The translations under genes were made by a program, and so were the position numbers. The notes under the pieces were generated by a model that had not been told where the DNA came from, ran no database searches, and was given only the letters and a program-made list of their open reading frames with translations. From an uncultured Anaerolineales bacterium (GTDB lineage Bacteria > Chloroflexota > Anaerolineae > UBA4142 > SHND01): a DNA stretch of 64,000 nucleotides. Shown here one piece after another: positions 1 to 64,000 of the stretch (positions within the stretch are counted from its first letter, which is position 1; the number at the start of each line of letters is the position of its first letter). The DNA is taken from assembly GCA_964469005.1 (NCBI GenBank), contig CAYXXF010000021.1:41336-105335 (forward strand), read 5' to 3'.

Positions 1-119
1 AACACGCGGTCTGTCGGTTGAATGTCCAGCGATTGAAACATCAAACGCACACGCCGCTTGAACGCCATGTCCGCTTCATTTTGCGTAAGCCGCGCGAGGC
101 GCACTTGGTCAACACTCAT
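1..119 (-). CDS. 5' part of a probable class I SAM-dependent methyltransferase, running off the window edge
   Basis: ATG at 119 overlaps the TGA of the GT4 gene (ATGA). It reads MSVDQVRLARLTQNEADMAFKRRVRLMFQSLDIQPTDRV.., ending just before an expected LDxGCG motif. Too short for the ORF track. Confidence 0.55.
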   Translation of the reverse strand, partial: MSVDQVRLARLTQNEADMAFKRRVRLMFQSLDIQPTDRV

Positions 120-1267
120 TTTTTCACCAACGACTCGAACAACGCTTCGTATTCATCCAACGTTTGTTCCGTATTGAACACTGCGCGAATTTCCGCGCGC
201 GATTTTGTGTACGCCTCGCGATGGTTCAACACTTGAATCAATCCATTCGCCAATGCTTGCGGGTCGCGCGACGTCACTAATTTTCCCATGCCCGTTACGC
301 GCACAACCTCACGTGCGCCGGGAATGTTTGTCGCGACGACGGGTGTACCGGACAACATCGCTTCAATCTGCACGCTCGGAAAACAATCCGTGCGCGACGG
401 CAGCGCAAACACATCGCACATCGCGTAAAAATTCGCGAGTTGCTGTTGTTCACGAATCAAGCCGAGCGTTACAATACTCGCGCGTTCTTGGTCAACCAGA
501 TGTTTCCATTTGTCAAAGAAGTGTTCATATACCACATTGATTTCGCCCGCATACAAAAATTTTACGTTTGGAATTTTCGCGCGCACGAGCGGAATCGCTT
601 GCAATAAATAATCGAACCCTTTTTCTTCGACAAAGCGTCCCGCAAAGCCAACCAATTTATTTTCCGTCAAGCCCAACTCTGCGCGCCATTGCGCGACCTT
701 TTCCAAATTCGGTTCGGGAATTTCAACCGGCGGATAAATGCAATCCAGTTTCGCGCGGAACGGCGAAAGAAATTTGCTATTGTCCGCATAATCGCACGAG
801 TGAACTGTGATGCGCGCGGCTTCGCGTTCGCCTTGCATCATGAGCGCCGTCGTGACACGTTCGATAAATTGGTCGCGCGGATTATTTGGCATGACCAAAT
901 CGCCGTGATGTGTAATGACCGTCAGTTTGTGATGCAGCAACCCAATGCGCGTCACGAGGTTCGTTTCGAGCATTGGCGTATGCACTTGCAGTACATCCTG
1001 TTCGCGCGCAAGCTGATTCACCGCGCCCATAAATCCGGGCATCAGGACGCCGCGACTCATGTGCGTCAAAATCGGCAAGCGCACAATTCGCACACCATTG
1101 TACGTTTCCTCGCGTTTCAGTTCGGGCAGATATTGAGAAGTGAGGACGGTGATTTCATGTCCGCGCTGTGCGAGTCCTTCCGCCAGACGCTTGGCATACG
1201 CTGTCAGTCCTGTCCAATGAGGATAGTAATACGTCAGAGTGACGAGAATTTTCAAACTCTGCTCCAC
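116..1267 (-). CDS. Glycosyltransferase family 4 (GT-B)
   Basis: 383 aa. Motifs FAGRFVEEKG, DVFALPS..DCFPSVQIEAMLSGTPVVATNIPGAREV. Confidence 0.92.
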   Translation of the reverse strand: MEQSLKILVTLTYYYPHWTGLTAYAKRLAEGLAQRGHEITVLTSQYLPELKREETYNGVRIVRLPILTHMSRGVLMPGFMGAVNQLAREQDVLQVHTPMLETNLVTRIGLLHHKLTVITHHGDLVMPNNPRDQFIERVTTALMMQGEREAARITVHSCDYADNSKFLSPFRAKLDCIYPPVEIPEPNLEKVAQWRAELGLTENKLVGFAGRFVEEKGFDYLLQAIPLVRAKIPNVKFLYAGEINVVYEHFFDKWKHLVDQERASIVTLGLIREQQQLANFYAMCDVFALPSRTDCFPSVQIEAMLSGTPVVATNIPGAREVVRVTGMGKLVTSRDPQALANGLIQVLNHREAYTKSRAEIRAVFNTEQTLDEYEALFESLVKK

Positions 1268-1291
1268 ACCTAAAAATTGTGCTGAACGGTT

Positions 1292-2284
1292 TCAACTACT
1301 GCGCGTTTCCGTACTGATATTTTGCAACTTGGATAAATCCAATCCTTCGCGCCACGCGGAACCGATGCCCAACAACATCAGCATAATGTACGTGATGCCG
1401 TGCAATACAAACGCGTAGGCGAGGGCTTGGTTGCGGTCAATGCCGTACAATGCCAACACATTTACACAAATCAGGTGAAAGACCCCAAATTGTCCCGGCG
1501 AAGGCGCAACGGTTACGGCTAACGCGGCGGCGACTTGGACGAGCACGCCCGCGGCAAACGGCAATTCAATGCCCATCGAAAACATTGTGAGCCACGCCAG
1601 CAAGGACGCAACGAGCCAAACTTCGAGTGACCAGAAACCGGCTTGTAACACCGGACGCGGCGAACGAATTACGGCAAAACCATCAATCAAATTGCCAATG
1701 AATTTCCACAGTCCTTCGCGGTCCAAAAATTTAAACGGCGATGCCAGCTTTCGCAAGAATGTAATGCCGCGTTCACGCTGCAATGAAAGGAGCGCCAAAG
1801 CTACCAGCGCCCCAATTCCGATCGCGCCCAACACCAAACCATTGTTCACCCAATCGCGCGGCACGTTTGGAATAAACGGCAGCAAAAACAACAACAACAA
1901 GACAACGGTCAAACCGTCGAGAGCGCGTTCCACCACCACCGTCGAATACGCGCGCGCGATTGGAATTTTTTCCAAAGTGCCGAGCAGGTACGGACGCGCC
2001 AAATCGCCCAAACGCGCAGGCGTGATGTTGCTCAAAAAATATCCGATGTTCAGTGTGGCGAATACGCGCGCCCAGCGCGGTTTGTATGGGTCAAACAATG
2101 CTTGCCAGCGAAACGCGCGCCCAACATAACTTACCATAAAGGTAAAAATCAAAACGGGCAGCCACCACCAATTGAATTTGCCGAACGATTCGGCAAGTTT
2201 ATCGAGTTGAATGCCCTGAAACGCCAACACGAGGGAAACAATCGTGATGACCAGTCCAAGCCAGAAGCGTTTTGATTTGAGCAA
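1292..2284 (-). CDS. Lysylphosphatidylglycerol synthase TM / flippase-like membrane protein (UPF0104)
   Basis: 330 aa polytopic. Motifs RAFRWQ, FLSNITPARLGDLAR, STVVVERALD, PSPGQFGVFH. Confidence 0.88.
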   Translation of the reverse strand: MLKSKRFWLGLVITIVSLVLAFQGIQLDKLAESFGKFNWWWLPVLIFTFMVSYVGRAFRWQALFDPYKPRWARVFATLNIGYFLSNITPARLGDLARPYLLGTLEKIPIARAYSTVVVERALDGLTVVLLLLFLLPFIPNVPRDWVNNGLVLGAIGIGALVALALLSLQRERGITFLRKLASPFKFLDREGLWKFIGNLIDGFAVIRSPRPVLQAGFWSLEVWLVASLLAWLTMFSMGIELPFAAGVLVQVAAALAVTVAPSPGQFGVFHLICVNVLALYGIDRNQALAYAFVLHGITYIMLMLLGIGSAWREGLDLSKLQNISTETRSS

Positions 2285-2323
2285 ATTTTTCCTTATCCAA
2301 TAGCACGCGCACCGTCAGAACCG

Positions 2324-2353
2324 TTGACGCTGCGCGCGAGGTGATATTATAAT
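2324..2353 (+). promoter_or_regulatory. sigma70-type promoter of the Mrr-like gene
   Basis: TTGACG (2324-2329), 18-nt spacer, TATAAT (2348-2353). GGAGGAG RBS at 2381-2387. Confidence 0.65.
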
Positions 2354-2390
2354 GCCGTTACACTTCCTTACGAAAACGCGGGAGGAGACT

Positions 2391-4064
2391 ATGGCGAAAC
2401 GTTATCAAAAAGAAATCAGCCATTTTGGGCTTAACAAGCACCGCCTTATCACAGGCACAGACCAGTTCATGGTTGAGCGCAAGGCCAAGTTGCAACTTGC
2501 AGAGTGGGATGCTACTTGGGCTCGCCAACAAGATGCTCTGATGAAACGTGACCAAGAGAATAAGGCACGGCAATTGAAACAGCAAACGCGTAGCCAGCAG
2601 GAAATGGAAAAGCAAGCACATCTCGAATCTGCCAATCAAGCAACAGACGATGCAAAAGCAGCCATCGAAAAAATTGAAAATCTTCTCGCTGCTGCGCTTC
2701 GCGTCACGCATCGCATTGATTGGGACTATCTTCAGGATCACTCCAAATTCTCAATACCAAAGCCCGTGCCTCCAGTTGTAGAACGCGCGCCAACTTTGCA
2801 AGACGACGCTTACAAACCAAAACTTGGATTCATAGGAGTCTTGTTTGGTTCTCGGGCTCAAGAGATTAGGGCGAAAGCAGAACAGCAATTTAAGCAGGAC
2901 TACGCCAACTGGGAGAAACGCAAGAATAATGCAGACCAAATACACCAATCAGCCCTAAGCAAATGGGAACAAGAAGAGAAAGCGTTTTATGGAGTTCAAG
3001 AAGTAGCAAACACACATATTGGCAAGAGGAAAAGTGATTATTTGGCAAAAGCACCTGAAGCAATCAGTGATTATTGCGAAATGGTCCTTGCCAAGTCAAA
3101 ATACCCCAATACATTTCCGACAGAGTATGAGCTAGAGTATATGCCTGATACCCAAACTCTTGTTGTAGATTACCAGCTACCTGCTTTAGAAGCTCTTCCC
3201 AGTGTAAAGGAAGTGAAATATGTAACGGCTCGAGGTGAATTCAAAGAGACCAGACTTTCTGATTCAGAACTCAACAGACTTTACGATAGCGCGCTGTATC
3301 AGTGTACCTTGCGTACACTTTATGAATTATTTGATTCGGATCAAATTAATGCTTTGACAAGTATCGTATTCAATGGATGGGTGCGCTCCATAGACAAAGC
3401 TACAGGTCAAGAAAGGACAGCGTGCGTTCTATCTGTACAGACGAGCAAGACCGTGTTTTTGGAGATCAATTTGTCGCAAGTGGATCCAAAGCTTTGCTTT
3501 AAGAACTTAAGAGGGGTCGGGAGCTCAAAACTCCACTCACTCACTCCAATTGCACCACTTGTGCGAATTGACCGTGAGGATAGTCGTTTTGTAGATGCAT
3601 ATGATGTCCTTTATCGTGTTGATGACACAACAAATATTGCAGCAATAGATTGGGAAGACTTCGAACATCTTATCCGTGAACTCTTTGAAAAGGAATTTGC
3701 ACAGTCAGGAGGAGAAGTCAAAATCACTCAAGCCAGTCGAGACCGTGGTGTTGATGCTATTGCTTTTGATCCTGATCCTATACGTGGCGGCAAGATTGTC
3801 ATTCAAGCGAAACGCTATACCAACACCGTCGGTGTTTCAGCAGTCCGCGATCTCTATGGAACTGTGTTGAATGAAGGAGCAACCAAAGGCATTCTTGTTT
3901 CAACATCCGATTATGGTCCCGATGCACATGAGTTCGCTAAAGGCAAGCCACTTACACTTCTGAGTGGAGCGAATCTACTCCATCTTCTGTCAAAACATGG
4001 GTATAAAGCAAAAATTGATCTACAAGAAGCCCGCAGGCTTTATGCAGAACAGCAAAGAAATTGA
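2391..4064 (+). CDS. Mrr-family (type IV-like) restriction endonuclease with long coiled-coil N-terminus
   Basis: C-terminal Mrr_cat-like motifs DWEDFEHLIRELF, TQASRDRGVDAIA, IVIQAKRY, VGVSAVRDLYG, ILVSTSDY. Start moved to the ATG after GGAGGAG. Visibly more AT-rich than its flanks. Confidence 0.85.
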   Translation: MAKRYQKEISHFGLNKHRLITGTDQFMVERKAKLQLAEWDATWARQQDALMKRDQENKARQLKQQTRSQQEMEKQAHLESANQATDDAKAAIEKIENLLAAALRVTHRIDWDYLQDHSKFSIPKPVPPVVERAPTLQDDAYKPKLGFIGVLFGSRAQEIRAKAEQQFKQDYANWEKRKNNADQIHQSALSKWEQEEKAFYGVQEVANTHIGKRKSDYLAKAPEAISDYCEMVLAKSKYPNTFPTEYELEYMPDTQTLVVDYQLPALEALPSVKEVKYVTARGEFKETRLSDSELNRLYDSALYQCTLRTLYELFDSDQINALTSIVFNGWVRSIDKATGQERTACVLSVQTSKTVFLEINLSQVDPKLCFKNLRGVGSSKLHSLTPIAPLVRIDREDSRFVDAYDVLYRVDDTTNIAAIDWEDFEHLIRELFEKEFAQSGGEVKITQASRDRGVDAIAFDPDPIRGGKIVIQAKRYTNTVGVSAVRDLYGTVLNEGATKGILVSTSDYGPDAHEFAKGKPLTLLSGANLLHLLSKHGYKAKIDLQEARRLYAEQQRN

Positions 4065-4344
4065 GGAAAACCTCAATAAGATTGAATGTCGCGTCGGCTG
4101 CGGTGCGTGCTGCATCGCGCCTTCCATTTCTTCGCCGATTCCCGGAATGCCGCACGGCAAACCGGCAGGCATGCGCTGTGTGCAATTGACGGACGACAAT
4201 CGCTGTAAATTATTCGGTCAACCCGAACGTCCGCAAGTGTGCGTCCGCTTGCGTCCCACTCAAGAAATGTGTCGCGATAGTGCAGAAGAAGCCTGGGCAT
4301 GGCTCGCGTGGCTCGAAGTGGAAACCGGTTTCGGCGATTATTGA
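4042..4344 (+). CDS. YkgJ-family Cys-cluster (Fe-S/zinc) protein
   Basis: CRVGCGACCIAPSISSPIPGMPHGKPAGMRCVQL..NRCKLFGQPERPQVC. Start uncertain: in-frame ATG at 4042, or ATT at 4081 where homologues normally begin. Confidence 0.8.
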   Translation: MQNSKEIEENLNKIECRVGCGACCIAPSISSPIPGMPHGKPAGMRCVQLTDDNRCKLFGQPERPQVCVRLRPTQEMCRDSAEEAWAWLAWLEVETGFGDY

Positions 4345-4458
4345 ACTCGCGCGTTTTTTTGATTTTTGCCATCTCGTCGTATAATCCCGCTGCCCCACCG
4401 CGATGTGAAAACTTTCGAGCGCCGATGTTGGATGCTCAGTCCCCAGGAGTTTTCCAAA

Positions 4459-5895
4459 ATGAGCAGTACCCCACTGCGCGATTTCCTCGAAATTCCGTAC
4501 GCGCAACTCGAGGAAATGAATCTGAACGCCAAAGCGCAGCGTATCAATCGCGTTCCCGTTGACATTGTTCAAGAGGAACGAATAAAGTATTTGACCGACG
4601 AGACGCGCATCAAAGCCGTCACGGTCTGTTTCACCGACCTCGAAGGTCGTCTCCACATGCTCGATTACGACAAAAAGTTTTTGTTGAAATCGGCAGACAA
4701 TCTCACATTCGACGGTTCCTCTGTGCGCGGTTTTTCGGCGCAGCGCGAATCCGATTTGCGTCTCGGCATAGACTGGCACGCCTTTTACTGGCTTCCCGCC
4801 GACATCTTTGGTCCGGGCAAAGTCTTGGTCTTTGGCGATGTGTTCGAACGCGACGGCTCGCCCTACTCTGCCGACATGCGCGCGAAAATGAAACAGTTTT
4901 CGCAAGCGTTGTACGACAAAGACGGAACGCAATGCAACGCCGCGAACGAAATTGAAGGATTCATTTTCAACGGACGCGACGCCGAACGCCGTTACTACGA
5001 AACAGGTCAATTTGAATTTGTCAGCACCGGCGGTTATTACCATTCACTGCCGGGCGACCCGCTGCGTCAATTCATTGACACCGCCGCCGAAGTCCAACGC
5101 GCGATGGGTTTCCAAAACGAAAAAGACCATCCCGAAGTCGCACCCGCACAATTTGAAATGAACTATGGACATACCGAAGCATCCATCGCTGCCGACCAAG
5201 TGCAGTTGTACAAATTGATTTGCCGCCAAGTGGCGAGTCGCCTCGATATGAGTGCATCGTTCTTGCCCAAACCGGTGACAGGCGTGAACGGCAACGGAAT
5301 GCACACCAACCTTTCCGTTTCGCGCAAAGGCAAAAATCTTTTCTGGGATGCTGACGGCGACGAACACTTGTCAAAATTCGCATGGAATTTTGTGGACCGC
5401 ATTCTGACGAGCGGCGAACAAGTGTGTCTCGTGTTCAATTCGAGTGTCAATTCGTATCGCCGCCTCGACCCGCACTTTGAAGCGCCGAACCAAATCAAAG
5501 TCTCGCCGATTGACCGCGGGGCAATGATTCGCATTCCAATCGGCAACGAAAAATCTGCGCGCGTTGAGGTGCGTTCTATCGCGCCCGATGCGAATCCGTA
5601 CATGGCGATTTACACCATGCTCAAAACGGGACTCGAAGGACCGCTCGCGAAAAATGCGTCCGAACTGCGCGACCAAAAACGCTATCTCTCGGACAACATT
5701 TACGACGCCATCGCGCACTTCAAGGAAAGCAAATTCTTGCGCAGTGCGCTAGGCGACGAAGTGTGCGAAAAATTTGCCGAACTCAAACTCGCTTCCGCCG
5801 AACGTTGTCCCAAAGCGCTCGGCACACGCATCAAACGCGCCGAAGTGATGTTCCACCACGAAGTGCAGAACCAGTACTTGTGGAGTCAATTCTAA
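4459..5895 (+). CDS. glnA: Glutamine synthetase
   Basis: Motifs FDGSSVRGF, HPEVAPAQFEM, FLPKPVTGVNGNGMHTNLS, NSYRRLDPHFEAP, RGAMIRIP, RVEVRSIAPDANPY. AGGAG RBS before ATG 4459. Confidence 0.93.
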   Translation: MSSTPLRDFLEIPYAQLEEMNLNAKAQRINRVPVDIVQEERIKYLTDETRIKAVTVCFTDLEGRLHMLDYDKKFLLKSADNLTFDGSSVRGFSAQRESDLRLGIDWHAFYWLPADIFGPGKVLVFGDVFERDGSPYSADMRAKMKQFSQALYDKDGTQCNAANEIEGFIFNGRDAERRYYETGQFEFVSTGGYYHSLPGDPLRQFIDTAAEVQRAMGFQNEKDHPEVAPAQFEMNYGHTEASIAADQVQLYKLICRQVASRLDMSASFLPKPVTGVNGNGMHTNLSVSRKGKNLFWDADGDEHLSKFAWNFVDRILTSGEQVCLVFNSSVNSYRRLDPHFEAPNQIKVSPIDRGAMIRIPIGNEKSARVEVRSIAPDANPYMAIYTMLKTGLEGPLAKNASELRDQKRYLSDNIYDAIAHFKESKFLRSALGDEVCEKFAELKLASAERCPKALGTRIKRAEVMFHHEVQNQYLWSQF

Positions 5896-5899
5896 ATCC

Positions 5900-5939
5900 A
5901 AAAAACCTTCGAGGTCTTTGACCCCGAAGGTTTTTTTTT
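5900..5939 (+). terminator. Palindromic repeat acting as a rho-independent terminator after glnA
   Basis: AAAAACCTTCGAGGTC-TTT-GACCCCGAAGGTTTTT followed by a T run. Confidence 0.75.
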
Positions 5940-6046
5940 GACCTGTCGAAAAATCAATTTCTCATTCGTCGTATGAGTGAAAGCAACAATTAATTCAAAG
6001 CGGTAGGACAAATCTGAAATTTGTCCTAACCAAAGGAGCAACCCAA

Positions 6047-6409
6047 ATGAAGTACGCAGTCCTGATTTATTCGCAAGAAGTTCCCGCCGACCAGGTGACG
6101 CCCGAACAATGGGGCGCGGTCATGGCAGAATACAACGCCTACACCAAATTGTTGAACGACGCGGGTGTCAACACCGACGGCGGTGAAGCGCTGCACGATA
6201 CACCGACAGCGAAATCGGTGCGCGTGCGCGATGGCAACACCAGCGTCACGGACGGACCCTTTGCGGAAACCAAAGAAACGCTCGGCGGATTTTACATTCT
6301 CGATTGCAAAGACATGAACGACGCCGTGAAATACGCCGCACAATGCCCCGGCGCAAAATGGGGTACCATCGAAGTGCGTCCCGTGATTGATTTTTCGCAA
6401 CAACAATAA
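6047..6409 (+). CDS. YciI/DGPF-domain protein
   Basis: TDGPFAETKETLGGFYILDCKD..DAVKYAAQCP..GTIEVRPV. Confidence 0.92.
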   Translation: MKYAVLIYSQEVPADQVTPEQWGAVMAEYNAYTKLLNDAGVNTDGGEALHDTPTAKSVRVRDGNTSVTDGPFAETKETLGGFYILDCKDMNDAVKYAAQCPGAKWGTIEVRPVIDFSQQQ

Positions 6410-6416
6410 ACCGCGT

Positions 6417-6484
6417 AGGGCGAAGCATCCTTCGACTGCACTGGTCGGCTATTGCTCACGGTTCCGCTCTGGATGCTTCGCCCT
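6417..6484. repeat. REP-like palindrome (family B), second copy at 51831-51882
   Basis: Perfect 14-bp inverted repeat AGGGCGAAGCATCC / GGATGCTTCGCCCT. 16 bp (GGGCGAAGCATCCTTC) are identical to 51831-51846. Confidence 0.75.
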
Positions 6485-6497
6485 TCAGAAAATGTCC

Positions 6498-6860
6498 ATG
6501 CGCTACATACTTTTGATTTACGCTGACCCTGTCGCGTATCAAGAAATGACACAAGAACAAGAAAACGCCGAGTTTCAAGAATACTTTGCCGTCACTGACG
6601 AAATGCGCCAACGCGGTTTGTATCAATCGGGTGAACCGTTGCAGCCAATCAACACAGCCACAACCGTGCGCGTGAAAAATGGGAAATCAATCACCACCGA
6701 CGGACCCTTCGCCGAAACCAAAGAACATCTCGTCGGCTATTACATTCTCGACTGCAAAAATTTGGACGAAGCGCTCGAGTTTGCAGGAAAAATTCCCGAC
6801 GCGCGGCATGGCGCGGTCGAAGTGCGTCCCATCATGGAAATGAATCTGCCAACGGTTTGA
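6498..6860 (+). CDS. YciI/DGPF-domain protein (tandem paralogue)
   Basis: TDGPFAETKEHLVGYYILDCKN..GAVEVRPI. Start set at MRYILLIY by analogy to the first copy. Confidence 0.9.
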   Translation: MRYILLIYADPVAYQEMTQEQENAEFQEYFAVTDEMRQRGLYQSGEPLQPINTATTVRVKNGKSITTDGPFAETKEHLVGYYILDCKNLDEALEFAGKIPDARHGAVEVRPIMEMNLPTV

Positions 6861-6965
6861 TTTTTGGATGTTCGTCTTTGCCAAACATTTCACAGTCGGC
6901 TGTATGACAGGACAAAAACAAGGGCGACGCTTGAAATTGCGTCGCCCTTGTGCTATCTTGCGCGT

Positions 6966-8228
6966 ATGAGTGAAATCGCTCACATCGTGGAACAAACCTT
7001 TCGCGCCGAACATGGCAAAGTCGTCGGGGCGCTCGTGGCGCATCTCGGCGATTTGGAATTGGCGGAAGATGTTTTGCAAGACGCGCTACTCACCGCGCTC
7101 GAAACATGGGAACGCGACGGCATTCCCCAAAATCCTGCCGCGTGGATGACCACCGTCGCACGGCGCAAAGCGATTGACCGTTTGCGGCGCGACAAAACAT
7201 TTCTCGAAAAGCAACAAGAACTACAGTGGCAAGCAGAGCTCGAGCAACCGAACCAAATTGATTTCGACGAGCGTCCGATTCCTGACGAACGGTTGAAATT
7301 GATTTTTACCTGCTGCCACCCTGCCCTCGCGCTCGACGCGCAACTCGCGCTCACGCTTCGCACTCTCGGCGGTCTCACCACAAACGAAATCGCGCGCGCG
7401 TTTCTCGTTCCTGTGGCGACGATGAACCAGCGCATCACGCGCGCAAAAAATAAAATCAAACAAGCGGGCATTCCTTTTGAAATTCCGCCCGCGCAGCGCA
7501 TTCCCGAACGCATTGACGCGGTGTTACATGTTTTGTATTTAATTTTCAATGAAGGATATTCCGCCACCGAAGGCGACGATTTAATTCGTCACGAATTGTG
7601 CGCGGAAGCGATTCGGCTCGCGCGCATTTTGGTCGAGCTGCTTGACCAAGAAAAAAATCTCGCGCCGAATCCGGAAGCGCTCGGCTTGCTTGCCATGATG
7701 TTGTTGCACGATGCGCGGCGCGGCGCGCGGGTGGATGTGCGCGGCGAAATTGTTTTGCTAGAAGACCAAGACCGCGCCCTGTGGAATCATGCGGAAATTC
7801 GAGAAGGCATCGCGTTGCTTGACCGCGCGATGGAATTGCATACGCCGGGTCCGTACCAAATTCAAGCCGCGATCAGCGCGCTGCACGCCCAAGCCAAAAC
7901 GTTTACCGAAACTGATTGGACACAAATCGCTGCCTTGTATGGACAACTCGCGTTGACACAAAAAACGCCCGTCGTGGATTTGAATTACGCCGTCGCGCTT
8001 GGTATGGCGCGCGGTCCATTGATTGGCTTGATGGTGATGGAAAATTTGCAGCTCGGTGACGCACTCCAAGAATATCATTTGTATCACGCGGCGCGTGCCG
8101 ATTTATTGCGCCGTGCGGGAGATTATGACGCCGCGCGGCGCGCGTATCAAGACGCGTTAAAGCTCGCTCAGACACGCGCCGAACGCGCGTTTCTGCAACA
8201 GCGCATTAAAAGTTTAGAAAAGCAATAA
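6966..8228 (+). CDS. ECF sigma factor with C-terminal TPR-like extension (ECF42-like)
   Basis: LAEDVLQDA, WMTTVARRKAIDRLRR, DERLKLIFTCCHPAL, LTLRTLGGLTTNEIARAFLV, QDRALW, PGPYQIQAAISALH. Lies next to DGPF genes. Confidence 0.9.
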   Translation: MSEIAHIVEQTFRAEHGKVVGALVAHLGDLELAEDVLQDALLTALETWERDGIPQNPAAWMTTVARRKAIDRLRRDKTFLEKQQELQWQAELEQPNQIDFDERPIPDERLKLIFTCCHPALALDAQLALTLRTLGGLTTNEIARAFLVPVATMNQRITRAKNKIKQAGIPFEIPPAQRIPERIDAVLHVLYLIFNEGYSATEGDDLIRHELCAEAIRLARILVELLDQEKNLAPNPEALGLLAMMLLHDARRGARVDVRGEIVLLEDQDRALWNHAEIREGIALLDRAMELHTPGPYQIQAAISALHAQAKTFTETDWTQIAALYGQLALTQKTPVVDLNYAVALGMARGPLIGLMVMENLQLGDALQEYHLYHAARADLLRRAGDYDAARRAYQDALKLAQTRAERAFLQQRIKSLEKQ

Positions 8229-8269
8229 TTCGCTATAATGTTCGCGTCGGCGACGAATGCCGACTGGTT

Positions 8270-9034
8270 ATGTTTCTCCTCGCCTTCAAGCTCATTCTCG
8301 CCCCGCTCTTGATCGCCCTTGCAACGTTAATCGGTCGCCGTTGGGGACACGGTGTGAGCGGTTGGATTGCCGCATTACCGCTCACCTCGGCACCTGTTTC
8401 GTTCATCTTTGCACAGCAATACGGCACCCCCTTTGCCGCACAAGCGGCGGTTGGAACGCTCGCGGGAATTATTTCTGTGAGCGCGTTTTGTTTTGTGTAC
8501 TGCCGACTCGCGCGCTGGCATCACTGGCTCGTGTGCATCATTTTTGCCGTGATTGCTTTTTTTAGCGTGACCGCGCTGCTCAATACATTTGTGTTGACGC
8601 TCGTTCTTGTCTATGTCACAGTTATCGCAGTCCTCACCCTCACCCTGCGGCTCATTCCAAAACCACAAACCAATTTAGAATTTTCGATTCCCAGCAAATG
8701 GGATTTGCCCGCGCGCATGTTGACCGCGATCATTTTTATTTTGGTCATTACGTACGCGGCGGAAGGCATTGGTCCACAGCTCAGCGGACTGATTACACCC
8801 TTTCCGATTTTCGCGAGTATCCTCGCCCTCTTTGCGCATTCTGAAAAAGGCGCAAGCGCGGCGATTCTGTCATTGCGCGGAATTTTGACAGGACTGTATG
8901 CGTTCGCCACATTCTTTCTTGTGGTCGGCGCAACGCTCATGGTATTGCCGATTTTTGTCGCGTATGCGCTTGCGGTCATCGCCGCACTTGGCGTCAATGC
9001 TTTTACCTTGCGGTTTGTACGTCAGGTGGAATGA
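8270..9034 (+). CDS. Uncharacterised polytopic membrane protein (paralogue 1)
   Basis: 254 aa, about 8 TM. GWIAALPLTSAP..GPQLSGLITPFPIFA. ATGA-coupled to paralogue 2. Confidence 0.75.
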   Translation: MFLLAFKLILAPLLIALATLIGRRWGHGVSGWIAALPLTSAPVSFIFAQQYGTPFAAQAAVGTLAGIISVSAFCFVYCRLARWHHWLVCIIFAVIAFFSVTALLNTFVLTLVLVYVTVIAVLTLTLRLIPKPQTNLEFSIPSKWDLPARMLTAIIFILVITYAAEGIGPQLSGLITPFPIFASILALFAHSEKGASAAILSLRGILTGLYAFATFFLVVGATLMVLPIFVAYALAVIAALGVNAFTLRFVRQVE

Positions 9035-9810
9035 TGCTTTTGGTTTTGAAATTGATTTTGACGCCGCTCTTGATGTTGTCGCTCACGCTCGCGGGGCGCA
9101 AGTGGGGGCAAACGGTCAGCGGCTTGTTTGCGGGGCTGCCATTAAATTCGGGACCGATTTCGTTTTTGTTCGCGTTGCAATATGGGACTGAATTTGCCGC
9201 GCGCGCGGCAGTTGGCTCGATGGGGGGAATGATTGCGGTCTCGACGTTTGCGTTAGTTTATGCGACATTGGCACAGCGCGCGTCGTGGTTCGTCAGCGTG
9301 GTGCTTGCCGAGACCGCCTATTTCACAATCATTTATTTGCTCAATGTTTTTTCGCTGCCCTTACTTCCCACAATTTTTATTTCGTGCGCTACATTGGCTT
9401 TGATTTTATGGCGAATGCCACCACGCACAGGCACATTGCCATCGCTGCAGCTCGGCAAATGGGACTTGCCCGCGCGAATTGTAGTGGCAACCGCGTTTGT
9501 GGTGGGCTTGACCGCGCTCGGAGAAATTTTAGGCGCGCAGCTCGGCGGACTGATTTCGACGTTTCCGATTTTCGCGACGGTGCTGTCGGTTTTCACACAT
9601 CGTTCAAGCGGCGCGCACGCGGCAGCGGAATGGCTGCGCGGTTCGGTGTTTGGAATGTACTCGACGATTGCGTTTTATGTAGTGATTGGATTTTTTGTTA
9701 CCACCCTGCCGATTGCCGCGACGTATGCACTCGCAATTTTCGCCGCGCTCGGTGTGAGCGCGCTTGGCTTGAGACTCACGCGTCAAGCTTTATTTCAAAA
9801 GCGCGCTTAA
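9031..9810 (+). CDS. Uncharacterised polytopic membrane protein (paralogue 2)
   Basis: 259 aa, colinear with the upstream gene (GLFAGLPLNSGP..GAQLGGLISTFPIFA). Confidence 0.75.
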   Translation: MMLLVLKLILTPLLMLSLTLAGRKWGQTVSGLFAGLPLNSGPISFLFALQYGTEFAARAAVGSMGGMIAVSTFALVYATLAQRASWFVSVVLAETAYFTIIYLLNVFSLPLLPTIFISCATLALILWRMPPRTGTLPSLQLGKWDLPARIVVATAFVVGLTALGEILGAQLGGLISTFPIFATVLSVFTHRSSGAHAAAEWLRGSVFGMYSTIAFYVVIGFFVTTLPIAATYALAIFAALGVSALGLRLTRQALFQKRA

Positions 9811-11592
9811 TTCATCAATGGTGAGTGCGCGCGTTTTTTGAAAAATTATCGGCTGTGGATGGTCGTACACGGAAAAACTTTCGTCGGCGGGGCGGACATT
9901 TGTCACAGAAAAATTTTTTTCAAGCATCGAGTTGACTTGGAGCGAGTCAAATTTTAATCCGGCAAAAGGATTATCACGAAGAGTAACTCCAAATAAAGTT
10001 GGGTCGTTGCGCGTCGTGAACATTGGTTCAAAACCCAAATCACCGTTAAATAATTTTTCGTAATAGCGATTCATCATCGGATACCGCGCGGGTAATTTGC
10101 CGACGCTGGCGTAACCGCGTTGGCTCGCAAGAATAATGACATCTGCGCGCGCAATTGCCTCTGCCAATTGCGCGCGTTTTTCATTCGTGTCATCGTCGAA
10201 AATTGGAAATTGGATTTGGGTATATTCCGAACCGCGTCGTTCACCATTTTCAAAACGAATCATTGTGGGCAGCGCATCATCCCATTGTTCAATCAGCAAC
10301 GTTTTCCCAACAGGCACATTTTGATAGAGCCAACGCGATGCCGTGAGCCAAGGATGCTCGCGCGCATAAATCTGTGTGAATGCAAGGGAATAGAGAAACG
10401 AGAGTGCGAGAAGCGAGAAAACGAGAATCGCCGGAACAACGCGTCGTTTTGCGAATACGCGCGTGAACGCGCATACTGCCATGATGTACAAAATTGGCAG
10501 CAGGGGCAACAAGTAACGCAGATATTTGGTGTACTGCAAACCAATCGTTACAAAATAAATCAGCGCGAACGACAACACAAATGCATCGCGCCAGTCGCGC
10601 GATTTCCACCACTGCGCGACAAATAACACTCCCCCGCCCCACGCGAAAATTCCCAACGGCAAGCCCATGCCCCAAATTGCGCCTTGTGTAACTTGATACA
10701 CAAACGGAATTGTTCCCGCATACTGGCGCGTGTACGGATAATCCAACCACCCGCGCGCCACAAACGCTTCACGAATCACATCGCTTCCGAATGCGTACCA
10801 ATCGAACAGCGCGTACGGCTGTGTCACAACAAAGATAACAAACGCTATGCCGCAAATTTGCAAAAACGGTTTGCGCGTCGCCCGCCAAATTTCCATAATA
10901 CGCGCGCGCGAAAATTTTAAGGTTGGCGCATTCGTCACAAGCGCGCACGCATAAAAAATTGGAACGATGAGCGGCAATGCAGTAATTTTTGTAGCGAGCG
11001 CGAGTCCAAAAGAGATTCCACAGAGAATTTTAAAAGTTCGTGATGCGATAGTGTCTTGCGCTACACGAAACGCGCAATACAGCGTCGCCATTGTAAGAAA
11101 TGTCAGTAAGGTGTCCACCGCGTAAAAGTGCGACAATTGAATATGCAGTACTGTCACGGCAACACACGCGGCAGCAAGCAGACCGATGCGCGCGGCATAA
11201 ATTTTTTTGCCGAGCGCGTACGTCAACGCAATCGTTCCCAAATCAAACAGTCCCGAAAGAAAACGTCCGAGCAACACCCAGCGCGCGAGGTCGTCATTCG
11301 CCCAAGGTCCGACGATATTCGTCGGCGGCGCAAAAGGGACAAGCACGCGCAAGAGATAAATCGGGAACGAGCCGTACGCGAAAAATTTCGGATTGAGCAA
11401 ACTTGCAGGGGAAAAAATTTCGAGCGCGTTGGCAGGAAATTGCAATGCGGAAACGACGAGGAGAATCTGGCGTTCGTCAGGATGAAACAAATAGCCATTG
11501 TCCCAGCCCAAACCCGTCCATCGAAAATACGCGGCGATGCCGAGAATCAACGCAAGGAAAAAAATTTCAACGCGGCGAGAGGGGTGACGCAT
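9790..11592 (-). CDS. ArnT/PMT-like GT-C membrane glycosyltransferase (GT39-like)
   Basis: FHPDER, FFAYGSFP, GRFLSGLFD, HIQLSHFYAVD, GLALATK. Multi-TM with a C-terminal extracytoplasmic domain. TACAAT lies 8 nt upstream of ATG 11592. Confidence 0.85.
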   Translation of the reverse strand: MRHPSRRVEIFFLALILGIAAYFRWTGLGWDNGYLFHPDERQILLVVSALQFPANALEIFSPASLLNPKFFAYGSFPIYLLRVLVPFAPPTNIVGPWANDDLARWVLLGRFLSGLFDLGTIALTYALGKKIYAARIGLLAAACVAVTVLHIQLSHFYAVDTLLTFLTMATLYCAFRVAQDTIASRTFKILCGISFGLALATKITALPLIVPIFYACALVTNAPTLKFSRARIMEIWRATRKPFLQICGIAFVIFVVTQPYALFDWYAFGSDVIREAFVARGWLDYPYTRQYAGTIPFVYQVTQGAIWGMGLPLGIFAWGGGVLFVAQWWKSRDWRDAFVLSFALIYFVTIGLQYTKYLRYLLPLLPILYIMAVCAFTRVFAKRRVVPAILVFSLLALSFLYSLAFTQIYAREHPWLTASRWLYQNVPVGKTLLIEQWDDALPTMIRFENGERRGSEYTQIQFPIFDDDTNEKRAQLAEAIARADVIILASQRGYASVGKLPARYPMMNRYYEKLFNGDLGFEPMFTTRNDPTLFGVTLRDNPFAGLKFDSLQVNSMLEKNFSVTNVRPADESFSVYDHPQPIIFQKTRALTIDELSALLK

Positions 11593-11627
11593 AGAACGCC
11601 ATTGTAACAAAACCGCGCGCCAAACAA

Positions 11628-11659
11628 AAACCTCGCAGGTTTCTAGACCTGCGAGGTTT
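11628..11659. repeat. Palindromic repeat (family A) overlapping the enoyl-CoA hydratase stop codon
   Basis: AAACCTCGCAGGT-TTCTAG-ACCTGCGAGGTTT, perfect 13-bp stem. Confidence 0.7.
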
Positions 11660-12470
11660 CGACTTGCTCCAATGATTCGGGCGTTTCGGAATTTCCGTTC
11701 GCCGCTTTTTGCATCGCGGCAATCGCGTCACGAAAATCGTCCGATGCGAGTAATTGCAATTGTGCGTACTCGGCTACTTTTAACGCTTGCGGTAATTGGG
11801 TGTCGTACGTCGCGTTGATTAATTTTTTCGAGTGGGACAATGCTTTGAACGGCAATTTCGCAAATTGCTGCGCCCAATTGCGCGCGATGCCGGGCATATC
11901 GCCGGGGTCCGCGACACGATTCAACAGCCCGATGCGTAACGCTTCCAACGCGCTTATATTGCGTCCGCGCAAAATAATTTCTTTAGCCCACGCGGGTCCG
12001 ACGAGACGCGTTAAACGCGTAATGCCGCCGAGGTCAGGAATGATTCCAAATTTGACTTCGGGGAGCGCGAGGGTGGCGCGCGAGGAACAAATTCGAAAAT
12101 CGCACGCGAGAATCATTTCCAGACCCGCGCCGAGACAAACGCCATTCACTGCCGCGATGGTAATTTGCGGTAACGCTTCAAGTTTGTTAAAGGTCTCTTG
12201 CCAACGCCGAATGATGACGCGCAGATCATCTTGCGTCCACTGCGCCGCGCCTTCCATAAAAACTTTTAAATCCAAACCCGAGCTAAACGCTTTACCAACG
12301 CCCGTTAGAATCACAACGCGCACATCCGGATTTTCGACGAGTTCGTCGCACAACGCCGACAAATCGTCAAACAATTCCGGCGACAGCGCGTTGAGCGTTT
12401 GCGGACGGTTGAGCGAAACTGTGAGGATATTTTGGTCCAGCTGGAGTTTGAGATTTTTGTACTGGTTCAT
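11643..12470 (-). CDS. Enoyl-CoA hydratase/isomerase family protein
   Basis: SLNRPQTLNAL, GKAFSSGLDL, IAAVNGVCLGAGLE, ALPEVKFGIIPD. Confidence 0.92.
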   Translation of the reverse strand: MNQYKNLKLQLDQNILTVSLNRPQTLNALSPELFDDLSALCDELVENPDVRVVILTGVGKAFSSGLDLKVFMEGAAQWTQDDLRVIIRRWQETFNKLEALPQITIAAVNGVCLGAGLEMILACDFRICSSRATLALPEVKFGIIPDLGGITRLTRLVGPAWAKEIILRGRNISALEALRIGLLNRVADPGDMPGIARNWAQQFAKLPFKALSHSKKLINATYDTQLPQALKVAEYAQLQLLASDDFRDAIAAMQKAANGNSETPESLEQVETSQV

Positions 12471-14276
12471 TTATTCTTCGCCCAATTTTAAAACTGCCAT
12501 GAATGCTTCTTGCGGCAGTTCAACGGTGCCCAATTGCTTCATGCGCTTTTTTCCTTTTTTCTGCGCTTCGAGCAATTTTTTCTTGCGCGTAATATCGCCG
12601 CCGTAACACTTTGCCAAAACATCTTTGCGCAACGCGCGAATCGTTTCGCGCGCGACAATGCGTCCGCCAATCGCGGCTTGAATCGGCACCGGAAACATTT
12701 GCGACGGAATCACTTCTTTTAATTTTTTCGCCAACGCCGCGCCGCGCGTATAGGCATAGTCTTTGTGCACAATGATGGAAAGTGCATCCACCGGTTCTTC
12801 ATTCAACAACAGTGACAATTTCTGCAACGGCGCGCCGCGATACGAATCGAATTGGTAATCCATTGACGCGTAGCCGCGCGTGCGTGATTTCAATTGGTCG
12901 TAAAAATCAATAATGAGTTCCGACAACGGCAGCAAAAAATCCATCCGCACGCGTTCGGGGTCGAGATATTCCAGTTTGCTTTGTTCGCCGCGCCGCGTGC
13001 GCGCCAAATCCATCACCGTGCCAATGTAGGCGGCGGGTGTGAACACCGACACTTTCATCCACGGCTCTTCGATTTCTTCAATTTGGTCGGCGTTCGGTAA
13101 CGCGGCAGGATTGTCCACCAAAAGAATTTCGCCGTCGGTTTTCAAAACGTGATATTCCACGCTCGGCGCGGTCGCAATCAAATCCAAATCATATTCGCGT
13201 TCGAGCCGTTCTTGAATAATTTCCATGTGCAACAATCCAAGAAAGCCGATGCGAAAACCGAAACCGAGCGCGGCGGATGTTTCCGGTTCGTACGTCAACG
13301 CGGCATCGTTCAATTTCAATTTATCGAGCGCGTCGCGCAAGAGTGGATAATCATTCGTTGCAACGGGATAAAATCCGGCAAACACCATCGGTTTGGCGGG
13401 ACGAAAACCGGGCAGCGGTTCCTGCGACGGATTCGTCGCAATGGTCAACGTATCGCCGACCTGCACTTCGCGCACCGTTTTCAAACCGGTTGCGACATAG
13501 CCCACTTCGCCCGCCGTAAGCACATCGGTTGAAATCAGTTTCGGACGAAAGATACCGACCTCAATCGCATCCACATCGCGATTGTTGGACATCATGCGCA
13601 ATTTATCGCTCTTGCGAAATTCGCCGTCCACGACGCGCACGTACGCGACAACGCCTTTGTACGCGTCGTAATGTGAATCGAATACGAGCGCGCGGGCAGG
13701 CGCATCGGGGTCACCGCGCGGCGGCGGAATTTTTGATATGACCGCTTCCAAAATGTCGGCAACGCCCGTGCCATCTTTGGCGGACACGCGCAGAATATCT
13801 TCGGCAGGAAAACTCAATAGATTTTCAATATCCTGCGCGATTTCATCGGGGCGCGCCGAGGGCAAATCAATTTTGTTGATGACTGGAATGACAACCAAAT
13901 TATTTTCAAGCGCGAGATACATGTTCGCCAGCGTTTGCGCTTCGACGCCTTGCGACGCATCTACCACCAAAATCGCGCCTTCACACGCGGACAACGCGCG
14001 CGAAACTTCGTACGTAAAATCTACGTGACCGGGCGTGTCAATCAAATTGAGTTCGTACTCGTTGCCATCGCGCGCGGTGTACAACATGCGCACGGCTTTG
14101 GCTTTGATGGTGATGCCCTTTTCGCGTTCCAGGTCCATCTGGTCCATCACCTGCTCGACCATATCGCGTTTGGAAACTGTACTGGTCAATTCGAGCAAAC
14201 GGTCGGTCAAGGTGGACTTGCCATGGTCCACATGCGCGACGATGGAAAAATTTCGAATCAGTTTTTCGGAAATCAT
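12471..14276 (-). CDS. lepA: Translation elongation factor 4 (LepA)
   Basis: [65 protein letters not shown]. Confidence 0.99.
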
Positions 14277-14289
14277 TACGACTCTATTC

Positions 14290-14634
14290 TTATCCCGGGG
14301 GCCAAGTCATTGGTCTGCCCGCAAGCAAATGAAAATGCAAATGGAAAACCGATTGTCCCGCTTCCGCGCCGGTGTTGGTAACGACGCGATAACCGCCGCT
14401 CAAATTTTGCTGTTGCGCGATTTCGCGCGCCGCGCGCAAACAGGCGGCGGCAGCATTCAACGTTGTTTCATCCTCGATGCCGTTCAAGGATTCGAGGTGG
14501 TGATTGGGAATGATGAGAATGTGCGTCGGCGCTTGCGGATTCAAATCTCGGAATGCGGTGACGTGTTCGTTTTTGAAAACGATGTTGGCGGGAATTTCGC
14601 CCGCGGCGATTCTGCAAAAGATACAGTTCGGCAT
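14290..14634 (-). CDS. HIT-family nucleotide-binding protein
   Basis: [37 protein letters not shown]. Confidence 0.95.
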
Positions 14635-14640
14635 TCGTTG

Positions 14641-15945
14641 TTAGTCGTTCGTAATTCGCTCGCCGCGTACACCGTCATCAACACTTTCGACGAGACGCGT
14701 CGGCAGAATCCGATTGCTCAAATTTTCACTGCTGCGCGTGACGACGCGAATGTAATTGTCTGTGTAACCTGTCCAAATGCCAACAGCGTTGAGTTGTTCT
14801 TCGTACAACACGTTGAACGTGCGCCCGATGTTTTGTTGTGCGAATTTTTGTTGACTCGCGTCGGCTAGGCGCTGCATCGCTTTGGTGCGCGCATCTTTGA
14901 CCAAATCGGAAACGTGCAGGGGCAGTTTCGCCGCAAGCGTTCCTTCGCGCGCCGAGTACGGAAAGACATGCACGCGGGCGAAATTCATCTTTTCGACAAA
15001 ATCAAGGGACTCGCTAAATTCCACATCGGCTTCACCGGGAAAACCAACAATCACATCTGTTGTAATCGCGACATCGGGAATTTTTGCGCGCGCCATCTCC
15101 AACGCGTTTGCAAATTGTTCCGCCGTGTACGGACGACGCATTCGACGCAAAACCGTTGTGCTGCCGCTTTGCAACGACAAATGCAAGTGGCGACACAAAC
15201 GCGCGTCCGAAAACATATCGAGCAGTTCGCTATCCAAATCCCATGGCGCAATCGAAGTGAGACGCAATCGCGGCAGATTTGTTTTGTTCAAAATTTCCGA
15301 AACCAAATCGCACAAGCCGCGCAAACGTCCATTTCCATTTTCTCTCTCTTCTAAACGGTAATCGGAAATTTGCACGCCCGTCAAAATCACTTCTTGATAA
15401 CCGCTATCCACCAATGATTTGATTTCGTCAACAATTTCATTTTGTGAACGGCTGCGCGCGCGTCCCCGCGCAAGCGGAATGATGCAATAGGTGCAAGACA
15501 TGTTGCAGCCGTCTTCGATTTTGACAAAGGCGCGCGTACGCAGACCCATTTCTCTGCTGTTTGTTTTTTCTATTGCGTCCGCGAAATGTTGGAAATACGG
15601 GAAATCGCCCAAGCGTTCGCGCGCCAAATCCACCAGCGCGTCTTTGTCCGCGTTGGGAATGACGAGCGCGACATTTGGCAAACTGCGCGCTTGGGCGGAT
15701 GACATGGTGGCATAACAACCCGTCAATACAATTTGCGCGTTCGCGTTTTCGCGCGCGAGATGGCGCGACAGATTACGCGATTTGCGCGCGGCTTGCGCTG
15801 TGACCGTACACGTATTGAGCACAATTGTGTCGGCGGCGTGCGGGTCTGTGACAATTTCATCCCCACGCGCGGTGAAATCACGCGCCCAACTTTCGAGCTC
15901 GCTTTCGTTTAATTTACACCCGAGTGTTTGGAGATAGACCTTCAT
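14641..15945 (-). CDS. mtaB: tRNA t6A37 methylthiotransferase
   Basis: TLGCKLNESE, NTCTVT..A.RKSR, TGCYA, KIEDGCNMSCTYCIIP.ARG, HVFPYSAREGT. TRAM domain at the C-terminus. Confidence 0.92.
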   Translation of the reverse strand: MKVYLQTLGCKLNESELESWARDFTARGDEIVTDPHAADTIVLNTCTVTAQAARKSRNLSRHLARENANAQIVLTGCYATMSSAQARSLPNVALVIPNADKDALVDLARERLGDFPYFQHFADAIEKTNSREMGLRTRAFVKIEDGCNMSCTYCIIPLARGRARSRSQNEIVDEIKSLVDSGYQEVILTGVQISDYRLEERENGNGRLRGLCDLVSEILNKTNLPRLRLTSIAPWDLDSELLDMFSDARLCRHLHLSLQSGSTTVLRRMRRPYTAEQFANALEMARAKIPDVAITTDVIVGFPGEADVEFSESLDFVEKMNFARVHVFPYSAREGTLAAKLPLHVSDLVKDARTKAMQRLADASQQKFAQQNIGRTFNVLYEEQLNAVGIWTGYTDNYIRVVTRSSENLSNRILPTRLVESVDDGVRGERITND

Positions 15946-16003
15946 TTCGCGATGACCGAACGATTATAGGCATGATAACGCATTGCGTCAAAGCAGTGCG
16001 CGC

Positions 16004-16041
16004 AAAATAAAAAAAGGTGCAGCATTGTGAATGCTGCACCT
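16004..16041 (-). terminator. Rho-independent terminator after the DUF11 gene
   Basis: 12-bp stem AGGTGCAGCATT / AATGCTGCACCT with a 3-nt loop, followed by a T run on the minus strand. Confidence 0.85.
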
Positions 16042-16059
16042 GAACATGTCAGAAACGGT

Positions 16060-19000
16060 TCAATTGGACTTTTTATGACGGATTGAAATTTCGTCGCTCC
16101 ACCTTGCTTCGCCCTGCACTAGTACAATCTCAATTCGATAGACGTACTTTTTGCCTACTTTGACAGATTTATCGAGGTACGAGTACTTTTCACTGCTTAT
16201 CGTACCAACGGATTTGGCATCAATCAGATTGGCATTCAGTTTCTTCCACTCGGTCCCCTTGCTCGTTTTACGCCAAACGTTAAACCCAATTATCTCGAGT
16301 TCATTTCCGGTTTGCCATTTGACTCGAATACCTTTTGGCGCAGAACCTGCTTTGAAGGCGAGAAGGTCCGCCGAGGTCGGTGAACTCGCCGTGTACGTTG
16401 CAGAAGATTGCGCGGTGTATTGTGTATTGTTCGCCGTGCCGTTCACAGTCGCGGTGTTTGGATGGGTGCCGACGGCGGCGCTGATGGGTCCTGCAACACA
16501 GGTCGAGGTGGGGTCTTGGGACGCTGACGCAACAGGCAAAGGACTTGGCCAACCGCTGTTGCACGATGACACACTCAGCATCGTATCCGTCAGATTGATC
16601 AAAGTCAGTGCGACATCTCCCGTATTCTCTACAATGAATCTGTACCAGAGCTGCGTGCCTGTATTCGTTGACAGTGATTTGAACCAGGGTCCGCTCGAGC
16701 TCGTTCCGACTTGCTTAAGGAGAGAGATGGAAGGACTCGACGCGCGTACTGATAACGAAGCGATTGCGGTATTCCCATTCACGGTTTGGGAGTTGATAAT
16801 GTGCGAAACATTGCCGCTCGTGTTGTTGTACGCTCCCGCAGTGGGTGCAGTCACGTTCACCGAAATCGTACAAGTGCCGCCCGCCGTCAACGAGCCCCCC
16901 GAAAGGCTCAGAGTGCCTGCACCTGCCGTTGCCGTGAGTGTACCACCACAGGTGTTGCTTGCGCCATTCGGATTTGCAATGAGCATATTTGCAGGTGATG
17001 TCGGCAGCGTATCCGAGAATGCGACCCCACTCAACGCGTTATTCTGATTCGGGTTCGTAATCAGAAATGTCAACGTAGATACGCCATTCGCCACTATGGT
17101 ACTCGGCGAGAATTGTTTGGAAATGCTCGGCGGCGAAACGGCGACCAGATTCGCGGTGGCAAAACCTGTGCTTGTACTGTTTGTTCCTGTTTCCGATGTG
17201 GAAATGAATCCACTCACGTTGTTGTGCGGACCTGCCGTTGTCGCTTTTACCCGAACGCTGATAGTACATGTGTTGTTTCCCGCGACATTCGCTGCGAGTG
17301 TACCACCGGTGAGAGAAATTGTACTGCCGCCTGCGGTAGCATTCACTGTGCCGCCGCAGGTATTGGTCGTATTCGGCGGGGAAGAAATCACCACACCCGT
17401 CGGCAACGTGTCGCTAACCGCAATACCGCTCAACGTATTGTTATAGTTCGCACCGATTGCGTTCGGATTGGTGATGGTGAACGTGAGGGTGGACTCATAC
17501 ACTGTCCCACCGCTCACTGCGACCGGGTTGGGCGAAAAACTCTTGACAATTGTTGGCGGATTCGGCGGCACGGGACAGCCGGTAAAGACGATGTTGTCCA
17601 AGCGAATCGTTGCCGTAGATTTGCTTGAATTTCTAGAATCGGCAGTGATGCGAAAACGGGTGGTGCCGGTGCCGTTGTTCGTGGAAGTGGTTATCGGGAT
17701 GCTGAGCCAGCTACCCTTGTTCACGTTCGATATTGTCGCCACCAGTGTGTCCGCGCCATTATTCGCGCTGGTATAAATGTAAAAATGGTTATCGGTCTGC
17801 GAAGCCCAATCACCACCTGCTTCGAGGTCATAATCGAACTGAATCGTGATGCCGCCATATTTGCTGGTATCCAGCGTGAATTGAAAATATGGTGCAACCG
17901 CGCCGGGCGCACCTGTTGTCGAGGGCCAAGCATCCACAATTTGCCACGCGTTCGTTTGTCCGGTATTGCCTGCGACAATGCTCTGCGAACCCGCGCCGGT
18001 CAGACTTGCCGCCGCCGTCGCGGTTGTAACATCCGCTACCTTGCTTGTGTACGGTGGCGGCGGTCCGCCTGAACCCTGTCCGCTAGTTGGCATACTCCAA
18101 CGCGCGATTTCTACTTTTTGCGTACACGTCGAAGGCGGCACAGGGTCGGGGAAGGTTTGCGTCGTGAGTGTGGCGCTCGCATTTTTTCCGGTATTCAACG
18201 AATTGATAAAGAGATTGTTGGTCGTGTTGTTGAACGGTCCTGCCGTCGTAGGTGTAACATTCACACTTATCGTACACGTACTACTTGCCGCGACGGTGCC
18301 ATTTGAAAAAGTGAGTGAGGTCGCGGCTGCGGCTGGCGCAAAGGTTGGACTGCCGCATCCTGAAGTGCTTGCGCTAGGCGTAGCGGCGACTTGCAGACCG
18401 GCGGGCAGTGGGTCGGTAAAGTTATAACCTGAAAGCGGACCGGGGTTTGGATTTGACAACGTAATTGTCAGGACTGAAATGCCGTTGACGGTGGTCGAAC
18501 TCGGCGTGAAACTTTTCGCGATTCCTACATTCGTCGGGTCCACGATATTGGCGATGCGGAAACCGGTCGTATAGTCCGCGTTGTAGTGAAAACTGCTGCC
18601 GGAGAAATCATAGAGCAGTGAACTGAGGGTTTGCGATGAACCTCCGCCGCTGATGATGGTCACGTTATACGTCATCGTGACGTTTCCGCCCGTCTTGTAA
18701 TCTCCACCTATGCACGAACGATAGTTCGGACTCGTCGGGACGTTATCCCACGTACATGCGTCGGCATAGAGTTTGTCATTGGGGTTGGAAACGGGTGAGC
18801 CGGGAGAATTCGCGGTGTATGTAGTGTTGACGGAATTGATTTGAAAGATGGTATTCGGAAAGTTGATAAAGGACTCGAACTCATTGTAACCGTTCGTGGC
18901 GGTGAAACCGACCAATTGGATATTGTATGTGTTGCCAACCACGAGCGTCATCGAGCCGCCGGCAGGAATGGAGGTGCTATCGAGTTTGACATCGGTAATC

Positions 19001-19494
19001 CCATTGCGGCTCTGCGAAATGAGATGCTCGACATAGAGTTGGCGCGGCGTAGGTGTGCTGGTAACGCCAAGTCCGTTCGCCGTAACCTCGACGTGAAAAT
19101 TGCGCGTCGTATCATACGCTGCTGCATCCCGCGTCACCTGAACTTCAAAATAGAAATCGGTGCAGGCATTCACCGCCAGATTTGATTTAGTAAGCGGATT
19201 GCTGGAACCCGGGCGGATGTTGATATAGGAATTCAAAGTGTCCCACGCCAACGTCGCAGCGACGTTATTCGCAACAGCATCGCCCGTATTGCACACACGC
19301 GCACCGACCGGAAAATTCTGCGGTCCGACATTGACGTTGTTGCTATCCAAGCCAATGATGTTCCACGTGATGGGCGTAACCGTCAGAGTGGCAGCCGCGT
19401 GGACAGTGGCAGGCGCGCCCATGACAACTCCCAACACAAACAGTCCAATAACCGCAAGGTGCGCGCGAAATGATTTGCTAATCAAGTAGCTCAT
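16060..19494 (-). CDS. Large secreted surface/adhesin-like protein with DUF11-type repeats and a C-terminal FN3-like domain
   Basis: 1144 aa with a signal peptide ending VHAA. Repeats IAKSFTPS..LTITLSNPN, IVKSFSPN..LTFTITNPN, ISKQFSPS..LTFLITNPN, LLKQVG..YRFIVENTGDV. S/T/N/G-rich. Confidence 0.82.
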   Translation of the reverse strand: MSYLISKSFRAHLAVIGLFVLGVVMGAPATVHAAATLTVTPITWNIIGLDSNNVNVGPQNFPVGARVCNTGDAVANNVAATLAWDTLNSYINIRPGSSNPLTKSNLAVNACTDFYFEVQVTRDAAAYDTTRNFHVEVTANGLGVTSTPTPRQLYVEHLISQSRNGITDVKLDSTSIPAGGSMTLVVGNTYNIQLVGFTATNGYNEFESFINFPNTIFQINSVNTTYTANSPGSPVSNPNDKLYADACTWDNVPTSPNYRSCIGGDYKTGGNVTMTYNVTIISGGGSSQTLSSLLYDFSGSSFHYNADYTTGFRIANIVDPTNVGIAKSFTPSSTTVNGISVLTITLSNPNPGPLSGYNFTDPLPAGLQVAATPSASTSGCGSPTFAPAAAATSLTFSNGTVAASSTCTISVNVTPTTAGPFNNTTNNLFINSLNTGKNASATLTTQTFPDPVPPSTCTQKVEIARWSMPTSGQGSGGPPPPYTSKVADVTTATAAASLTGAGSQSIVAGNTGQTNAWQIVDAWPSTTGAPGAVAPYFQFTLDTSKYGGITIQFDYDLEAGGDWASQTDNHFYIYTSANNGADTLVATISNVNKGSWLSIPITTSTNNGTGTTRFRITADSRNSSKSTATIRLDNIVFTGCPVPPNPPTIVKSFSPNPVAVSGGTVYESTLTFTITNPNAIGANYNNTLSGIAVSDTLPTGVVISSPPNTTNTCGGTVNATAGGSTISLTGGTLAANVAGNNTCTISVRVKATTAGPHNNVSGFISTSETGTNSTSTGFATANLVAVSPPSISKQFSPSTIVANGVSTLTFLITNPNQNNALSGVAFSDTLPTSPANMLIANPNGASNTCGGTLTATAGAGTLSLSGGSLTAGGTCTISVNVTAPTAGAYNNTSGNVSHIINSQTVNGNTAIASLSVRASSPSISLLKQVGTSSSGPWFKSLSTNTGTQLWYRFIVENTGDVALTLINLTDTMLSVSSCNSGWPSPLPVASASQDPTSTCVAGPISAAVGTHPNTATVNGTANNTQYTAQSSATYTASSPTSADLLAFKAGSAPKGIRVKWQTGNELEIIGFNVWRKTSKGTEWKKLNANLIDAKSVGTISSEKYSYLDKSVKVGKKYVYRIEIVLVQGEARWSDEISIRHKKSN

Positions 19495-19814
19495 GCAAAA
19501 TTCTTTACCCTCTCAGATCAAGATCTCGTGATTGCGTAGTAATGTGTAAGAGCCGATTGGATATGGCTCTGTAAAACTCTATTCTGAAAAAACAAAAAAC
19601 CGTGTAGTGCGTGCCCAAGCACGACTCACGGTCAGATATGTCGCTTGCTCTAATCTGCACATCGCGCCCGACGCGAGGGGTACGGCGCAGTGCAACAGAG
19701 TATGATCGCTTCTATATATTCAATTTATTGAAATTGTACCAACCGAACATTAAGAGGAAGATTAGCATCGCATCCAGAAGGGTCATATACGGGAAGGTTT
19801 AATGGAATTGTAAT

Positions 19815-20864
19815 CTATGGCGCAAACTGAATCCATTTTTGAGTCGCTTCATCAAATCCAAAGACATAATCGGTGCGGCGGTCTTCACTCGTCGCGGACA
19901 AGGTGAAATTGAAATCAATTCCGCGCACGAGCATTTGAGTGCGCGTGTTGAAATCAATGCGGCGCGGTTTGTTGAATGCGCCATTCAATGTCACTTCCAA
20001 ACGCGGTTCGCCCCAAAAATTTCCTTTCTCATTCAACGCCATCGAAAAAATTTCCGGTGTGCGCGCGGAACCAAAATACAAACGCTTGCCCGTCGACAAA
20101 TTGTACGCCGCGAGTCCAAAGCCATCGAAATTATTGAATTGGTCTGCCACCTGGCCCGTTTTCAAATCCACGCGATAAATGCGCCCCACTTGTTGCGCGC
20201 GCGTGGAACCCATCACGCTTGTAACGTACAAACTATTGGTGTCGCAATCAAATGCGAGCGCGAGAATGCCGTATGGATTTTCCGGCGAAGGCGGCAGTGC
20301 GGAAGGCAATTTCAAAAATTCGCTCATCACTCCAGTCTCGGTATCCACTTTGTATAGGATGTTGGCTTTTTCCGGTGGGTTGTCAATCAAACTGATGCGC
20401 GGACTGGGCGCGACAAAAACATTGCCCAAGTTGTCCACCACAAACGTTCCGAGATAACCGCCCATCGTCCACGATGGATGCTGATATTTTTTCGCGTTCT
20501 CTAACTTGCCGTCGGCGCCCGGTTCATACAGTTGCAGTCCTTTGTTCAAACGTTCCGACGTACTGAAAACCACCGCGCGCGAAAAACCCAATTTCGCGAT
20601 GGGGAATTTTGGCGTGCCGCGACATTGATTGACCGGACCCGGCAGCCAATTTGATGCGAGTTTTGGCTCCGCGTTTTGTGTGCCGCTTGGCGTATTCAAC
20701 CACACGAGCGCGCCGCCGATTGCCAACACCGCGACAATTCCAAACAAGGCGATGTACAAACCGAGACGATTCGCGGAGGCAGTGTCAGATGCGCGTGACT
20801 CATTGACGCGCGATTCAAGTTTAACTTGTTGAAGCGGACTAGTGCGTTTCTTTTTGGTGGACAT
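19815..20864 (-). CDS. Membrane-anchored extracytoplasmic protein, probable beta-propeller
   Basis: One N-terminal TM helix (LYIALFGIVAVLAIGGALVWL), then short beta-rich repeats (FVVDNLGNVFV, YGILALAFDCDTNSLYV, GRIYRVD). Confidence 0.6.
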   Translation of the reverse strand: MSTKKKRTSPLQQVKLESRVNESRASDTASANRLGLYIALFGIVAVLAIGGALVWLNTPSGTQNAEPKLASNWLPGPVNQCRGTPKFPIAKLGFSRAVVFSTSERLNKGLQLYEPGADGKLENAKKYQHPSWTMGGYLGTFVVDNLGNVFVAPSPRISLIDNPPEKANILYKVDTETGVMSEFLKLPSALPPSPENPYGILALAFDCDTNSLYVTSVMGSTRAQQVGRIYRVDLKTGQVADQFNNFDGFGLAAYNLSTGKRLYFGSARTPEIFSMALNEKGNFWGEPRLEVTLNGAFNKPRRIDFNTRTQMLVRGIDFNFTLSATSEDRRTDYVFGFDEATQKWIQFAP

Positions 20865-20986
20865 GGAGATTAGTGATTGGAGATTGGAAGATGGAATGTT
20901 GTATTTTGGAATTACAAGTGATGCTTCACGCTTCTCGTTTCACGATACGCGATTTGCAAACTGCCATCGCGCAGGAATCGGCGCAG

Positions 20987-22735
20987 CTATTTGCCATTCA
21001 CAATTGGGTTGAACAATGGACCACTGTAGCATGGATACGCGCGCGGATTATAAATTCCGTTTTCTAGTACAACATCCGCCCAACAGTATTCTTTGTTCGG
21101 CGTGTTGTCGTTTTTCAATTGCGCGACGTACCACAACACAAGATTCGTGTTGCCAATCGCTTCGTCGTTCAAAAATTTTTCGGGACCCTGACGAAAATCG
21201 GTGTTGCAGCACGGACCTATCGTCGGTAAATCCGACGCGCCCTCGTCGCGGTTTGGGTCATTGCGCGTGACAAACACCATCGCATTGTCACCGCGTTCAT
21301 ATTTTGAAAATTGCAGGCGTCCGGTTTGCATATTAAAGCCCGCGCCTTGCGCGTTCACAATGCGAAACGAAACACCCGCGTCATTTTCGGGAACGTCGGC
21401 GGCAAGTTTCCATTGTTCCGTTTCCCAATTTTTCCACGCGCCGTTCGACCATTCCGCAAACGTGAATGGCTGCGCCCACTCGATGCGTGTGACGGGGCGA
21501 TACGTTCCTTCGGTGCCGCAGCCGCGTCCGAGATTTGCCGCAATGAGCCGAAAACTGCCATCGTCATGAAATTGAAAACGCTGCTGGTAATAATAATTAC
21601 ACGGCAGGGGCCAGAACTCGCTGAAAAAATCTTGCACGAGTTCAAAGCCAATGCGTTTGCCGTCTTGCATCAAATCCAAAACTTGCGGTCCCGTGAACGC
21701 GACGACAGCCGCTTGCGAAAAAACGGGACAACCAATTGCATCACTGTATCCGAAACCTTCACCCGTCGAATAGCTCACATGCCAATCCACGACTTTGGCG
21801 CTCGTCAAAATTTTGTTGCCTTGATATTCCACGTCCGAAACGCGCAAACCATCGGAACTCGTCAAGATAAAATTCATTTTCCAAGCGCCGTTCGCCAACG
21901 CGTTTTCCTTTTCACAAAAATTCGCGGCAACGACATCATTTTGCAGCGTGCGTTCGGTGAGCGGCGGACCATTGAGCGAACCGAGATTCGTCCAACGCGT
22001 GCCGACCAAAACATTGTCCGTCAAATCTACAATCGCCCACAACGCGCGGTCACCCACTTTGAACGTCGGTGCCAGACAATAATGCAGTGAGCGTTCGCAT
22101 TGCGACGCCTTGAGCGATGTTTTTGTATTCGCCATCATTGCCTGCGCGTTATCGGGCGTGTAACCCAATGCCTGCTGCACTTGCGGAGAATTTTTGGCAA
22201 TCTCGATTGCCAGATCCACCAACGCTTGCGGCGGGTCGGGCTGGGTGTTTTCGTATTGATTGATTGCCATCACACGCTGCGTATTCAATTCCACAATCGC
22301 GGCGGTTAAAAGATTCAACGCATAATTGTACATTTCCACGCGATAACATTTCGTCGTGCGACAAATCGCGGCTTGTCCCACAAAATCACTTGCGCGCAAT
22401 GGCACCACACCAAAAATTTCCGCGCGCAATGTTTTACCATCGCCCGTCCGCGTGTTCTCCGTAAAGCGCGGGTCACGCAGTGCAATGATTTGCGCGTCAG
22501 CGCGTTCGCCGTCCAAACCGAGCAGCGGCAGCACCGCGCCATTTTTCAGCGCATCCGCAACCTGAAACTGCCGCGTCGCCACAACGGGAAGCAACGCACT
22601 TGGCGTTTCCCGCACCGCAAGCACACCGGCTTCAATCGTTGGCGTCGGCGGAACGCGCGTGGGCAGCGGTTGCCCACAGGCGACAAGAAAAACGAGAGAA
22701 ACGAAAAACGAAAAAATGAGACCACGAACCATCAT
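20987..22735 (-). CDS. Lipoprotein with copper-amine-oxidase-like sequence motifs, lacking recognisable Cu-ligand histidines
   Basis: Lipobox LVAC. ATG 22735 overlaps the avd TGA. CAO-like segments: AIVELNTQRV..TQPDPP..AIEIAKNSPQVQQALG, WKMNF..SDGLRVSDVEY.G..IL, YSD, CNYYY..FQFHDDGSF, TNLVLWY. Confidence 0.6.
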   Translation of the reverse strand: MMVRGLIFSFFVSLVFLVACGQPLPTRVPPTPTIEAGVLAVRETPSALLPVVATRQFQVADALKNGAVLPLLGLDGERADAQIIALRDPRFTENTRTGDGKTLRAEIFGVVPLRASDFVGQAAICRTTKCYRVEMYNYALNLLTAAIVELNTQRVMAINQYENTQPDPPQALVDLAIEIAKNSPQVQQALGYTPDNAQAMMANTKTSLKASQCERSLHYCLAPTFKVGDRALWAIVDLTDNVLVGTRWTNLGSLNGPPLTERTLQNDVVAANFCEKENALANGAWKMNFILTSSDGLRVSDVEYQGNKILTSAKVVDWHVSYSTGEGFGYSDAIGCPVFSQAAVVAFTGPQVLDLMQDGKRIGFELVQDFFSEFWPLPCNYYYQQRFQFHDDGSFRLIAANLGRGCGTEGTYRPVTRIEWAQPFTFAEWSNGAWKNWETEQWKLAADVPENDAGVSFRIVNAQGAGFNMQTGRLQFSKYERGDNAMVFVTRNDPNRDEGASDLPTIGPCCNTDFRQGPEKFLNDEAIGNTNLVLWYVAQLKNDNTPNKEYCWADVVLENGIYNPRAYPCYSGPLFNPIVNGK

Positions 22736-23085
22736 GCTGTGTCTGCTCCACCTTTGTTCAACCAACCGCCAAGCAAACGCCCCACCTCATTCGTGAGGCG
22801 CGCACTGTGTTCGAATCCTGCCGCGTCTAATAATTGCAACTCGCTAGCCAAACGCAAATTGGTTCGCAATTCCGCCAGTTCGATATCCGCACGCGTCAAC
22901 GCGTCGCGCTTGTGGTTCACGTTTTTCACTTTCGCGGCGAACAATAACGCGCGCTGCAAATCGAACGCATTACTCTGTATGCGTGTCGCCAGCGAGAAAC
23001 GATATTCGCGCGAAAATTTCAACGTGCGCGGCAAGAGCCACAAAAGTAATTCATACGTTTTGACGAAAATGGGAGATTCCATCAT
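22732..23085 (-). CDS. avd: DGR accessory variability determinant (Avd, four-helix bundle)
   Basis: 117 aa. SPIFVKTYELLLWL, KFSREYRFSLATRI, LRTNLRLASEL, EVGRLLGGW. ATG 23085 overlaps the RT stop (ATGA). Confidence 0.92.
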   Translation of the reverse strand: MMESPIFVKTYELLLWLLPRTLKFSREYRFSLATRIQSNAFDLQRALLFAAKVKNVNHKRDALTRADIELAELRTNLRLASELQLLDAAGFEHSARLTNEVGRLLGGWLNKGGADTA

Positions 23086-24137
23086 AGCGGCATCGCGTGG
23101 AATAATTTCGCGCGCAAGCGTTTCGTATTCCCATGCCGCGCGTGGGCAATCCACGCCTGCGTCGAACGGTCGAGCGTTTCGAAATCAATTTCGCGTGTTT
23201 GATACGCGCGCGTCAATTTACGAAATCGTTCCACAAAATCGCACACATTGTCGCGTTTCAAGCGGCGGCGTTCGGGATACACGCGCCAGCCCAAAAAGGG
23301 AATGCCGTTGTGTACGGGATAAACTACCGTTTTGCGCGGATGCGTCACGAGGCGCAGCGTTTGTAAAAATTTCTCGATGGCTGCGCGCCATTCCCATAGT
23401 ACGCGTTTCTCGTTCGAGAACAAAACAAAATCATCCACGTAACGCACATACGCTTTTACTTTTAATTCCCGTTTCACAAATTGGTCCAACTCGTTCAAAT
23501 ACACATTCGCCCAAAATTGCGAGGTGAGATTGCCGATGGGCAACCCGCGCGGACGATTGACGGCGAATAAATCATCGTCCGGGAAATACTGCATGATGTA
23601 CTGGTCACGATGAATTTCCGCGCCGCTCGCCAAAATTTTTTCAATCAGCCACAACACCTGTTCATCGGCGATAGGACGCGCGAGAATTTTGAAAAGAATC
23701 GCGTGGTCAATCGAAGGGAAACACTGCGCAATGTCGCCTTGTAACGCGTATTTATATTTTTGTGAAAAATCCTGCGCGCGGTCGAGCGCGCGGTGGGTCC
23801 CCTTCTTTTTGCGATTCGCATACGAGTCAAAAATAAATTTGCGTTCGAATATCGGTTCAATAATGTTGCAGAGCGCGTGATGCACCACGCGGTCACGAAA
23901 CGGCGCCGCGCTCACCAAGCGTTTTTTGCGGTCATCCAAACGAAAACTGTGATACGCGCCCGGCGTGTACGTTTGCGCGCGTAACTCTTCTTGCAGTTGC
24001 AGCAATTCGTCCTCAAAATTGAATTCGAATCGAAACACCTGCTGCTTGTCGCGCTTGCCGCGCCGCGCTTTATAGTACGCGTTCAACAAATTCGCGAACG
24101 TGTTGATTTGTGGATAGAGTTCGTCGTAACGTTTCAT
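23082..24137 (-). CDS. DGR-class reverse transcriptase
   Basis: 351 aa. KKRLVSAAPFRDRVVHHAL, GTHRAL, GDIAQCFPSIDH, GLPIGNLTSQFWANVYL (DGR-type SQ motif), YVRYVDDF, FLG. No maturase or endonuclease domain. Confidence 0.96.
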   Translation of the reverse strand: MKRYDELYPQINTFANLLNAYYKARRGKRDKQQVFRFEFNFEDELLQLQEELRAQTYTPGAYHSFRLDDRKKRLVSAAPFRDRVVHHALCNIIEPIFERKFIFDSYANRKKKGTHRALDRAQDFSQKYKYALQGDIAQCFPSIDHAILFKILARPIADEQVLWLIEKILASGAEIHRDQYIMQYFPDDDLFAVNRPRGLPIGNLTSQFWANVYLNELDQFVKRELKVKAYVRYVDDFVLFSNEKRVLWEWRAAIEKFLQTLRLVTHPRKTVVYPVHNGIPFLGWRVYPERRRLKRDNVCDFVERFRKLTRAYQTREIDFETLDRSTQAWIAHARHGNTKRLRAKLFHAMPL

Positions 24138-24176
24138 CTTTGTACACCTGTCGGCTACCTATCCCTCACCCCCCTA

Positions 24177-24201
24177 CCCCCTCTCCCAAAGGGAGAGGGG
24201 G
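24177..24201. repeat. Hairpin CCCCCTCTCCC-AAA-GGGAGAGGGGG between target and RT
   Basis: Perfect 11-bp stem, 3-nt loop. Confidence 0.7.
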
Positions 24202-24232
24202 AGAAATCAAAAGCGCAGCTAGCTGGAGGGTG

Positions 24233-24266
24233 AGACCTTTCGGGTTTTCGGAAACCCGAAAGGTCT
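24233..24266. repeat. Perfect 15-bp hairpin (family A palindrome) downstream of VR
   Basis: AGACCTTTCGGGTTT-TCGG-AAACCCGAAAGGTCT. Confidence 0.75.
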
Positions 24267-24307
24267 GTCCTTCCAACACCTATCCGCTTACATCCTCCCC
24301 ACCGCGA

Positions 24308-24335
24308 CAGAAAACAGAATTCAGAATTCAGAATA
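24308..24335 (-). repeat. Degenerate heptamer array just after the target stop codon
   Basis: Minus strand: TATTCTG AATTCTG AATTCTG TTTTCTG. Confidence 0.65.
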
Positions 24336-24342
24336 CAACTGC

Positions 24343-27036
24343 CTAACGGAACGACTCGGCAACGCGAAACCCGTCATCGTTGTAGCGGTCGCGCGGGACG
24401 CTGTAGTAGCGGCCCGCGGCGCGGGCGTCGTCGGAATCATAGATGAACGAGCCGCCGCGTAGAACCTTGGTGTCCTTATCATAATCGCTGCTCGTCCATT
24501 CCCAAACATTGCCACACATATCCAACGCGCCGCAAGGACTCGCGCCCTCCAGAAAAATGCCCACAGGTGAAGTGCCGCCCAAACCCAACTCGCGTGTATT
24601 CGCTTTTTGTTTTTCGAACTCGTCGCCCCAAGGATATTTGCGTCCATCGGTTCCCCGCGCCGCGCGTTCCCATTCCTGTTCCGTCGGCAAACGAAATTTT
24701 CGTTTCGTCGTTTGGCTCAACCATTCGCAGTATGCCACAGCATCATGCCACGAAACGCCGCGCACAGGATAATTGGAACGCGCTGGCGCAAAACTGCGTG
24801 TTGTCTCATCCCATTCAAAACCTGGGACGGCATGCTGCATCGCGTCAACAAACTTTTTGTATTGCTGATTCGTCACGAGATATTTGGCGATACGGAAGGG
24901 CTGTTCAATTTTTTCCGCGCGTTTTTCATCGCCGTACAAAAATTCGCCTGCAGGAACGTCGAGCATTTCATCAAAATTGCGCGGGTCGCCCAATTTTCCC
25001 AACGCTTGCGCAGCCGCAAGCCGCACGCGAAATTCTGAATCGGTATCAACGATGGCGACAAGCGTCGGCACAAATTGCGACAGCGCAAGTTCATTCATCA
25101 ATTCCGCCGCGCGCGCGCGTTCGACGCCGTCAGTGGTTTCACGCGCGCGCGCAATGTGTTGCAAACGTTCCAGCGTCTCGTCGCGCCAACGCGCTTGAAG
25201 CATCACTTTTTCGGTCAAGGCGCGCGCGGCAGTGAACACACTCGCGGCGCGCGGCGAATGTAACAATTGTTCCGCAATGAAATTCGCGTGTTCATGCGGC
25301 GGCATCGCCATATACAAGAGGGTCACTTCTTCCCAAACGGGATTCGCCAAACTATCGAGCAGCGGCGTCGGCACGCCAAGCGTTTTCGACAACGCATCCG
25401 CCGCGAGATATTCTTGAAACGTGAGATGCGAAAACGTGACGAGTCCTTCGCCCGTTTCTTTATCTGTGCCGATTTCGCGCAAGATGCCGCTCTCTTGTTT
25501 CACGCCCTCGAGCCAAGCCTGCGCTTTTTCCACACATGCCAGATAACGCGCGTTCGGTTCTGCGGGCAGCAGCGCGGGAATCAAGTTTGGCAAATGGTCG
25601 GCAATGATACGTTCGGCGCGAGTGCGTAACAGTGGGACTTGTCCTTCGCTCCCATCAGAGCGCTGCTGTTGAATTTCCAACGCCAACGCGCGCAGCAAAA
25701 TAATTTTTTGTTCCAAATTCAACTCGTCGCGGCGCGCGCTCGCCAATTGCAATTCGCCTTTTTTGCGGTCACGCCAACGTTCGGTGAGAATCTCGACGCA
25801 ATCGCGATACAGGATGTGGCGTTCCTCAGGAAACTCCAAACGCACGGAATGAACCAACACAATCAACGAAAGCAAAAGCGGGTTTTCGGCAAGGTCGCGC
25901 AAGCGCGTATTGCGATTCAAAACCGCTTTCAAGCGCGCAGCGCGTTCCGCATAATCACGTTCCAAAAATTTTTTGCGCGCCTCCGCTTCGCCCACACCGT
26001 CGCGAATCGCATAGGCGCGATACAATTGTTCCACCAACCGCACGCTGTCGCGCGGCGTCAAGGGCTGGACGGTTTGTTCCGCGAAACCCAGCGCGCCAAG
26101 TTGTCCTTCGTATCCCACTTTGCGCGTGGTCGCGAGAAAACGATTTTTACGTTCGCCATACGCATTCAACAAACCCGCGACATGCTCCGCCATCGCTTGA
26201 CGCGCGCCCGGACTGCCCAATTCGTCGAACGCGTCAAGCAGCACAATACAGTCGCCGCGTTCCAAACGATGTTTGAAAAAATCGGGCGGACACGGCACCA
26301 AAATCTGCCGCGCAAATTCATCTTGAAACGCGTCAAGCAAGGTTCGTGTTTTGCCCCAACCCAACACATCGCTTTGTCTGCCCAACGAAACAAAAATCGG
26401 AAACGGGCGCGTTTTCCAACCGAGACGTTCGCGCACCAAATTGCGCGCATCGCCTTCACGCGGCTTGTTCCGCCGCGCCCGCGCGCACGTCACTGCGAGA
26501 TATTTCAGCAAGGTTGTTTTACCGGACCCCGGGTCGCCGCGAATCACGAGACGCGGAAATTGTTCAAGTGTACGCCCAAGTTCACTCCCGTATTGTTTTG
26601 GTTCGGGACGAAAGCGTTCGGGAACGAAACGCCACAACCCGCGCGGGCGATACATACGCCCCATCCGTTGGTCCAAAATAAAGAGGTCAGTGTCCTCACG
26701 CGGCTCACTTTGTCCCGTTCCCGTCAAGCGCAATTCCACAAACACTTTTTCCAATTCCGCGCCTTGCGCGCTCGGCACATTTGCCGCAATGTTGCTGGGC
26801 AATAATCCCAACGACATGTTGCGCTGAATCATCCAATCCAAATAGGCGCGCTCAAACTTGTAATCGGCGCCGCGTCCGCTCGCAAAGGCGAACAACGCTT
26901 CACCGCCTCTTTGTATTTGGCGGAGCAGCCACGGTACAAGTTCGCGCAAAAACAACCCAAGAAAAAAAAGAATGACCCCGACAATCAGCGCGTTGCTGCC
27001 ATAATTTTTGATGAATTCGTCAAGCCAAGTAGGCAT
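24343..27036 (-). CDS. DGR target: TM-NACHT NTPase-HEAT-FGE-sulfatase (CLec-fold) protein
   Basis: TM at about aa 16-36. Walker A GDPGSGKT, Walker B VLLDAFDE, FLATTR, NPLLL, FSHLTFQEYLAA. HEAT RVRLAAAQALGKLGDPR. FGE motifs VTNQQY, VSWHDAVAYCEWL, RLPTEQEWERAARG, MCGNVWEW, RGGS, GFRV. Confidence 0.92.
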   Translation of the reverse strand: MPTWLDEFIKNYGSNALIVGVILFFLGLFLRELVPWLLRQIQRGGEALFAFASGRGADYKFERAYLDWMIQRNMSLGLLPSNIAANVPSAQGAELEKVFVELRLTGTGQSEPREDTDLFILDQRMGRMYRPRGLWRFVPERFRPEPKQYGSELGRTLEQFPRLVIRGDPGSGKTTLLKYLAVTCARARRNKPREGDARNLVRERLGWKTRPFPIFVSLGRQSDVLGWGKTRTLLDAFQDEFARQILVPCPPDFFKHRLERGDCIVLLDAFDELGSPGARQAMAEHVAGLLNAYGERKNRFLATTRKVGYEGQLGALGFAEQTVQPLTPRDSVRLVEQLYRAYAIRDGVGEAEARKKFLERDYAERAARLKAVLNRNTRLRDLAENPLLLSLIVLVHSVRLEFPEERHILYRDCVEILTERWRDRKKGELQLASARRDELNLEQKIILLRALALEIQQQRSDGSEGQVPLLRTRAERIIADHLPNLIPALLPAEPNARYLACVEKAQAWLEGVKQESGILREIGTDKETGEGLVTFSHLTFQEYLAADALSKTLGVPTPLLDSLANPVWEEVTLLYMAMPPHEHANFIAEQLLHSPRAASVFTAARALTEKVMLQARWRDETLERLQHIARARETTDGVERARAAELMNELALSQFVPTLVAIVDTDSEFRVRLAAAQALGKLGDPRNFDEMLDVPAGEFLYGDEKRAEKIEQPFRIAKYLVTNQQYKKFVDAMQHAVPGFEWDETTRSFAPARSNYPVRGVSWHDAVAYCEWLSQTTKRKFRLPTEQEWERAARGTDGRKYPWGDEFEKQKANTRELGLGGTSPVGIFLEGASPCGALDMCGNVWEWTSSDYDKDTKVLRGGSFIYDSDDARAAGRYYSVPRDRYNDDGFRVAESFR
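24350..24461 (-). repeat. DGR variable repeat (VR), the 3' end of the target gene
   Basis: Ungapped 112-bp match to 27269-27380 with 18 mismatches, all opposite TR adenines. Encodes RGGSFIYDSDDARAAGRYYSVPRDRYNDDGFRVAES. Confidence 0.97.
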
Positions 27037-27268
27037 TGGTGTACCCGTCTCAAACGTGACAGGTCGAGCGAACTTGGTTCGCCACGAGACACTGTCACGT
27101 TTGAGAATTGGAGAGGAACTTCTGGCTCCAACCCTGCGGAGGGAGCCAGACCGTACCTTTTTGTCTCACGCGAAATACATCGCGCCGAGACCGGACAGAG
27201 CTGTCATGTTCCGTTGGCTCGCGGCGGCGCGTCACGTTTGACCCACCACATTTCTGAGCGCAAATGAA
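27037..27268 (-). ncRNA. Putative structured DGR spacer RNA downstream of TR
   Basis: 232 nt with several stems: 15-bp inverted repeat 27048-27062/27092-27106 enclosing GCGAAC-TTG-GTTCGC, 9-bp TCTGGCTCC/GGAGCCAGA (27121-27150), and GTCTC-CGCGA/TCGCG-GAGAC (27163-27191). Confidence 0.5.
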
Positions 27269-27380
27269 AATGATTCGGCAACGCGAAACCCGTTATTGTT
27301 GTTGCGGTTGTGCGGGTTGTTGTTGTTGCGGTTCGCGGCGCGGGCGTTGTCGGATTCATTGTTGAACGAGCCGCCGCGTA
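27269..27380 (-). ncRNA. DGR template repeat (TR)
   Basis: In the target frame it reads RGGSFNNESDNARAANRNNNNPHNRNNNNGFRVAES, with 13 AAY codons. 34 adenines, 18 of which differ in VR. Confidence 0.97.
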
Positions 27381-27406
27381 TTTTGTTCGCGCCGTCCTTG
27401 GCGGTG

Positions 27407-27415
27407 ATTGTAGCA
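27407..27415 (-). promoter_or_regulatory. Extended -10 promoter for the TR/DGR transcript
   Basis: TGCTACAAT on the minus strand, 26 nt upstream of the TR homology boundary. Confidence 0.55.
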
Positions 27416-27435
27416 TGATTGAGGCGGAAATTCGG

Positions 27436-27550
27436 GCGAATTAAATTCGCAACAACAACAACGCGAAACGTCCCTACGGGCGTTGGGAGGTGGATGGTGT
27501 CTAGTCTGCGGAGGCAGACTTGCGTCTTTGTTGCGGTGATTTCAATCGCC
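27436..27550. repeat. Composite symmetric REP-like element at the DGR right boundary
   Basis: Four short hairpins in A-B...B'-A' order: GCGAAT/ATTCGC, AACG.CCC/GGGCGTT, AGTCTGC/GCAGACT, GGTGATT/AATCGCC. Confidence 0.55.
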
Positions 27551-27576
27551 CATATAATTCAACCAGAGGAAAATCA

Positions 27577-28737
27577 ATGAGAATCATTCTATACACAGGC
27601 AAAGGCGGCGTTGGAAAAACGTCCGTCGCCGCAGCAACGGCATTACGCTGCGCGGAATTGGGCTATCGCACGATTGTATTGTCAACCGACGCGGCACACT
27701 CGCTCGCTGATTCATTCGACTTGAAAATTGGGCAAGAGCCAATCGAAATTGCGCCGAAACTCAACGCGCAAGAAATTGACGTGTTGTATCAAATGGAAAA
27801 ATACTGGGGCAAAGTGCAAGCGTATTTTCGTTCACTCTTGCAATGGCGCGGCGTGGATGAATTGATTGCAGATGAAGTAAGCATTCTGCCGGGGATGGAT
27901 GAACTCGCGTCGCTGTTGCAAATTGTTTATCTCGCGGAATCGGGCAAGTACGACGTAATCATTGTGGATTGCGCGCCAACGGGTGAAACGTTAAAACTCC
28001 TTTCACTCCCCGAAGTCGCGCGTTGGTATCTCACACACATTTTCCCCATCGAAAAAATGGCAATGCGTTTTGCATCGCCCGTGATGCGCGCGGTCACGGA
28101 TATTCCCATGCCCGATGACCAAGTGTTTGATACCATCAAAGAATTGATTCAACAATTGAATCGCATGGCAGAGTTGTTGAGCGATACAAAAAAATCTTCG
28201 GTGCGCGTCGTATTGAATCCTGAAAAGATGGTCATCAAAGAAGCGCAGCGCACCTTCACGTACATCAATTTGTACGGCTTTGCGTGCGACCTCATTGTTT
28301 CGAATCGCGTGTTGCCCGAATCTGTGAATGACCCATATTTCGCCGTCTTGAAAGAATCGCAAACGCGTTACGGCAAAATGATTCAAGAATCATTCGCGCC
28401 TGTGCCAATCTTCCAAGTGCCGTTTTTCGACCAAGAGGTTGTTGGACTCGAAATGCTGCGGCGCACCGCAAACGCATTGTACGGCGCGCAAGACCCGTCG
28501 CAAGTATTTTACGAAGGCAGTCCGCAAGAAATTGTGAAAAACGGCAAGGGTTATATTTTGAAAATGAAGTTGCCGTTCGCCGCAAAAAGCGATGTGCATC
28601 TCACGCGCGCGGGCGACGAACTCGCGATTAGTGTTGGGAATTTTCGCCGCAATGCGATCTTACCGCGCGCACTGGCAGCGCTCGAGGTGCAAAAAGCGAA
28701 AATGGAAGACGGAAAACTTGTCGTGAATTTTGCGTGA
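27577..28737 (+). CDS. ArsA/GET3-family ATPase with C-terminal HSP20-like domain
   Basis: YTGKGGVGKTS, STDAAHSL, ILPGMDE, DCAPTGETL, RTFTYINLY. C-terminal beta domain. TATAAT at 27553-27558 and GAGG RBS. Confidence 0.9.
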   Translation: MRIILYTGKGGVGKTSVAAATALRCAELGYRTIVLSTDAAHSLADSFDLKIGQEPIEIAPKLNAQEIDVLYQMEKYWGKVQAYFRSLLQWRGVDELIADEVSILPGMDELASLLQIVYLAESGKYDVIIVDCAPTGETLKLLSLPEVARWYLTHIFPIEKMAMRFASPVMRAVTDIPMPDDQVFDTIKELIQQLNRMAELLSDTKKSSVRVVLNPEKMVIKEAQRTFTYINLYGFACDLIVSNRVLPESVNDPYFAVLKESQTRYGKMIQESFAPVPIFQVPFFDQEVVGLEMLRRTANALYGAQDPSQVFYEGSPQEIVKNGKGYILKMKLPFAAKSDVHLTRAGDELAISVGNFRRNAILPRALAALEVQKAKMEDGKLVVNFA

Positions 28738-28799
28738 GGACCACCTATTTTGCATTTCGTTATGAGCGAAGAGCGTTCTCACTCGCCATGCCATAAAAA

Positions 28800-28893
28800 C
28801 GCGAATTTACGCGAATCGTTACGAATCTTTGCGAATCTTTTTGTTCCCCTTATCATTCGTAAAGATTCGCGTTTTTGATTCGCGTAGATTCGC
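28800..28893. repeat. Inverted array of degenerate ~10-mers
   Basis: GCGAATTTAC GCGAATCGTT ACGAATCTTT GCGAATCTTT, spacer, then four ATTCG(C/T) units in reverse orientation. Confidence 0.7.
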
Positions 28894-28910
28894 ATTAAAG
28901 AGACTAACAC

Positions 28911-30377
28911 TTGACTACTGCAACTCAATCCACAGAAGAGACCCTCGACCCGCGCGATTGGGACGAATTGCGCGCGCTGGGACATCAAATGATTGACGAC
29001 ATGTTCGCGCACATGCAATCGCTGCGCGAGCAACCAGCGTGGCAACCGTATCCTGAAAACGCGCGCACACAAATCGGAGGCGCGTTTCCAATTGACGAGG
29101 GTGATGTTCTTGAGATGTACAAAAATTTTAAAGAGAACATTTTGCCCTACCCAAACGGCAACTTGCATCCGCGCTTTTGGGGTTGGGTCCAAGGCACAGG
29201 TACGCCGCTCGGCGCGTTGAGTGAATTACTCGCGGCGACAATGAACCCGAACGTCGGCGGCGGCAATCACAGCGCAGCGCATGTGGAAACGCAAGTCTTG
29301 GATTGGCTCAAAGAAATTTTCGATTTTCCGCGCGCGGCAAGCGGTTTGCTCGTGAGCGGCGGCTCGATGGCAAATTTTGTCGCGCTTGCCGTCGCGCGCA
29401 ATGCGAAAGCGGGGTACGACATTCGTCACGAAGGTTTGTGGAACCGCGCGCCGTTCGTGGTGTACGGCTCTGTCGAAATGCACTCGTCGCTTTTGAAAGC
29501 GGTTGAACTGCTCGGCATCGGCAATCAATTTTTTCGCCGCATCGCGGTCAATGACGAGTATGAAATGGATGTTCAAGCATTACGCAACGCGATTCTCCAA
29601 GACCTTGACGATGGCTTGAAACCGATTTGTATCATCGGCAACGCGGGAACAGTCAACACGGGCGCGATTGACAATCTCGATACGTTGGCGAATCTCGCGC
29701 GCGAATTTGATTTATGGTTTCATGTGGACGGCGCGTTCGGCGCGTGGGCGTACACTTTGCCCGAATTTCGCGCGCGCTTGAAAGGAATGGAACGCGCCGA
29801 CTCGCTCGCGTTCGATTTGCACAAATGGTTTTACGTGCCGTACGAAGCGGGTGCGACGCTCGTGCGTTCCGACAGCGCGCATTTTCAAACCTTCACCGTT
29901 ACGCCCCCGTATTTAAAGCACACAGGACGCGGACCGCACGGCGGACAAAATTGGTTCACCGATTACGGCGTGCAGCTCTCGCGCGGTTTTCGCGCCTTGA
30001 AAATTTGGACAGCTTTCAAAACATTCGGCATGAACAAACTCGTGCGGCTTTTCGCGCAGAACATCGAGCAAGCGCAATACCTCGCGCAGGTAGTGGAACG
30101 CGTGCCACACCTCGAACTCACCGCGCCGCACCCATTGAACATTGTTTGTTTTCGCTACATCGCGCCGAACATGAACGACGAACAACTAAACGCGTTCAAT
30201 CAAGAACTCCTCGCGCGCATTCAAGAGTCGGGCATCGCGATTCCTTCCAGCACAAATCTGCGCGGCAAATTTTCCATTCGCGTGGCAATCACGAACCATC
30301 GCAGTCGGCGCGAAGATTTTGATTTGTTGATTGAAGCGGTGGAAAGAATCGCGGCAAATATGTCGGAGGAATCGTAG
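28911..30377 (+). CDS. PLP-dependent group II (aromatic amino acid-type) decarboxylase
   Basis: HPRFWGWV, LVSGGSMAN, GTVNTGAID, WFHVDGAFG, SLAFDLHKW (PLP Lys), SRGFRALKIW. TTG start. Confidence 0.92.
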   Translation: MTTATQSTEETLDPRDWDELRALGHQMIDDMFAHMQSLREQPAWQPYPENARTQIGGAFPIDEGDVLEMYKNFKENILPYPNGNLHPRFWGWVQGTGTPLGALSELLAATMNPNVGGGNHSAAHVETQVLDWLKEIFDFPRAASGLLVSGGSMANFVALAVARNAKAGYDIRHEGLWNRAPFVVYGSVEMHSSLLKAVELLGIGNQFFRRIAVNDEYEMDVQALRNAILQDLDDGLKPICIIGNAGTVNTGAIDNLDTLANLAREFDLWFHVDGAFGAWAYTLPEFRARLKGMERADSLAFDLHKWFYVPYEAGATLVRSDSAHFQTFTVTPPYLKHTGRGPHGGQNWFTDYGVQLSRGFRALKIWTAFKTFGMNKLVRLFAQNIEQAQYLAQVVERVPHLELTAPHPLNIVCFRYIAPNMNDEQLNAFNQELLARIQESGIAIPSSTNLRGKFSIRVAITNHRSRREDFDLLIEAVERIAANMSEES

Positions 30378-30440
30378 GGGCAGGGTGACGCCGCCCTACC
30401 ATATTTCGACAAATCCCGTGTTGTGCATATAGTTATCCCC

Positions 30441-31304
30441 ATGTCTGCGAAACCACGCATTGAACCTCTGCCGCCCGAACGCTGGCGTAAAAATCTCACC
30501 GATTACAACGAAGGATTGGGACTCGTCTATGAGCGTTTGATGTTGAATGATTTTTTAGAAGCGTTGCAAAAAAAGCATCGCATCGAATCCGTTCTCGAAG
30601 CGCCGATTTATGGAATGGCAGGCGTGAGCGGCATCAACTCTGTGATTCTCGCGCGCAACGGCGCGCGCGTCACCCTCGTTGACGACAACGCGGAGCGCCT
30701 CGAAAACATCCAACGCATTTGGAGTGAATTAAACCTATCTGCGAATTTCAATCTTCAATCTCCAATCTCCAATCTCCCCTTTCCCAACAAATCATTTGAC
30801 CTCGCGTGGAATTGGGCAGCGTTGTGGTATTTGCCCGACGCGGGAAAACTCATCGGCGAACTCGTGCGCGTGTCGCGCAATATAGTATTTATCGCGATGC
30901 CGAATCGCGCGCAGGTTGGCTACTTGATGCGAAAATATATTTTGGAAAAAGAATTCGTAAATTATGTGGATGAAGCGTGGGCAAACATCAACCGCGTGAA
31001 AAATGTTTTGCGCGATTGGGACTGCGAAATTATTGATGAAGGCGTACTCGATGTGCCGCCGTGGCCCGATACCGTGATGCCCGCGACGGAAGTTTTGAAA
31101 CGACTAGGGATTCAGTCGAAAGACATGCAATCGCGTTTCGAGGGCGATGGCTGGAATTGGAGTTCGATGGATTATTATTTGGGCAAGAAACCTGAATTGA
31201 AGGCGCAGATGGACCGTTACGCGTTTTTGGAACGCGCGCCGCTGCCTTGGCAAATCAAAAGTATTTGGGCGCATCATCGGTATTGTGTTGCGCGCGTTCT
31301 CTAA
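30441..31304 (+). CDS. Class I SAM-dependent methyltransferase-like protein
   Basis: SVLEAP..GMAG, RVTLVDDN, LPFPNKSFDLAWNWAALWY, LVRVSR. Confidence 0.72.
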   Translation: MSAKPRIEPLPPERWRKNLTDYNEGLGLVYERLMLNDFLEALQKKHRIESVLEAPIYGMAGVSGINSVILARNGARVTLVDDNAERLENIQRIWSELNLSANFNLQSPISNLPFPNKSFDLAWNWAALWYLPDAGKLIGELVRVSRNIVFIAMPNRAQVGYLMRKYILEKEFVNYVDEAWANINRVKNVLRDWDCEIIDEGVLDVPPWPDTVMPATEVLKRLGIQSKDMQSRFEGDGWNWSSMDYYLGKKPELKAQMDRYAFLERAPLPWQIKSIWAHHRYCVARVL

Positions 31305-31328
31305 CGCAACGTTCAAACGAGGTGTTGT

Positions 31329-32012
31329 ATGACAATTGTTCCGTTTCCACCACAAACTCAAATTCACTATCCTGAATCGGACGGCAAACCTATGGCAGAA
31401 ACCATGAAACACATTCTTGTCATCACCTATCTTTTGGATGTGTTGATGGCATGGTTCAAAGACCGCGCGGATATGTACGTCGGCGGGAACAATATGATTT
31501 ACTACGCCGAAGGTTTTCCCAAGTTGTCATTTGCGCCCGATGTGTATCTCATTCCCGGACTAGACAAAACACCGCGTCGCATTATCAAGCTTTGGGAAGA
31601 GAAAAGCGCGCCTTCTGTCATTTTTGAAATCACTTCGCGCGCAACGTGGGAAGTTGATTTGGGTGACAAGATGGAGCTGTATGCTCAAATCGGCGTGCGC
31701 GAATATTTTGTTTATGATGTCGAGCATGAAGAACTTGACCCGCCGCTGCGCGGCTTTCGCTTGATTGGCGACAAGTACGAACGTTTGCACGCAAACGAAG
31801 ATGGGGAAATTTTTAGCCAAGAAATGCAGCTCGCTCTGCAGGAGATTGATTGGACCCTGCGCCTTATCAATCCCCAGACAAGAGAAATTCTAAAAAACTA
31901 TGCGGAGAGTGATGAGGCATTGCGCGAGGCGGAGGAACAAGCGCGCGAGTTAGAGCAAGAGAATGCGCTTCTCCGCGCCGAACTCGAAAAATTGCGCGGC
32001 AAGCAGGATTGA
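31329..32012 (+). CDS. Uma2-family endonuclease
   Basis: YPESDGKPMAET..H, APDVYLI, PSVIFEITSRAT..D.G.K..LYAQIGVREYFVYD. Coiled-coil tail. Confidence 0.92.
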   Translation: MTIVPFPPQTQIHYPESDGKPMAETMKHILVITYLLDVLMAWFKDRADMYVGGNNMIYYAEGFPKLSFAPDVYLIPGLDKTPRRIIKLWEEKSAPSVIFEITSRATWEVDLGDKMELYAQIGVREYFVYDVEHEELDPPLRGFRLIGDKYERLHANEDGEIFSQEMQLALQEIDWTLRLINPQTREILKNYAESDEALREAEEQARELEQENALLRAELEKLRGKQD

Positions 32013-32921
32013 ATGATTGCTCTCGAAACTACGCCACAATTTCTGACCGCAGCGGAAACAGCATCTAGTGTTTCCATCGTCATTCCCGCGTTCAATGAAG
32101 AACAAGGTTTGCCAAATGTTTTGAAAAATCTGCGCGCGTGGGGTGAACGTGGCGCGGAAATTATTGTGGTGGACGATGGTTCGACCGACGAGACCGCGCG
32201 CGTGGCATCGGAACATGGTGCGCGCGTGATTCGTCATCGCAACAACAAAGGATATGGCGCGGCATTGAAAGCAGGAATCCGCGCGGCGGAACGCGAGAAC
32301 GTTGTTACGTTCGACGCGGACGGACAATTTGACACCAATGAGATTGAAAAATTGGTCAACGCGTTGAACGATTGCGATATGGCGGTGGGCGTAAGACCAC
32401 AGGGCGCAGGTTCACCAACGATTCGCAAGCCCGGCAAGTGGCTGCTGGGAAAAACCGCGAACTATCTCGCACAAACTCAAATTCCAGACTTGAATTGTGG
32501 TTTCCGCGCATTGCGCGTGGACACGGCAAAACGATTTTTGAATCTACTTCCTAACGGTTTTTCTTTTACGACAACTTTAACACTCGCCATGTTCAAAGAC
32601 GGGTATAATGTAGCGTATCTACCGATAACTGTTCATCCACGCACCACAGGCAAGAGCAGTGTGCGCGTCGCGGACGGATTTAACACGCTGCTTCTCATCA
32701 TTCGCATCATTGCATTGTTCGACCCGCTAAAAGTTTTCGTACCCGCGAGCGCGTTCTTGTTTTTTATCGGCATCGTCTATTGGATTCTCGACAGCGTTTC
32801 ACTGCGCCGCCTCAACATTCCTTCTGGCGCAGTCATTTTAATCGTCTCTGCCATCATGGTTTTCATGTTTGGTATTCTCGCCGACCAAGTGAGCGCGATT
32901 CGCAGAGGACAGCACGAGTAG
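32013..32921 (+). CDS. Glycosyltransferase family 2 (DPM1-like) with C-terminal TMs
   Basis: IVIPAFNEE, IIVVDDGSTD, NKGYGAALKAG, TFDADGQF, DLNCGFR, NGFSFTT. Confidence 0.92.
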   Translation: MIALETTPQFLTAAETASSVSIVIPAFNEEQGLPNVLKNLRAWGERGAEIIVVDDGSTDETARVASEHGARVIRHRNNKGYGAALKAGIRAAERENVVTFDADGQFDTNEIEKLVNALNDCDMAVGVRPQGAGSPTIRKPGKWLLGKTANYLAQTQIPDLNCGFRALRVDTAKRFLNLLPNGFSFTTTLTLAMFKDGYNVAYLPITVHPRTTGKSSVRVADGFNTLLLIIRIIALFDPLKVFVPASAFLFFIGIVYWILDSVSLRRLNIPSGAVILIVSAIMVFMFGILADQVSAIRRGQHE

Positions 32922-32985
32922 AAATTAAAAGTTAGAAATTGGAAGTTGGACGTTGGATTCCAACTTCCAACTTCCAACTTCAAAA
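32922..32985. repeat. Inverted heptamer array
   Basis: GAAATTA AAAGTTA GAAATTG GAAGTTG GACGTTG, then CCAACTT CCAACTT CCAACTT. Confidence 0.7.
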
Positions 32986-32987
32986 TA

Positions 32988-34187
32988 ATGGCTTTATCCA
33001 CTTATACCAACATTGCAAAATCCGTCGTCAATAATCAACTCGGACGCGTTGACCTCCCAAGCATGGTCACATTCATTGTCACGTGGCGCTGCAACTTGCG
33101 CTGTTTCATGTGCGACGTTTGGAAAAAAACCGACCATGACGACATGACGCCGGAAGAAGCGGGCGCAATTTTCAAACAATTTCCAAAACTCGACACACTG
33201 CGCCTCACCGGCGGCGAACCTTTTTTGCGTCGCGATTTCGACCAACTCGTCGGTAACATTTTAGAAAATGTGGACCCAACGGTTGTGCATCTCACGACGG
33301 CGGGCGTGATGTACGAACGCATTGTGGATTTTGCCAAAACGTTCGGCTCGAAAAAATTGCATATCAAAATGTCCATTGACGCGGTGGGCGACCGCCACGA
33401 TGAAATTCGCGGCTATCGCGGTTTGTACAACAAATCGCTTCGCACGTTGCGCACGCTTGCGGAATTGCGCGAGCAGTACGGTTTTTATCTCGGCGTGAAT
33501 CAAACCATCTCGGACCGCAATTGGGACCAAATTGAACCACTGCGCGATGCGATGGCGGAACTGAACATTCCCGTCCACTACGCGATTGCGACCGACCATT
33601 ACACGCTGTATCGCATGAATACAACCAAAGAAAACGAAACGCCCGACATGCGTTCCGTTTCCATGAGCGATTACACGCCCGAACAATTGGCATACATCTT
33701 TGACCAACTCGACCGCCGCGATGCCATTCACGACATTCCCGAATGGATTGTGCAGCGCTATTATTTGCACGGGTTGAAAAATCGTTTGTTACACGGCATC
33801 GAGTCACCCAAGCCATCGTGCATTGAATTGCACAATCACATGCGATTGATGCCGAACGGTGACGTGATGACGTGCGTGTATTATCCGAATGTCGTCGGCA
33901 ATTTGCGAACGCAATCGCTTCGTGATGTGTGGTACGGCGACGCAATCAAGCCACAGCGCGAAATTGTAAAAAAATGCGTCGGCTGTTGGGCGGGCTGTGA
34001 AGTGAAACCGAACGCGATTTATACGGGCGACATTGTGAAAACGTTGTGGATGGGTCCGGTGAGTGATCGCTCAAAAGACGCGCCGATGCCGTTGAGGGAA
34101 CAGGCAGCGGGAAGTGGGAATACGTCGTCGGTTAGCAGTAGTCATTCGGGGGAAAAAATGGCGAATGTGGCATTTGGCGACATATGA
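32988..34187 (+). CDS. Radical SAM protein with SPASM/twitch domain
   Basis: CNLRCFMC, LTGGEPFLR. C-terminal CIELH..MRLMPNGDVMTC..CVGCWAGC. Confidence 0.9.
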   Translation: MALSTYTNIAKSVVNNQLGRVDLPSMVTFIVTWRCNLRCFMCDVWKKTDHDDMTPEEAGAIFKQFPKLDTLRLTGGEPFLRRDFDQLVGNILENVDPTVVHLTTAGVMYERIVDFAKTFGSKKLHIKMSIDAVGDRHDEIRGYRGLYNKSLRTLRTLAELREQYGFYLGVNQTISDRNWDQIEPLRDAMAELNIPVHYAIATDHYTLYRMNTTKENETPDMRSVSMSDYTPEQLAYIFDQLDRRDAIHDIPEWIVQRYYLHGLKNRLLHGIESPKPSCIELHNHMRLMPNGDVMTCVYYPNVVGNLRTQSLRDVWYGDAIKPQREIVKKCVGCWAGCEVKPNAIYTGDIVKTLWMGPVSDRSKDAPMPLREQAAGSGNTSSVSSSHSGEKMANVAFGDI

Positions 34188-34264
34188 TTGAGGGACAAAT
34201 CGTTTAAGGGTACATATGAATTATCAAGTACGAGAGCGATTGTAACAATTTCTTTTGTATCTAT

Positions 34265-35083
34265 ATGGCAAAACCCAACAAAGCCAATAAACCATCCCAG
34301 ACGGTTGCGCCGAATCCATCGCAGAGTACTCCTCCGCTTAAAGATTTTGTTCCGACAAAGTACTTGCTCTGGATTGTTCCATCCTTAATTGTCTTCGGGA
34401 TAATTCTTGCAATACTATTGTTGGCTCTCGGGTTTACTCCAACCGAAATTCCACTTGGGCCTACAACCTGGAAAGTGCCTAATTTTGAAAAGACAGTTGT
34501 TGTAACCGAACCAGCTAAAGTCCAGACAGTGTTAATCACTATTCAGCTACCTACAAATACGCAGCTTCCGACTTACACAATTATTCCGTCAAGCACAGCA
34601 TACCCAACCCATACTCGCTTGCCGACGTACACACCGTACCCGACCTATACAGCGATTCCCACTTTCACTCCTACATCAATTCCAGAAGGGGAACTCGCCT
34701 TAAGCGATCTTAATAAGTGGAATAGCCTACTTGAGGCTGTGCTGTTTGATATTGATGCAAATTGGAAAAGCACATCGAAACACCTTTGTAGTGACCATGC
34801 AATCAGCATATCGGGCTCATGGAAAGACCAATGGCGCAAAAAGTTTGGAAACAAAATTAAGTCAAACATTATTGGGGTAATTCCTATTTCTATAAAGGAT
34901 ATTGATAGCCAGCACTGGGAAATAAAGCAAATCGAGACATGGGAATATATCGGAACATTGCAATCGCGCAAAGATAAAGATGAATGGACCTATAAAATGA
35001 AGCGCACCACAGACTCAGAGCTAAGATATTGTATTGAAGACATGAACAGCACTTATGTTTTGCATACGCCAATTACCAAATAG
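34265..35083 (+). CDS. AT-rich hypothetical membrane-anchored protein with a PT(Y)T-rich linker
   Basis: One TM helix, repeats LPTYT/YPTHT/YPTYT/IPTFT, then a ~130-aa globular domain. Codon usage differs from the flanks. Confidence 0.65.
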   Translation: MAKPNKANKPSQTVAPNPSQSTPPLKDFVPTKYLLWIVPSLIVFGIILAILLLALGFTPTEIPLGPTTWKVPNFEKTVVVTEPAKVQTVLITIQLPTNTQLPTYTIIPSSTAYPTHTRLPTYTPYPTYTAIPTFTPTSIPEGELALSDLNKWNSLLEAVLFDIDANWKSTSKHLCSDHAISISGSWKDQWRKKFGNKIKSNIIGVIPISIKDIDSQHWEIKQIETWEYIGTLQSRKDKDEWTYKMKRTTDSELRYCIEDMNSTYVLHTPITK

Positions 35084-35109
35084 AACAATCAAGTTGGCAT
35101 TTTTGGCTG

Positions 35110-35175
35110 TTGGTACGTAAACGCTTTTACATCGCCTATACCGGCGGCACGATTGGAAACACGACAGTCCTATGA
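35110..35175 (+). pseudogene. Remnant of the ansA 5' end (21-codon mini-ORF)
   Basis: 35119-35157 encodes KRFYIAYTGGTIG, versus KRVYIAYTGGTIG at ansA 35484-35522 (33/39 nt identical). Its TGA overlaps the DUF433 ATG. Confidence 0.75.
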
Positions 35176-35477
35176 CTCCATCATTACTTTATGAACATGT
35201 TCAAGTTGACGCGAGTAGTGTACCCTTCATCGCGGGAACCACGATGAAGGTGGTAGAGCTGGTGATGGCGCAGTTGGCTTATGGTTGGAGTCCCGAAGAG
35301 TTGTATTTTCAGCATCCCTATTTGTCATTGGGACAAATTCATTCCGCACTCGCGTATTATTGGGACCATAAAGCTGAACTCGATGCCGATATTGAATGTC
35401 GTTCGAAATTTGCAGACGACGCGAGACAGCAAGCAGGAACTTCACCACTCGCACAAAAAGTGCGCGCGCAGGGATAG
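35172..35477 (+). CDS. DUF433-domain protein (antitoxin-like HTH)
   Basis: GTTMKVVELV..GWSPEEL..HPYLSLGQIHSALAYYWDH. Confidence 0.88.
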   Translation: MTPSLLYEHVQVDASSVPFIAGTTMKVVELVMAQLAYGWSPEELYFQHPYLSLGQIHSALAYYWDHKAELDADIECRSKFADDARQQAGTSPLAQKVRAQG

Positions 35478-36491
35478 ATGCCAAAACGCGTCTATATCGC
35501 CTACACGGGCGGAACGATTGGAATGATTGATGCAGGCGAAGGATACGCGCCTGCGCCGGGATTTCTTGAGCAGCGTTTGCGCGAAATGCCTGAACTGCGC
35601 GACGCGGCGATGCCCGAAATTGTTTTGCACGAATACACTCCCCTGCTCGATTCCTCCAACATGACCCCGCGCGAATGGCTTGCCATCGCGCGGGATATTT
35701 TTTTGAATTATGACGCGTTTGATGGCTTTGTCGTTTTGCACGGCACGGATACGATGGCGTACACGGCATCTGCGCTGCCATTTCTTTTGCAAGGACTGAA
35801 CAAGCCCGTCATCCTCACGGGTTCACAAATTCCCCTCATCGAATTGCGGAATGATGCGCGCGAAAACCTAATCACCGCGCTTTTGCTCGCGGCAAATTAT
35901 GCCATTCCTGAAGTGTGTTTGTATTTTGGCGCGAAATTATTTCGTGGCTGCCGCACGGCAAAAGTGAGCGCGTTGGGATTCGATGCGTTCGATTCACCCA
36001 ACTATCCGCCGCTCGGAAATGTGGGAATAGATATTCAGTTGAATTGGAATTTGATTCGCGCGGCATCGGAAAAAATTTTGTCTGCGCCGCCGAACGAATT
36101 GAACGCAACGATTGCATCACTGCGCTTGTTCCCCGGCATCTCGGCAGAATTTTTGCGCAATGTTTTGAAACCACCGCTGCAAGGTTTGGTGTTGGAAGCA
36201 TACGGCACAGGCAACGCGCCGAATCACGATAAAGAATTTCTGAACGCGTTGCAAGAAGCAACCGCGCGCGGTGTTGTGATTGTAGATTGCACACAATGTC
36301 TGCGCGGCGCCGTAAAATTGAACGCGTATGCGACAGGCGCGGCATTGCTCGATGTTGGCGTTGTGAGTGGCGCGGACATGACGCCGATTGCGGCACTTAC
36401 GAAATTGAATTATCTCATTAGCACCGGTCATTCATTTCAAGAAACGCGCGCGTTGATGCAGCAAGATTTGTGTGGTGAAATTTCAGTTTGA
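35478..36491 (+). CDS. ansA: Type I (cytoplasmic) L-asparaginase
   Basis: YTGGTIGM, LLDSSNMTP, HGTDTMAYTAS, PVILTGSQIP, GLVLEAYGTGNAP, DMTPIAALTKL. Confidence 0.95.
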   Translation: MPKRVYIAYTGGTIGMIDAGEGYAPAPGFLEQRLREMPELRDAAMPEIVLHEYTPLLDSSNMTPREWLAIARDIFLNYDAFDGFVVLHGTDTMAYTASALPFLLQGLNKPVILTGSQIPLIELRNDARENLITALLLAANYAIPEVCLYFGAKLFRGCRTAKVSALGFDAFDSPNYPPLGNVGIDIQLNWNLIRAASEKILSAPPNELNATIASLRLFPGISAEFLRNVLKPPLQGLVLEAYGTGNAPNHDKEFLNALQEATARGVVIVDCTQCLRGAVKLNAYATGAALLDVGVVSGADMTPIAALTKLNYLISTGHSFQETRALMQQDLCGEISV

Positions 36492-36506
36492 TTGTAGAAT
36501 AAACAC

Positions 36507-38168
36507 ATGAGTAAAGTATTTGTCATCGGTCTCGACGGCGCAACCTTCGATTTGATTCATCCGTTTATCGCGCAAGGTTTTCTTCCGAATCTCCAGTCTC
36601 TAATCTCTCTCGGTTCCTCCGCAGAATTATCATCCACCATTCCCCCCGTCACCGCGTCCGCGTGGACGAGCTTTATGACGGGAAAAAATCCCGGCAAGCA
36701 TGGGCTGTTTGATTTCATGCAGCGCCGCGAAAACTTGTACGACCTCGCACCCGTTTCAAGTTTCCATCGCGACGGCAAAGCAGTGTGGGAAATCGCGAGC
36801 GAACACGGGAAAAAATCTATCGTGATGGGTGTACCGGTCACCTATCCACCGACGCCGTTGAATGGATTGATAGTGACGGGGATGTTGACGCCGCGCGGCG
36901 CGGACGATTACACGTATCCTGCCGAATTGAAAACCGAAATCAGACAAGCGATTGGCGAATACGTTGTCTATTCCGACGAAGTGTATTCCAAAGGGCGCGG
37001 CGAAATTTTTTTGAACGCGTTACATTATTCGATTCAACAGCGCGCGAAAACAGCCGCGTATCTATTGCACAAATACGAATGGGATTTGGGAATTTTAGTT
37101 TTTCCCGAAACGGATACTGTATGTCACGGTTTGTGGTGGGCGTACGATGAAACACATCATCAACACAGGCAAGAAGATTTCACGAAATTTCAAAATGGTA
37201 TTCGCGACATTTATCGCGACATTGATGCATACATCGGTGAACTCGTCGCGTCGCTGCCAAACGATACGACTATTCTCGTCATGTCCGACCATGGACACGG
37301 ACCGCTGCGGAATTTTTTGTACGTCAACAATTTTCTAAAACAGCGTGGCTATTTGAAAATCAAAAACGCGCCCGCATCGCAAATCAAAAATCTCGCGTTC
37401 AACGCGGGACTCACGCCGCGCACCGCGTACGGGATGCTGCTCAACATGGGATTGGGAAAATTACGACGCACAATGGACAAACGGCGCGGTGGGCGCGGAC
37501 TATTGAAACGATTTTTTCTTTCGCTCAACGACGTAGATTGGGAAAACACGCGCGCGTACTCGATTGGCTATATTGGCGAAGTCCACGTTAACGTCAACGG
37601 ACGCGAACCGCGCGGCATTGTCGAACGCGGCGCAGAATACGAACGCGTGCGCGATGAATTGATTCAGGATTTGCGCGAATTGAAATTGCCAAATGGGGAA
37701 CCGTTGATTGAATACATTTGGAAAAAAGAAGAAATATATCACGGCGCGCATATAGACGACGCGCCTGACATATTATTTTTTCCGAAAAATTTAGAAACCA
37801 TTGCGTTCGGCGATTTTGAATTTGGCTCGAATAAAATTCTCGAACCTTCCTTCGGCGTTTCTTCTTCGCACCGCATGAATGGCATCCTTCTCGCACAAGG
37901 CGAGTCAATCAAACCCAATCACCCAATCACCCAATCGCCCAATTTGACCGACCTTGCGCCAACTATCTTGCACCTTCTCAATCTCCCAATCCCGTGCGAC
38001 ATGGACGGACGCGTGTTGAGTGAAATGTTTTTGGATGCGCGCGCGATTGAATACGGCGGCAGCGCGGAGTTGGAACGAGTGCGAGGTGACAAGCGCAGCG
38101 AAGCGTATTCGGAAGAGGACGAAGCACAAGTACTGGAACGCCTAAAAGATTTGGGGTATATCTCGTAA
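36507..38168 (+). CDS. Alkaline phosphatase-superfamily (type I phosphodiesterase/NPP) protein
   Basis: IGLDGATFD, STIPPVTASAWTSFMTGKNPGKHG, VMSDHG, SSHRMNG, DLAPTILHL. C-terminal YSEEDEAQVLERLKDLGYI. Confidence 0.9.
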   Translation: MSKVFVIGLDGATFDLIHPFIAQGFLPNLQSLISLGSSAELSSTIPPVTASAWTSFMTGKNPGKHGLFDFMQRRENLYDLAPVSSFHRDGKAVWEIASEHGKKSIVMGVPVTYPPTPLNGLIVTGMLTPRGADDYTYPAELKTEIRQAIGEYVVYSDEVYSKGRGEIFLNALHYSIQQRAKTAAYLLHKYEWDLGILVFPETDTVCHGLWWAYDETHHQHRQEDFTKFQNGIRDIYRDIDAYIGELVASLPNDTTILVMSDHGHGPLRNFLYVNNFLKQRGYLKIKNAPASQIKNLAFNAGLTPRTAYGMLLNMGLGKLRRTMDKRRGGRGLLKRFFLSLNDVDWENTRAYSIGYIGEVHVNVNGREPRGIVERGAEYERVRDELIQDLRELKLPNGEPLIEYIWKKEEIYHGAHIDDAPDILFFPKNLETIAFGDFEFGSNKILEPSFGVSSSHRMNGILLAQGESIKPNHPITQSPNLTDLAPTILHLLNLPIPCDMDGRVLSEMFLDARAIEYGGSAELERVRGDKRSEAYSEEDEAQVLERLKDLGYIS

Positions 38169-38551
38169 TGGCAGAAGAATTAACGCACAAACATTTCGAA
38201 GGGCGCTGGATTGGCGAGACGATGGAGTGTGAGAGTCCCGCGCATTTGTGGCACATTCGTTTGCGCGGCAAGTGGATTGAGATTGAGACGGTGTGGGAAG
38301 GACACGAAACGATTGGCGCGCCGATGCGCTGTGATTTAATTCCAAATGAACCCGCGTTTGCAATTCCAACGGAGCATCACGACTTTCGCGCAGTGCTCGT
38401 TGAACCGCAGCATTTCATCATTGCGGGCTGGGACACGAACGACATGCGCGGAGGGCAAGGTCCAAATTATGATGTTGTCTTTTCGCGTCCGGGGCTTTCG
38501 GAATTGAACGCGCGGCGAGTGTGGGAGGAATGGAAAGAGAATCAAGCGTGA
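38168..38551 (+). CDS. Hypothetical protein
   Basis: 127 aa, start overlaps the upstream stop, host-like codon usage. Confidence 0.6.
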   Translation: MAEELTHKHFEGRWIGETMECESPAHLWHIRLRGKWIEIETVWEGHETIGAPMRCDLIPNEPAFAIPTEHHDFRAVLVEPQHFIIAGWDTNDMRGGQGPNYDVVFSRPGLSELNARRVWEEWKENQA

Positions 38552-38601
38552 AACGTCAAATGTCGTTAAACAAAATTGACGCTTGACGTTTGACTTTTGA
38601 C
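38542..38601. repeat. Inverted heptamer array between convergent genes
   Basis: CAAGCGT GAAACGT CAAATGT, then GCTTGAC GTTTGAC TTTTGAC. Confidence 0.6.
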
Positions 38602-39768
38602 GAACGGAGTGGTTTGCGTTCGCAACAACTTCACCGCTTCCCCGAACGGAAATTTTTCCACATCCAATCCACCGGGCTGCACAACCCACAACACGGGACA
38701 ACGCGGCGCGCGTTCGGGAAAAGTGCCATAACCATCTGTTAGATAAATCGCGACCGTTTGATTGTGCAAAAAACGATGTGTGGCAATGCGCGCGAAAAAT
38801 GGACGAAAGTCCGTTCCGCCGCCGCCGATTGGTTTTGGCAACGGCGCGCCAATTTTTAACGGAAACGGTCCATGCAATTCCGCGTCGGCGAAAAATAATT
38901 CACATTCGAGATGTGGATACGCGCGCAAAATCCCCAACACTTCGCCGAGAAAAACTTGCAACTCGGTATCGTCCACCGAACCGCTCGTATCCACACACAC
39001 CAACACACGCACCGATTCCCCATCAATCGTATCGAGATATACGCCGCGTCCCACAAAGCGGCGGTCGAAATTAGAAAAATCCGTCGGCGTCTGCGTCAGG
39101 TAGCGCCACAAGTACGTGCGCCAATCGAGTTGCGTCTGCGTCGCACTTTTCAGTTCGCGCAAAATGCCTGCGGGAACATCGCCGACGCGATTTGCTTGCG
39201 CGACCATTTGCGCTTGCTCGAGCGCGTTTTTCCAGAAACCATCCGCTTGTTCGCGCGATTTTTTCCCGTCACCCGCTTTGCTCATCCCTGCGCGTTTTTC
39301 ACTTGCATCATCAGGCGCGTCGTCCAACAAATCGGCAATGAGCGGCGGCGGCAAATTCGCGTCGCGCAATAATTTTTCATACACCTCTTCGACGGCGAGA
39401 TGTTCAAAGCGCGTGTCGCGCACGCGTTGTTCGGGCAGCGTCCATCCTTCTTTCAAAATAATTCCATTGACTACAATATCCGCCGCGATATTCCACAATT
39501 TCGGGTCGCGTCCCGCGCGGCGCGAGACATGCGTGAGCGCGGCATGTAAAACTTCGTGCAACAATACGCCGTCTTGTTCCGCGCTTGATAATGAATTCCA
39601 AAACTCGGGATTGATGTACACAGCAGTCCCGTCTGTCGCCGCAGTGGGAATTTCGTTGCTCGCTTCTAAACGCGCGTGCAAAGCCAGCGCGGCAAAGAAC
39701 GCGCTCTTGTTGGTGATTCGCAAAAGCGATGCAGAAAGTTTGCGTTTGAGAGTTGAATCGAGTCGCAT
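38566..39768 (-). CDS. vWA-domain protein with N-terminal HEXXH putative metallopeptidase (DUF2201-type)
   Basis: PTAATDG..YINP.F, LLHEVLHAALTH, WNIAADIVVN. MIDAS motifs VDTSGS, GGGGTDFRP, YLTDGYG. Start reassigned to MRLDST. Confidence 0.88.
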   Translation of the reverse strand: MRLDSTLKRKLSASLLRITNKSAFFAALALHARLEASNEIPTAATDGTAVYINPEFWNSLSSAEQDGVLLHEVLHAALTHVSRRAGRDPKLWNIAADIVVNGIILKEGWTLPEQRVRDTRFEHLAVEEVYEKLLRDANLPPPLIADLLDDAPDDASEKRAGMSKAGDGKKSREQADGFWKNALEQAQMVAQANRVGDVPAGILRELKSATQTQLDWRTYLWRYLTQTPTDFSNFDRRFVGRGVYLDTIDGESVRVLVCVDTSGSVDDTELQVFLGEVLGILRAYPHLECELFFADAELHGPFPLKIGAPLPKPIGGGGTDFRPFFARIATHRFLHNQTVAIYLTDGYGTFPERAPRCPVLWVVQPGGLDVEKFPFGEAVKLLRTQTTPFVKSQTSSVNFV

Positions 39769-39788
39769 GAAATTTAGATACCGCGAAT

Positions 39789-40805
39789 CTAACCGATGCT
39801 TGATGCCTCGCCCATCAATCGCTGATACTCGTCCATCCACGTTTGCATTTCGGAATCTTGCGCGATGAGTTTTTGCAACTCGCGCATTTGTTTTTGCGCG
39901 CGCAGTTTGCGTAACAAATCCGTCGCGCACAATTGCACCCATTCGAGCGGCGCGTTGTGCGCGAGCCATTTCAACGCGTGAAAACCGCGCGTGGCGTCAT
40001 CACTGCGCGCGACCAAGCCAACGACAATCGCGTAACGCAACGAAGGTTCTTCGGGAAATTTTATCTGCGCGCCATTGCCACTCAACACTTGCTGCAAATC
40101 GGGTAAATCGCGATAGAGCGCGATGTACGCGTCAAATTCCGTTGCCGCGCCAATGCCCACAGCCGACGCGACGTTCAAGCCTGCGCGATGCAATGCGTTC
40201 GCCATTTCCCAAGAACGCGGCGAGGGCCACGCAGGCAATTGCGGGTCGAGTTTGTGCAAGAGTTCGGGACGAAACGAAAGGAACGCGATGATTTGTTCGT
40301 GAAATTTTTTCGCGAGCGCGTAATTTTTGAAACTTTCAAAATCGGGATGTACGTCGAGATGAATGAAACGGTTCGCCAATGGCGCGGGCATGTCAAACAC
40401 GGCGGCGCGGTCTTCGCTCCGGTTGCCTGCCGCCCAAATATACCAATTTTTTGGAACGACATAACTGCCGACGCGACGGTCCAAAATCAATTGCTGCGCC
40501 ATGCCTTGCATCGTGGGCGGCGCAAGATTGATTTCGTCGAGAAACAAAACGCCCGCGCCACTGCGCGGCAAAAATTCGGGCGGATACCAACGCGAAATTC
40601 CTTTGGACGCGACGGGCAAACCGCGCAAATCGGTTGGGGCTAGCTGCGATAATCGCAAATCAATAAACACGAGTTTATGCGCCCGCGCGGTTTGCGCGAC
40701 GATGGACGATTTGCCAATCCCGGGCGGTCCCCAAATCATGGTGGATAATTTTATTTTGTTGCGAACGAGTTGGTCGAGATACGATGAGAGTTCGGCGGGT
40801 TTCAT
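39789..40805 (-). CDS. MoxR-like AAA+ ATPase
   Basis: WGPPGIGKS, DLRLSQL.PTDLRGLP, VLFLDEINLA, AAGNR, PAPLANRF, PSPRSWE. Confidence 0.9.
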   Translation of the reverse strand: MKPAELSSYLDQLVRNKIKLSTMIWGPPGIGKSSIVAQTARAHKLVFIDLRLSQLAPTDLRGLPVASKGISRWYPPEFLPRSGAGVLFLDEINLAPPTMQGMAQQLILDRRVGSYVVPKNWYIWAAGNRSEDRAAVFDMPAPLANRFIHLDVHPDFESFKNYALAKKFHEQIIAFLSFRPELLHKLDPQLPAWPSPRSWEMANALHRAGLNVASAVGIGAATEFDAYIALYRDLPDLQQVLSGNGAQIKFPEEPSLRYAIVVGLVARSDDATRGFHALKWLAHNAPLEWVQLCATDLLRKLRAQKQMRELQKLIAQDSEMQTWMDEYQRLMGEASSIG

Positions 40806-40812
40806 GCGTGAC

Positions 40813-41976
40813 TTATGACCCTTTCACATATTTATTGAAAAATTCTATCGTGCGCTGCATTGCGGTCCCGAAATTTTGCGAAATGTTGTGATTGTCACCG
40901 CGATACAAATACAATTCAGAGTTACCATCCACTGCAAGAATTTGTTCATTCAACAATTCCGAAAAGAGAACGGGAACGGAGGTATCGGCAGTACCGTGAT
41001 GCAATTGAATCGGCGCGGACAATTCCGCAAGATAGGAATTGGCGGAAATCGAATTCCAAAATTCGGGATTCTCTTGCGGCGTGCCGTACATTTCTTGCAA
41101 TTCGTCGCGCCAACGGCGCTGCGTTGAACCACTCGGCGGCACACTCGACGCACTGCCGCTCGATGGACGACGCCAGCGCGAAATCAAATCGGGATACGAT
41201 GCGACGACGCCTGCCCAAATCGAACCCGCTTTGATGCTCGGGTCAATCACCATTGCACGCAGCGTGATGTAACCGCCCATCGAATGTCCCCACATGCCGA
41301 TACGATTTGGGTCCGCGTCAGGAAATTTTTTCATGGTTCCCACCGCGTTCAACACATCAACCGTGTAATCGGGCGAACCGTAACCGCCACGCGCGTCGCC
41401 TTCGGAATTGCCGTGACCGCGATAATCGGAACGAAACACAATGTACCCACTGCGCGCGATGCGGTCAACGTAATCTACGTAACGTTCGGTGGTACGATAT
41501 TGTGTGGGCGGAATATAACCATGATTGAAAATGATTACGGGGAAACCTGTTTCAGGTTTCGCGCCGCGCGGCACGGTGAGCAGTGCGTAAATTTTCAAAC
41601 CATCCGATTGGTACGACGCAAGATAGCGATTGTAATTGGAACCGGGTGTGAGTGTTTGTTCGATGACAACGTCACTGCCGGGATAGTCGCGCGCGCGTCC
41701 AACGGAAATCATTAACGGATGTTGTGGCGTCGCGGTCGGTTGCGGTGTCTGTGTTGGCGCGCGAGTTTCGGTTGGTTGAAGCGTGTTCGTCGGATTGGCG
41801 TCAGATTCAGCGGTGGGATTGGAAACGGAATGAGTGGCTTGTGCAGGCGCAGATGTGGCAATAATCGCAGCGCGCGTGGGCACTGCAAGCGGTGTTAATT
41901 CTGTCGAACATGCCGCGAGAATGAGACCGAGTGCTACAAGTAGAAAAACAATTGGCGTACGAAAAAAGCCGCGCAT
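40813..41976 (-). CDS. Lipoprotein alpha/beta hydrolase (S9-like)
   Basis: Lipobox ILAAC, P/T-rich linker, GMWGHSMGG nucleophile motif, HHGTADTSV, DNHN. Confidence 0.88.
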   Translation of the reverse strand: MRGFFRTPIVFLLVALGLILAACSTELTPLAVPTRAAIIATSAPAQATHSVSNPTAESDANPTNTLQPTETRAPTQTPQPTATPQHPLMISVGRARDYPGSDVVIEQTLTPGSNYNRYLASYQSDGLKIYALLTVPRGAKPETGFPVIIFNHGYIPPTQYRTTERYVDYVDRIARSGYIVFRSDYRGHGNSEGDARGGYGSPDYTVDVLNAVGTMKKFPDADPNRIGMWGHSMGGYITLRAMVIDPSIKAGSIWAGVVASYPDLISRWRRPSSGSASSVPPSGSTQRRWRDELQEMYGTPQENPEFWNSISANSYLAELSAPIQLHHGTADTSVPVLFSELLNEQILAVDGNSELYLYRGDNHNISQNFGTAMQRTIEFFNKYVKGS

Positions 41977-42055
41977 AAATTACCTCGCTGGCGAAGCGCT
42001 GCAAGTGTAGTGTGATTCGCATATTTAGCAAATGGATTTTACGGCGAGATGAAAA

Positions 42056-44053
42056 TTGGATGAGGAGAAAGCGGTCGGGGCTTTTGTCCAATCGGTTGAC
42101 TCGAATATAATGTCAAGCGTGGTTGCCAAGTTTGCGCGGCTCAAACAGCAAATTGAGCCGCGTTTTGATTTTTACGTTTGTATTGCGCTTGTGCTCGCCA
42201 CGTTTGTGGTGTATGTGCGAACGCTCACGCCGGGCGTTCTCGACGGCGACAGCGGTGAGTGGCAATACATGGCAAACATTCTCGGCGTTCCACACTCGAC
42301 GGGCTATCCGCTTTACATTCTTCTGGCAAAAATCGTTACGTTCCTTCCCTTTGGCAATCCCGCGTGGCGCGTAAATTTGTTTTCGGCAATTTGCGCGGCG
42401 TGTACGATTCCCGTTGTTTATTTACTAGCAAAACGCATTTCTAAATTTCGCGTCGCCGCGATTCTTGCCGCGACATTTTTCGCGTTCATGCCGACACTGT
42501 GGGCATCGGCGACGATTGCGGAGGTGTACGCGTTGAATACGCTGCTCGTCGCGCTCACGCTTTATTTTGCAATTCGTTTTTTTGATAATGGACACACACG
42601 CGATTTGTATTTGATGGCAGTGTGTTTTGGGCTCGCACTCACGAATCATCGTATCGCGTTTTTTGTTCTCCCTGCCCTGCTATTGATAATTTGGCTCAAG
42701 CGTAGCGTTTTCGATATGCGAAAGATTGCTTTCGCAGCGCTCGCGTTTTTGATTCCACTTGCGCTGTATTTGTATATTCCGCTGCGCGCGTCGCAATTGC
42801 TCGCCGAGCAATCGCCCGAAAATTGGGAATTGTATCCGCGCGCACAAGCCATTGTGAACGGAAAAATTACGGCGTATTACAATCATACGCCCGCAGGATT
42901 TTTCAATCTTGTCACTGCGCTCGACAATCGCAACAAATTGGGGTTTGAAAACGCGGACGGTGAAAATCAAACGCTCGCGCGTTTCGAGAACGCGTGGAAT
43001 CTTTTGCGCGAACAGATTGACCCGTTCGGCATCGCGCTCGCGTTATTGGGGATTGTAATTTTGTTGCGACGCGAACGCGCGTTGGCAATTGTGCTGCTGG
43101 TTGTCGCGGCGAGTGTTGGCGCAGTGTCCATTGTGCTGCGCGCGGAATCTACGCGGTTTTATTTCAGCGGCGCGTATTTGGCAATGGTATTGGTTTTTGC
43201 GGTAGGTGTCGGCTGGAGTCTGCAAAAACTAAAGGAGCGCGCTTCAGAGCAAAATGAGCTATTGATGCGCGGGTTGTATTACGCGGCGATTTTCTTTTTC
43301 GCGTTTTTTCCGTTCACCGCGTTGGTTTTCAATTTTCCCAAAATGGACCAGAGCGCAAATACCAAATATGACGCATATGCGCGCGATGTGTTGAATGACA
43401 ATCTCGCGCCCAATGCAGTCCTCATCGCGCCGTGGGAAGTGGCGACGCCGATTCGCTATTTCCAATACGTCGAAAACATTCGTCCCGATGTGTTGACGAT
43501 TCACGAATCGCCCGTGCGCCCGCAATATCAAAAACTTTATAACGCCGCGCACAAGTTAGGGCGTCCATTTTATTACGCACAATTTTCGCCCGAAGACAAA
43601 CGCAGTGACGAACCGCGCACAATTCAAGCGATTGCGTTTCCGCTTGCGGAAAAACCGCGCGCGCAGAATGAATTGAATGTTGCATTAAACGACGCGGTGC
43701 GCGTGATTGGCTATGATTGGATTCAAACAGGAAACGTCGCGCGGCTCGCGTTGTACTATCAAGTGGTGAAAACGACGCGCACGGAATATGTAATTGAAGT
43801 GGAAGTGGGCGACCCGCAGGAAGAGACGCGCGGCTATTGGTCAAAGCATCCCCTCAGCGAATACCACCCGACATATCTTTGGCAAGCGGGAGAGTTTTAT
43901 CGAGATGTGTATGATGTGGTACTCGACAAGAATGCGCCGAGTGGGGCTTATGTTGCTGACGTGACGTGGTTCGCGTATGATTCGGTCACAGGCAAGCGCG
44001 ATGAAACAAGCGCGAAAACATTTCGTCTCAGCGGTCTGCAAATTATCAAGTGA
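42056..44053 (+). CDS. DUF2723-family GT-C membrane protein (protein O-mannosyltransferase-like) with C-terminal Ig-like domain
   Basis: GDSGEWQ, GVPHSTGYPLY, AWRVNLFSA, AEVYALN, GLALTNHR, YLYIPLRA. True start probably near 42110-42119. Confidence 0.85.
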   Translation: MDEEKAVGAFVQSVDSNIMSSVVAKFARLKQQIEPRFDFYVCIALVLATFVVYVRTLTPGVLDGDSGEWQYMANILGVPHSTGYPLYILLAKIVTFLPFGNPAWRVNLFSAICAACTIPVVYLLAKRISKFRVAAILAATFFAFMPTLWASATIAEVYALNTLLVALTLYFAIRFFDNGHTRDLYLMAVCFGLALTNHRIAFFVLPALLLIIWLKRSVFDMRKIAFAALAFLIPLALYLYIPLRASQLLAEQSPENWELYPRAQAIVNGKITAYYNHTPAGFFNLVTALDNRNKLGFENADGENQTLARFENAWNLLREQIDPFGIALALLGIVILLRRERALAIVLLVVAASVGAVSIVLRAESTRFYFSGAYLAMVLVFAVGVGWSLQKLKERASEQNELLMRGLYYAAIFFFAFFPFTALVFNFPKMDQSANTKYDAYARDVLNDNLAPNAVLIAPWEVATPIRYFQYVENIRPDVLTIHESPVRPQYQKLYNAAHKLGRPFYYAQFSPEDKRSDEPRTIQAIAFPLAEKPRAQNELNVALNDAVRVIGYDWIQTGNVARLALYYQVVKTTRTEYVIEVEVGDPQEETRGYWSKHPLSEYHPTYLWQAGEFYRDVYDVVLDKNAPSGAYVADVTWFAYDSVTGKRDETSAKTFRLSGLQIIK

Positions 44054-44093
44054 TGGATAGATACGAACCCGTATTCAAATTTCGTAAAATCAG

Positions 44094-44122
44094 TTGACAC
44101 TACGATTTAACTATGCTAAGTT
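44094..44122 (+). promoter_or_regulatory. sigma70-type promoter upstream of the B12 radical SAM gene
   Basis: TTGACA (44094-44099), 17-nt spacer, TAAGTT with an upstream TG. Confidence 0.5.
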
Positions 44123-44339
44123 GATGGGGATGTTCCTCTCACCCAACAGTCCTGAATGGGTATCTGCCTTTTTTGGGATGTGTGCGTTTCTACTGACGCC
44201 CTCTTAGACATCCTTGGTTGTGCTGAACAAATCAAGGGGTTCACCTTTATCCCGTAGTCACTCAATCAAGCTTTAGCCACGTGCGCCACCGCAAGCTTTT
44301 TGATTGCGGCGCGTCGTTGTTTCTCTCTCAAAGGAGCTC

Positions 44340-45683
44340 ATGGTCATGGATGTCGAACGAATCATCTTAATCCAACCGCGTCATGCCGGACGAATCTTTC
44401 GCAAAGCCGCCGGTTCGCCGTACACCCTAATGCGCCTTGCTTCAATGGTCCCGCAGGAAATTCCTGTAGAAATTTGGGACGAAAATTTGGGCGACCTCAA
44501 TTTTGCGCGTTTCACTCCGCAGACCCTTGTCGGCATTAGCAGCATGACATTGACCATTGACCGCGCGCGAGAAATCGCAATGCAGGCGCGGTCGCGCGGC
44601 AGTAAGGTTGTGGCAGGCGGCGTGCACGCAACGCTTGTCCCGGACGAAGTAGAAACATGGGCAGACGCCGTTGTGGTTGGCGAAGCGTATCACACATGGG
44701 AGCGCATCATTCACGATTTTTCAAACGGACAACTGGAAAAGCGCTACGTGGATGAATCCTGGGCGACGCTGGACCATCTTGTGCCGATTTCGCAGCGCGT
44801 CATCGATTCTGTGCAAGAGCATCGGCATTATTGGACCCCTTCGCTTGAAATTACACGCGGTTGTCCGCGTGATTGCACCTTTTGTACGGCGATTCGCGTC
44901 TCGGGCAAAGTGATGCGACATCGCCCGATTGACCAAATTGTTGAAGAGATTGAACGTCGTCAGCTGAAACGCTTTTTTTTGACCGACGATAATTTCGGTT
45001 TGAATTTTCGCACGCACCCCGCCTACATGGAAGAATTGTTTCGCACGCTCGAAAAATTGCCGCTCAACGCGTGGACGGCGCAAGCCGAAATGATGATTGG
45101 GGAATTTCCCGACATGCTCGAAATGGCGCGCCGCGCGCACGTGGATAAATTTTTTGTCGGCTTTGAATCCATCAATCCGAACAACCGTCGCGATTTGGGC
45201 GGCAAAACCAAAGGGCAAATCAGCGATATGCAACGCGTGGTAAAAAATATCCACGCCAAAGGTCTGGGAATTGTCGGACTCTTTGTGGTCGGTTTTGACC
45301 ATGACACGGTGGATGTGTTTCAAAACACGTGGGATTTTATTCGTGAAACAGAATTTGATGGCGTGAGTATTACAACGCTTACGCCATTTCCCGGCACGCC
45401 GCAGCGCGCGGCATTAATTGAACAAGGTCGTTTGTTCACAAATGTACCTTGGCGGCACTATGACACTTCGCATGTGACCTTTCAACCTGCGCTCATGACA
45501 GCAGACCAATTGCGCGAAGGATATGATTGGCTTTGCCGCAAGGTTTATTCGTCACGTTCGATTACCGAACGCGGACTGCGCGCATGGCGACGCCATCCTT
45601 GGCAGCGCGCGCGCGCCAAAGCATTTTCGAGTTTCAGCACGGACATTGGATACCGCAAAGCGTATGCGTTTCGTTCCGCGTGA
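44340..45683 (+). CDS. B12-binding-domain radical SAM protein
   Basis: VVAGGVHATL, VVVGEAY, EITRGCPRDCTFC, FLTDDNF, FVGFES, FVVGFDHD, LTPFPGT. AAGGAG RBS. Confidence 0.9.
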   Translation: MVMDVERIILIQPRHAGRIFRKAAGSPYTLMRLASMVPQEIPVEIWDENLGDLNFARFTPQTLVGISSMTLTIDRAREIAMQARSRGSKVVAGGVHATLVPDEVETWADAVVVGEAYHTWERIIHDFSNGQLEKRYVDESWATLDHLVPISQRVIDSVQEHRHYWTPSLEITRGCPRDCTFCTAIRVSGKVMRHRPIDQIVEEIERRQLKRFFLTDDNFGLNFRTHPAYMEELFRTLEKLPLNAWTAQAEMMIGEFPDMLEMARRAHVDKFFVGFESINPNNRRDLGGKTKGQISDMQRVVKNIHAKGLGIVGLFVVGFDHDTVDVFQNTWDFIRETEFDGVSITTLTPFPGTPQRAALIEQGRLFTNVPWRHYDTSHVTFQPALMTADQLREGYDWLCRKVYSSRSITERGLRAWRRHPWQRARAKAFSSFSTDIGYRKAYAFRSA

Positions 45684-45786
45684 TGCGGTACAGATTATTG
45701 ACGAAATGCGTCAATTCAGATAAAAAAAGCATCGCGTCGTTGACCAAGCGGCGCGATGCTTTTGTTTGTCAACCGACCAACAGCAT

Positions 45787-46503
45787 TTATACGTCGGGTT
45801 CGATTTGGGTCACCACATCCTGCAAAGCGCGTTTTTCCACGCGCTGTCGGACCCAATTTCCGAAAAGAGAAATCAGCAACATTGCGCCGATTAAAATAAA
45901 AACCCATTGCAGCCCGAACGCTTCAAAGTTTGCACCAAGATACGTCGAGAGAATAATGCCCGGCAAACGTCCGAGCAACACAAGCAGCATAAAGCGGCGA
46001 AACGAGAGTGTGGTAAGACCTGCGATAAAATAAAAAACATCGGCGGTAGGCGCGAGCATGAGCAAGAACCAGGTAAAGGACGAATTGACTGCCGATAAAC
46101 TGCGCCAGCGTTCCAGCCAAGATTGCGGCGCGAGTTTTTCAATCAACGGCATTCCAAAACGACGCGCAAGCAAAAAGCCGAGCGCGGAACCGATTAAAAT
46201 TCCTGTGATGGAATAGAGTGCCGCAATCGGTCCAAACACAAAACCCGCGGCATACGCGAGCGCCGCGCCGGGAATCGGCGCGATGACAATTTGCGCGGCG
46301 TACACCAAAATATAAACGATGTGCGCCAACGCGCCATATTTGGGCAATTCCGTCCGCGCTTGTTCGCCGAGCAGGTAAAGCCATTCAAACGGATTGACCG
46401 GCAGCCAGCCAATCCGAACGAGCAAATAATATCCTGACGCGACTGCGCCGACGAGCGCAAGACGCGGCAGCCACACCCGCAAATCAATGTTTCCCAGTTT
46501 CAT
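45787..46503 (-). CDS. TVP38/TMEM64 (VTT/DedA-superfamily) membrane protein
   Basis: QIVIAPIPG, AGFVFG, GSALGFLLARRFG, FYFIAGLT.LSFRRF..L.GRLPG. Confidence 0.88.
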   Translation of the reverse strand: MKLGNIDLRVWLPRLALVGAVASGYYLLVRIGWLPVNPFEWLYLLGEQARTELPKYGALAHIVYILVYAAQIVIAPIPGAALAYAAGFVFGPIAALYSITGILIGSALGFLLARRFGMPLIEKLAPQSWLERWRSLSAVNSSFTWFLLMLAPTADVFYFIAGLTTLSFRRFMLLVLLGRLPGIILSTYLGANFEAFGLQWVFILIGAMLLISLFGNWVRQRVEKRALQDVVTQIEPDV

Positions 46504-46530
46504 AGCTTGTTATTATACGGTTCAACTGAA

Positions 46531-49281
46531 ATGATTCCAAACAAACTCGCCCGCCAGCATCTCATCGTTCTGTTTTTGTATTTCGTCATCACCCTCATCG
46601 TCACATATCCATTGGCGGCACAATTCAACACACATGTTCCGGGAACAACTACCTGGTCGCTCGACGAATACGGCTATGTGTGGAATCATTGGTGGTTCAA
46701 ACATTCATTGTTTGATTTGGGGACGAGTCCCTTTCAAACAGACTATTTGTTTTATCCGCTCGGCACGCCGCTTGTGTTGTATGCGTACACTCTGCTCCAC
46801 GTGTTTCTCGCCGTCCCAATACATTTTGCATTCGGAATAATTCCCGCTTCGAATTTCACCGTACTGTTTTCGTTTGTGATTGCGGCATTTGGAATGTATT
46901 TGTTCGCGTTGTATTTTCTGCGCGTGTCCTTGCGAATTTGGAATGAAAAATATAATGCGCGGCTCGGCGAAATCGCCAACGACAGAAATTTGCACACCTT
47001 CGCGGCGTTCGTGGCAGGCGTGGTGTTTGCGTTTGCGTCGAATCGCTATGTCTATCTCTCGCTCGGACATTACAACATTGTTGCCAGCGAATGGATTCCG
47101 TTCTATTTGCTCTTTTTGTTCAAAACGCTGCTCGAAGCGAAATGGCAGAACGCGCTGATGACGGGGCTGTTCGCTGCCATCGCGTTGTACACGGAAACAA
47201 CGGACGGTGTATTGCTTGTTTTGCTCACGCTGGCGATTCTCGCGTTTGAATGGAAACTCGTATTCAAGCCCGCGACGTTCGCGCGTCTCGCATTAGTCGC
47301 GGGAGCGACAGCATTGTTTTTCGCGCCCCTGCTCATTCCCACCGCACTGGAAATTTTCACAAGTGGTTATTCCCTGCCCGGTTTTGGACATTCCGAAAAT
47401 TTGCTCGTTGACCTCAACGGCTTTTTGTCACCAACGAGTTTGCATCCGCTCAATCGGTACTGGACCGATGAATTGAATGCGGTGCGCCAACAGATTTCGC
47501 GCTTTAGTGATGTCAATACATTTTTTGTCGGATATGTGACCGCATTGCTTGGGTTGATGGGCTTTGCTGTTTTTGCGCGGCGCAACCGTATGTGGCTCGG
47601 CATTGCGCTCGCCTTTGCCATTCTCGCGTTGGGACCGTTATTACACATCAATGGCAAAGCGGTTTTTGACCTTGACGGATTGGAAGTTAATTTACCGATG
47701 CCGTTTTTGATTTTGCATTACATTCCCATCATCCGCGAAAATCGCGTGCCGAATCGTTACAGCATTTTGGTTGTCGTTGCGCTCTCCATTCTCGTCGCGT
47801 ACGCGGTGTGGTGGATTTCATGGAAACTTGCGACACGCACACCAACCTCATCAAGAAATCTCCCTGCCATCGCCGTCAGTGGTCTGCTGTCTGCCCTCCT
47901 CATTTTTGAACATCTCGCGCTGCCGCTGCCGCTTACGGACGCGCGGATTCCCGATGTGTATTCGCAGATTCGAAATGACGCGGGACAATTCACCGTACTT
48001 TCACTGCCGCTCGGTTTGCGCAATTCGTTCGGGCAAATCGGCGCAGAGGATACGCGCACACAGTATTATCAATCGGCGCATCAAAAATTTTTATTGTCGG
48101 GACAGATTCAACGCAACCCACCGTACTTGTTTGAATACTTTCAGAACGCGCCGGTGATTTCTACACTGCTCGCGTTGGAAGATTACAAACCGATTGAGGA
48201 CGCGACGATTGCGCGCGATAAAAATCTCGCGGACGATGTGGTAAATTTTCTCGACATTCGCTACGTTGTGGTGAATCCCGCGATTGTGGGACGTCCGCCG
48301 TTTGAGGACAATCGCGAACGCGTCATTGAATATCTCCAACAAGTGCTGCCGCTCGGCGAAAAAATTTCCGACGCGAATGGATTGCTCGCGTATCGCGTCA
48401 ATCAAACGCCGTTGAAAATTCCGTACACGATTCAAATGAAAAATGACCGCGCGCGTTTGATTCAAGGATACGGCTGGCTGCCGACGGAAAACATTGGCGG
48501 CGCGGACGCGCTGTGGGCAACGCAACAACGCGCGACAATTTACTTACCACTGCGCGATGTGCGTGATTACACGTTGAGTGTGCGCGCGTTGCCATTCACG
48601 TATCCAAACAGTCCAACACAATCCTTTGGAGTGACACTGAACGGTAAAACATTGCCGCGCGTTTCAATGAATGCGGGTTGGGGCGAATATAAAGTCACGT
48701 TACCGCGCGATGCGGTGCAGTACGGTTTGAATGACCTCGTTTTCGATTTCGGTTATGTCGCGCGTCCGCGCGATGTAATGCCCGCCAAGTTTGAAATCGG
48801 TGCGACGGGCGTCACCAGTCCGGTGGATATTGCGGTGACGAGTACTCCGGAGTTTGGTTCGATCAAAGTGAATGACAAAGAAGTATCGCCCTTGAAACGC
48901 GGCTACAATTTCGCAGTGCTTGACCAAAATTCAGGCGCAGTGTTAGATGTGAAAAATTTTGATACGGGCGGGCGAACCATTTTGGAATCGCGGGCGCTGC
49001 GCGAATTTCTCGACAAGATTCCTGATGGCAGAATTGTTGCGGGCGCAATTCAAGAAGATGCGTCCGCGCAATTGGGCGAATCGGCGGCGGCGGCGATTCA
49101 AGCGTTGGGTTTGGAAACAAACGTGCGCGGACAAGAAGGCATGACGCACGCGTTCATCGCGGTCAAAGGGAAAACGGGCGGACTGGAACAAGCAAGCGCA
49201 GGTCCGAGCGCGGTGAGTGTTGGACGCAACTTGGATACGCGCCCATTAGGTATCGCAGTCGAGTGGGTGCGGATAGAATAA
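46531..49281 (+). CDS. Large GT-C-like (YfhO-like) membrane protein with a C-terminal ILEI/PANDER-like domain
   Basis: About 13 TM (YVWNHWW, FYPLGTPL, GHYNIV, RVPNRY). C-terminal KRGYNFAVLDQNSG..KNFDT..DKIPDGRIVAGAIQEDAS. Confidence 0.75.
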   Translation: MIPNKLARQHLIVLFLYFVITLIVTYPLAAQFNTHVPGTTTWSLDEYGYVWNHWWFKHSLFDLGTSPFQTDYLFYPLGTPLVLYAYTLLHVFLAVPIHFAFGIIPASNFTVLFSFVIAAFGMYLFALYFLRVSLRIWNEKYNARLGEIANDRNLHTFAAFVAGVVFAFASNRYVYLSLGHYNIVASEWIPFYLLFLFKTLLEAKWQNALMTGLFAAIALYTETTDGVLLVLLTLAILAFEWKLVFKPATFARLALVAGATALFFAPLLIPTALEIFTSGYSLPGFGHSENLLVDLNGFLSPTSLHPLNRYWTDELNAVRQQISRFSDVNTFFVGYVTALLGLMGFAVFARRNRMWLGIALAFAILALGPLLHINGKAVFDLDGLEVNLPMPFLILHYIPIIRENRVPNRYSILVVVALSILVAYAVWWISWKLATRTPTSSRNLPAIAVSGLLSALLIFEHLALPLPLTDARIPDVYSQIRNDAGQFTVLSLPLGLRNSFGQIGAEDTRTQYYQSAHQKFLLSGQIQRNPPYLFEYFQNAPVISTLLALEDYKPIEDATIARDKNLADDVVNFLDIRYVVVNPAIVGRPPFEDNRERVIEYLQQVLPLGEKISDANGLLAYRVNQTPLKIPYTIQMKNDRARLIQGYGWLPTENIGGADALWATQQRATIYLPLRDVRDYTLSVRALPFTYPNSPTQSFGVTLNGKTLPRVSMNAGWGEYKVTLPRDAVQYGLNDLVFDFGYVARPRDVMPAKFEIGATGVTSPVDIAVTSTPEFGSIKVNDKEVSPLKRGYNFAVLDQNSGAVLDVKNFDTGGRTILESRALREFLDKIPDGRIVAGAIQEDASAQLGESAAAAIQALGLETNVRGQEGMTHAFIAVKGKTGGLEQASAGPSAVSVGRNLDTRPLGIAVEWVRIE

Positions 49282-49455
49282 TAGCGCGCAGGAGTGAGTA
49301 CAAGCGCGCTTCATAGAGCGCGCAGATGTGGTTTTTATAAATAATTAGCGCGCAACAGATACCAAAAGCGCGCGAAATAAAATAAATGATGCAAGAGATG
49401 GATTCGAGCAGTGAACCCGCTAAAGCGTGAAATCCATGCGGCGCGTTAATTTGGA

Positions 49456-51363
49456 ATGCTCCTAAAAAAGATTCGGAATTGGCTCACGAACGTACCGACG
49501 CTGGCGCTTGCCGTCAGCGTCGGCGCGTTCATGTTGTACTGGCGCACACTCGCGCCGACGGTACTGCCCGGTGATTCGGGTGAATTGCAGTTCGCGGCGT
49601 GGGGCTTTTGGCTCGCGCATCCCACGGGCTATCCGCTCTATCTCATCCTCGGCGGAATTTGGCAGCATGTTGTGCAAATCGGCGATCCCGCGTTTCGGTT
49701 GAATTTATTTTCTGCGTTTTGTTCTGCGTTCGCCGTCGGCGTCGCGTTTTTGGTGTTTTGGAATGTGACGCGTTCGCGCGGCGCGAGCAGTATTGCAGCG
49801 TTGACCTTGGCGGTGACTCCGTTGTTTTGGTCTCAAGCCACGCGCGCCGAAGTGTATGCGCTGAATATTTTTTTCGTCGCACTCCTCGCGTTATGGGGAT
49901 TGTTATGGCGCGAAACGCTGCAAAAAAAATATGCGCTCGCGTTCGCCTTGACGTTTGGTTTGTCCCTCGCGCATCATCGCACCACAATTTTAGTATTGCC
50001 TGCATTCGCCGCGCTGTTTGCAGACAAATGGCTCACAGGAAATCTTGATGCGCGTGATTTTGCAAAACGCGCATTGATGTATAGCGCGCTCGCTGCGGTT
50101 CCATTGTTGTTGTATTTGTACATTCCGCTGCGCGCGGGGGCGACACCGTACGCGACAATTAACCTCGCGCCTGCCGCGCCGATTGTGGTGTTTGAAAATT
50201 CGCCGCGCGGCTGGCTCGCCGTCATTTTGGGTTCGGGTTTTTCCGGTGAATTGGGATTTGATGAGGCAACCTTACGCGCGCTGCGCGAATTTCCAAATCA
50301 GTTGCTCGCGCAACTAAATCCAATCGGTGTGCTATCGGCATTGTTTGGGTTCGCCGCACTGTTGTGGCAGAAAAAATTTTCTGCCGCCGCCTTCGTGTTG
50401 TTCGGAAGCATCACATTTGTTTTGTTCAACAGTGTGTACCACATCGGCGACATTGCTGATTACTTTACGCCGATTTATTTTTTCGCGACGCTTTCCATTG
50501 CTGTCGCCGTGGCGTTTGTCGTACAAACATTGCAGACAAATTCCTTTACGCGCCACAGCACTCTTGCCGCAATCACGCTGCTCGCGTTTTTTGCACTGCT
50601 CCCGATGCAAAATCTATTCAATAATTTTTTCGCGCTCGATTCGAGTCGGCTCATAAATACGCGCACGCGTTGGGCAACGATTTTCGCGTCGAACTTGCCG
50701 GACGATGCGATTCTGCTTTCGAATGACCGTGATGAAATAACGCCGCTGTATTTTTTGCAGTTGGTGGAAAAGCAAAAACAAAATTGGATTGGGGTATTTC
50801 CAAAAATTGTGTCGGGCGCGCGCTATGAAAATGTTGTTGCGCTTGTGCAGCGCGTGGCGGGTTCGGGCAGACCGATTTATGCCATCAAGCCAATTCCCGC
50901 ATTAACGTTGCGCTATCGTGTCGAGGAGCTTGAAAATGGTTTGTGGCGCGTGAATCCCGTCACGCCGGGCGCGCCCAAATTTTCGAGCGAGGCAATTTTG
51001 GGTGACGCAGTCCGCGTGCGCGGGTATTCTGTCATCGCAGGCGAACCACGCGCGGGGGAACGGATCACGGTAGCGATTCAATACGAACTGCTAAAAAATT
51101 TGTCGCGCGATTTCACAACGAGCGTGCAAATTTTTTTTGGCGACAACAAAGCCGCGCAAGGGAATGACCATTTGCCCGGCGAGAACGAATATCCGTCGTC
51201 GAAATGGCGCGTGGGCGAAACGATTCAAGACCAATTCGATATTGAGTTGCCGCCGAACTTGCAAGCAGGGAAATATAGAATTATGTTACGAATGTACGAG
51301 CCATCAAGTGGCGAAGAAGTGGGAGAATTAACGGAGGTGGGGAGATTGGAGATTGGAGAATAG
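49456..51363 (+). CDS. DUF2723-family GT-C membrane protein with C-terminal Ig-like domain (paralogue)
   Basis: GDSGELQ, LAHPTGYPLY, FRLNLFSA, RAEVYALN, GLSLAHHRT, YPSSKWRVGETIQD. Confidence 0.88.
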   Translation: MLLKKIRNWLTNVPTLALAVSVGAFMLYWRTLAPTVLPGDSGELQFAAWGFWLAHPTGYPLYLILGGIWQHVVQIGDPAFRLNLFSAFCSAFAVGVAFLVFWNVTRSRGASSIAALTLAVTPLFWSQATRAEVYALNIFFVALLALWGLLWRETLQKKYALAFALTFGLSLAHHRTTILVLPAFAALFADKWLTGNLDARDFAKRALMYSALAAVPLLLYLYIPLRAGATPYATINLAPAAPIVVFENSPRGWLAVILGSGFSGELGFDEATLRALREFPNQLLAQLNPIGVLSALFGFAALLWQKKFSAAAFVLFGSITFVLFNSVYHIGDIADYFTPIYFFATLSIAVAVAFVVQTLQTNSFTRHSTLAAITLLAFFALLPMQNLFNNFFALDSSRLINTRTRWATIFASNLPDDAILLSNDRDEITPLYFLQLVEKQKQNWIGVFPKIVSGARYENVVALVQRVAGSGRPIYAIKPIPALTLRYRVEELENGLWRVNPVTPGAPKFSSEAILGDAVRVRGYSVIAGEPRAGERITVAIQYELLKNLSRDFTTSVQIFFGDNKAAQGNDHLPGENEYPSSKWRVGETIQDQFDIELPPNLQAGKYRIMLRMYEPSSGEEVGELTEVGRLEIGE

Positions 51364-51376
51364 AGATTGGAAATTG
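51342..51376 (+). repeat. Heptamer array overlapping the DUF2723 stop codon
   Basis: GAGATTG GAGATTG GAGAATA GAGATTG GAAATTG. Confidence 0.7.
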
Positions 51377-51387
51377 GGCATCGGGGC

Positions 51388-51819
51388 TTAGAGCAATGAA
51401 ATGTTTGATACAGCTGCGCCGCGCAACAATACATAAAACGGAATCCCCTGCGCTTGCCAAAATTCAATCACCGATTTGAAAACATCTAACGCGACAGCCC
51501 AATCATCAGGACTGGATTTGATAAATCGTTCGGGCGATTCAAATACCAACACGTAGCCCTTGACTTGGATGCCTTGCAAATCAGTGAGGCAGTCTTGAAG
51601 CGCGTCCCAATTCTTGCCAAAGTAATCTGGAAATTTTATGGCGCGCGCGATTTGTTCGAGAAAAGTTTTTTTGTCGCGAATGGTTTTGCCATTCAAAAAA
51701 TAAATTTTCCACCCCGCGTTTTCCGCCTCACCGCGTAAAAATTCCACAGTCGCGTTCGAGTCAAAACGATAAATCCCCGCCGGTTGTTTTTGTGAAAGCG
51801 CGCGTTGTAATTTGCTCAT
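51388..51819 (-). CDS. Barstar-family RNase inhibitor
   Basis: LNGKTIRDKKTFL..IARAIKFPDYFGKNWDALQDCLTDL. Confidence 0.92.
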   Translation of the reverse strand: MSKLQRALSQKQPAGIYRFDSNATVEFLRGEAENAGWKIYFLNGKTIRDKKTFLEQIARAIKFPDYFGKNWDALQDCLTDLQGIQVKGYVLVFESPERFIKSSPDDWAVALDVFKSVIEFWQAQGIPFYVLLRGAAVSNISLL

Positions 51820-51880
51820 GGCTTTGGTTGGGGCGAAGCATCCTTCAACTGGATTGCATTCCGCTCAGGATGCCGTTGCC

Positions 51881-52393
51881 CTACGGCTTGACAATCACCT
51901 TGAACGATTCGTAATGGTCGTCGGTATAATACAGTTCGCCTTGTTCGCCGGTCACGATGCGCCGCGCGCCGCGATCCCCCGCACCGGCGGTTTCGACGGT
52001 GTATTCGTGATAATAGCCGCGCGCTTGTTTCGGCAAGATGCCTTCGCGATTTTGAAAAATTTGTCCGTCTTGGCGATACGGGAACGGACCGCCGCGCTCA
52101 ATCAGTGCTAATGTTTCGCGCGCTTGCGGTGGCAATTCCGCGAGTGCAATTGTTTGCAAGCCATTGCCACGCGCGGGACGCGTTGGTGTGATTACGCGTT
52201 GCGTTGGAGGCGCGCGCGTCGCCAAACCGGACGCGAGCGTTGGAAAAACGAGCGTCGGAATTTCAATTTGCGCTGTTGCTATGGGCGTCGTGTTGATTTG
52301 CACATTGACCGCAACACCGCCACACGCGACAAAGATTGTGCCGATTATCAGCGCAGAAAGAATCAAAAAGATTCGATGCATCGAGTGCTTCAT
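51881..52393 (-). CDS. Lipoprotein guanyl-specific ribonuclease (N1/T1/Sa family)
   Basis: Lipobox FVAC. LPPQARETL..I..GGPFPY.QDG..FQNRE..LP..GYYHEYTV..RGARRIV..YYTDDHYESF. Confidence 0.93.
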   Translation of the reverse strand: MKHSMHRIFLILSALIIGTIFVACGGVAVNVQINTTPIATAQIEIPTLVFPTLASGLATRAPPTQRVITPTRPARGNGLQTIALAELPPQARETLALIERGGPFPYRQDGQIFQNREGILPKQARGYYHEYTVETAGAGDRGARRIVTGEQGELYYTDDHYESFKVIVKP

Positions 52394-54060
52394 GTCTTGA
52401 GAGTACGGTAGGCGAGCGCAAAACTGCTAATGCTCAATGCCGCCAAAATGCCAATCACAAGCCATGGCGGTTGTATCGGCTGTATGGGCGCCACAACAAA
52501 ACCATCGAGATTGACATTCCCCTCGGCGCGTATTTGCACCACATGCTCGCCGCGCGCCAAGTTGCGCGCCACAGGCAGCGCCACACGCCATTCGGTTTGA
52601 CTGCCCGCGAGTTCGACAAAGCTTTGTCCCGTTTCACTGCGCGACAAACCGTTGACGGGCTGCCCATCAATAGTGATGAACAATCTCCCCGCGCCCGGTT
52701 GCCGCTTGACCACAAAATCCAACGCCTCTCCATAAAAGAGCAAGGTCGCCGTTGCCGAAGCATCTTGTGTCTGCGCGTATTGTTCCGCGCTTGCATTCGC
52801 ATCGCCGATACACATCCAATTGCCTTGCAGTGCAAGCGCGGGATTCGATTCTTCGTACTCGCCGGGACCGGCAACGCGTTGTTCCTTTGCCGCCGCGCTC
52901 ACCGCAACATAGACAGGGCGCGGCGTGAAATCAATGTCCACCATTCGGAAATACGCTTCGGGATTGTTCGACGGAATATCACCCACTTGGCGAAAGAACC
53001 AAATGCTCACGACCCCCGCCCAACTCCAATCTTGACGCGCCAACTCTATTCCGCGCGTTGTATATTCCGCTTGCTGCTGTTCCGTCACGCGTCCCCATAA
53101 CAGACGACTATCAGGAATGGTGTCCGGCGCAGCATTCCAACCATATTCGAGAATCCAGATCGCCTTTTGCGCGTCGCCAAATTTTTCCATCACGGCGCGT
53201 TCCAACAAGACGCGTTGAAAATTTAATTTGCCGGGATTCGGCGGGTCTTCCGGCGTGCTGCCCAGTCCAAACGCATTCGCAGACAAAATGTCGAAATACT
53301 CTTTTGCGCCTGCCATGTACATCTCTTCTAAAAATTGCAGGTCGTTCATGTTGCGATACTGTGCAGCACCCGGCGAAAAAGTCTCCCCCAACGTGATAGC
53401 CAACGGCGCGGAAAGAATATGGATATTGGGGTCAACTGCTTTGGCGCGTTCATACGCGATCTTTAATAAACGCGCGTACGACGCGGGGTCAATCGGCGCG
53501 TCGTTCCACTCGCGCGCAAGGTTCGGCTCGTTCCAAATTTGGAAATAATAAATTTTATCGCGATAGTGTTTGGCAAATTCCTCGACAAATTTTCCATACG
53601 CGGCAAAATCATCGGGCGGACCGGAGGAACCCGTCGCACTCGCGCGCGTGCGCGCCCACGCGGGCGGACGATCCAAACGCGCAATCACCTGAATGTTGTT
53701 GCGGCGGAGCAGGTCAACGATTTCGTCGTACTTGGTCCAATTGAAACTGCCGGGCTCGGGTTCGAGCTCTGCCCAAATAAATTCTTGGCGCGCCCAACCG
53801 ATGCCGGCTTCACGCGCCATTCGCACGGTGCGTTCGCGCTTCCATGCTTCCACTTCGCGTTCCAGAAAAAAATTCGCGCCGTACGGATTGACATCGGTAT
53901 TGGGAATCGCGCGGCGAGATTGAAAAGCGGGGGGGGGTGTTGTGAAAACCGTGTTGAGCAAATACAACGCGCCGCCCGCGCTCAAGAGAAGGATTCCCAA
54001 GAACACGCACAGGAAAGCGCGAAGGCGCGGTGAGAGACGCGATACGAGAGGGATTTTCAT
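52390..54060 (-). CDS. Membrane-anchored TIM-barrel glycoside hydrolase (GH5/GH39-like clan A)
   Basis: WARQEF.W, FQIWNEPN (acid/base), IWILEYGW (nucleophile). TM segments at both ends. Confidence 0.82.
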   Translation of the reverse strand: MKIPLVSRLSPRLRAFLCVFLGILLLSAGGALYLLNTVFTTPPPAFQSRRAIPNTDVNPYGANFFLEREVEAWKRERTVRMAREAGIGWARQEFIWAELEPEPGSFNWTKYDEIVDLLRRNNIQVIARLDRPPAWARTRASATGSSGPPDDFAAYGKFVEEFAKHYRDKIYYFQIWNEPNLAREWNDAPIDPASYARLLKIAYERAKAVDPNIHILSAPLAITLGETFSPGAAQYRNMNDLQFLEEMYMAGAKEYFDILSANAFGLGSTPEDPPNPGKLNFQRVLLERAVMEKFGDAQKAIWILEYGWNAAPDTIPDSRLLWGRVTEQQQAEYTTRGIELARQDWSWAGVVSIWFFRQVGDIPSNNPEAYFRMVDIDFTPRPVYVAVSAAAKEQRVAGPGEYEESNPALALQGNWMCIGDANASAEQYAQTQDASATATLLFYGEALDFVVKRQPGAGRLFITIDGQPVNGLSRSETGQSFVELAGSQTEWRVALPVARNLARGEHVVQIRAEGNVNLDGFVVAPIQPIQPPWLVIGILAALSISSFALAYRTLKT

Positions 54061-54153
54061 TCCGAACAAATGGAGCAAAGGCGAAGCGAGGGCAAAAGGA
54101 AACGCCCCCGAGTGCATTATACATTCGGGGGCGAAGAACGCGCAAGAAAATTT

Positions 54154-55011
54154 TTATTGCGGCGTGAACAACTTGCAGGGCGAGCGTTCGTACATAATCA
54201 CTTTCCAGATTTCTTCATTGGAAAGTTTCTTGCCCCACGCGGGCATTCCATTTTGTGGACGCCCGTTCATCAACGCGTCGTGATGCAACAGGAAACCGAG
54301 TTGCGCCATCGCGGTACAATCGGTAAAGTTGCGCGGTGGTTTCGCCGTGCCCGCCGAACCGGGACCATCCCCTGCGAGTCCGGTACCGTGACACGCGGCG
54401 CAATTTTTGTCATAGATGGTCTTGCCCTCTGCCAAAATTGCGTCGCTCGGCGGCATGGGGAATGGAATGGATTTCAATATTTCTTCGGGCGGAATCGGCG
54501 TTGGCGTTGGACCCGGTGTTGGTGTCACAATCGGAACCAACGGCGGATATTCACCGGGCGCCCAATTCAGGACATAGCTGGTCAATGCTTCCACTTGGTC
54601 GGGACGCAACGGACCACCATAATCCTGACTCCACGTTGGCATGTGCTGTTGATAATTCTCGTCTTGATAATATTTGGAGTATTGTGGACGACCCGCCGCA
54701 ATTGTGTTTTCAATGAAATCCGTCGTCGTGCCATTCCAACCGATGGCTTTCAAGTACGGCGTATTTTTCAAGTCGAGCAAATCGGTGCGATTGAGCGGTG
54801 GACCTTTACCAACAATGCCTTCGCCCTTTGCGCCATGACAGGTAATGCAATAGCGTTCAAAGTAATCGCCGCCGGCTTGAATACTTCGTCCTGCAAAATT
54901 CCTTTGGTAGGTTGCCATGCGATTGTCTTCGGCGATGCCATAAATCGCAAGGACTACAATTGTCGCAATCGTAAAAAGGATTCCGACAAGGATTTTGAAC
55001 TGAACACTCAT
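54154..55011 (-). CDS. Membrane-anchored diheme cytochrome c
   Basis: N-terminal TM. Two heme motifs CITCH and CAACH, axial Met motifs MPTW and MPAW. Confidence 0.92.
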   Translation of the reverse strand: MSVQFKILVGILFTIATIVVLAIYGIAEDNRMATYQRNFAGRSIQAGGDYFERYCITCHGAKGEGIVGKGPPLNRTDLLDLKNTPYLKAIGWNGTTTDFIENTIAAGRPQYSKYYQDENYQQHMPTWSQDYGGPLRPDQVEALTSYVLNWAPGEYPPLVPIVTPTPGPTPTPIPPEEILKSIPFPMPPSDAILAEGKTIYDKNCAACHGTGLAGDGPGSAGTAKPPRNFTDCTAMAQLGFLLHHDALMNGRPQNGMPAWGKKLSNEEIWKVIMYERSPCKLFTPQ

Positions 55012-55069
55012 GTTCCATCACAAACCTTTGGGGTGCGAACCTGCTCTTGCGCCCCAAAGGTTTTTTCCT

Positions 55070-57130
55070 TTACTTGTAAATCGAATCTTGATGCAAATAG
55101 ATAATGCGGTCGTATTTGCCTTCGTCAGTTGGCGACACCGTCTTGGGTTCCCATCGAACTTGGAGCTCGATACGTTTCAAACCATTTTGCTGCCATTGCT
55201 CAATCAGCAATTTCGCATGCGGTTTGGGCAATCCATGATGGATATCACCGTCTTGCCATAACTTGTCACGCCGCTCGATTTCTTGCTGCATCGCCGAGAG
55301 AATGCGTTCAAACTCTGTGTAGGTTGTACTCGGTTTGGAATAATTTACGAGGTCGTATTCGCCATCGGGCAAATTTTGATAACCCAAGCGACGAATTGGA
55401 CCCCAATCATCGGGCACCAACGGAACAGGGGGCAGAACGCCTTCTTCGGGAATGAACGTCTGTCCGACTTCTACCGCGGGCGGCGCAGTGACGCCATAGA
55501 ACGGCGTGCCTTGATACCAAATGACCATCATGAAAATCGTGGACAAGACCGCGACCGCGACAGTACCTTTACGATTTTTGAATAGCTGACGACTTGGTTT
55601 TGTGCCCCAGAATTTTTCCCACCACTCGTTAATGTACGGAACGCCCAAGAACAACGCGGGAATAATCATTGTGGGGATGATGACGCCCTGCCATGCAGGG
55701 CTGTCATAACCACAAACGAGACACACCAGCGGATTGTTCACGTAACCTTCGGCGGTTTGTACGCCCATCGCGAGGAGACCTTGATTCAACCCAAAGTCCA
55801 ACGCGCGGATGGCGGGCAACACGAACGCATCCTTGAGCAAACCCTGAATCCACAAGAAATACCACGGCGCCGTCGTATGGAGCGGCGTATGCAGTGGGTC
55901 ACTGTGCTCTTGCAGTGGGGCATGGAAAACCCACGCCGAATAAGCAATCACAAGAAAAGTTGCAATGGCTGCCCACAACAATTCGCGCGTGAACAATTCG
56001 GGTAAATAATCAATACGTTCTTTTGCCGCTTTGCGTACTGCAGGGTCAGGCGATTCTTCTTCGCCCGCCGGAACCGAGATACCATGTGACCGCGCCACAC
56101 GATAGTAATGCACCGAAATCAAGACGAGCGTGATGGCAGGCAATGCAAAGACGTGCATCAGATAAAAGCGCAACAGACCATTCTGATTGATAGTGTCACC
56201 ACCACGCATGATGAGGTTCGAGAGATAGCCGACGATTTCTTTGGGCGGAACCGATTTTGCCATTGACGTGCCAATGGTCACTGCCCAGTATGCCAATTGG
56301 TCCCACGGCAGCAGATAGCCGCTAAACGAAAGCGCGAACGTTAGGATTAACAACACGACGCCGGTCAGCCATGTAAATGTTCGAGGTGGCTTGAACGAGC
56401 CGGTTAAAAAGACGCGCGTCATGTGCAGTACAACAATCAGTACCATCAATTCCGCGCCGACGCGATGCAAGTCGCGCATGAGCTGTCCAAACGGCACCGC
56501 GCTCATGATTTTTACAATGTCTTCATACGCGCGGCGGTCTGACGGTGTATAAAACACCATCAGGATTACGCCGGTTATCGTTTCGAGCAAAAACATGTAC
56601 GCGGACAAATAGCCCAAGCCCCACGTGTGCGAAAACTTGGTCGAAGATTTTTCATAGTACTTGGGGCGGATGTGCGCGAAAAACGCGTTAACGTGAATTT
56701 TGTAGCGCGGGTTCGGTTTTTCCACAGCAGGGTCGCCGCGAAAAAATGCCCGCGTGTCCGCAATGCCCATGCCTGCTGTGACAGCGCGTACGGTGTTGTC
56801 CGCTTGCTGCCACGCGACCTCTTTGGTTTTTTCGATGAGCTCGGTGCGCCCCTCGGGACTGGTGCGCGCTTTTTCGAGCCACGGAATCAGCTCTTTGATG
56901 GCGTGCGGTGATTTTTCTTTGGCAACTTCGAGCAGGCGTTCAGGCATTGTCTGTGAAGTCTTGACCTCAAACAACTCGGCACCCGTGTCGCCGTTGCCTG
57001 GTGCAGAAACATCGTCATGACCGTTCGTCCCATGACCGTTTGCATCATGCCCATTCGTATGACCGTTGCCGTTGGCTGCGCCATTTCCGTTGCCGGTCTT
57101 TTTCTTGATCTGACGGTTAAATAAACCCAT
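55070..57130 (-). CDS. Cytochrome b (fused b/subunit IV) of a bc-type complex
   Basis: TGVILMVFYTP, RDLHRVGAE, LHMTRVF, GYLLPWDQ.AYWA.TIG, RFYLMHVF.LP, TPLHTTAPWY. Extended N- and C-termini. Confidence 0.92.
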   Translation of the reverse strand: MGLFNRQIKKKTGNGNGAANGNGHTNGHDANGHGTNGHDDVSAPGNGDTGAELFEVKTSQTMPERLLEVAKEKSPHAIKELIPWLEKARTSPEGRTELIEKTKEVAWQQADNTVRAVTAGMGIADTRAFFRGDPAVEKPNPRYKIHVNAFFAHIRPKYYEKSSTKFSHTWGLGYLSAYMFLLETITGVILMVFYTPSDRRAYEDIVKIMSAVPFGQLMRDLHRVGAELMVLIVVLHMTRVFLTGSFKPPRTFTWLTGVVLLILTFALSFSGYLLPWDQLAYWAVTIGTSMAKSVPPKEIVGYLSNLIMRGGDTINQNGLLRFYLMHVFALPAITLVLISVHYYRVARSHGISVPAGEEESPDPAVRKAAKERIDYLPELFTRELLWAAIATFLVIAYSAWVFHAPLQEHSDPLHTPLHTTAPWYFLWIQGLLKDAFVLPAIRALDFGLNQGLLAMGVQTAEGYVNNPLVCLVCGYDSPAWQGVIIPTMIIPALFLGVPYINEWWEKFWGTKPSRQLFKNRKGTVAVAVLSTIFMMVIWYQGTPFYGVTAPPAVEVGQTFIPEEGVLPPVPLVPDDWGPIRRLGYQNLPDGEYDLVNYSKPSTTYTEFERILSAMQQEIERRDKLWQDGDIHHGLPKPHAKLLIEQWQQNGLKRIELQVRWEPKTVSPTDEGKYDRIIYLHQDSIYK

Positions 57131-57204
57131 AACAATTCCCTCCGGCGAAAAGCATTCTTTTGCTCTACAAGCCGTGGTGCGACGTAATCCTCGCGATGAA
57201 AAAT

Positions 57205-57867
57205 TTATCCGTGTGGTTTGCCTAAAATGATTTTACCTGTATTCACGACCAGATTTGCATTCGGGTCAGGAATGGGAAGGGGGTCACCTGCCGCATTCGT
57301 CTCGGCAAGCACATTGCCATCCGCGTCCTTAAATTGAATCACAAAACGATCCAACGAGCGCGGCGCCGGTCCTTCAATATACGTTCCGTTTTTCTGGTAT
57401 TTGGAACCGTGGCAAGGGCACTCGAAACGCGTTGTGACCGGCTGCCATCCGTACAAACAACCGAGATGGACACAAACATTGTAAAGAGCTACAACGCCTT
57501 GGTCGGAATTGGAAATCCAACTGCGCGCGGGTGTGTTGTTGGCAGGCGCTGCATCCGTTGGCGGAACGACGTTACCTGCCTGCCCTAAATCAAAGATACC
57601 GCCAAACTCACCTGCGCCGAAACGTGGGAGCGCAAACATAAACGTTGCGCCGCCCAGAGCGACAAAGAAAATTCCGAGCGAAGCGAGAAACGCATAATTC
57701 AAAAATTCGCGCCTTGTGACGGGCGCTTGAATCATTGCCAATTCCGCCGTTGTCGGACCGGCATTTTTTGCTTCTTCTTTGTGCCCTGCCGCAGGTTTGG
57801 GTGCGGCTGCGGGCGCGGGTTTTGCCGCAGGAACTGCTTTTGGAGTTGTTGCAACTGCATCAGCCAT
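57205..57867 (-). CDS. Rieske 2Fe-2S subunit
   Basis: TAT-like TRREFL plus TM, CVHLGC, CPCHGSKY, GPAPRSL. Start reassigned to MADAV (GGTGA RBS). Confidence 0.93.
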   Translation of the reverse strand: MADAVATTPKAVPAAKPAPAAAPKPAAGHKEEAKNAGPTTAELAMIQAPVTRREFLNYAFLASLGIFFVALGGATFMFALPRFGAGEFGGIFDLGQAGNVVPPTDAAPANNTPARSWISNSDQGVVALYNVCVHLGCLYGWQPVTTRFECPCHGSKYQKNGTYIEGPAPRSLDRFVIQFKDADGNVLAETNAAGDPLPIPDPNANLVVNTGKIILGKPHG

Positions 57868-58112
57868 ACCATCACCACCTATTGAACACACAGCATTCAA
57901 TGGAAGAACCATGAATGCTGCGACAGTACAAGAAAATGTATCGAGGACGATGCGAGGATTCGCGTATGTGTATTCGTGCCGATTAGCACAAGCGGCATTA
58001 TAGCACAAACCTTTTTTTAATTCAATAGTGAAATTATTTGCAAACGAAAAGCAGATTGACAATTCGCAAATCGCGTATAGCATGTTGCAAATCAGAAATC
58101 CAAGATTCTCTT

Positions 58113-58206
58113 GGGGGTAGTTTCGTCCCGGTGGGCGGCGCGGTCTTCAAAATCGTTGCGAGGCGGTGGTACCGTCTTGGGTGGGTTCGACTCCCATCTA
58201 CTCCCG
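58113..58206 (+). tRNA. selC: tRNA-Sec (UCA)
   Basis: 8-bp acceptor stem (GGGGGTAG/CTACTCCC), G discriminator, 6-bp D stem with 4-nt loop, anticodon loop CTTCAAA, long variable arm, 5-bp T stem with TTCGACT. CCA is not encoded. Confidence 0.95.
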
Positions 58207-58212
58207 TTTTGG

Positions 58213-58245
58213 AAACGTGACAGAATTCCGAATCCTGTCACGTTT
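58213..58245. terminator. Palindrome between tRNA-Sec and the convergent permease (family A variant)
   Basis: AAACGTGACAG-11 nt-CTGTCACGTTT. The same 11-bp arms occur in the DGR spacer. Confidence 0.65.
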
Positions 58246-59272
58246 TCGCTCGACGTGTCAACGCGATTTGCAATCCCAAGAGCAAAACACCCAACGCGCT
58301 GACGTACCACAACACATTCCGCGCTCCCGTGAACGCGTCGCCAATCGCCAAACGCGCAATCGTCGTTAGCGGCGAAACGCCCAACAGAAAACTCGCGCCC
58401 ATTCCTCCAATCAACAATAGCGCGTACACGAATTGTGCCTGCTCGCGATTTTTGAATGCGACTGCCACAATCGCCGCCGCCGTCGAAATGATTCCCGCCA
58501 GTGTGCCGCCCATCACGAGCAATAAAGGAATGTGATGCAATTCCGTGCGATTCAACGTCAACAACCCCAACCACAACGCACATTGCAAAAGCGCCAACGA
58601 CACTGCCGCGAAAATTTTCGCGCCCACAATCGCGCGCAGTGACAACGGCGCGGCAAGCAGCGTTTCGAGTGTATTCATTTCAAATTCTTCGGACAAGGAA
58701 TCGGCGACGAGATTGCCCGCGACAAACGCGGGAAAAAACATCAGCACCGGCAAAATCACCGAATACAAAAATTCAAACGTCGTTGGCGGCGCGCCTTTTA
58801 AATCGGTGTAACGCACCGTCAAACCATTTTCCGCGCGCAACTTGTTTTCGTACTGTTTGAGCGGCTCTTGCAAAAGCAATTGAATCAACGAAGCGCGCGC
58901 TTCGGCACGCGGCACAAACAACTGCAGCGTCACAATTTCGTTTTGCGCGCGCGGCGCAACAATCGCCGTATCAATTTGGTTTTCCTGATACCCTTGTCGC
59001 GCTTGTTCCAATGAATCAAATGTCACGACACGCAAACCGCGCGCTTGCAGCAACGGCGTCAACGCGTCGCTCAATTCTCCGACGACACCCACGCGCACAT
59101 TCACGCGCGTCGTCGCAATCACCGAATCGGGGTCATAGAGTGAAAGCAAGCCCAACAACAGCGCGGACGAAAACGATGCTATAAACAATTGAATCGCAAT
59201 CGCAATCAAAATCGTGCGCTCGCGCGCGACGCTCGCCAACTCGCGTTTCACCAACGCCCAAAATGGTTTCAC
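58238..59272 (-). CDS. ABC-2-type transporter permease
   Basis: VKRELASVARER, SEEFEMNTLETLLAAPLS..IVGAKI. Confidence 0.85.
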   Translation of the reverse strand: MKPFWALVKRELASVARERTILIAIAIQLFIASFSSALLLGLLSLYDPDSVIATTRVNVRVGVVGELSDALTPLLQARGLRVVTFDSLEQARQGYQENQIDTAIVAPRAQNEIVTLQLFVPRAEARASLIQLLLQEPLKQYENKLRAENGLTVRYTDLKGAPPTTFEFLYSVILPVLMFFPAFVAGNLVADSLSEEFEMNTLETLLAAPLSLRAIVGAKIFAAVSLALLQCALWLGLLTLNRTELHHIPLLLVMGGTLAGIISTAAAIVAVAFKNREQAQFVYALLLIGGMGASFLLGVSPLTTIARLAIGDAFTGARNVLWYVSALGVLLLGLQIALTRRAKT

Positions 59273-60852
59273 AACGCGCCTCCCACAATCAGCGCGTTGT
59301 ACGCCGTGTGCAGCACTATGCCCACCGCCAATGCAAACACATAGCGCACGCGCAACCGTTGATACAACACGACGACAATCGCCGTAAAAAGAAAATGCGC
59401 GGTCAACGGTACAATTAACAGTCCTGTATTAAACAGCGCGCCCGAAAGATATGCTTGCGAAACGATGCTCACCGAAACAAACGTCAAGATTTTTTCGCCG
59501 AGCAAAAACCCCAGCGCAGACAAGAACGACAAAAAAATTACTTGGCGCGTTGAATGAATTTCCTTGCGTTCAATCAATACCGCAATCCCCATGGTCTTGA
59601 CAATTTCTTCTACCGCCGCCGAGGCGAGCAGCGCTGCGCCCAACAACAAGCGCAACGGCAGATTCGTCGCCACCGCGAGAATAATCAATTGCGCCAAGTA
59701 CACGAGCGGCACGACGCCGACGCTCAAAATAAAAATGGAACGCGCGGGATGCGCGCGGTCCATCACCCAATACAACGCGTCCGCGACTTTACGCGTCAAC
59801 GGATAAAAGGTGTTGAGAAATTCTTCGTGCAGCAAACGCGAGGCGACAAAGATTGTCACACCAAAAACCAAAAGCATCGGCAGTGACGGAAACAGATATT
59901 CTTGCCAACTGAACGCTTCGCCGCGATACATTTTCACTGCGAGCGTCAACGGCGACATGAACGCGAGTTCCGACAAATCGGTGAACATCGCGGGAAACAC
60001 CAAATAAACCGCCGTCATCGTCGTCACAAACATTGCAATAAATGTCGTGTCTTGAAACGTGCGATAAAACAACGGCACCATCAAGTAAATTGCAAAAATA
60101 AAAAGGGATGTTGGCACAAAAATCGCGAGCGCCAAACCGACATGCGCGCGCGTCAACAACGCAATCACAATCGTCGCCGCCGTTGCAAACACAACATACG
60201 GCAGCATTTTGCCCGTGATGATTTGAAATGGCGTGAGCGGCGCGGACAATAACAGTGTGAGCCGCCGTTTGATTTTTTCGTCCATGAAACTGCTGGTAAA
60301 AAAAATGCTGATGAACGTCAACGGCATGATGTACAAAAACGAAACAATCACTTGTCCAAACGGCGTCGGCGGCACTTGGAGTGAAGGGATGAACGGTTCC
60401 TGCGGCGCGGGATTCTCGGCGTCAATGTAATTCACCTGCACACGCAAGGGAAATGCGCGCGTGATTTCGTTCGTCGCGGCAATTTCCAAAACTTGCTGCC
60501 GCGCCAAATAACGCTTGAGCGCGCCCAACGCGTATTGTGATTTAATGTCCTCACGCGACAACACGGTATCGCCATTCACGACAACATCCACCGCGCGCTG
60601 CGTCAACAAATCTTCTGCCGCGTTCGTTTCCAACGGCATCGCCACGAAACGAATGTCTTGAATTGACGGCGCGTCACTTGTCACCGCGACGCGATACAAT
60701 CCATAGCCCAACGGCGAAGTGTCGCGCAGCGCGAACCCGAGCAGTCCCAAGCCCGCAATGAGAATCAACACCGCAAGCGGCGAAACGCCGCCGCTAAAAC
60801 GCTGTTGCAAGCGTCTCACTTCACGCAGCGCAATTGTCCAGATTTGTCTCAT
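59269..60852 (-). CDS. ABC-2-type permease with C-terminal PrsW-like membrane domain
   Basis: MDEKIKRRLTLLLSAPL..IITGKMLPY. C-terminal AAVEEIVK..HFLFT..LHTAYN. Confidence 0.8.
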   Translation of the reverse strand: MRQIWTIALREVRRLQQRFSGGVSPLAVLILIAGLGLLGFALRDTSPLGYGLYRVAVTSDAPSIQDIRFVAMPLETNAAEDLLTQRAVDVVVNGDTVLSREDIKSQYALGALKRYLARQQVLEIAATNEITRAFPLRVQVNYIDAENPAPQEPFIPSLQVPPTPFGQVIVSFLYIMPLTFISIFFTSSFMDEKIKRRLTLLLSAPLTPFQIITGKMLPYVVFATAATIVIALLTRAHVGLALAIFVPTSLFIFAIYLMVPLFYRTFQDTTFIAMFVTTMTAVYLVFPAMFTDLSELAFMSPLTLAVKMYRGEAFSWQEYLFPSLPMLLVFGVTIFVASRLLHEEFLNTFYPLTRKVADALYWVMDRAHPARSIFILSVGVVPLVYLAQLIILAVATNLPLRLLLGAALLASAAVEEIVKTMGIAVLIERKEIHSTRQVIFLSFLSALGFLLGEKILTFVSVSIVSQAYLSGALFNTGLLIVPLTAHFLFTAIVVVLYQRLRVRYVFALAVGIVLHTAYNALIVGGAL

Positions 60853-60884
60853 ACCGTTCTTACCTTTATCATAGCGCACTCACC

Positions 60885-61760
60885 ATGATTCATCTCGACC
60901 ACGTTACCAAAAAGTATCACGATTTCACCGCCGTTGACGATTTGAGTTTGCAGGTCGCGCGCGGTGAAATTATCGGCATCATCGGACACAATGGCGCGGG
61001 CAAAAGCACCACGCTGAAAATGATTGCGGGTTTGATTGCGCCGACACGCGGCAGCATTTATATCATGGAGCGCGACATTCAGAAACACAGCGTCGCGCTC
61101 AAACGTCAAATCGGTTATCTCCCCGAAGAGAGTCCGTTGTACGAAAACATGTCCGCGCGCCAATATCTTTTGTTCTTTTCCGAATTGTACGATTTGCCGC
61201 GCGCCGCCGCGCAGACGCGGATTGATTCCTTACTCACCTCCTTGCAATTGCAAGACCCTGACCAATTGATTGGCGAATACTCGAAAGGCATGAAACGCAA
61301 AGTCGCAATTGCGCGCGCGTTGCTGCATGACCCGTCGCTGTTGATTCTCGACGAACCCAATTCGGGACTCGACCCGCTCACGTCGTTTTTCATCATTCAT
61401 TATTTGAAATCACTCAAGCACGAGCAGAAAACGATTTTGCTTTCGGCGCACAATCTATTTCACGTCGAATACGTGTGTGACCGCGTCGCCATCATCAAAG
61501 GCGGCAAACTTGTCGTCTTTGATACAATGGATGCGATTCGCGCGGGTTTGGGCAAACGCGAATTTCAAATTGTCTTTCGCGCGGACGAAGCGCTCGAGTA
61601 CGAACGACGCGACGGCAATTACGTTTATCGCACGCACGAAATTGATGCGATTGCGACACTGCTCGAAAAAATTTCCGCGCGCGGTTGGGCATTGATTGAT
61701 TTGTCTGTTCACGAATCCGCGCTCGAAGAAATCTATGTCAAACTGATGACCACCAATTAA
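60885..61760 (+). CDS. ABC transporter ATP-binding protein
   Basis: GHNGAGKST, YSKGMKRKVAIARALLHDPSLLILDEPNSGLDP, LSAH. Confidence 0.93.
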   Translation: MIHLDHVTKKYHDFTAVDDLSLQVARGEIIGIIGHNGAGKSTTLKMIAGLIAPTRGSIYIMERDIQKHSVALKRQIGYLPEESPLYENMSARQYLLFFSELYDLPRAAAQTRIDSLLTSLQLQDPDQLIGEYSKGMKRKVAIARALLHDPSLLILDEPNSGLDPLTSFFIIHYLKSLKHEQKTILLSAHNLFHVEYVCDRVAIIKGGKLVVFDTMDAIRAGLGKREFQIVFRADEALEYERRDGNYVYRTHEIDAIATLLEKISARGWALIDLSVHESALEEIYVKLMTTN

Positions 61761-61770
61761 GACGGTTCGG

Positions 61771-61829
61771 GACACGGATTTCACAGATGTACACAGAAAA
61801 AATCTGTGTCCTCTGTGGTATCTATGTCC
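61771..61829. repeat. Inverted array of degenerate ~9-mers
   Basis: ACACGGATT TCACAGATG TACACAGA-AAAAA-TCTGTGT CCTCTGTGG TATCTATGT. Confidence 0.65.
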
Positions 61830-61845
61830 TCACTCGCTACCTCTC

Positions 61846-62793
61846 GTGACCTCTATTCTCTCTCTTGAGTCTGCTTTGGATTCTTTAAGCGTGGGGACAA
61901 AAGCCACTGCGCTAGGCGAATTGAAACGCGCGGGATTCAACGTCCCGAATGGTTTCGTTCTCACCACGAACGCATATCCCGAATTTATCGCGCCGCTCGC
62001 GGAAAAAATCCGCGCGCGTCTCACCGACGATGTGATTATGGACCCCGCCGAAATCGAAAGCGCAGCGACGGAGATTCGCGCAGAAATCACCGCGCAAACC
62101 TTCCCCCCCCCCTTGCGCGCCGCGCTGGAAAACGCCCTCACAAATTTTTCCGAAGCGGAACGCGCGTCACTGATTGCGCGCACATCAACGCCTTCGGATG
62201 ATTTGGCAACCTCATTCGGCAGCGGCGTTGCACGCGCGTATCTCGGACTCGTCGGTGTGGACGAAATCGAACGCGCCGTCGCAAAATGCTGGGCAGCGTT
62301 ATGGAACTCGCGCTCGATGTACTATCGCTTTCGCAAAAAAATTGTGCAAACGGAAGTGGCGCTCGCGGTGTTGGTGCAGCCCATGATTCGCGCCCACAGC
62401 GCGGGCGTCATGTTCACGCAAAATCCGATGACGAATGATTCAAATGAATTGCAAATCAAATCGGTCTGGGGTTTGGGCGTTCCCGTCACGAGCGCGCGTT
62501 TTCGACCCGATGAATTTCTGGTGAACAAAACAAGCGGGGAAATTTCAGACCGCACGATTGAAGAACAAGTCGTGAAACTCGTCGTCGGGACGGATGGTCA
62601 TATTGAAGAACACGCGGTTGCGGAATCCCAAATCAACGAACCAACATTGACCGACGCACAAATTAAAAATCTCGCCGCACTCGGTCAGCAGGTTGAAAAA
62701 TTTTTCAACGCGCCGCAAGATATCGAATGGGCAATTGTGGGAGATGAGATTTTTGTATTGCAGGCGCGGGCGATGGGTATTCGGAATTCGTAA
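61846..62793 (+). CDS. Stand-alone PEP/pyruvate-binding (PPDK_N, ATP-grasp) domain protein
   Basis: VGTKATALGEL..GFNVPNGFVLTT, ARTS..DD..SF, AKCWAALWNSR, VLVQPMI..SAGVMFT.NP, PQDIEWA..ILQAR. No His-swivel domain. Confidence 0.85.
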   Translation: MTSILSLESALDSLSVGTKATALGELKRAGFNVPNGFVLTTNAYPEFIAPLAEKIRARLTDDVIMDPAEIESAATEIRAEITAQTFPPPLRAALENALTNFSEAERASLIARTSTPSDDLATSFGSGVARAYLGLVGVDEIERAVAKCWAALWNSRSMYYRFRKKIVQTEVALAVLVQPMIRAHSAGVMFTQNPMTNDSNELQIKSVWGLGVPVTSARFRPDEFLVNKTSGEISDRTIEEQVVKLVVGTDGHIEEHAVAESQINEPTLTDAQIKNLAALGQQVEKFFNAPQDIEWAIVGDEIFVLQARAMGIRNS

Positions 62794-62859
62794 AAAAAGT
62801 TACGAATTGAGACGCGCGTTCGTAGTGGTTTTCAAAAAATCATCAAGGAGAAGAAACCG

Positions 62860-63843
62860 ATGGAATATACGCGCTTAGGGTCAACCGGCTTGAAGGTCTC
62901 GCGCATCTGTCTCGGCTGCATGGGATTTGGAGACGCGACGCGTTGGGTCCACAAATGGGTCCTCAACGAGCAAGACAGCCGCCCCGTCATCAAGCAAGCC
63001 CTCGAACTTGGCATCAATTTTTTTGATACCGCCAACGTTTATTCCATTGGCGCGAGCGAAGAGATTCTCGGGCGCGCGTTAAAAGATTTTGCGAAACGCG
63101 ATGAGGTTGTGATTGCCACCAAAGTGCATGGCAAAATGCGTGAAGGTCCAAACGGAGGCGGCTTGTCGCGCAAAGCAATTTTGAGCGAGATTGACCACAG
63201 TTTGAAACGACTCGAAACGGATTACGTTGACCTCTACCAAATTCACCGTTGGGACTATGAAACGCCGATTGAAGAGACGATGGAAGCGTTGAACGATGTG
63301 GTACGCGCGGGCAAAGCGCGCTACATCGGCGCTTCCGCGATGTGGTCATGGCAATTCCAGAAAGCTTTGCACGTCGCCGAGAAACATGGCTGGACGCGCT
63401 TTGTCTCGATGCAGAATCACCTGAACCTCATTTACCGCGAAGAAGAACGCGAGATGCTGCCACTTTGCCGTGAGGAAAAGATTGGAGTGATTCCGTACAG
63501 TCCGCTGGCTTCGGGAAGATTGACGCGTGACCGAGATGCGGCGACTACGCTTCGTTCTGAAACAGACCAAATCCAAAAAATGAAATACGATGCGTCCGCC
63601 GAAACGGACCAAACAGTCATTGCGCGCGTCGCGGAAATTGCAGAAAAACGCGGGGCGTTGCGTACTCACATCGCGCTGGCGTGGCTCTTGCAAAAAGAAC
63701 CGATTACCTCTCCCATCGTCGGTGCAACCAAACTGTCGCATCTCGACGACGCGATAGGCGCGCTTGCCATTAAGCTCACACGTGAAGAAGTCGCTTATTT
63801 GGAAGAACCATACGTGCCGCATCGCATCGTCGGACATCAGTAA
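62860..63843 (+). CDS. Aldo/keto reductase
   Basis: LKVSRICLGCM, FFDTANVYS.G.SEEILG, DYVDLYQIHRWD, GKARYIGAS, IPYSPLASG, PIVGAT. Confidence 0.95.
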   Translation: MEYTRLGSTGLKVSRICLGCMGFGDATRWVHKWVLNEQDSRPVIKQALELGINFFDTANVYSIGASEEILGRALKDFAKRDEVVIATKVHGKMREGPNGGGLSRKAILSEIDHSLKRLETDYVDLYQIHRWDYETPIEETMEALNDVVRAGKARYIGASAMWSWQFQKALHVAEKHGWTRFVSMQNHLNLIYREEEREMLPLCREEKIGVIPYSPLASGRLTRDRDAATTLRSETDQIQKMKYDASAETDQTVIARVAEIAEKRGALRTHIALAWLLQKEPITSPIVGATKLSHLDDAIGALAIKLTREEVAYLEEPYVPHRIVGHQ

Positions 63844-63902
63844 CAACACACGCCGCGACTCACAGAAGCGATTTGTTTTTGATGCAACTATAGAAAAAGA
63901 GC

Positions 63903-63938
63903 CACCTGCCCTCAAATTGAGAGCAGGTGTTTTTATTT
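63903..63938 (+). terminator. Rho-independent terminator
   Basis: CACCTGC.CTCA-AAT-TGAG.GCAGGTG followed by TTTTTATTTT. Confidence 0.75.
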
Positions 63939-64000
63939 TCTGTGCGCGAAAAATTATTCCGCCGCAACCGCACTCGACATCTGTGCACTCACCGGCACGT

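Follow-up and report, generated by a model that had tools for sequence, protein, structure and literature searches.

A complete diversity-generating retroelement with permuted gene order and a predicted NLR-like target in a filamentous Anaerolineae genome

To our knowledge, diversity-generating retroelements (DGRs) are the only prokaryotic system of targeted protein hypermutation. A 64-kb stretch of the genome of a filamentous member of the Chloroflexota (Anaerolineae), here called the window, was predicted to carry one, which raises the question of whether the element is complete, what kind of protein it diversifies, and whether it belongs to the cell or to a mobile element. The features of the locus are listed in Table 1. 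They form a real, complete DGR of a kind already published (NACHT-CLec DGRs, Chloroflexi included; PMC10907252), and the unusual aspects of the window copy, as read from its sequence, are the gene order and the insertion of the cassette, 4.7 kb long, among housekeeping genes whose arrangement is otherwise conserved.

Table 1. Features of the DGR locus (nucleotide positions in the window; aa, residues of the target protein)
Feature	Position	Strand	Remarks
Cassette, ~4.7 kb	22735..27450 (approximate)		right edge somewhere in 27420-27540
Avd accessory protein, 117 aa	22732..23085	minus	PF22296, NF033474
DGR reverse transcriptase (RT; P0002), 351 aa	23082..24137	minus	LPIGNLTSQ, YVDD
Hairpin, 24-nt arms, 4-nt loop	24224..24275		75 nt downstream of VR
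Array of four TTCTG repeats, 7-nt period	24308..24335	minus	begins 14 nt past end of VR homology
Target gene (P0001), 897 aa	24343..27036	minus	profile, structure and sequence searches
VR, codons 859-896 of target	24350..24461	minus	ends 4 nt before TAG stop
Inverted repeat, 15-nt arms	27048..27106	minus	11 nt upstream of target ATG; read from sequence
Spacer RNA module, directly 3' of TR	27117..27260	minus	starts CAGAAAUG; three helices; covariance model R1
TR, 112 nt	27269..27380	minus	34 adenines, 13 AAY codons in target frame; repeat search and alignment
Target: hydrophobic segment	aa 16-34		N-terminal
Target: Walker A	aa 167		GDPGSGKT
Target: Walker B	aa 264		IVLLDAFDE
Target: HEAT repeats	aa 629-690		
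Target: FGE-sulfatase/C-type-lectin (CLec) domain	aa 689-893		carries VR

Re-alignment on the coding (minus) strand reproduced the gapless 112-nt match between TR (27380-27269) and VR (24461-24350) given in the original prediction, and a repeat search of the window independently recovered the same pair (84%). As predicted, each of the 18 mismatches lies at an adenine of the TR (18 of 34; 11 A>G and 7 A>T), and none of the 78 non-A positions has changed, which argues for recent homing. The TR consists of 34 A, 40 C, 23 G and 15 T, and the chance of all 18 mismatches falling on A is 7.8e-12 (hypergeometric). This value refutes the view that TR and VR are repeats which arose by chance or duplication, independently of retrohoming, a view which keeps practically no probability: it has in its favour only that the FGE-domain C-termini of this genome are paralogues of one another, but those elsewhere show mixed mismatch types, and the pair studied here has RT, Avd and spacer RNA adjacent to it. 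The AAY codons number 13, as had been counted, and the VR differs at 12 of these without the introduction of a stop. Codon positions 1 and 2 take 16 of the 18 changes, the other two being silent third-position A>G changes close to the 3' end. The figure of 15^13 variants put forward for these codons stands as a theoretical ceiling and is not an observed repertoire. Four further TR adenines immediately 5' of the TR boundary also differ from the VR, so that the 5' edge of the homology is uncertain by about 4 nt. BLAST of the TR against the whole genome found no additional VR for it; the remaining matches, with mismatches of mixed types, come from two other TR/VR systems. The target is a singleton in 90% clustering, and the VR 3' flank has no exact match in JGI metagenomes. 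The VR may still be undergoing diversification at present.

The TR is followed by a structured spacer RNA; in DGRs, RNAs of this kind serve for recognition by RT-Avd and for priming. A covariance model (R1), built from the TR-flanking spacer RNAs of 12 relatives but not from that of the window, gave a single match in the 64 kb (27260-27117, 42 bits, E = 1.7e-11), directly after the TR, so the template RNA module looks intact. In the relatives' spacer RNAs, 20 of 24 pairs show compensatory changes, and all three helices are kept in the window, where the score is lower than those of the two other spacers of this genome (60 and 91 bits). The spacer has no Rfam family, and the sole Rfam match in the window is a tRNA-Sec. 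The inverted repeat ahead of the target may serve as an attenuator, or may fold so as to block the ribosome-binding site. Upstream of the TR, no sigma-70 consensus promoter was found at the scan threshold and no Avd remnant by tblastn.

DGR-type RTs carry IGxxxSQ in motif 4, as opposed to QGxxxSP in group II and retron RTs, and a YxDD motif. The prediction of an intact DGR-type RT accompanied by an Avd is borne out by the motifs and by profiles: the RT scores 81.5 bits with PF00078 (RVT_1), and the Avd 63.5 bits with PF22296 (cut-off 40) and a borderline 79.8 with NF033474 (cut-off 80). Together with TR, VR and the conserved spacer RNA, these make the DGR complete, as had been proposed. An ATGA overlap joins the Avd start to the RT stop, and the Avd stop overlaps the ATG of a downstream lipoprotein gene. 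The closest RTs (55-71% identity) are all from cellular Anaerolineales, no genome with an RT identity above 71% was found, and the phage RTs tested reach at most 39%. Phylogenetic reconstruction places the RT among Anaerolineales DGR RTs, in a clade with 100/99 support and apart from the phage RTs tested, and every RT that clusters with it adjoins an A-only TR/VR pair. The ancestry of the RT, as traced by this tree, is cellular (Chloroflexota).

The claim that a host protein is diversified is supported, as the VR lies in a NACHT-HEAT-CLec gene. The FGE-sulfatase profile matches the target with E = 4.6e-47, the HEAT_2 profile exceeds its cut-off, and NACHT PF05729 scores 32.3 bits (cut-off 26.7) over the P-loop stretch only. 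By sequence, the target matches the Treponema DGR variable protein 2Y3C (E = 1.3e-6), and a Foldseek search with its predicted fold, a medium-confidence model (pLDDT 63.6), returned the FGE family (E down to 1e-12). It shares 46% identity over its full length with the TR-downstream target of the closest relative. In catalytic FGE a cysteine pair follows the RGGS motif in the C-terminal segment, a position known from the human enzyme. Neither the target nor the translated TR has cysteines after GNVWEW, and since the C-terminal pair is missing the FGE domain is a binding scaffold rather than an enzyme. Residues 1-160 match no Pfam, NCBIfam or PADLOC model and include no recognised N-terminal effector domain, their one feature being a single hydrophobic segment (aa 16-34). 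No curated defence family was found for the protein; PADLOC gave mad8 alone (E = 5e-5), and NCBIfam EruA reached 28.9 bits against a cut-off of 1000. Judged by its domains, the combination of NACHT ATPase, HEAT repeats, variable CLec and N-terminal anchor is that of an NLR-like protein, most likely a cytoplasmic, membrane-tethered sensor whose specificity could be re-drawn by the cell.

Dore et al. (2024, PMC10907252) described a 'clade 5' of cellular DGRs in multicellular bacteria, in which the diversified proteins are of STAND/NACHT-CLec type and are putative antigen sensors. By its features, the window element resembles clade 5/5D: it is chromosomal, has RT plus Avd, and its target combines a central NACHT with one CLec VR at the C-terminus and with an N-terminal extension that contains no known domain. 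Clade 5 likewise has filamentous Chloroflexi among its hosts and several DGRs per genome, RT-less loci included, and the close relatives of the window element carry two targets per cassette, as in clade 5D. The window element differs from clade 5D (PMC10907252) in having one target, in the HEAT repeats between NACHT and CLec, and in a TR that lies upstream of the target and does not adjoin RT/Avd. With the mechanistic prototype, Bordetella phage BPP-1 (mtd-avd-TR-brt), it shares adenine-specific transfer from TR to VR, a design around AAY codons, the presence of Avd, a structured spacer RNA on the 3' side of the TR, and a C-type-lectin-fold gene whose 3' end holds the VR; it differs in being cellular, in gene order, and in a target where an FGE-type CLec is fused to an ATPase, whereas that of BPP-1 is a tail-fibre protein. 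TvpA of Treponema denticola (PDB 2Y3C) has the same FGE-subtype C-type-lectin fold with the VR at its C-terminal end, but is a surface lipoprotein consisting of the CLec alone, while in the window the CLec forms the C-terminal part of a NACHT protein of 897 aa. The P-loop NACHT with Walker A/B, the C-terminal sensor module and the tripartite NLR logic are shared with bacterial NACHT/Avs (STAND) antiphage proteins. Their sensors are TPR-like repeats, in contrast to the hypermutable CLec of the window target, whose function is predicted, with neither a recognised effector domain nor a curated family match.

The fusion of a DGR with an NLR-like ATPase hints at immunity by anticipatory diversification of receptors in multicellular bacteria, a hypothesis already put forward in print, and a sensor or defence role is suggested for the target studied here. 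Alternatively, the DGR may be real and its target a signalling, regulatory or self/kin-recognition protein of the filamentous bacterium. This is a reading of some weight, if not the favoured one: the target has no defence-family model, effector domain or neighbouring defence genes, and cyanobacterial DGR targets have been interpreted as regulatory proteins (PMC7517822). On the other hand, a NACHT NTPase with a variable C-terminal binding domain is the architecture of NLR/STAND sensors, and NACHT-CLec targets of this DGR lineage have been interpreted in print as putative conflict systems (PMC10907252).

The cassette is flanked by a lipoprotein gene and arsA. In two genomes of the same genus the lipoprotein-arsA site is empty and the flanking genes are adjacent, which indicates that the 4.7-kb cassette was either gained as a block or lost elsewhere, and gives the cassette clear boundaries. 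The surrounding genes are of housekeeping type, and no phage, integrase or transposase genes occur nearby or within the inserted block, in agreement with the prediction of a chromosomal element. Insertion relative to congeners is what could be expected of a DGR carried by a phage or other mobile element and diversifying a receptor-binding protein. That explanation is effectively refuted and we give it very little credence, because the block contains nothing beyond TR, target, RT and Avd, its GC content matches that of the genome, the RT is far from phage RTs, and the protein diversified is an N-terminally anchored NACHT ATPase. The term 'domesticated', used in the original prediction, fits the cellular kinship of the RT and the housekeeping flanks, but needs nuance in view of the empty site in two congeners. 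The assembly of the locus agrees with independent per-run Logan contigs, in which the RT-Avd-lipoprotein and TR-arsA junctions are 100% identical; contigs of SRR14932608 and SRR14932609 carry RT and arsA at 100% identity. These contigs break at palindromes, 24262 and 27074 (the latter the centre of the inverted repeat upstream of the target), which explains why no contig with the target was recovered. The locus is compact, has a single target and is apparently intact; given also its clear boundaries and defined template RNA, it would lend itself well to reconstitution in a laboratory host.

In the window the cassette reads TR-target-RT-Avd on the minus strand, an order unique among 40 related loci, where the usual one is target-RT-Avd-TR(-target). 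By comparison of the two, the window order is a cyclic permutation of the usual layout of the lineage. We consider it very probable that the locus is a complete cellular DGR acting on an NLR-like target in the following way. A minus-strand transcript would begin upstream of 27380, bear the TR and the structured spacer RNA, and probably run on into the target, RT and avd genes, so that all of these would be co-transcribed. The TR-spacer RNA would be bound by RT and Avd, adenines would be copied unfaithfully during cDNA synthesis, and the cDNA would replace the VR, which makes up the target's last 38 codons. As many as 13 positions encoded by AAY, and a few others, would thereby be rewritten on the ligand-binding face of the C-type-lectin/FGE-fold domain.

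A short GC-rich hairpin after the VR boosts homing in the Bordetella phage system (PMC3240598). The only hairpin after the window VR is a REP-like one, unlike the canonical short GC hairpin of the relatives, and compared with BPP-1 the window lacks a short GRNA-loop GC hairpin 4-34 nt from the VR and has a TCTG array instead. The element might accordingly be a recently silenced relic, in which rearrangement parted the TR from RT-Avd and removed the canonical hairpin, leaving homing inefficient. The unique gene order, the replaced hairpin, the spacer score below those of the paralogous spacers and the missing promoter consensus all point that way, yet we consider it unlikely: every ORF is intact, the RT/Avd and Avd/lipoprotein overlaps are still coupled, the 78 non-A TR/VR positions show zero drift, the three spacer helices are kept, and DGR parts work in trans (PMC5758913). 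Copies of the REP-like core of the window hairpin occur on contigs C1 and C11.

Arrays of TCTG, with 4-6 repeats and a period of 7-9 nt, lie between VR and GC hairpin, the GC-rich hairpin of the relatives coming after the array. Two explanations of the array were rejected. Pairing of the spacer motif CAGAAAU with TTCTG shows no covariation, as loci with variant spacers (L022, L023 and L026) keep their TCTG arrays, and a role in providing TGA stops in all frames does not fit the many arrays that read TCTGG. We tentatively propose, as a doubtful pair of suggestions to be taken jointly, that the TCTG array is an undescribed cis element marking the VR and, separately, that the permuted cassette in the empty site stems from the movement of a DGR as a circle, cut out through recombination of two VR-plus-flank repeats. 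The lineage-wide array and the covarying spacer RNA offer handles on the poorly understood target recognition by cellular DGRs, and the observation of TCTG arrays after nearly all VRs of the lineage may be new. No TR is followed by such an array, while one follows each of the three VRs of this genome and, in related genomes, 24 of the 31 VRs that were sampled independently; Nitrospirota relatives have it too.

The diversity-generating retroelement (DGR) of the window is real and complete, and its genes all lie on the minus strand (Table). The ungapped 112-nt TR/VR alignment of the original prediction was reproduced on re-alignment, and the pair was also recovered independently by a repeat search of the window. 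All 18 mismatches (11 A>G and 7 A>T) fall on the 34 adenines of TR, as had been claimed (chance of 18 random mismatches all being at A, 7.8e-12), while 0 of the 78 non-A positions differ. A recount of AAY codons in the target frame of TR again gave 13, 12 of them changed in VR, which spans codons 859–896 of the 897-codon target ORF. The predicted intact RT and adjacent Avd are likewise present: both DGR-type motifs could be read in the RT (P0002, 351 aa), the stop codon of which overlaps the Avd ATG. The overall interpretation was judged right; the DGR is of a kind already described, its layout is unusual in being permuted, and it is less novel than originally held.

Features of the window DGR and of related loci
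Feature	Position	Strand	Remarks
TR	27380–27269	minus	ungapped 112-nt alignment to VR
VR	24461–24350	minus	ungapped 112-nt alignment to TR
Target P0001	24343–27036	minus	ORF and domain matches
TTCTG array	24308–24335	minus	four repeats, immediately 3' of VR
Hairpin	24224–24275		between target and RT; core = GACCTTTCGGGTTTCCGAAAACCCGAAAGGTC
RT P0002	23082–24137	minus	RVT_1; IGNLTSQ and YVDD motifs
Avd	22732–23085	minus	Pfam bAvd model passed; NCBIfam DGR-Avd score at threshold
Lipoprotein gene	20987–22735		582 aa; ATG overlaps Avd stop
C18 VR	35377–35497		
C18 Avd			
C18 TR	36021–36141		
C18 spacer	36173–36322		
C18 RT			
C11 TR	163872–163994		
C11 VR	163558–163680		
L001 VR-flank repeats	5875–5990 and 10683–10800		
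Contig starts before RT	G019:C116:70, G019:C9:82, G058:C239:104, G022:C122:110, G002:C84:210		examples, related genomes

RT relatives with 55–71% identity all came from Anaerolineales/Chloroflexota genomes, and RTs of this type occur in 31 of 61 related genomes, often several per genome. In a maximum-likelihood tree the window RT and five Anaerolineales RTs form one clade (support 100/99), nested in a Chloroflexota group and apart from two phage DGR RTs (≤39% identity to the window RT). This placement upholds the view of a cellular rather than a phage DGR. The annotation of the neighbouring genes, which include LepA, enoyl-CoA hydratase, a radical-SAM enzyme, a DUF11 surface protein, ArsA and a PLP decarboxylase, bears out the predicted absence of phage and integrase genes nearby, and the GC content of the DGR region is unremarkable. 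The window also carries a tRNA-Sec gene (nt 58,113–58,206; Rfam RF01852, 67.9 bits; ARAGORN anticodon TCA).

The target protein, P0001, has one hydrophobic segment (aa 16–34, Kyte-Doolittle 2.41), a NACHT P-loop (Walker A GDPGSGKT, Walker B IVLLDAFDE) and, by domain search, HEAT repeats and an FGE-sulfatase domain (E = 4.6e-47). Sequence comparison of its C-terminal domain gave matches to FGE-family structures and to 2Y3C, a DGR variable protein of Treponema; the predicted fold likewise matches the FGE family (medium-confidence model, pLDDT 63.6, pTM 0.69). P0001 has no cysteine at the place of the FGE catalytic pair, which makes this domain a binding scaffold. The architecture fits that of NACHT/STAND-CLec targets, which have been read as antigen sensors that DGRs diversify within the conflict systems of multicellular bacteria, including filamentous Chloroflexi, a reading that is untested by that paper's own account (PMC10907252). 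Searches with defence-family and NCBIfam models matched P0001 to no curated defence family and no known effector domain.

Downstream (3') of TR, the window and its relatives have in common the motif CAGAAAUG followed by three helices, with compensatory changes in 20 of 24 predicted pairs across 12 relatives. A covariance model of this spacer, built from those relatives with the window left out, gave a single match in the 64 kb window (27,260–27,117, minus strand; 42 bits, E = 1.7e-11), beginning 9 nt after TR. The TR-spacer module is thus conserved, although RT and Avd do not adjoin it.

Two genomes of the same genus have the lipoprotein gene directly next to arsA, with no DGR between them, which argues that the ~4.7 kb cassette is an insertion in the window genome. 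Its left edge is the lipoprotein start codon (nt 22,732–22,735), which overlaps the Avd stop (ATGA). At the empty site of the congeners the lipoprotein gene has its own upstream region of 160–220 nt, suggesting that the insertion replaced this region, and expression of the gene now probably depends on the DGR operon. The order TR-VR-RT-Avd is unique among 40 related loci, 20 of which have VR-RT-Avd-TR and 11 VR-Avd-TR-RT. Some of the closest relatives (L001, L018 and, by partial matches, L017) are arranged targetA-RT-Avd-TR-targetB. P0001 shares 46% identity with targetB over its full length and 30% with targetA, and is by this comparison the orthologue of targetB, which makes the window cassette a cyclic permutation of RT-Avd-TR-targetB. 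In L001 the sequences 3' of the two VRs stay nearly identical for more than 100 nt, past VR and stop codon through the TCTG array and hairpin, which implies recent duplication or gene conversion of a VR-plus-flank module. Direct repeats of this kind could release exactly an RT-Avd-TR-targetB circle.

Contig C18 of the same genome carries a second complete DGR (nt 35,377–37,364) in the classic order VR-Avd-TR-RT, with 22 of 22 TR/VR mismatches at A and an RT 57% identical to that of the window. A third TR/VR pair lies on contig C11 (nt 163,558–164,185; 15/15 mismatches at A), next to the best-scoring spacer RNA of the genome (91 bits). No RT or Avd was found within 4 kb of this pair, which is presumably served in trans by the RT of another DGR.

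An array of 4–6 TCTG repeats with a period of 7–9 nt follows VR immediately, ahead of the GC hairpin; besides the window, it was seen at C18:35506+, C11:163686+ and in the VR flanks of the related loci (L001–L075). It follows 17–18 of the first 20 VRs examined and, in an independent sample that included Nitrospirota relatives, 24 of 31 VRs and 0 of 31 TRs. The whole genome has 21 arrays, three at its three VRs and 18 away from DGRs, the latter often just upstream of start codons. The array is undescribed in the literature searched.

Current activity is favoured by the intact ORFs and spacer, the coupled overlaps and the lack of non-A drift; against it, the window lacks the short GC hairpin that canonically follows VR, and no promoter consensus was found upstream of TR. 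The hairpin that separates target and RT has as its core GACCTTTCGGGTTTCCGAAAACCCGAAAGGTC, a small palindromic repeat element present at least three times in the genome, with C1:455521–455555 and C11:142680–142715 among the sites. Many contigs of relatives start close to the RT gene, only 70–270 nt ahead of it, at the place expected for VR or its hairpin. In the Logan assemblies of the runs from which the window comes, contigs end at 24,262 and 27,074, both within palindromes. Palindromes or heterogeneity near VR seem to interrupt assembly. In the close relative L017/L072 (contig C98 of the same-genus genome G002), TR appears split by a palindromic insert of ~60 nt (GACACGTCGTCACGCA...TGCGTGACGACGTGTC).

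Follow-up and report, generated by a model that had tools for sequence, protein, structure and literature searches.

Diversity-generating retroelements (DGRs) whose targets join a STAND/NACHT module to a C-type-lectin-fold (CLec) domain have been described in multicellular bacteria as 'putative antigen sensors' (Doré et al. 2024, PMC10907252), with DGR 3 of Thiohalocapsa PB-PSB1 and the 'clade 5D' loci as examples. NACHT-FGS proteins of the 'antigen receptor type' were catalogued by Kibby et al. (bioRxiv 10.1101/2022.07.19.500537) and STAND sensors with an FGE-sulfatase domain are the subject of PMC13581612; the words 'retroelement' and 'DGR' occur in neither text. The idea of a somatically diversified intracellular receptor has been published for this class (PMC10907252; PMC7159879; bioRxiv 10.1101/2022.07.19.500537). 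An FGE-type CLec fold with the variable repeat (VR) at its C-terminal end is also found in Treponema TvpA (2y3c) and in Mtd of a Bordetella phage, which are surface or tail-fibre binding proteins without an NTPase. In the plant ZAR1 resistosome, fungal HeLo domains and CRISPR Cam1, ligand-driven oligomerisation gathers N-terminal helices and so produces a membrane lesion.

Here we describe a DGR and its target in a window of 64,000 nucleotides (the whole stretch of DNA analysed) from an uncultured Anaerolineales bacterium. Like the loci of Doré et al., it combines a cellular DGR with a target in which NACHT lies in the centre and one CLec at the C-terminus bears the VR. In the published class some targets have transmembrane (TM) segments, N-terminal extensions lack a known domain, filamentous Chloroflexi are among the hosts, and one DGR commonly serves two paralogous targets, as in relatives of the present locus. 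The present locus differs in having one target per DGR in the order template repeat (TR), target, reverse transcriptase (RT), Avd, in an N-terminal module cut down to one conserved helix, and in a HEAT segment between NACHT and CLec. [quoted passage not shown] The nucleotide-binding, helical and winged-helix fold of animal NLRs (NLRC4, NOD2, NLRP3) is matched over about 550-670 aligned columns at 12-16% identity, but the target has a retroelement-hypermutated CLec where NLRs have an LRR sensor, and a membrane helix in place of a CARD or PYD. In contrast to TvpA and Mtd, its CLec would be the cytoplasmic sensor arm of a STAND switch. The likeness to ZAR1, HeLo and Cam1 is an analogy only, drawn from the idea alone without a link in sequence or fold, and the target helix would be constitutively membrane-embedded. 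By its architecture, a central STAND NTPase fused to a single diversified CLec, the target is a clear new example of the recently published class of DGR-diversified STAND-CLec putative 'antigen sensors'.

Results

The target gene (P0001; 24343..27036, minus strand) encodes 897 amino acids; the orthologue P0004 shares its N-terminus, in support of the start codon. The strand of this open reading frame had been left unstated in the initial annotation. The TR (27269..27380, minus strand) spans 112 nt with 34 adenines and lies 232 nt upstream of the target ATG; the VR (24350..24461, minus strand) forms a direct repeat with it and covers aa 859-895 of 897, inside the FGE-sulfatase domain, so that the last ~37 residues are indeed the variable region as had been proposed, accompanied by the TR, RT and Avd of a DGR. 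All 18 mismatches between TR and VR fall at TR adenines and the non-A positions are identical (78/78), a pattern far beyond chance. The TR contains 13 AAY codons, and its 18 variable codons could yield about 10^18 different proteins, none of them cut short by a stop codon. The RT (23082..24137, minus strand; 351 aa) was identified by RVT_1 (E 9e-23) and carries the motifs YVDD and LTSQ, the SQ of the latter being typical of DGR RTs; its closest relatives, 52-70% identical, belong to Anaerolineales, Chloroflexus and Oscillochloris. The ATG of the avd gene (22732..23085, minus strand; 117 aa; bAvd PF22296, E 3e-17) overlaps the RT stop codon in an ATGA junction that was read directly. Judged from these features, the DGR is complete (TR, target, RT and Avd) and chromosomal, with RT and Avd intact. 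Whole-genome blastn found no further VR that matches the same TR at non-A positions, and we regard the DGR as having a single target. The exact-sequence cluster look-up placed P0001 in a cluster of one member, with no alternative VR allele on record.

Pfam matches and one hydrophobic segment confirmed the proposed TM-NACHT-HEAT-CLec architecture. A single transmembrane helix (26938..26991, minus strand; about aa 16-33) is followed by the NACHT module (25357..26871, minus strand; about aa 56-560), which comprises a pre-P-loop segment and the nucleotide-binding, helical and winged-helix domains. NACHT scored 32 bits in Pfam against a cut-off of 26.7, in an alignment limited to the P-loop stretch. 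The sequence motifs quoted earlier were all recovered in the translation (GDPGSGKT at 167-174, LLDAFDE at 266-272, ATTR at 302-305, NPLLL at 385-389 and FSHLTFQEYLAA at 535-546). Among 48 sequences the Walker A residues G167, P169, G170, G172, K173 and T175 are invariant, as are D268 and D271 of the Walker B (D268-A-F-D271-E272), of which E272 is retained in at least 90%; R305 and the winged-helix residues F535 and H537 are invariant in the 48 homologues. The sequence DAFDE satisfies the NACHT Walker B rule D[GAS]hDE (bioRxiv 10.1101/2022.07.19.500537). Degeneracy of the NACHT in homologues, which the initial annotation had named as an outcome that would speak against its reading, was not observed, the motifs being invariant in 48/48. 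The single-chain AF2 model of the target (mean pLDDT 85.1, pTM 0.74) retrieved NLRC4 (E 2e-11), NOD2 and NLRP3 in Foldseek for its central part, with E-values from 2e-11 to 1e-8.

The helical/HEAT linker (24973..25356, minus strand; about aa 561-688) is marked by HEAT_2 in Pfam (residues 629-690, E 7e-8) and by Alpha-Rep/HEAT matches in the PDB. It leads into the FGE-sulfatase/C-type-lectin-fold domain (24346..24972, minus strand; aa 689-897; Pfam FGE-sulfatase at residues 689-893, E 5e-47), which is predicted to be non-catalytic. At this C-terminal part of the model Foldseek matched ToxD 7spq (E 2e-15) and TvpA 2y3c (E 2e-8), and TvpA was also matched in the PDB profile search (E 5e-25). The top PDB sequence match, 7spq ('Ser/Thr kinase ToxD'), is an FGE-like protein of the toxoflavin pathway, and its reading as a DGR protein was dropped. 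The VR occupies the loop on which true FGE bears its catalytic cysteine pair, and the target has no Cys at the aligned positions.

At the N-terminus, residues 16-34 form a strongly hydrophobic segment (mean Kyte-Doolittle 2.41) followed by R31, R38 and R43, and no second segment above 1.5 on the Kyte-Doolittle scale was found in the target; in the AF2 model the helix runs from aa 16 to 52, beyond the membrane segment. An N-terminal TM helix was found in 47 of 48 homologues, and in 38 of the 47 that bear it the flank C-terminal to the helix is the more positive one. In five homologues the scan placed a Sec signal peptide and a stub rich in Pro/Thr N-terminal to the helix (P0017, P0022, P0026, P0035 and P0059), and by-eye reading gave the same arrangement for P0028 and P0053. 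Because several homologues have a signal peptide ahead of the helix, we place the N-terminus outside and the body in the cytoplasm, which supports the prediction of a type-III (N-out, C-in) single-pass membrane protein. The suggested location of NACHT and VR in the cytoplasm was thus upheld by the signal peptides and the positive C-terminal flank, and cleavage of a signal peptide with export of the target, the opposing outcome, finds no counterpart in its N-terminal region, which is net negative and lacks a cleavage motif.

The small-residue face of the helix consists of positions 20, 23 and 27. Position 27 is Gly in 39/46 homologues, position 20 is small in 80% and position 23 in 73%; the target itself has Leu at position 23, which reduces its small face to G20 and G27. 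Apart from the small-residue positions the helix is poorly conserved (domain conservation 0.37 versus 0.67 for the nucleotide-binding domain). As had been claimed, no enzymatic effector domain was detected in the target with the Pfam, NCBIfam and PADLOC profiles; a separate search of residues 1-160 likewise detected no effector-associated domain, and the TM helix alone precedes the NACHT. In distant NACHT-FGE relatives the N-terminal slot holds TIR_2, Trypsin_2 or NNH2. The conserved small-residue face, and the TIR or protease domains that distant relatives carry at this position, lend modest support to the helix as a putative effector; the single helix could also be a mere anchor.

The genome contains two complete DGRs and one orphan TR/VR pair. 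A paralogous DGR-diversified NACHT protein is encoded on contig C18, unlinked to the present locus, each paralogue having its own TR, RT and Avd; the two Avd proteins are 44% identical. The C18 paralogue has an N-terminal domain of 290 aa (n=3 homologues), for which Pfam gave only a weak FISNA match. A CHAT-CLec DGR target lies on contig C11 of the same genome. The target locus is surrounded by housekeeping genes, and a defence-island context was dropped on this ground. Neither PADLOC (best mad8, 20.9 bits) nor NCBIfam defence models (EruA, 28.9 bits against a cut-off of 1000 bits) gave a match at threshold.

Five related loci (L083, L085 and L093-L095) have RT and Avd genes alongside the family, and its link to the retroelement is therefore stable. 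The TR-first layout seen here recurs in L083, while in L085 and L093-L095 the orthologue follows directly after RT-Avd. The 'coupled downstream membrane proteins' of the initial annotation did not hold up as parts of the system, for the 592-aa, 349-aa and DUF11 genes have homologues in L083 alone, a close relative that is syntenic here; these are absent from L085, L001, L002 and L081, and L093-L095 have RT-Avd immediately upstream of the target instead. These membrane/surface genes were dropped as syntenic neighbours only, despite the ATGA overlap between avd and the next gene. Two paralogous NACHT-CLec targets stand side by side per DGR in L085 and on contigs of G018, G002 and G024, and a TPR-CHAT gene adjoins the L085 locus. 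A full-length orthologue was found in 5 of 31 related genomes, this genome counted, the closest among those listed being 53% identical, and the target and its orthologue in L083 share 60% identity, versus 79-90% for the flanking genes. The patchy spread and the faster divergence of the target both fit conflict genes.

Discussion

As the best explanation we propose a DGR-diversified, membrane-anchored NLR-like sensor of the STAND-CLec 'antigen sensor' class, the cytoplasmic body of which would be an NLR-like STAND switch; taken as a whole, and judged from sequence and model, this proposal seems to us narrowly probable. RT and Avd would make an error-prone copy of the TR RNA, inaccurate at the adenines, and the cDNA would enter the last 37 codons; the sequence signature of this step is seen in the TR/VR comparison, and the element is presumably still active. 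As many as 18 residues would thereby be randomised on the face with which the non-catalytic FGE/CLec domain binds its ligand. A ligand in the cytoplasm or close to the membrane, probably a protein of an invader or of non-kin, might then bind and lift autoinhibition, upon which the NACHT would exchange nucleotide and oligomerise. The oligomer may gather the glycine-zipper-like N-terminal helices, so that the membrane is damaged or depolarised and the infected filament cell is stopped, filamentous growth of the host being inferred from its Chloroflexota/Anaerolineales MAG lineage. Taken alone, damage of the membrane through helix bundling is a tentative and rather doubtful step. The fuller form of the idea is a hypermutating membrane-embedded 'resistosome' in which one of the ~10^18 CLec variants captures a ligand and drives assembly of a NACHT ring, with the helix as executioner and ~10 helices joined into a depolarising pore; ring assembly and pore together we regard as unlikely, if conceivable.

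The same sensor might instead use its helix only as an anchor at the inner membrane face and act through an unlinked partner, such as the C18 paralogous NACHT, a CHAT protease or some other effector that the oligomer recruits. The low conservation of the helix outside the three small-residue positions agrees with such a role, the paired NACHT-CLec targets of one DGR in the related loci recall sensor/helper NLRs, and the TPR-CHAT gene beside L085 and the CHAT-CLec target on C11 would offer candidate partners; neighbouring peptidases were proposed as effectors at the TM/NACHT DGR 3 locus (PMC10907252). However, no effector or adaptor domain adjoins the target gene, both paralogues are unlinked here and self-sufficient in TR, RT and Avd, and residues 1-160 yielded no effector-associated domain, and we judge this arrangement a possible but unlikely one.

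A non-immune role, as a membrane receptor for signalling or regulation that the DGR tunes to a changing ligand, be it endogenous or environmental, appears decidedly unlikely. It would suit the housekeeping surroundings, the translational coupling of avd to a downstream lipoprotein-like gene and the lack of matches to defence models, and in cyanobacteria DGR targets that carry signalling domains have been read as a means of regulatory tuning. The patchy spread of the family and the faster divergence of the target than of its flanks speak against it, as do the TIR or protease domains that relatives carry at the position of the helix and the classing of NACHT-FGS proteins as antigen-receptor type (bioRxiv 10.1101/2022.07.19.500537).

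Characterised DGR targets are mostly surface or secreted proteins, and NACHT and CLec of one DGR 3 target were predicted to be periplasmic (PMC10907252), so that the N-terminus might also be read as a signal peptide or C-out signal anchor that displays the CLec outside as a surface binding protein. This is very improbable given the net negative N-terminal region without cleavage motif, the more positive C-terminal flank of most helix-bearing homologues, the true signal peptides before the helix in homologues, which force the body inside, and the lack of a nucleotide supply outside the cell for a NACHT that depends on ATP and keeps its catalytic residues invariant. An active enzyme of the SUMF1/EgtB/PvdO type in the C-terminal domain, as the database name of homologues ('SUMF1/EgtB/PvdO family nonheme iron enzyme') and NCBIfam matches to EgtB and SenA below threshold might suggest, can hardly be entertained, since the NCBIfam scores all lie far under cut-off (EgtB 76 versus 360 bits) and the FGE catalytic cysteine pair is missing, with the hypervariable VR as the corresponding loop.

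The interpretation of the membrane-anchored sensor as an immune sensor is plausible and not new, the class as a whole comprising candidate 'adaptive' bacterial immune sensors; our contribution is a well-documented example and the definition of a subfamily, and no new principle. The hypothesis at stake is that bacteria use targeted hypermutation to create, in anticipation, a repertoire of immune receptors inside the cell. For this hypothesis the family provides a compact test case, in which one gene without another effector domain combines fully conserved NTPase motifs and a defined membrane topology with a small, linked four-part DGR. If the helix is the effector, the family would tie DGR diversification directly to resistosome-like killing, and the pore-forming ring, if true, would unite receptor and killer in one protein and link it to a diversity generator of the adaptive style.

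Results

The target in the window is P0001, an 897-aa protein encoded on the minus strand (24343..27036), in whose translation we located every motif quoted in the initial annotation: GDPGSGKT (Walker A, aa 167-174), LLDAFDE (aa 266-272), ATTR (aa 302-305), NPLLL (aa 385-389) and FSHLTFQEYLAA (aa 535-546). Three domains were matched with Pfam, namely NACHT (32.3 bits, over threshold, with the aligned stretch limited to the P-loop), HEAT_2 (aa 629-690) and FGE-sulfatase (aa 689-893, E 5e-47). Residues 16-34 are strongly hydrophobic (Kyte-Doolittle 2.41), the rest of the protein never exceeding 1.5.

A 112-nt direct repeat joins the variable repeat (VR, 24350-24461, minus strand, aa 859-895 of P0001) to the template repeat (TR, 27269-27380, minus strand). 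All 18 differences between them fall on TR adenines (11 A>G, 7 A>T), and the non-A positions are identical (78/78). The TR encodes 13 AAY codons; 18 codons are variable, so that ~10^18 protein variants are possible through adenine mutagenesis, and stop codons are unreachable. The reverse transcriptase (RT, 23082-24137, RVT_1, with YVDD and LTSQ motifs) and the 117-aa Avd (22732-23085, bAvd E 3e-17) complete the minus-strand order TR, target, RT, Avd, with ATGA stop/start overlaps at 23082-23085 (RT to avd) and 22732-22735 (avd to the next gene). In the source genome G000, an uncultured Chloroflexota/Anaerolineales MAG, a blastn search revealed no further VR for this TR. By eye, two strong minus-strand hairpins lie between target stop and RT start (24178-24265), one with a perfect 14-bp stem (GACCTTTCGGGTTT/AAACCCGAAAGGTC, 24234-24265) and one with a C-rich/G-rich stem (24178-24200); these could be terminators, attenuators or structures related to DGR homing.

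We aligned 48 full-length homologues of P0001 (35-71% identity). Invariant in the NACHT module are G167, P169, G170, G172, K173 and T175 of Walker A, D268 and D271 of Walker B (E272 is conserved in 90% or more), and likewise R305, P386, F535 and H537; the module is not degenerate in homologues, its catalytic residues being invariant. The DAFDE of P0001 matches the D[GAS]hDE rule that divides NACHT from other STAND NTPases (Kibby et al.). In an AlphaFold2 model built from the same alignment (pTM 0.74, mean pLDDT 85.1), Foldseek matched the centre to NLRC4 (E 2e-11), NOD2 and NLRP3, and the C-terminal domain to ToxD (E 2e-15), CalU17, PvdO and the DGR protein TvpA (E 2e-8).

Both catalytic cysteines of true FGE align to the loop that forms the VR in P0001. 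Because this pair is missing from the VR and from the TR-encoded sequence in that alignment, the domain is, judged from sequence, a binding scaffold and non-enzymatic. This reading stands despite the label 'SUMF1/EgtB/PvdO' under which homologues are recorded. Genes with FGE/CLec domains have undergone strong expansion in this order: the relatives G001-G030 show as many as 28 matches per genome, many within long open frames, and G000 shows 10.

Of the 48 homologues, 47 have a hydrophobic segment ahead of the P-loop, and in 38 of these 47 its C-terminal flank is more positive than its N-flank. Five homologues listed by a scan, and by eye also P0028 and P0053, begin with a typical Sec signal peptide (...ALAQ|TPTP...), after which a stub rich in Pro/Thr and a WWQITQ motif lead up to the helix; this order constrains the N-terminus to the outside and the NACHT-CLec body to the inside. 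The invariant catalytic residues of an NTPase would moreover require cytoplasmic nucleotide. Flank charge and signal-peptide homologues thus support the predicted placement of NACHT and VR in the cytoplasm, and P0001 did not prove to be exported with a cleaved signal peptide. P0049, as well as P0033, P0038, P0039 and P0044-P0046, have additional hydrophobic TM-like segments, in P0049 as an insertion within the CLec domain shortly before the RGG...VR region; such insertions would make the topology of the variable tip more complicated in those proteins.

Layouts were compared among related loci. The orthologous locus of the syntenic close relative L083 is TR-first as in the window, L085 directly shows the TR position in the order target1-RT-Avd-TR-target2, and in L093-L095 the P0001 orthologue immediately follows RT-Avd; a TR just upstream of a P0001-type target is therefore a lineage trait and not an accident. 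The RT of L083 is broken (L083:10985-11846), with residues 1-217 and 279-351 in different frames and the YVDD stretch missing, and yet its TR and VR agree at every non-A position (all 15 mismatches at A), pointing either to an RT inactivated recently or to an error of assembly. A full-length P0001 orthologue occurs in only 5 of 31 related genomes, G000 included, the closest among those listed in related genomes being 53% identical. Compared with L083, the target is 60% identical and the flanking genes 79-90%. This patchy presence and rapid divergence fit a conflict gene.

Downstream of avd lie genes for a 592-aa lipoprotein-like protein, with a signal-peptide-like start (MMVRGLIFSFFV), a 349-aa protein and a DUF11/DUF7933 surface protein. 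Their homologues were found in L083 only and in none of L085, L001, L002 and L081, so that, despite the overlap of avd with the next ATG, the membrane proteins initially described as coupled are neighbours and not parts of the system. The wider neighbours are housekeeping genes (LepA, enoyl-CoA hydratase, asparaginase, glycosyltransferase, ArsA-like ATPase).

Besides the element in the window, G000 contains another complete DGR with the canonical gene order (C18:32266-37404, L081:5267-10404), comprising a 1083-aa NACHT-CLec target, bAvd, TR2 and RT. This target is 26% identical to P0001 and its RT 57.5% identical to the window RT; all 22 mismatches of VR2 (C18:35377-35497) fall on adenines of TR2 (~C18:36021-36141). 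The N-terminal helical domain of the target (~290 aa) matched no known family; it begins with a Gly/Ala-rich hydrophobic helix (MDPITLGIALAFGGGIATV). On C11 an orphan 692-aa CHAT (caspase-like)-CLec target (C11:161606-163994, L082:4607-6994) has its VR at C11:163558-163680 and, 314 nt downstream, a TR (~C11:163872-163994; 15/15 mismatches at A). Neither RT nor Avd was found near this pair, and its diversification would therefore need trans-acting machinery.

Discussion

Pfam and other profile searches found no enzymatic domain in P0001, in agreement with the initial annotation. In NACHT-FGE proteins more distant from P0001, the N-terminal slot that the helix occupies in the P0001 family is taken by TIR_2, Trypsin_2 or NNH2, and the helix has a small-residue face (Gly at position 27 in 39 of 46, small residues in 80% at position 20 and 73% at position 23), a pattern typical of helix-helix packing. 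Both features lend modest support, from sequence comparison, to a helix that may be more than an anchor; Leu at position 23 of P0001 and the low overall conservation of the helix weaken it. We tentatively consider it possible that the helix itself is the effector. That it is an anchor only, with output through a partner, we regard as only slightly less likely. In L085 a divergently encoded TPR-CHAT protein at least 1045 aa long (L085:1-2468) adjoins the two-target NACHT-CLec locus and is a candidate trans effector for it.

Doré et al. 2024 (PMC10907252) described DGRs of multicellular bacteria, filamentous Chloroflexi among them, whose targets join a diversified CLec to a NACHT or nSTAND at the centre of the protein, commonly two per DGR, some with TM segments and with N-termini that are uncharacterised or carry TIR or peptidase domains; the authors proposed, as a hypothesis, antigen sensors and a form of adaptive immunity. 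DGR-FGS domains have been tied to NTP-dependent conflict systems (Kaur et al. 2020, PMC7159879), FGS domains were termed "antigen receptor-type" NACHT C-termini by Kibby et al., and FGE-sulfatase sensors are among those listed on STANDs in PMC13581612. While the observation of a TM-NACHT-HEAT-CLec DGR target is confirmed, the idea of a diversified sensor is thus an already published hypothesis, and the proposed reading of P0001 is partly supported and known in kind. Particular to this case are a well-delimited Anaerolineae subfamily with an N-terminal module consisting entirely of a single conserved helix, and the TR-first layout.

Follow-up and report, generated by a model that had tools for sequence, protein, structure and literature searches.

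The window, by which we mean the whole 64,000-nucleotide stretch of DNA analysed, carries on its minus strand a genuine diversity-generating retroelement (DGR) of an Anaerolineales bacterium, in which template repeat (TR), spacer, target gene, reverse transcriptase (RT) gene and avd follow one another in that order. We consider it likely that this is a chromosomal DGR of a clade common in Anaerolineae, which would work much like the Bordetella element and would have arisen by rearrangement from a cassette laid out as T1-RT-avd-TR-Sp-T2 (T1 and T2, upstream and downstream target; Sp, spacer RNA). It is a known kind of element: its machinery is ordinary, because most of the spacer is, by homology, the conserved helper RNA that DGRs need, and the gene order alone is unusual. 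An earlier note on this DNA was too generous on novelty; what the window holds is one rearranged cassette from a DGR clade with many members.

Components and gene order of the retroelement

A repeat search, Pfam matches and open reading frames together identified the complete DGR (Table 1). TR and variable repeat (VR) align without gaps over 112 nt, and all 18 mismatches fall at TR adenines: 18 of the 34 adenines are altered, and none of the 78 non-adenine positions has changed. The target has a lectin-fold C-terminus containing the VR, with an FGE-sulfatase domain at residues 689-893 (Pfam, 4.6e-47) and its last ~37 residues encoded by the VR. The RT is of the DGR type, with the motifs IGNLTSQ at residue 201 and YVDD at residue 233, and its homologues in the relatives all lie beside A-biased TR/VR pairs. 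The start of avd overlaps the RT stop codon. The element would diversify the C-terminal lectin-fold sensor of one STAND/NACHT protein. No further VR for this TR was found in the 6.56-Mb genome; matches on contigs C11 and C9, considered as remote VR targets, were rejected as unrelated FGE-domain ends. A second DGR in the same genome (contig C18, 35593-37364) has the canonical order VR-avd-TR-RT and an RT that is 57% identical.

The nearest published counterparts of the target are the STAND NTPase-CLec DGRs of filamentous and multicellular bacteria (Dore et al. 2024, PMC10907252), which likewise combine NACHT/STAND with a C-terminal FGE/CLec domain carrying the VR; a Chloroflexota host lineage of the filamentous type and the presence of several DGRs per genome are also shared. 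That study covers duplicated targets, transposon decay and degenerate loci, not the TR-first order or the Sp RNA. Behind the VR, whose GC-rich end is identical to that of TR except at 2 adenines, tandem heptamers are followed, 75 nt downstream of the VR, by a hairpin with 24-nt arms. Heptamer repeats behind VRs are a clade-wide feature, and the hairpin is, by analogy, possibly an element of the post-VR hairpin/cruciform type (PMC3240598), which DGRs, along with the IMH, need for homing.

Table 1. Features of the retroelement and its surroundings, in window coordinates
Feature	Coordinates	Strand	Remarks
Radical-SAM gene	14641-15945
Strong intrinsic terminator	16041-16015	minus	ends the ~11.5-kb block
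Co-oriented downstream genes	22738-16015	minus	with the DGR, form the ~11.5-kb block
Avd accessory gene	23085-22732	minus	117 aa; bAvd PF22296, 1.7e-17, 64 bits (cut-off 40)
DGR reverse transcriptase	24137-23082	minus	351 aa; RVT_1, 8.8e-23
Hairpin with 24-nt arms between VR and RT	24275-24224	minus	possible post-VR hairpin/cruciform element
Four tandem heptamers (ATTCTGA ATTCTGA ATTCTGT TTTCTGT)	24334-24307	minus	directly 3' of target stop codon
Variable repeat (VR)	24461-24350	minus	112 nt, at target 3' end
Target gene	27036-24343	minus	897 aa; NACHT/STAND NTPase, HEAT repeats, FGE-sulfatase (C-type-lectin fold); Pfam
REP-like palindromic repeat	27048-27106		15-bp arms plus inner stem; between Sp and target start codon
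H3	27150-27121	minus	9 bp, CU/UU internal loop, short tip
A-rich single strand	27163-27152	minus	from Sp alignment
H2 (bulged 10 bp)	27190-27164	minus	from fold and alignment
Duplex strand GCUCUGUCC	27201-27193	minus	partner of leader strand GGACGGCGC
CGCGAGCC region	between H1 and duplex strand	minus	from Sp element order
H1 hairpin	27249-27224	minus	6+4 bp, one G.G mismatch, AACG tetraloop
CUCAGAAAU	27258-27250	minus	after linker in Sp
Sp, conserved DGR spacer RNA	27268-27121	minus	from alignments with relatives
Template repeat (TR)	27380-27269	minus	112 nt, 34 adenines
Leader strand GGACGGCGC upstream of TR	27397-27389	minus	distal duplex; 12-13 bp with compensatory changes in relatives
Candidate extended -10 TGCTACAAT	27415-27407	minus	predicted start ~27400-27398
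ArsA-type ATPase gene	27577-28737		divergent from DGR block

The order TR, 232-nt spacer (27268-27037), target, RT, avd, which the earlier note had read from the sequence, is borne out by the coordinates and the Pfam matches. It differs from the canonical BPP-1 core (avd-TR-RT with the target upstream; architecture B1 of Wu et al.). The search for RT, Avd and repeat pairs with an adenine bias covered 14 loci from genomes, 80 from metagenomes and 64 regions of related genomes; the census was then taken on those 68 cassettes whose RT is flanked by 4 kb or more on the upstream side and 2 kb or more on the downstream side. The order VR-RT-avd-TR was found in 30, VR-RT-avd-TR-VR in 8, VR-avd-TR-RT in 7, VR-TR-RT-avd in 3 and VR-avd-TR-RT-VR in 3, with the rest spread over minor patterns. 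TR-VR-RT-avd occurred once, in the window itself, so that the order is rare in its own clade; avd in last position is known beyond the window from the three loci with VR-TR-RT-avd. The clade as such is common, an RT homologue at E<1e-40 being present in 96 of 401 sampled genomes of the class.

Closest to the window's cassette are L125 (same genus, with RT and Avd each 71% identical to those of the window), L126 and L097 (one locus, G281:C19), L001 and L127. The order in L001, L125 and L126 is T1-RT-avd-TR-spacer-T2, and in L127 it is VR-RT-avd-TR, with no T2 found. Full-length identity of the window target is 48-49% with T2 of L125 and L126, and identity with T1 is only 30%; judged by these identities, it is the orthologue of the relatives' T2. 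Given this orthology and the order in the relatives, the window's element is a circular permutation of RT-avd-TR-spacer-T2, and the order TR-target-RT-avd is clearly derived. A TR-spacer directly ahead of a target is the normal state of T2 in this subclade. The window shares with the clade layouts VR-RT-avd-TR and VR-RT-avd-TR-VR a homologous RT (52-71% identity), Avd, TR, Sp and T2; what has changed is that RT-avd stand after T2 and not before TR, that T1 has been lost, and that a REP-like repeat lies between Sp and T2.

The claim of an unusual architecture, for which a survey of how often the order occurs had been proposed, therefore survives in part. The order is indeed rare, with one case among the 68 cassettes, but the claim is overstated, since the order is a circular permutation of the clade's T1-RT-avd-TR-Sp-T2 and TR-Sp ahead of a target was already normal there. 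Published surveys give 48 (PMC5758913), 122 (PMC6642488) and 35-38 (PMC11661182) cassette patterns; with so many orders already listed, the window's architecture is a minor entry. These surveys also report that TR and RT may sit on different strands, so that a shared TR/RT transcript is not required.

The spacer RNA in the relatives and in the window

Alignment of the sequences that follow TR in the relatives revealed a common RNA. It opens with a 20-30-nt linker and a CCRGAAAU motif, which are followed by a hairpin (H1) that is interrupted by one base and capped by a tetraloop, often YACG, by a CGAGGC-like motif with A/G-rich bases, and by GGCCUGUUCCYGG-like bases. The 3' part consists of a second, variable hairpin (H2), a GCAAAUAUNNAAA-like stretch that is single-stranded, and a long hairpin (H3), in which a base of ~10 bp leads to a CU internal loop. 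A covariance model (R1) seeded with 25 relatives, the window left out, matched 65 related loci at E<0.01, always directly 3' of TR and mostly outside the seed.

Three helices of this RNA covary across the related DGRs, which answers a check that the earlier note had proposed. H1 is paired in 86% of cases in the R1 alignment compared with 56% in shuffles, with a covariation of 0.559 against 0.186 when shuffled (0 of 500 shuffles) and at most 0.165 with slid partners. The basal 8 bp of H3 are canonical in 264 of 264 cells (33 loci, 23 distinct strands), a figure that is partly built in, because the stems were picked from RNAfold output, and whose independent part is the fixed register relative to the A-rich motif. 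The third helix joins Sp to the leader: in the relatives, the 10-20 nt upstream of TR form 12-13 bp with the GGCCUGUUCCYGG region, with many compensatory variants (UAGGGACAGGCC/GGCCUGUUCCUG, GGGGUAGAUUC/GAAUCUACUCC and UGGGGCCGGAUCG/CGAUCCGGUCCCG), and cognate pairs are more stable than non-cognate ones (p=1.5e-7). A helix between the CCRGAAAU and UUCCYGG regions, proposed by eye, was dropped in favour of the leader:Sp duplex, which explains the region better. Pairing of the TR 3' end with the CGAGGC motif of Sp as a primer duplex is a suggestion: cognate pairs showed no excess (p=0.58), and the compensations seen are anecdotal.

By homology, the first ~150 nt of the window's spacer are a conserved DGR RNA that would act in cis. 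The proposal that the whole spacer serves as a cis RNA is supported for this part, which corresponds to the RNA found after TR in 65 loci, and fails for the 15-bp stem, which is a genomic palindrome. The spacer folds at -114 kcal/mol (z = -5.7 compared with shuffles), and the three stems described before are all present: one of 15 bp (27106-27092/27062-27048), one of 9 bp (27150-27142/27129-27121) and a bulged one of 10 bp (27190-27164), the latter two being H3 and H2 of the conserved Sp. A search of Rfam over 24000-27700 matched no family at the window's copy, one chance miRNA match aside. Two features had been overlooked earlier, a fourth conserved hairpin with a tetraloop (27249-27224) and the pairing of the 20 nt upstream of TR with the spacer.

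The window's Sp is the weakest copy seen. In its leader duplex, 8 of 9 positions can pair with 27201-27193, compared with 12-13 bp in the relatives. H3 is homologous to that of L098 (GGUCCUGCUCCCUCCGG...GUUGGAGCAGGACC), with two compensatory pair changes; the nearest relatives retain a distal stem and a GGUA...GAA internal loop, both of which the window's H3 has lost. The best R1 match in the window (27260-27178, minus strand) is in the right place and scores 12.9 bits (E=0.26), against 24-75 for matches at E<0.01; in the pooled search, the window's match was weaker than E=1, and so were those of L098, L125 and L126, its three nearest relatives. The case for homology of the window's Sp is thus built mostly on its alignment with L001, L097, L098 and L125 and on the order of the elements. 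These defects raise the question of a recently disabled remnant, in which the rearrangement together with a degraded Sp (truncated H3, short leader duplex) would have stopped retrohoming. The low covariance-model score, the 8/9-bp duplex and the loss of the conserved inner part of H3 all fit such a history, and in Bordetella deletion of the RT-binding stem or disturbance of the avd:Sp duplex abolishes cDNA synthesis. We nevertheless think it unlikely: the RT and Avd frames are intact with their catalytic motifs present, 18 of the 34 adenines have changed, and the complete lack of non-adenine differences between TR and VR argues against long inactivity.

The RNA of the Bordetella DGR, solved by cryo-EM, comprises first an Avd-binding stem-loop, a primer region and an avd:Sp 'cPRT Stop' duplex, and then a short stem-loop with adenosines, the 'Thumb Ring', which is single-stranded, and a stem that binds RT and contains internal loops (bioRxiv 10.1101/2023.10.23.563531); the same study predicts the first two of these features for 207 of 278 DGRs. 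The roles of the Sp elements are assigned from this RNA by analogy only, with the leader strand 27397-27389 as the analogue of the strand that enters the 'cPRT Stop' duplex. The DGR of Bordetella phage BPP-1 (mtd-avd-TR-Sp-brt; Handa et al. 2018, PMC6182149) and the window's element have in common adenine-specific TR/VR differences, an IGxxxSQ RT and Avd, and their RNAs share a series of elements: a tetraloop stem-loop behind TR, a segment that can pair with the 3' end of TR, a leader:Sp duplex, a short stem-loop with adenosines, a single strand and a long stem with internal loops. They differ in that Sp runs into the RT gene in BPP-1 and into the target gene in the window, and in that the window and its relatives have an extra 20-30-nt linker and CCRGAAAU before the first stem-loop; there is no sequence similarity between the two RNAs. 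As in the Bordetella prototype, an RNA made of a ~20-nt leader, TR and ~150-nt Sp would fold around RT-Avd and prime cDNA synthesis in cis, adenines would be miscopied, and the cDNA would replace the VR.

More useful than the window itself is the comparison set, a covarying Sp RNA of ~150-170 nt from a DGR clade that roughly one in four of the sampled Anaerolineae genomes carries; the order of elements in this RNA mirrors the Bordetella cryo-EM structure. A covariance model grown from the set could help to locate TRs and to test cis-priming outside Proteobacteria.

Proposed origin of the rearranged order

The window's order would have come about by rearrangement of an ancestral T1-RT-avd-TR-Sp-T2 cassette. 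In L126, the VR and ~125 nt downstream of it are near-identical behind T1 and T2 and thus form a direct repeat. Recombination between such repeats would release a circle carrying RT-avd-TR-Sp-T2, and opening of the circle between avd and TR would yield exactly TR-Sp-T2-RT-avd; tandem duplication followed by flank deletions could have led to the same outcome. The hairpin CCCUCUCC...GGAGAGGG stands before the RT in the window and behind VR1 of L126 and is absent behind VR2, and this shared hairpin lends small support to the proposed path. No intermediate of the rearrangement was found, and the path is a reconstruction.

In three congeners, a radical-SAM gene lies 160-650 nt from an ArsA-type ATPase gene; in the window the two are ~11.5 kb apart, and the intervening block is missing from the congeners. 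The right breakpoint can be placed no finer than 27416-27530. Downstream of avd, the block continues with genes for a copper-amine-oxidase-like lipoprotein (the avd stop overlaps its ATG), an ORF of 349 aa and a DUF11/DUF7933 protein of 1144 aa. The copper-amine-oxidase-like neighbour was rejected as a conserved partner of the DGR, being absent from five related genomes.

An assembly artefact, in which a mis-join across the repeat formed by VR and downstream sequence fused two loci, is highly improbable. The relatives do carry two near-identical repeats of ~230 nt that could mislead an assembler. The locus lies, however, inside a 114-kb contig of a genome that is 97% complete in 37 contigs, a single VR matches the window TR, and no truncated T1 was found at a contig end; both outer junctions are unique sequence, avd overlaps the start of the next gene, and even with a mis-join the TR would remain without an upstream RT-avd. 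Read as a rearranged cassette, the locus is a natural experiment: RT-avd, which once stood ahead of TR, now follow the target, and the module of RT, Avd and RNA presumably still works or did so until recently. This agrees with the view that the RNA module (leader-TR-Sp) alone must stay intact.

Palindromic repeat, promoter and transcript

The 15-bp stem at the end of the spacer had been noted with the caveat that it might be a generic palindrome, a suspicion that was correct and, if anything, understated. The 6.56-Mb genome contains 45 copies of its half-site AAACGTGACAG, compared with ~3 expected, mostly in intergenic palindromes and often at gene ends, and the whole 51-60-nt element is present at five other loci (on contigs C26, C20, C11 and C3 with 90-96% identity, and on C6 with 76%). 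One member lies behind tRNA-Sec at 58213-58245. The distance from H3 to the target start codon is 84 nt in the window, 59 of which are the palindrome, compared with ~35-40 nt ahead of T2 in the closest relatives. Because of its many genomic copies and the shorter gap in the relatives, we regard the palindrome as an inserted genomic repeat and not as part of the DGR RNA; the 59 nt would be a later insertion. Like REP and other palindromic intergenic repeats, it is a short imperfect palindrome with many copies, intergenic and often at gene ends; unlike them, the family is, as far as tested, specific to this genome or genus.

The terminator scan made no call at the palindrome, where the stem is followed by UUUGAGAC and not by a U-run, and although the element may conceivably serve as a partial stop or be a site of processing, there is no support for this. 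A stronger form of this idea is that TR-Sp is mainly a separate short RNA, most transcripts being stopped or trimmed at 27106-27048, with target, RT and avd expressed through read-through. Elsewhere in the genome the palindrome stands at gene ends, often with a T-run behind it (tRNA-Sec, C18:101461), and a defined 3' end behind Sp would resemble that of the ~140-nt Sp of Bordetella. We find this arrangement rather unlikely, given the missing U-run and scan call, and given that it would leave RT and Avd dependent on read-through or on an unseen internal promoter.

The earlier note had also given TR a promoter of its own. The extended -10 sequence TGCTACAAT is present where it had been described, 4 of the 6 sites of TGNTANAAT in the window lie ahead of co-oriented genes, and the best candidate for a promoter element of TR is, by sequence and position, TGCTACAAT. 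The predicted start, ~7 nt past it, would place the 5' end of the RNA 1-3 nt ahead of the strand that the leader contributes to the duplex; a start at 27400-27398 would leave a leader of ~20 nt, the length that the Bordetella element needs upstream of TR (PMC6182149). The count of TGNTANAAT in the window is, at the same time, that expected by chance (6 versus 6.0), no -35 for TGCTACAAT was found, and the sigma-70 scan made no call at the site, so that the promoter is plausible by position only. A new promoter would be needed for TR because TR now heads the block, and since it does so in a co-oriented block, promoter room is limited to 27416-27576, which is shared with the divergent ArsA gene.

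Within TR-Sp, the promoter scan found no sigma-70-like site on the minus strand, and the palindrome ends 12 nt ahead of the target ATG; for these two reasons the geometry comes close to forcing co-transcription, and TR-Sp is probably transcribed together with the target. TR-Sp would then be the 5' leader of the target-RT-avd message. The earlier note went further and suggested that the single transcript may need processing or may couple mutagenesis to target expression. Taken as a functional innovation, this would mean a TR-Sp leader that couples mutagenesis to expression of target, RT and Avd, with the stems as selected processing signals. That the geometry puts TR-Sp into any target transcript, that the order is unique among 68 relatives and that a large hairpin lies exactly between Sp and the start codon all speak for this idea, yet it seems to us quite improbable. 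TR-Sp stands directly upstream of T2 in one co-oriented cassette in the relatives already, which would deprive such coupling of its novelty. The large hairpin belongs to a generic repeat of which five more complete copies exist, an order seen once carries no evidence of selection, and according to Wu et al. (PMC5758913) TR and RT may even be on opposite strands.

A bolder version, to which we likewise assign little credence, is that the template RNA has become the obligatory 5' leader of a long operon (target, RT, Avd and three surface or lipoprotein genes), with the palindrome setting the ratio of TR-Sp to message. If true, each round of target expression would also supply template RNA, a natural form of expression-coupled hypermutation. 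Upstream of the -10 lies a GTTTCGCGTTG(TTG)n stretch (27471-27448), possibly the relic of a VR/TR end or an inverted piece of TR.

Heptamers behind the DGR targets

Throughout the clade, 3–7 imperfect (N)TTCTG(R) heptamers lie immediately 3′ of the stop codon of the DGR target, and we located such runs after the VRs of the related DGR loci L001–L197 as well as on contig C18 of the same genome. The run is usually followed on its 3′ side by a GC-rich hairpin and then a T-rich tract. At least three exact period-7 repeats were present in 44 of the 144 VR-downstream segments, compared to 3 of 2880 shuffles. The run may serve in recognition of the target site or in pausing, as an element separate from the known IMH and post-VR hairpin; to our knowledge, a post-stop heptamer run has not been described in DGR targets.

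The second DGR of the genome, on C18, has 22 TR/VR mismatches, all A-only, and its Sp (the conserved spacer RNA 3′ of TR) follows the plan CCAGAAAU/H1/H3, where H1 and H3 are the first and third Sp hairpins, matching that of the window DGR.

Locations of the features discussed
Feature	Location	Strand	Context
Heptamer run	window 24334-24307	-	right after target stop codon
Heptamer run	C18:35500-35550
Second DGR	C18:35378-37364		canonical order VR-avd-TR-RT
GTTTCGCGTTGTTGTTGTTGCG	window 27471-27448	-	5′ of candidate -10
11.5-kb block	window ~16000-27500
CCCUCUCC-loop-GGAGAGGG hairpin	window 24200-24165
CCCUCUCC-loop-GGAGAGGG hairpin	L001, L097, L051, L059, L115		spacers
Palindromic repeat	window 27106-27048
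Palindromic repeat	window 58213-58245
tRNA-Sec gene	window 58113-58206	+	palindromic repeat copy 3′ of gene

The surrounding block and its 5′ edge

The 11.5-kb block is missing between the radical-SAM and ArsA genes in three congeners. It comprises the DGR, a lipoprotein gene, a 349-aa ORF and a DUF11/DUF7933 surface protein, with a terminator at the end, and no integrase or transposase was seen. At the RT/avd and avd/lipoprotein junctions, stop and start codons overlap in the ATGA of ATGATG; this arrangement suggests that translation is coupled into non-DGR genes.

GTTTCGCGTTGTTGTTGTTGCG has 11 nt in common with the TR/VR 3′ end (GTTTCGCGTTG), and the TR segment CGCAACAACAACAACCCG is complementary to it at 17 of 18 positions. 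This sequence could have been left behind by a VR/TR end or by a piece of TR in inverted orientation, or the likeness could be chance in low-complexity sequence.

Recurrent hairpins and palindromes

The CCCUCUCC-loop-GGAGAGGG hairpin recurs at varying positions among related DGR loci, serving as H2 (the second Sp hairpin) in some and, in both the window and L126, lying 5′ of RT. Chloroflexota may thus far carry it as a further mobile hairpin repeat. Palindromes of the form AAACGTGACAG(G)...(C)CUGUCACGUUU make up a repeat family spread across the whole genome, with approximately 22 full palindromes and a 51–60-nt subfamily of six copies. Many palindromes lie at gene ends, flanked on both sides by T-runs, and resemble bidirectional terminators.
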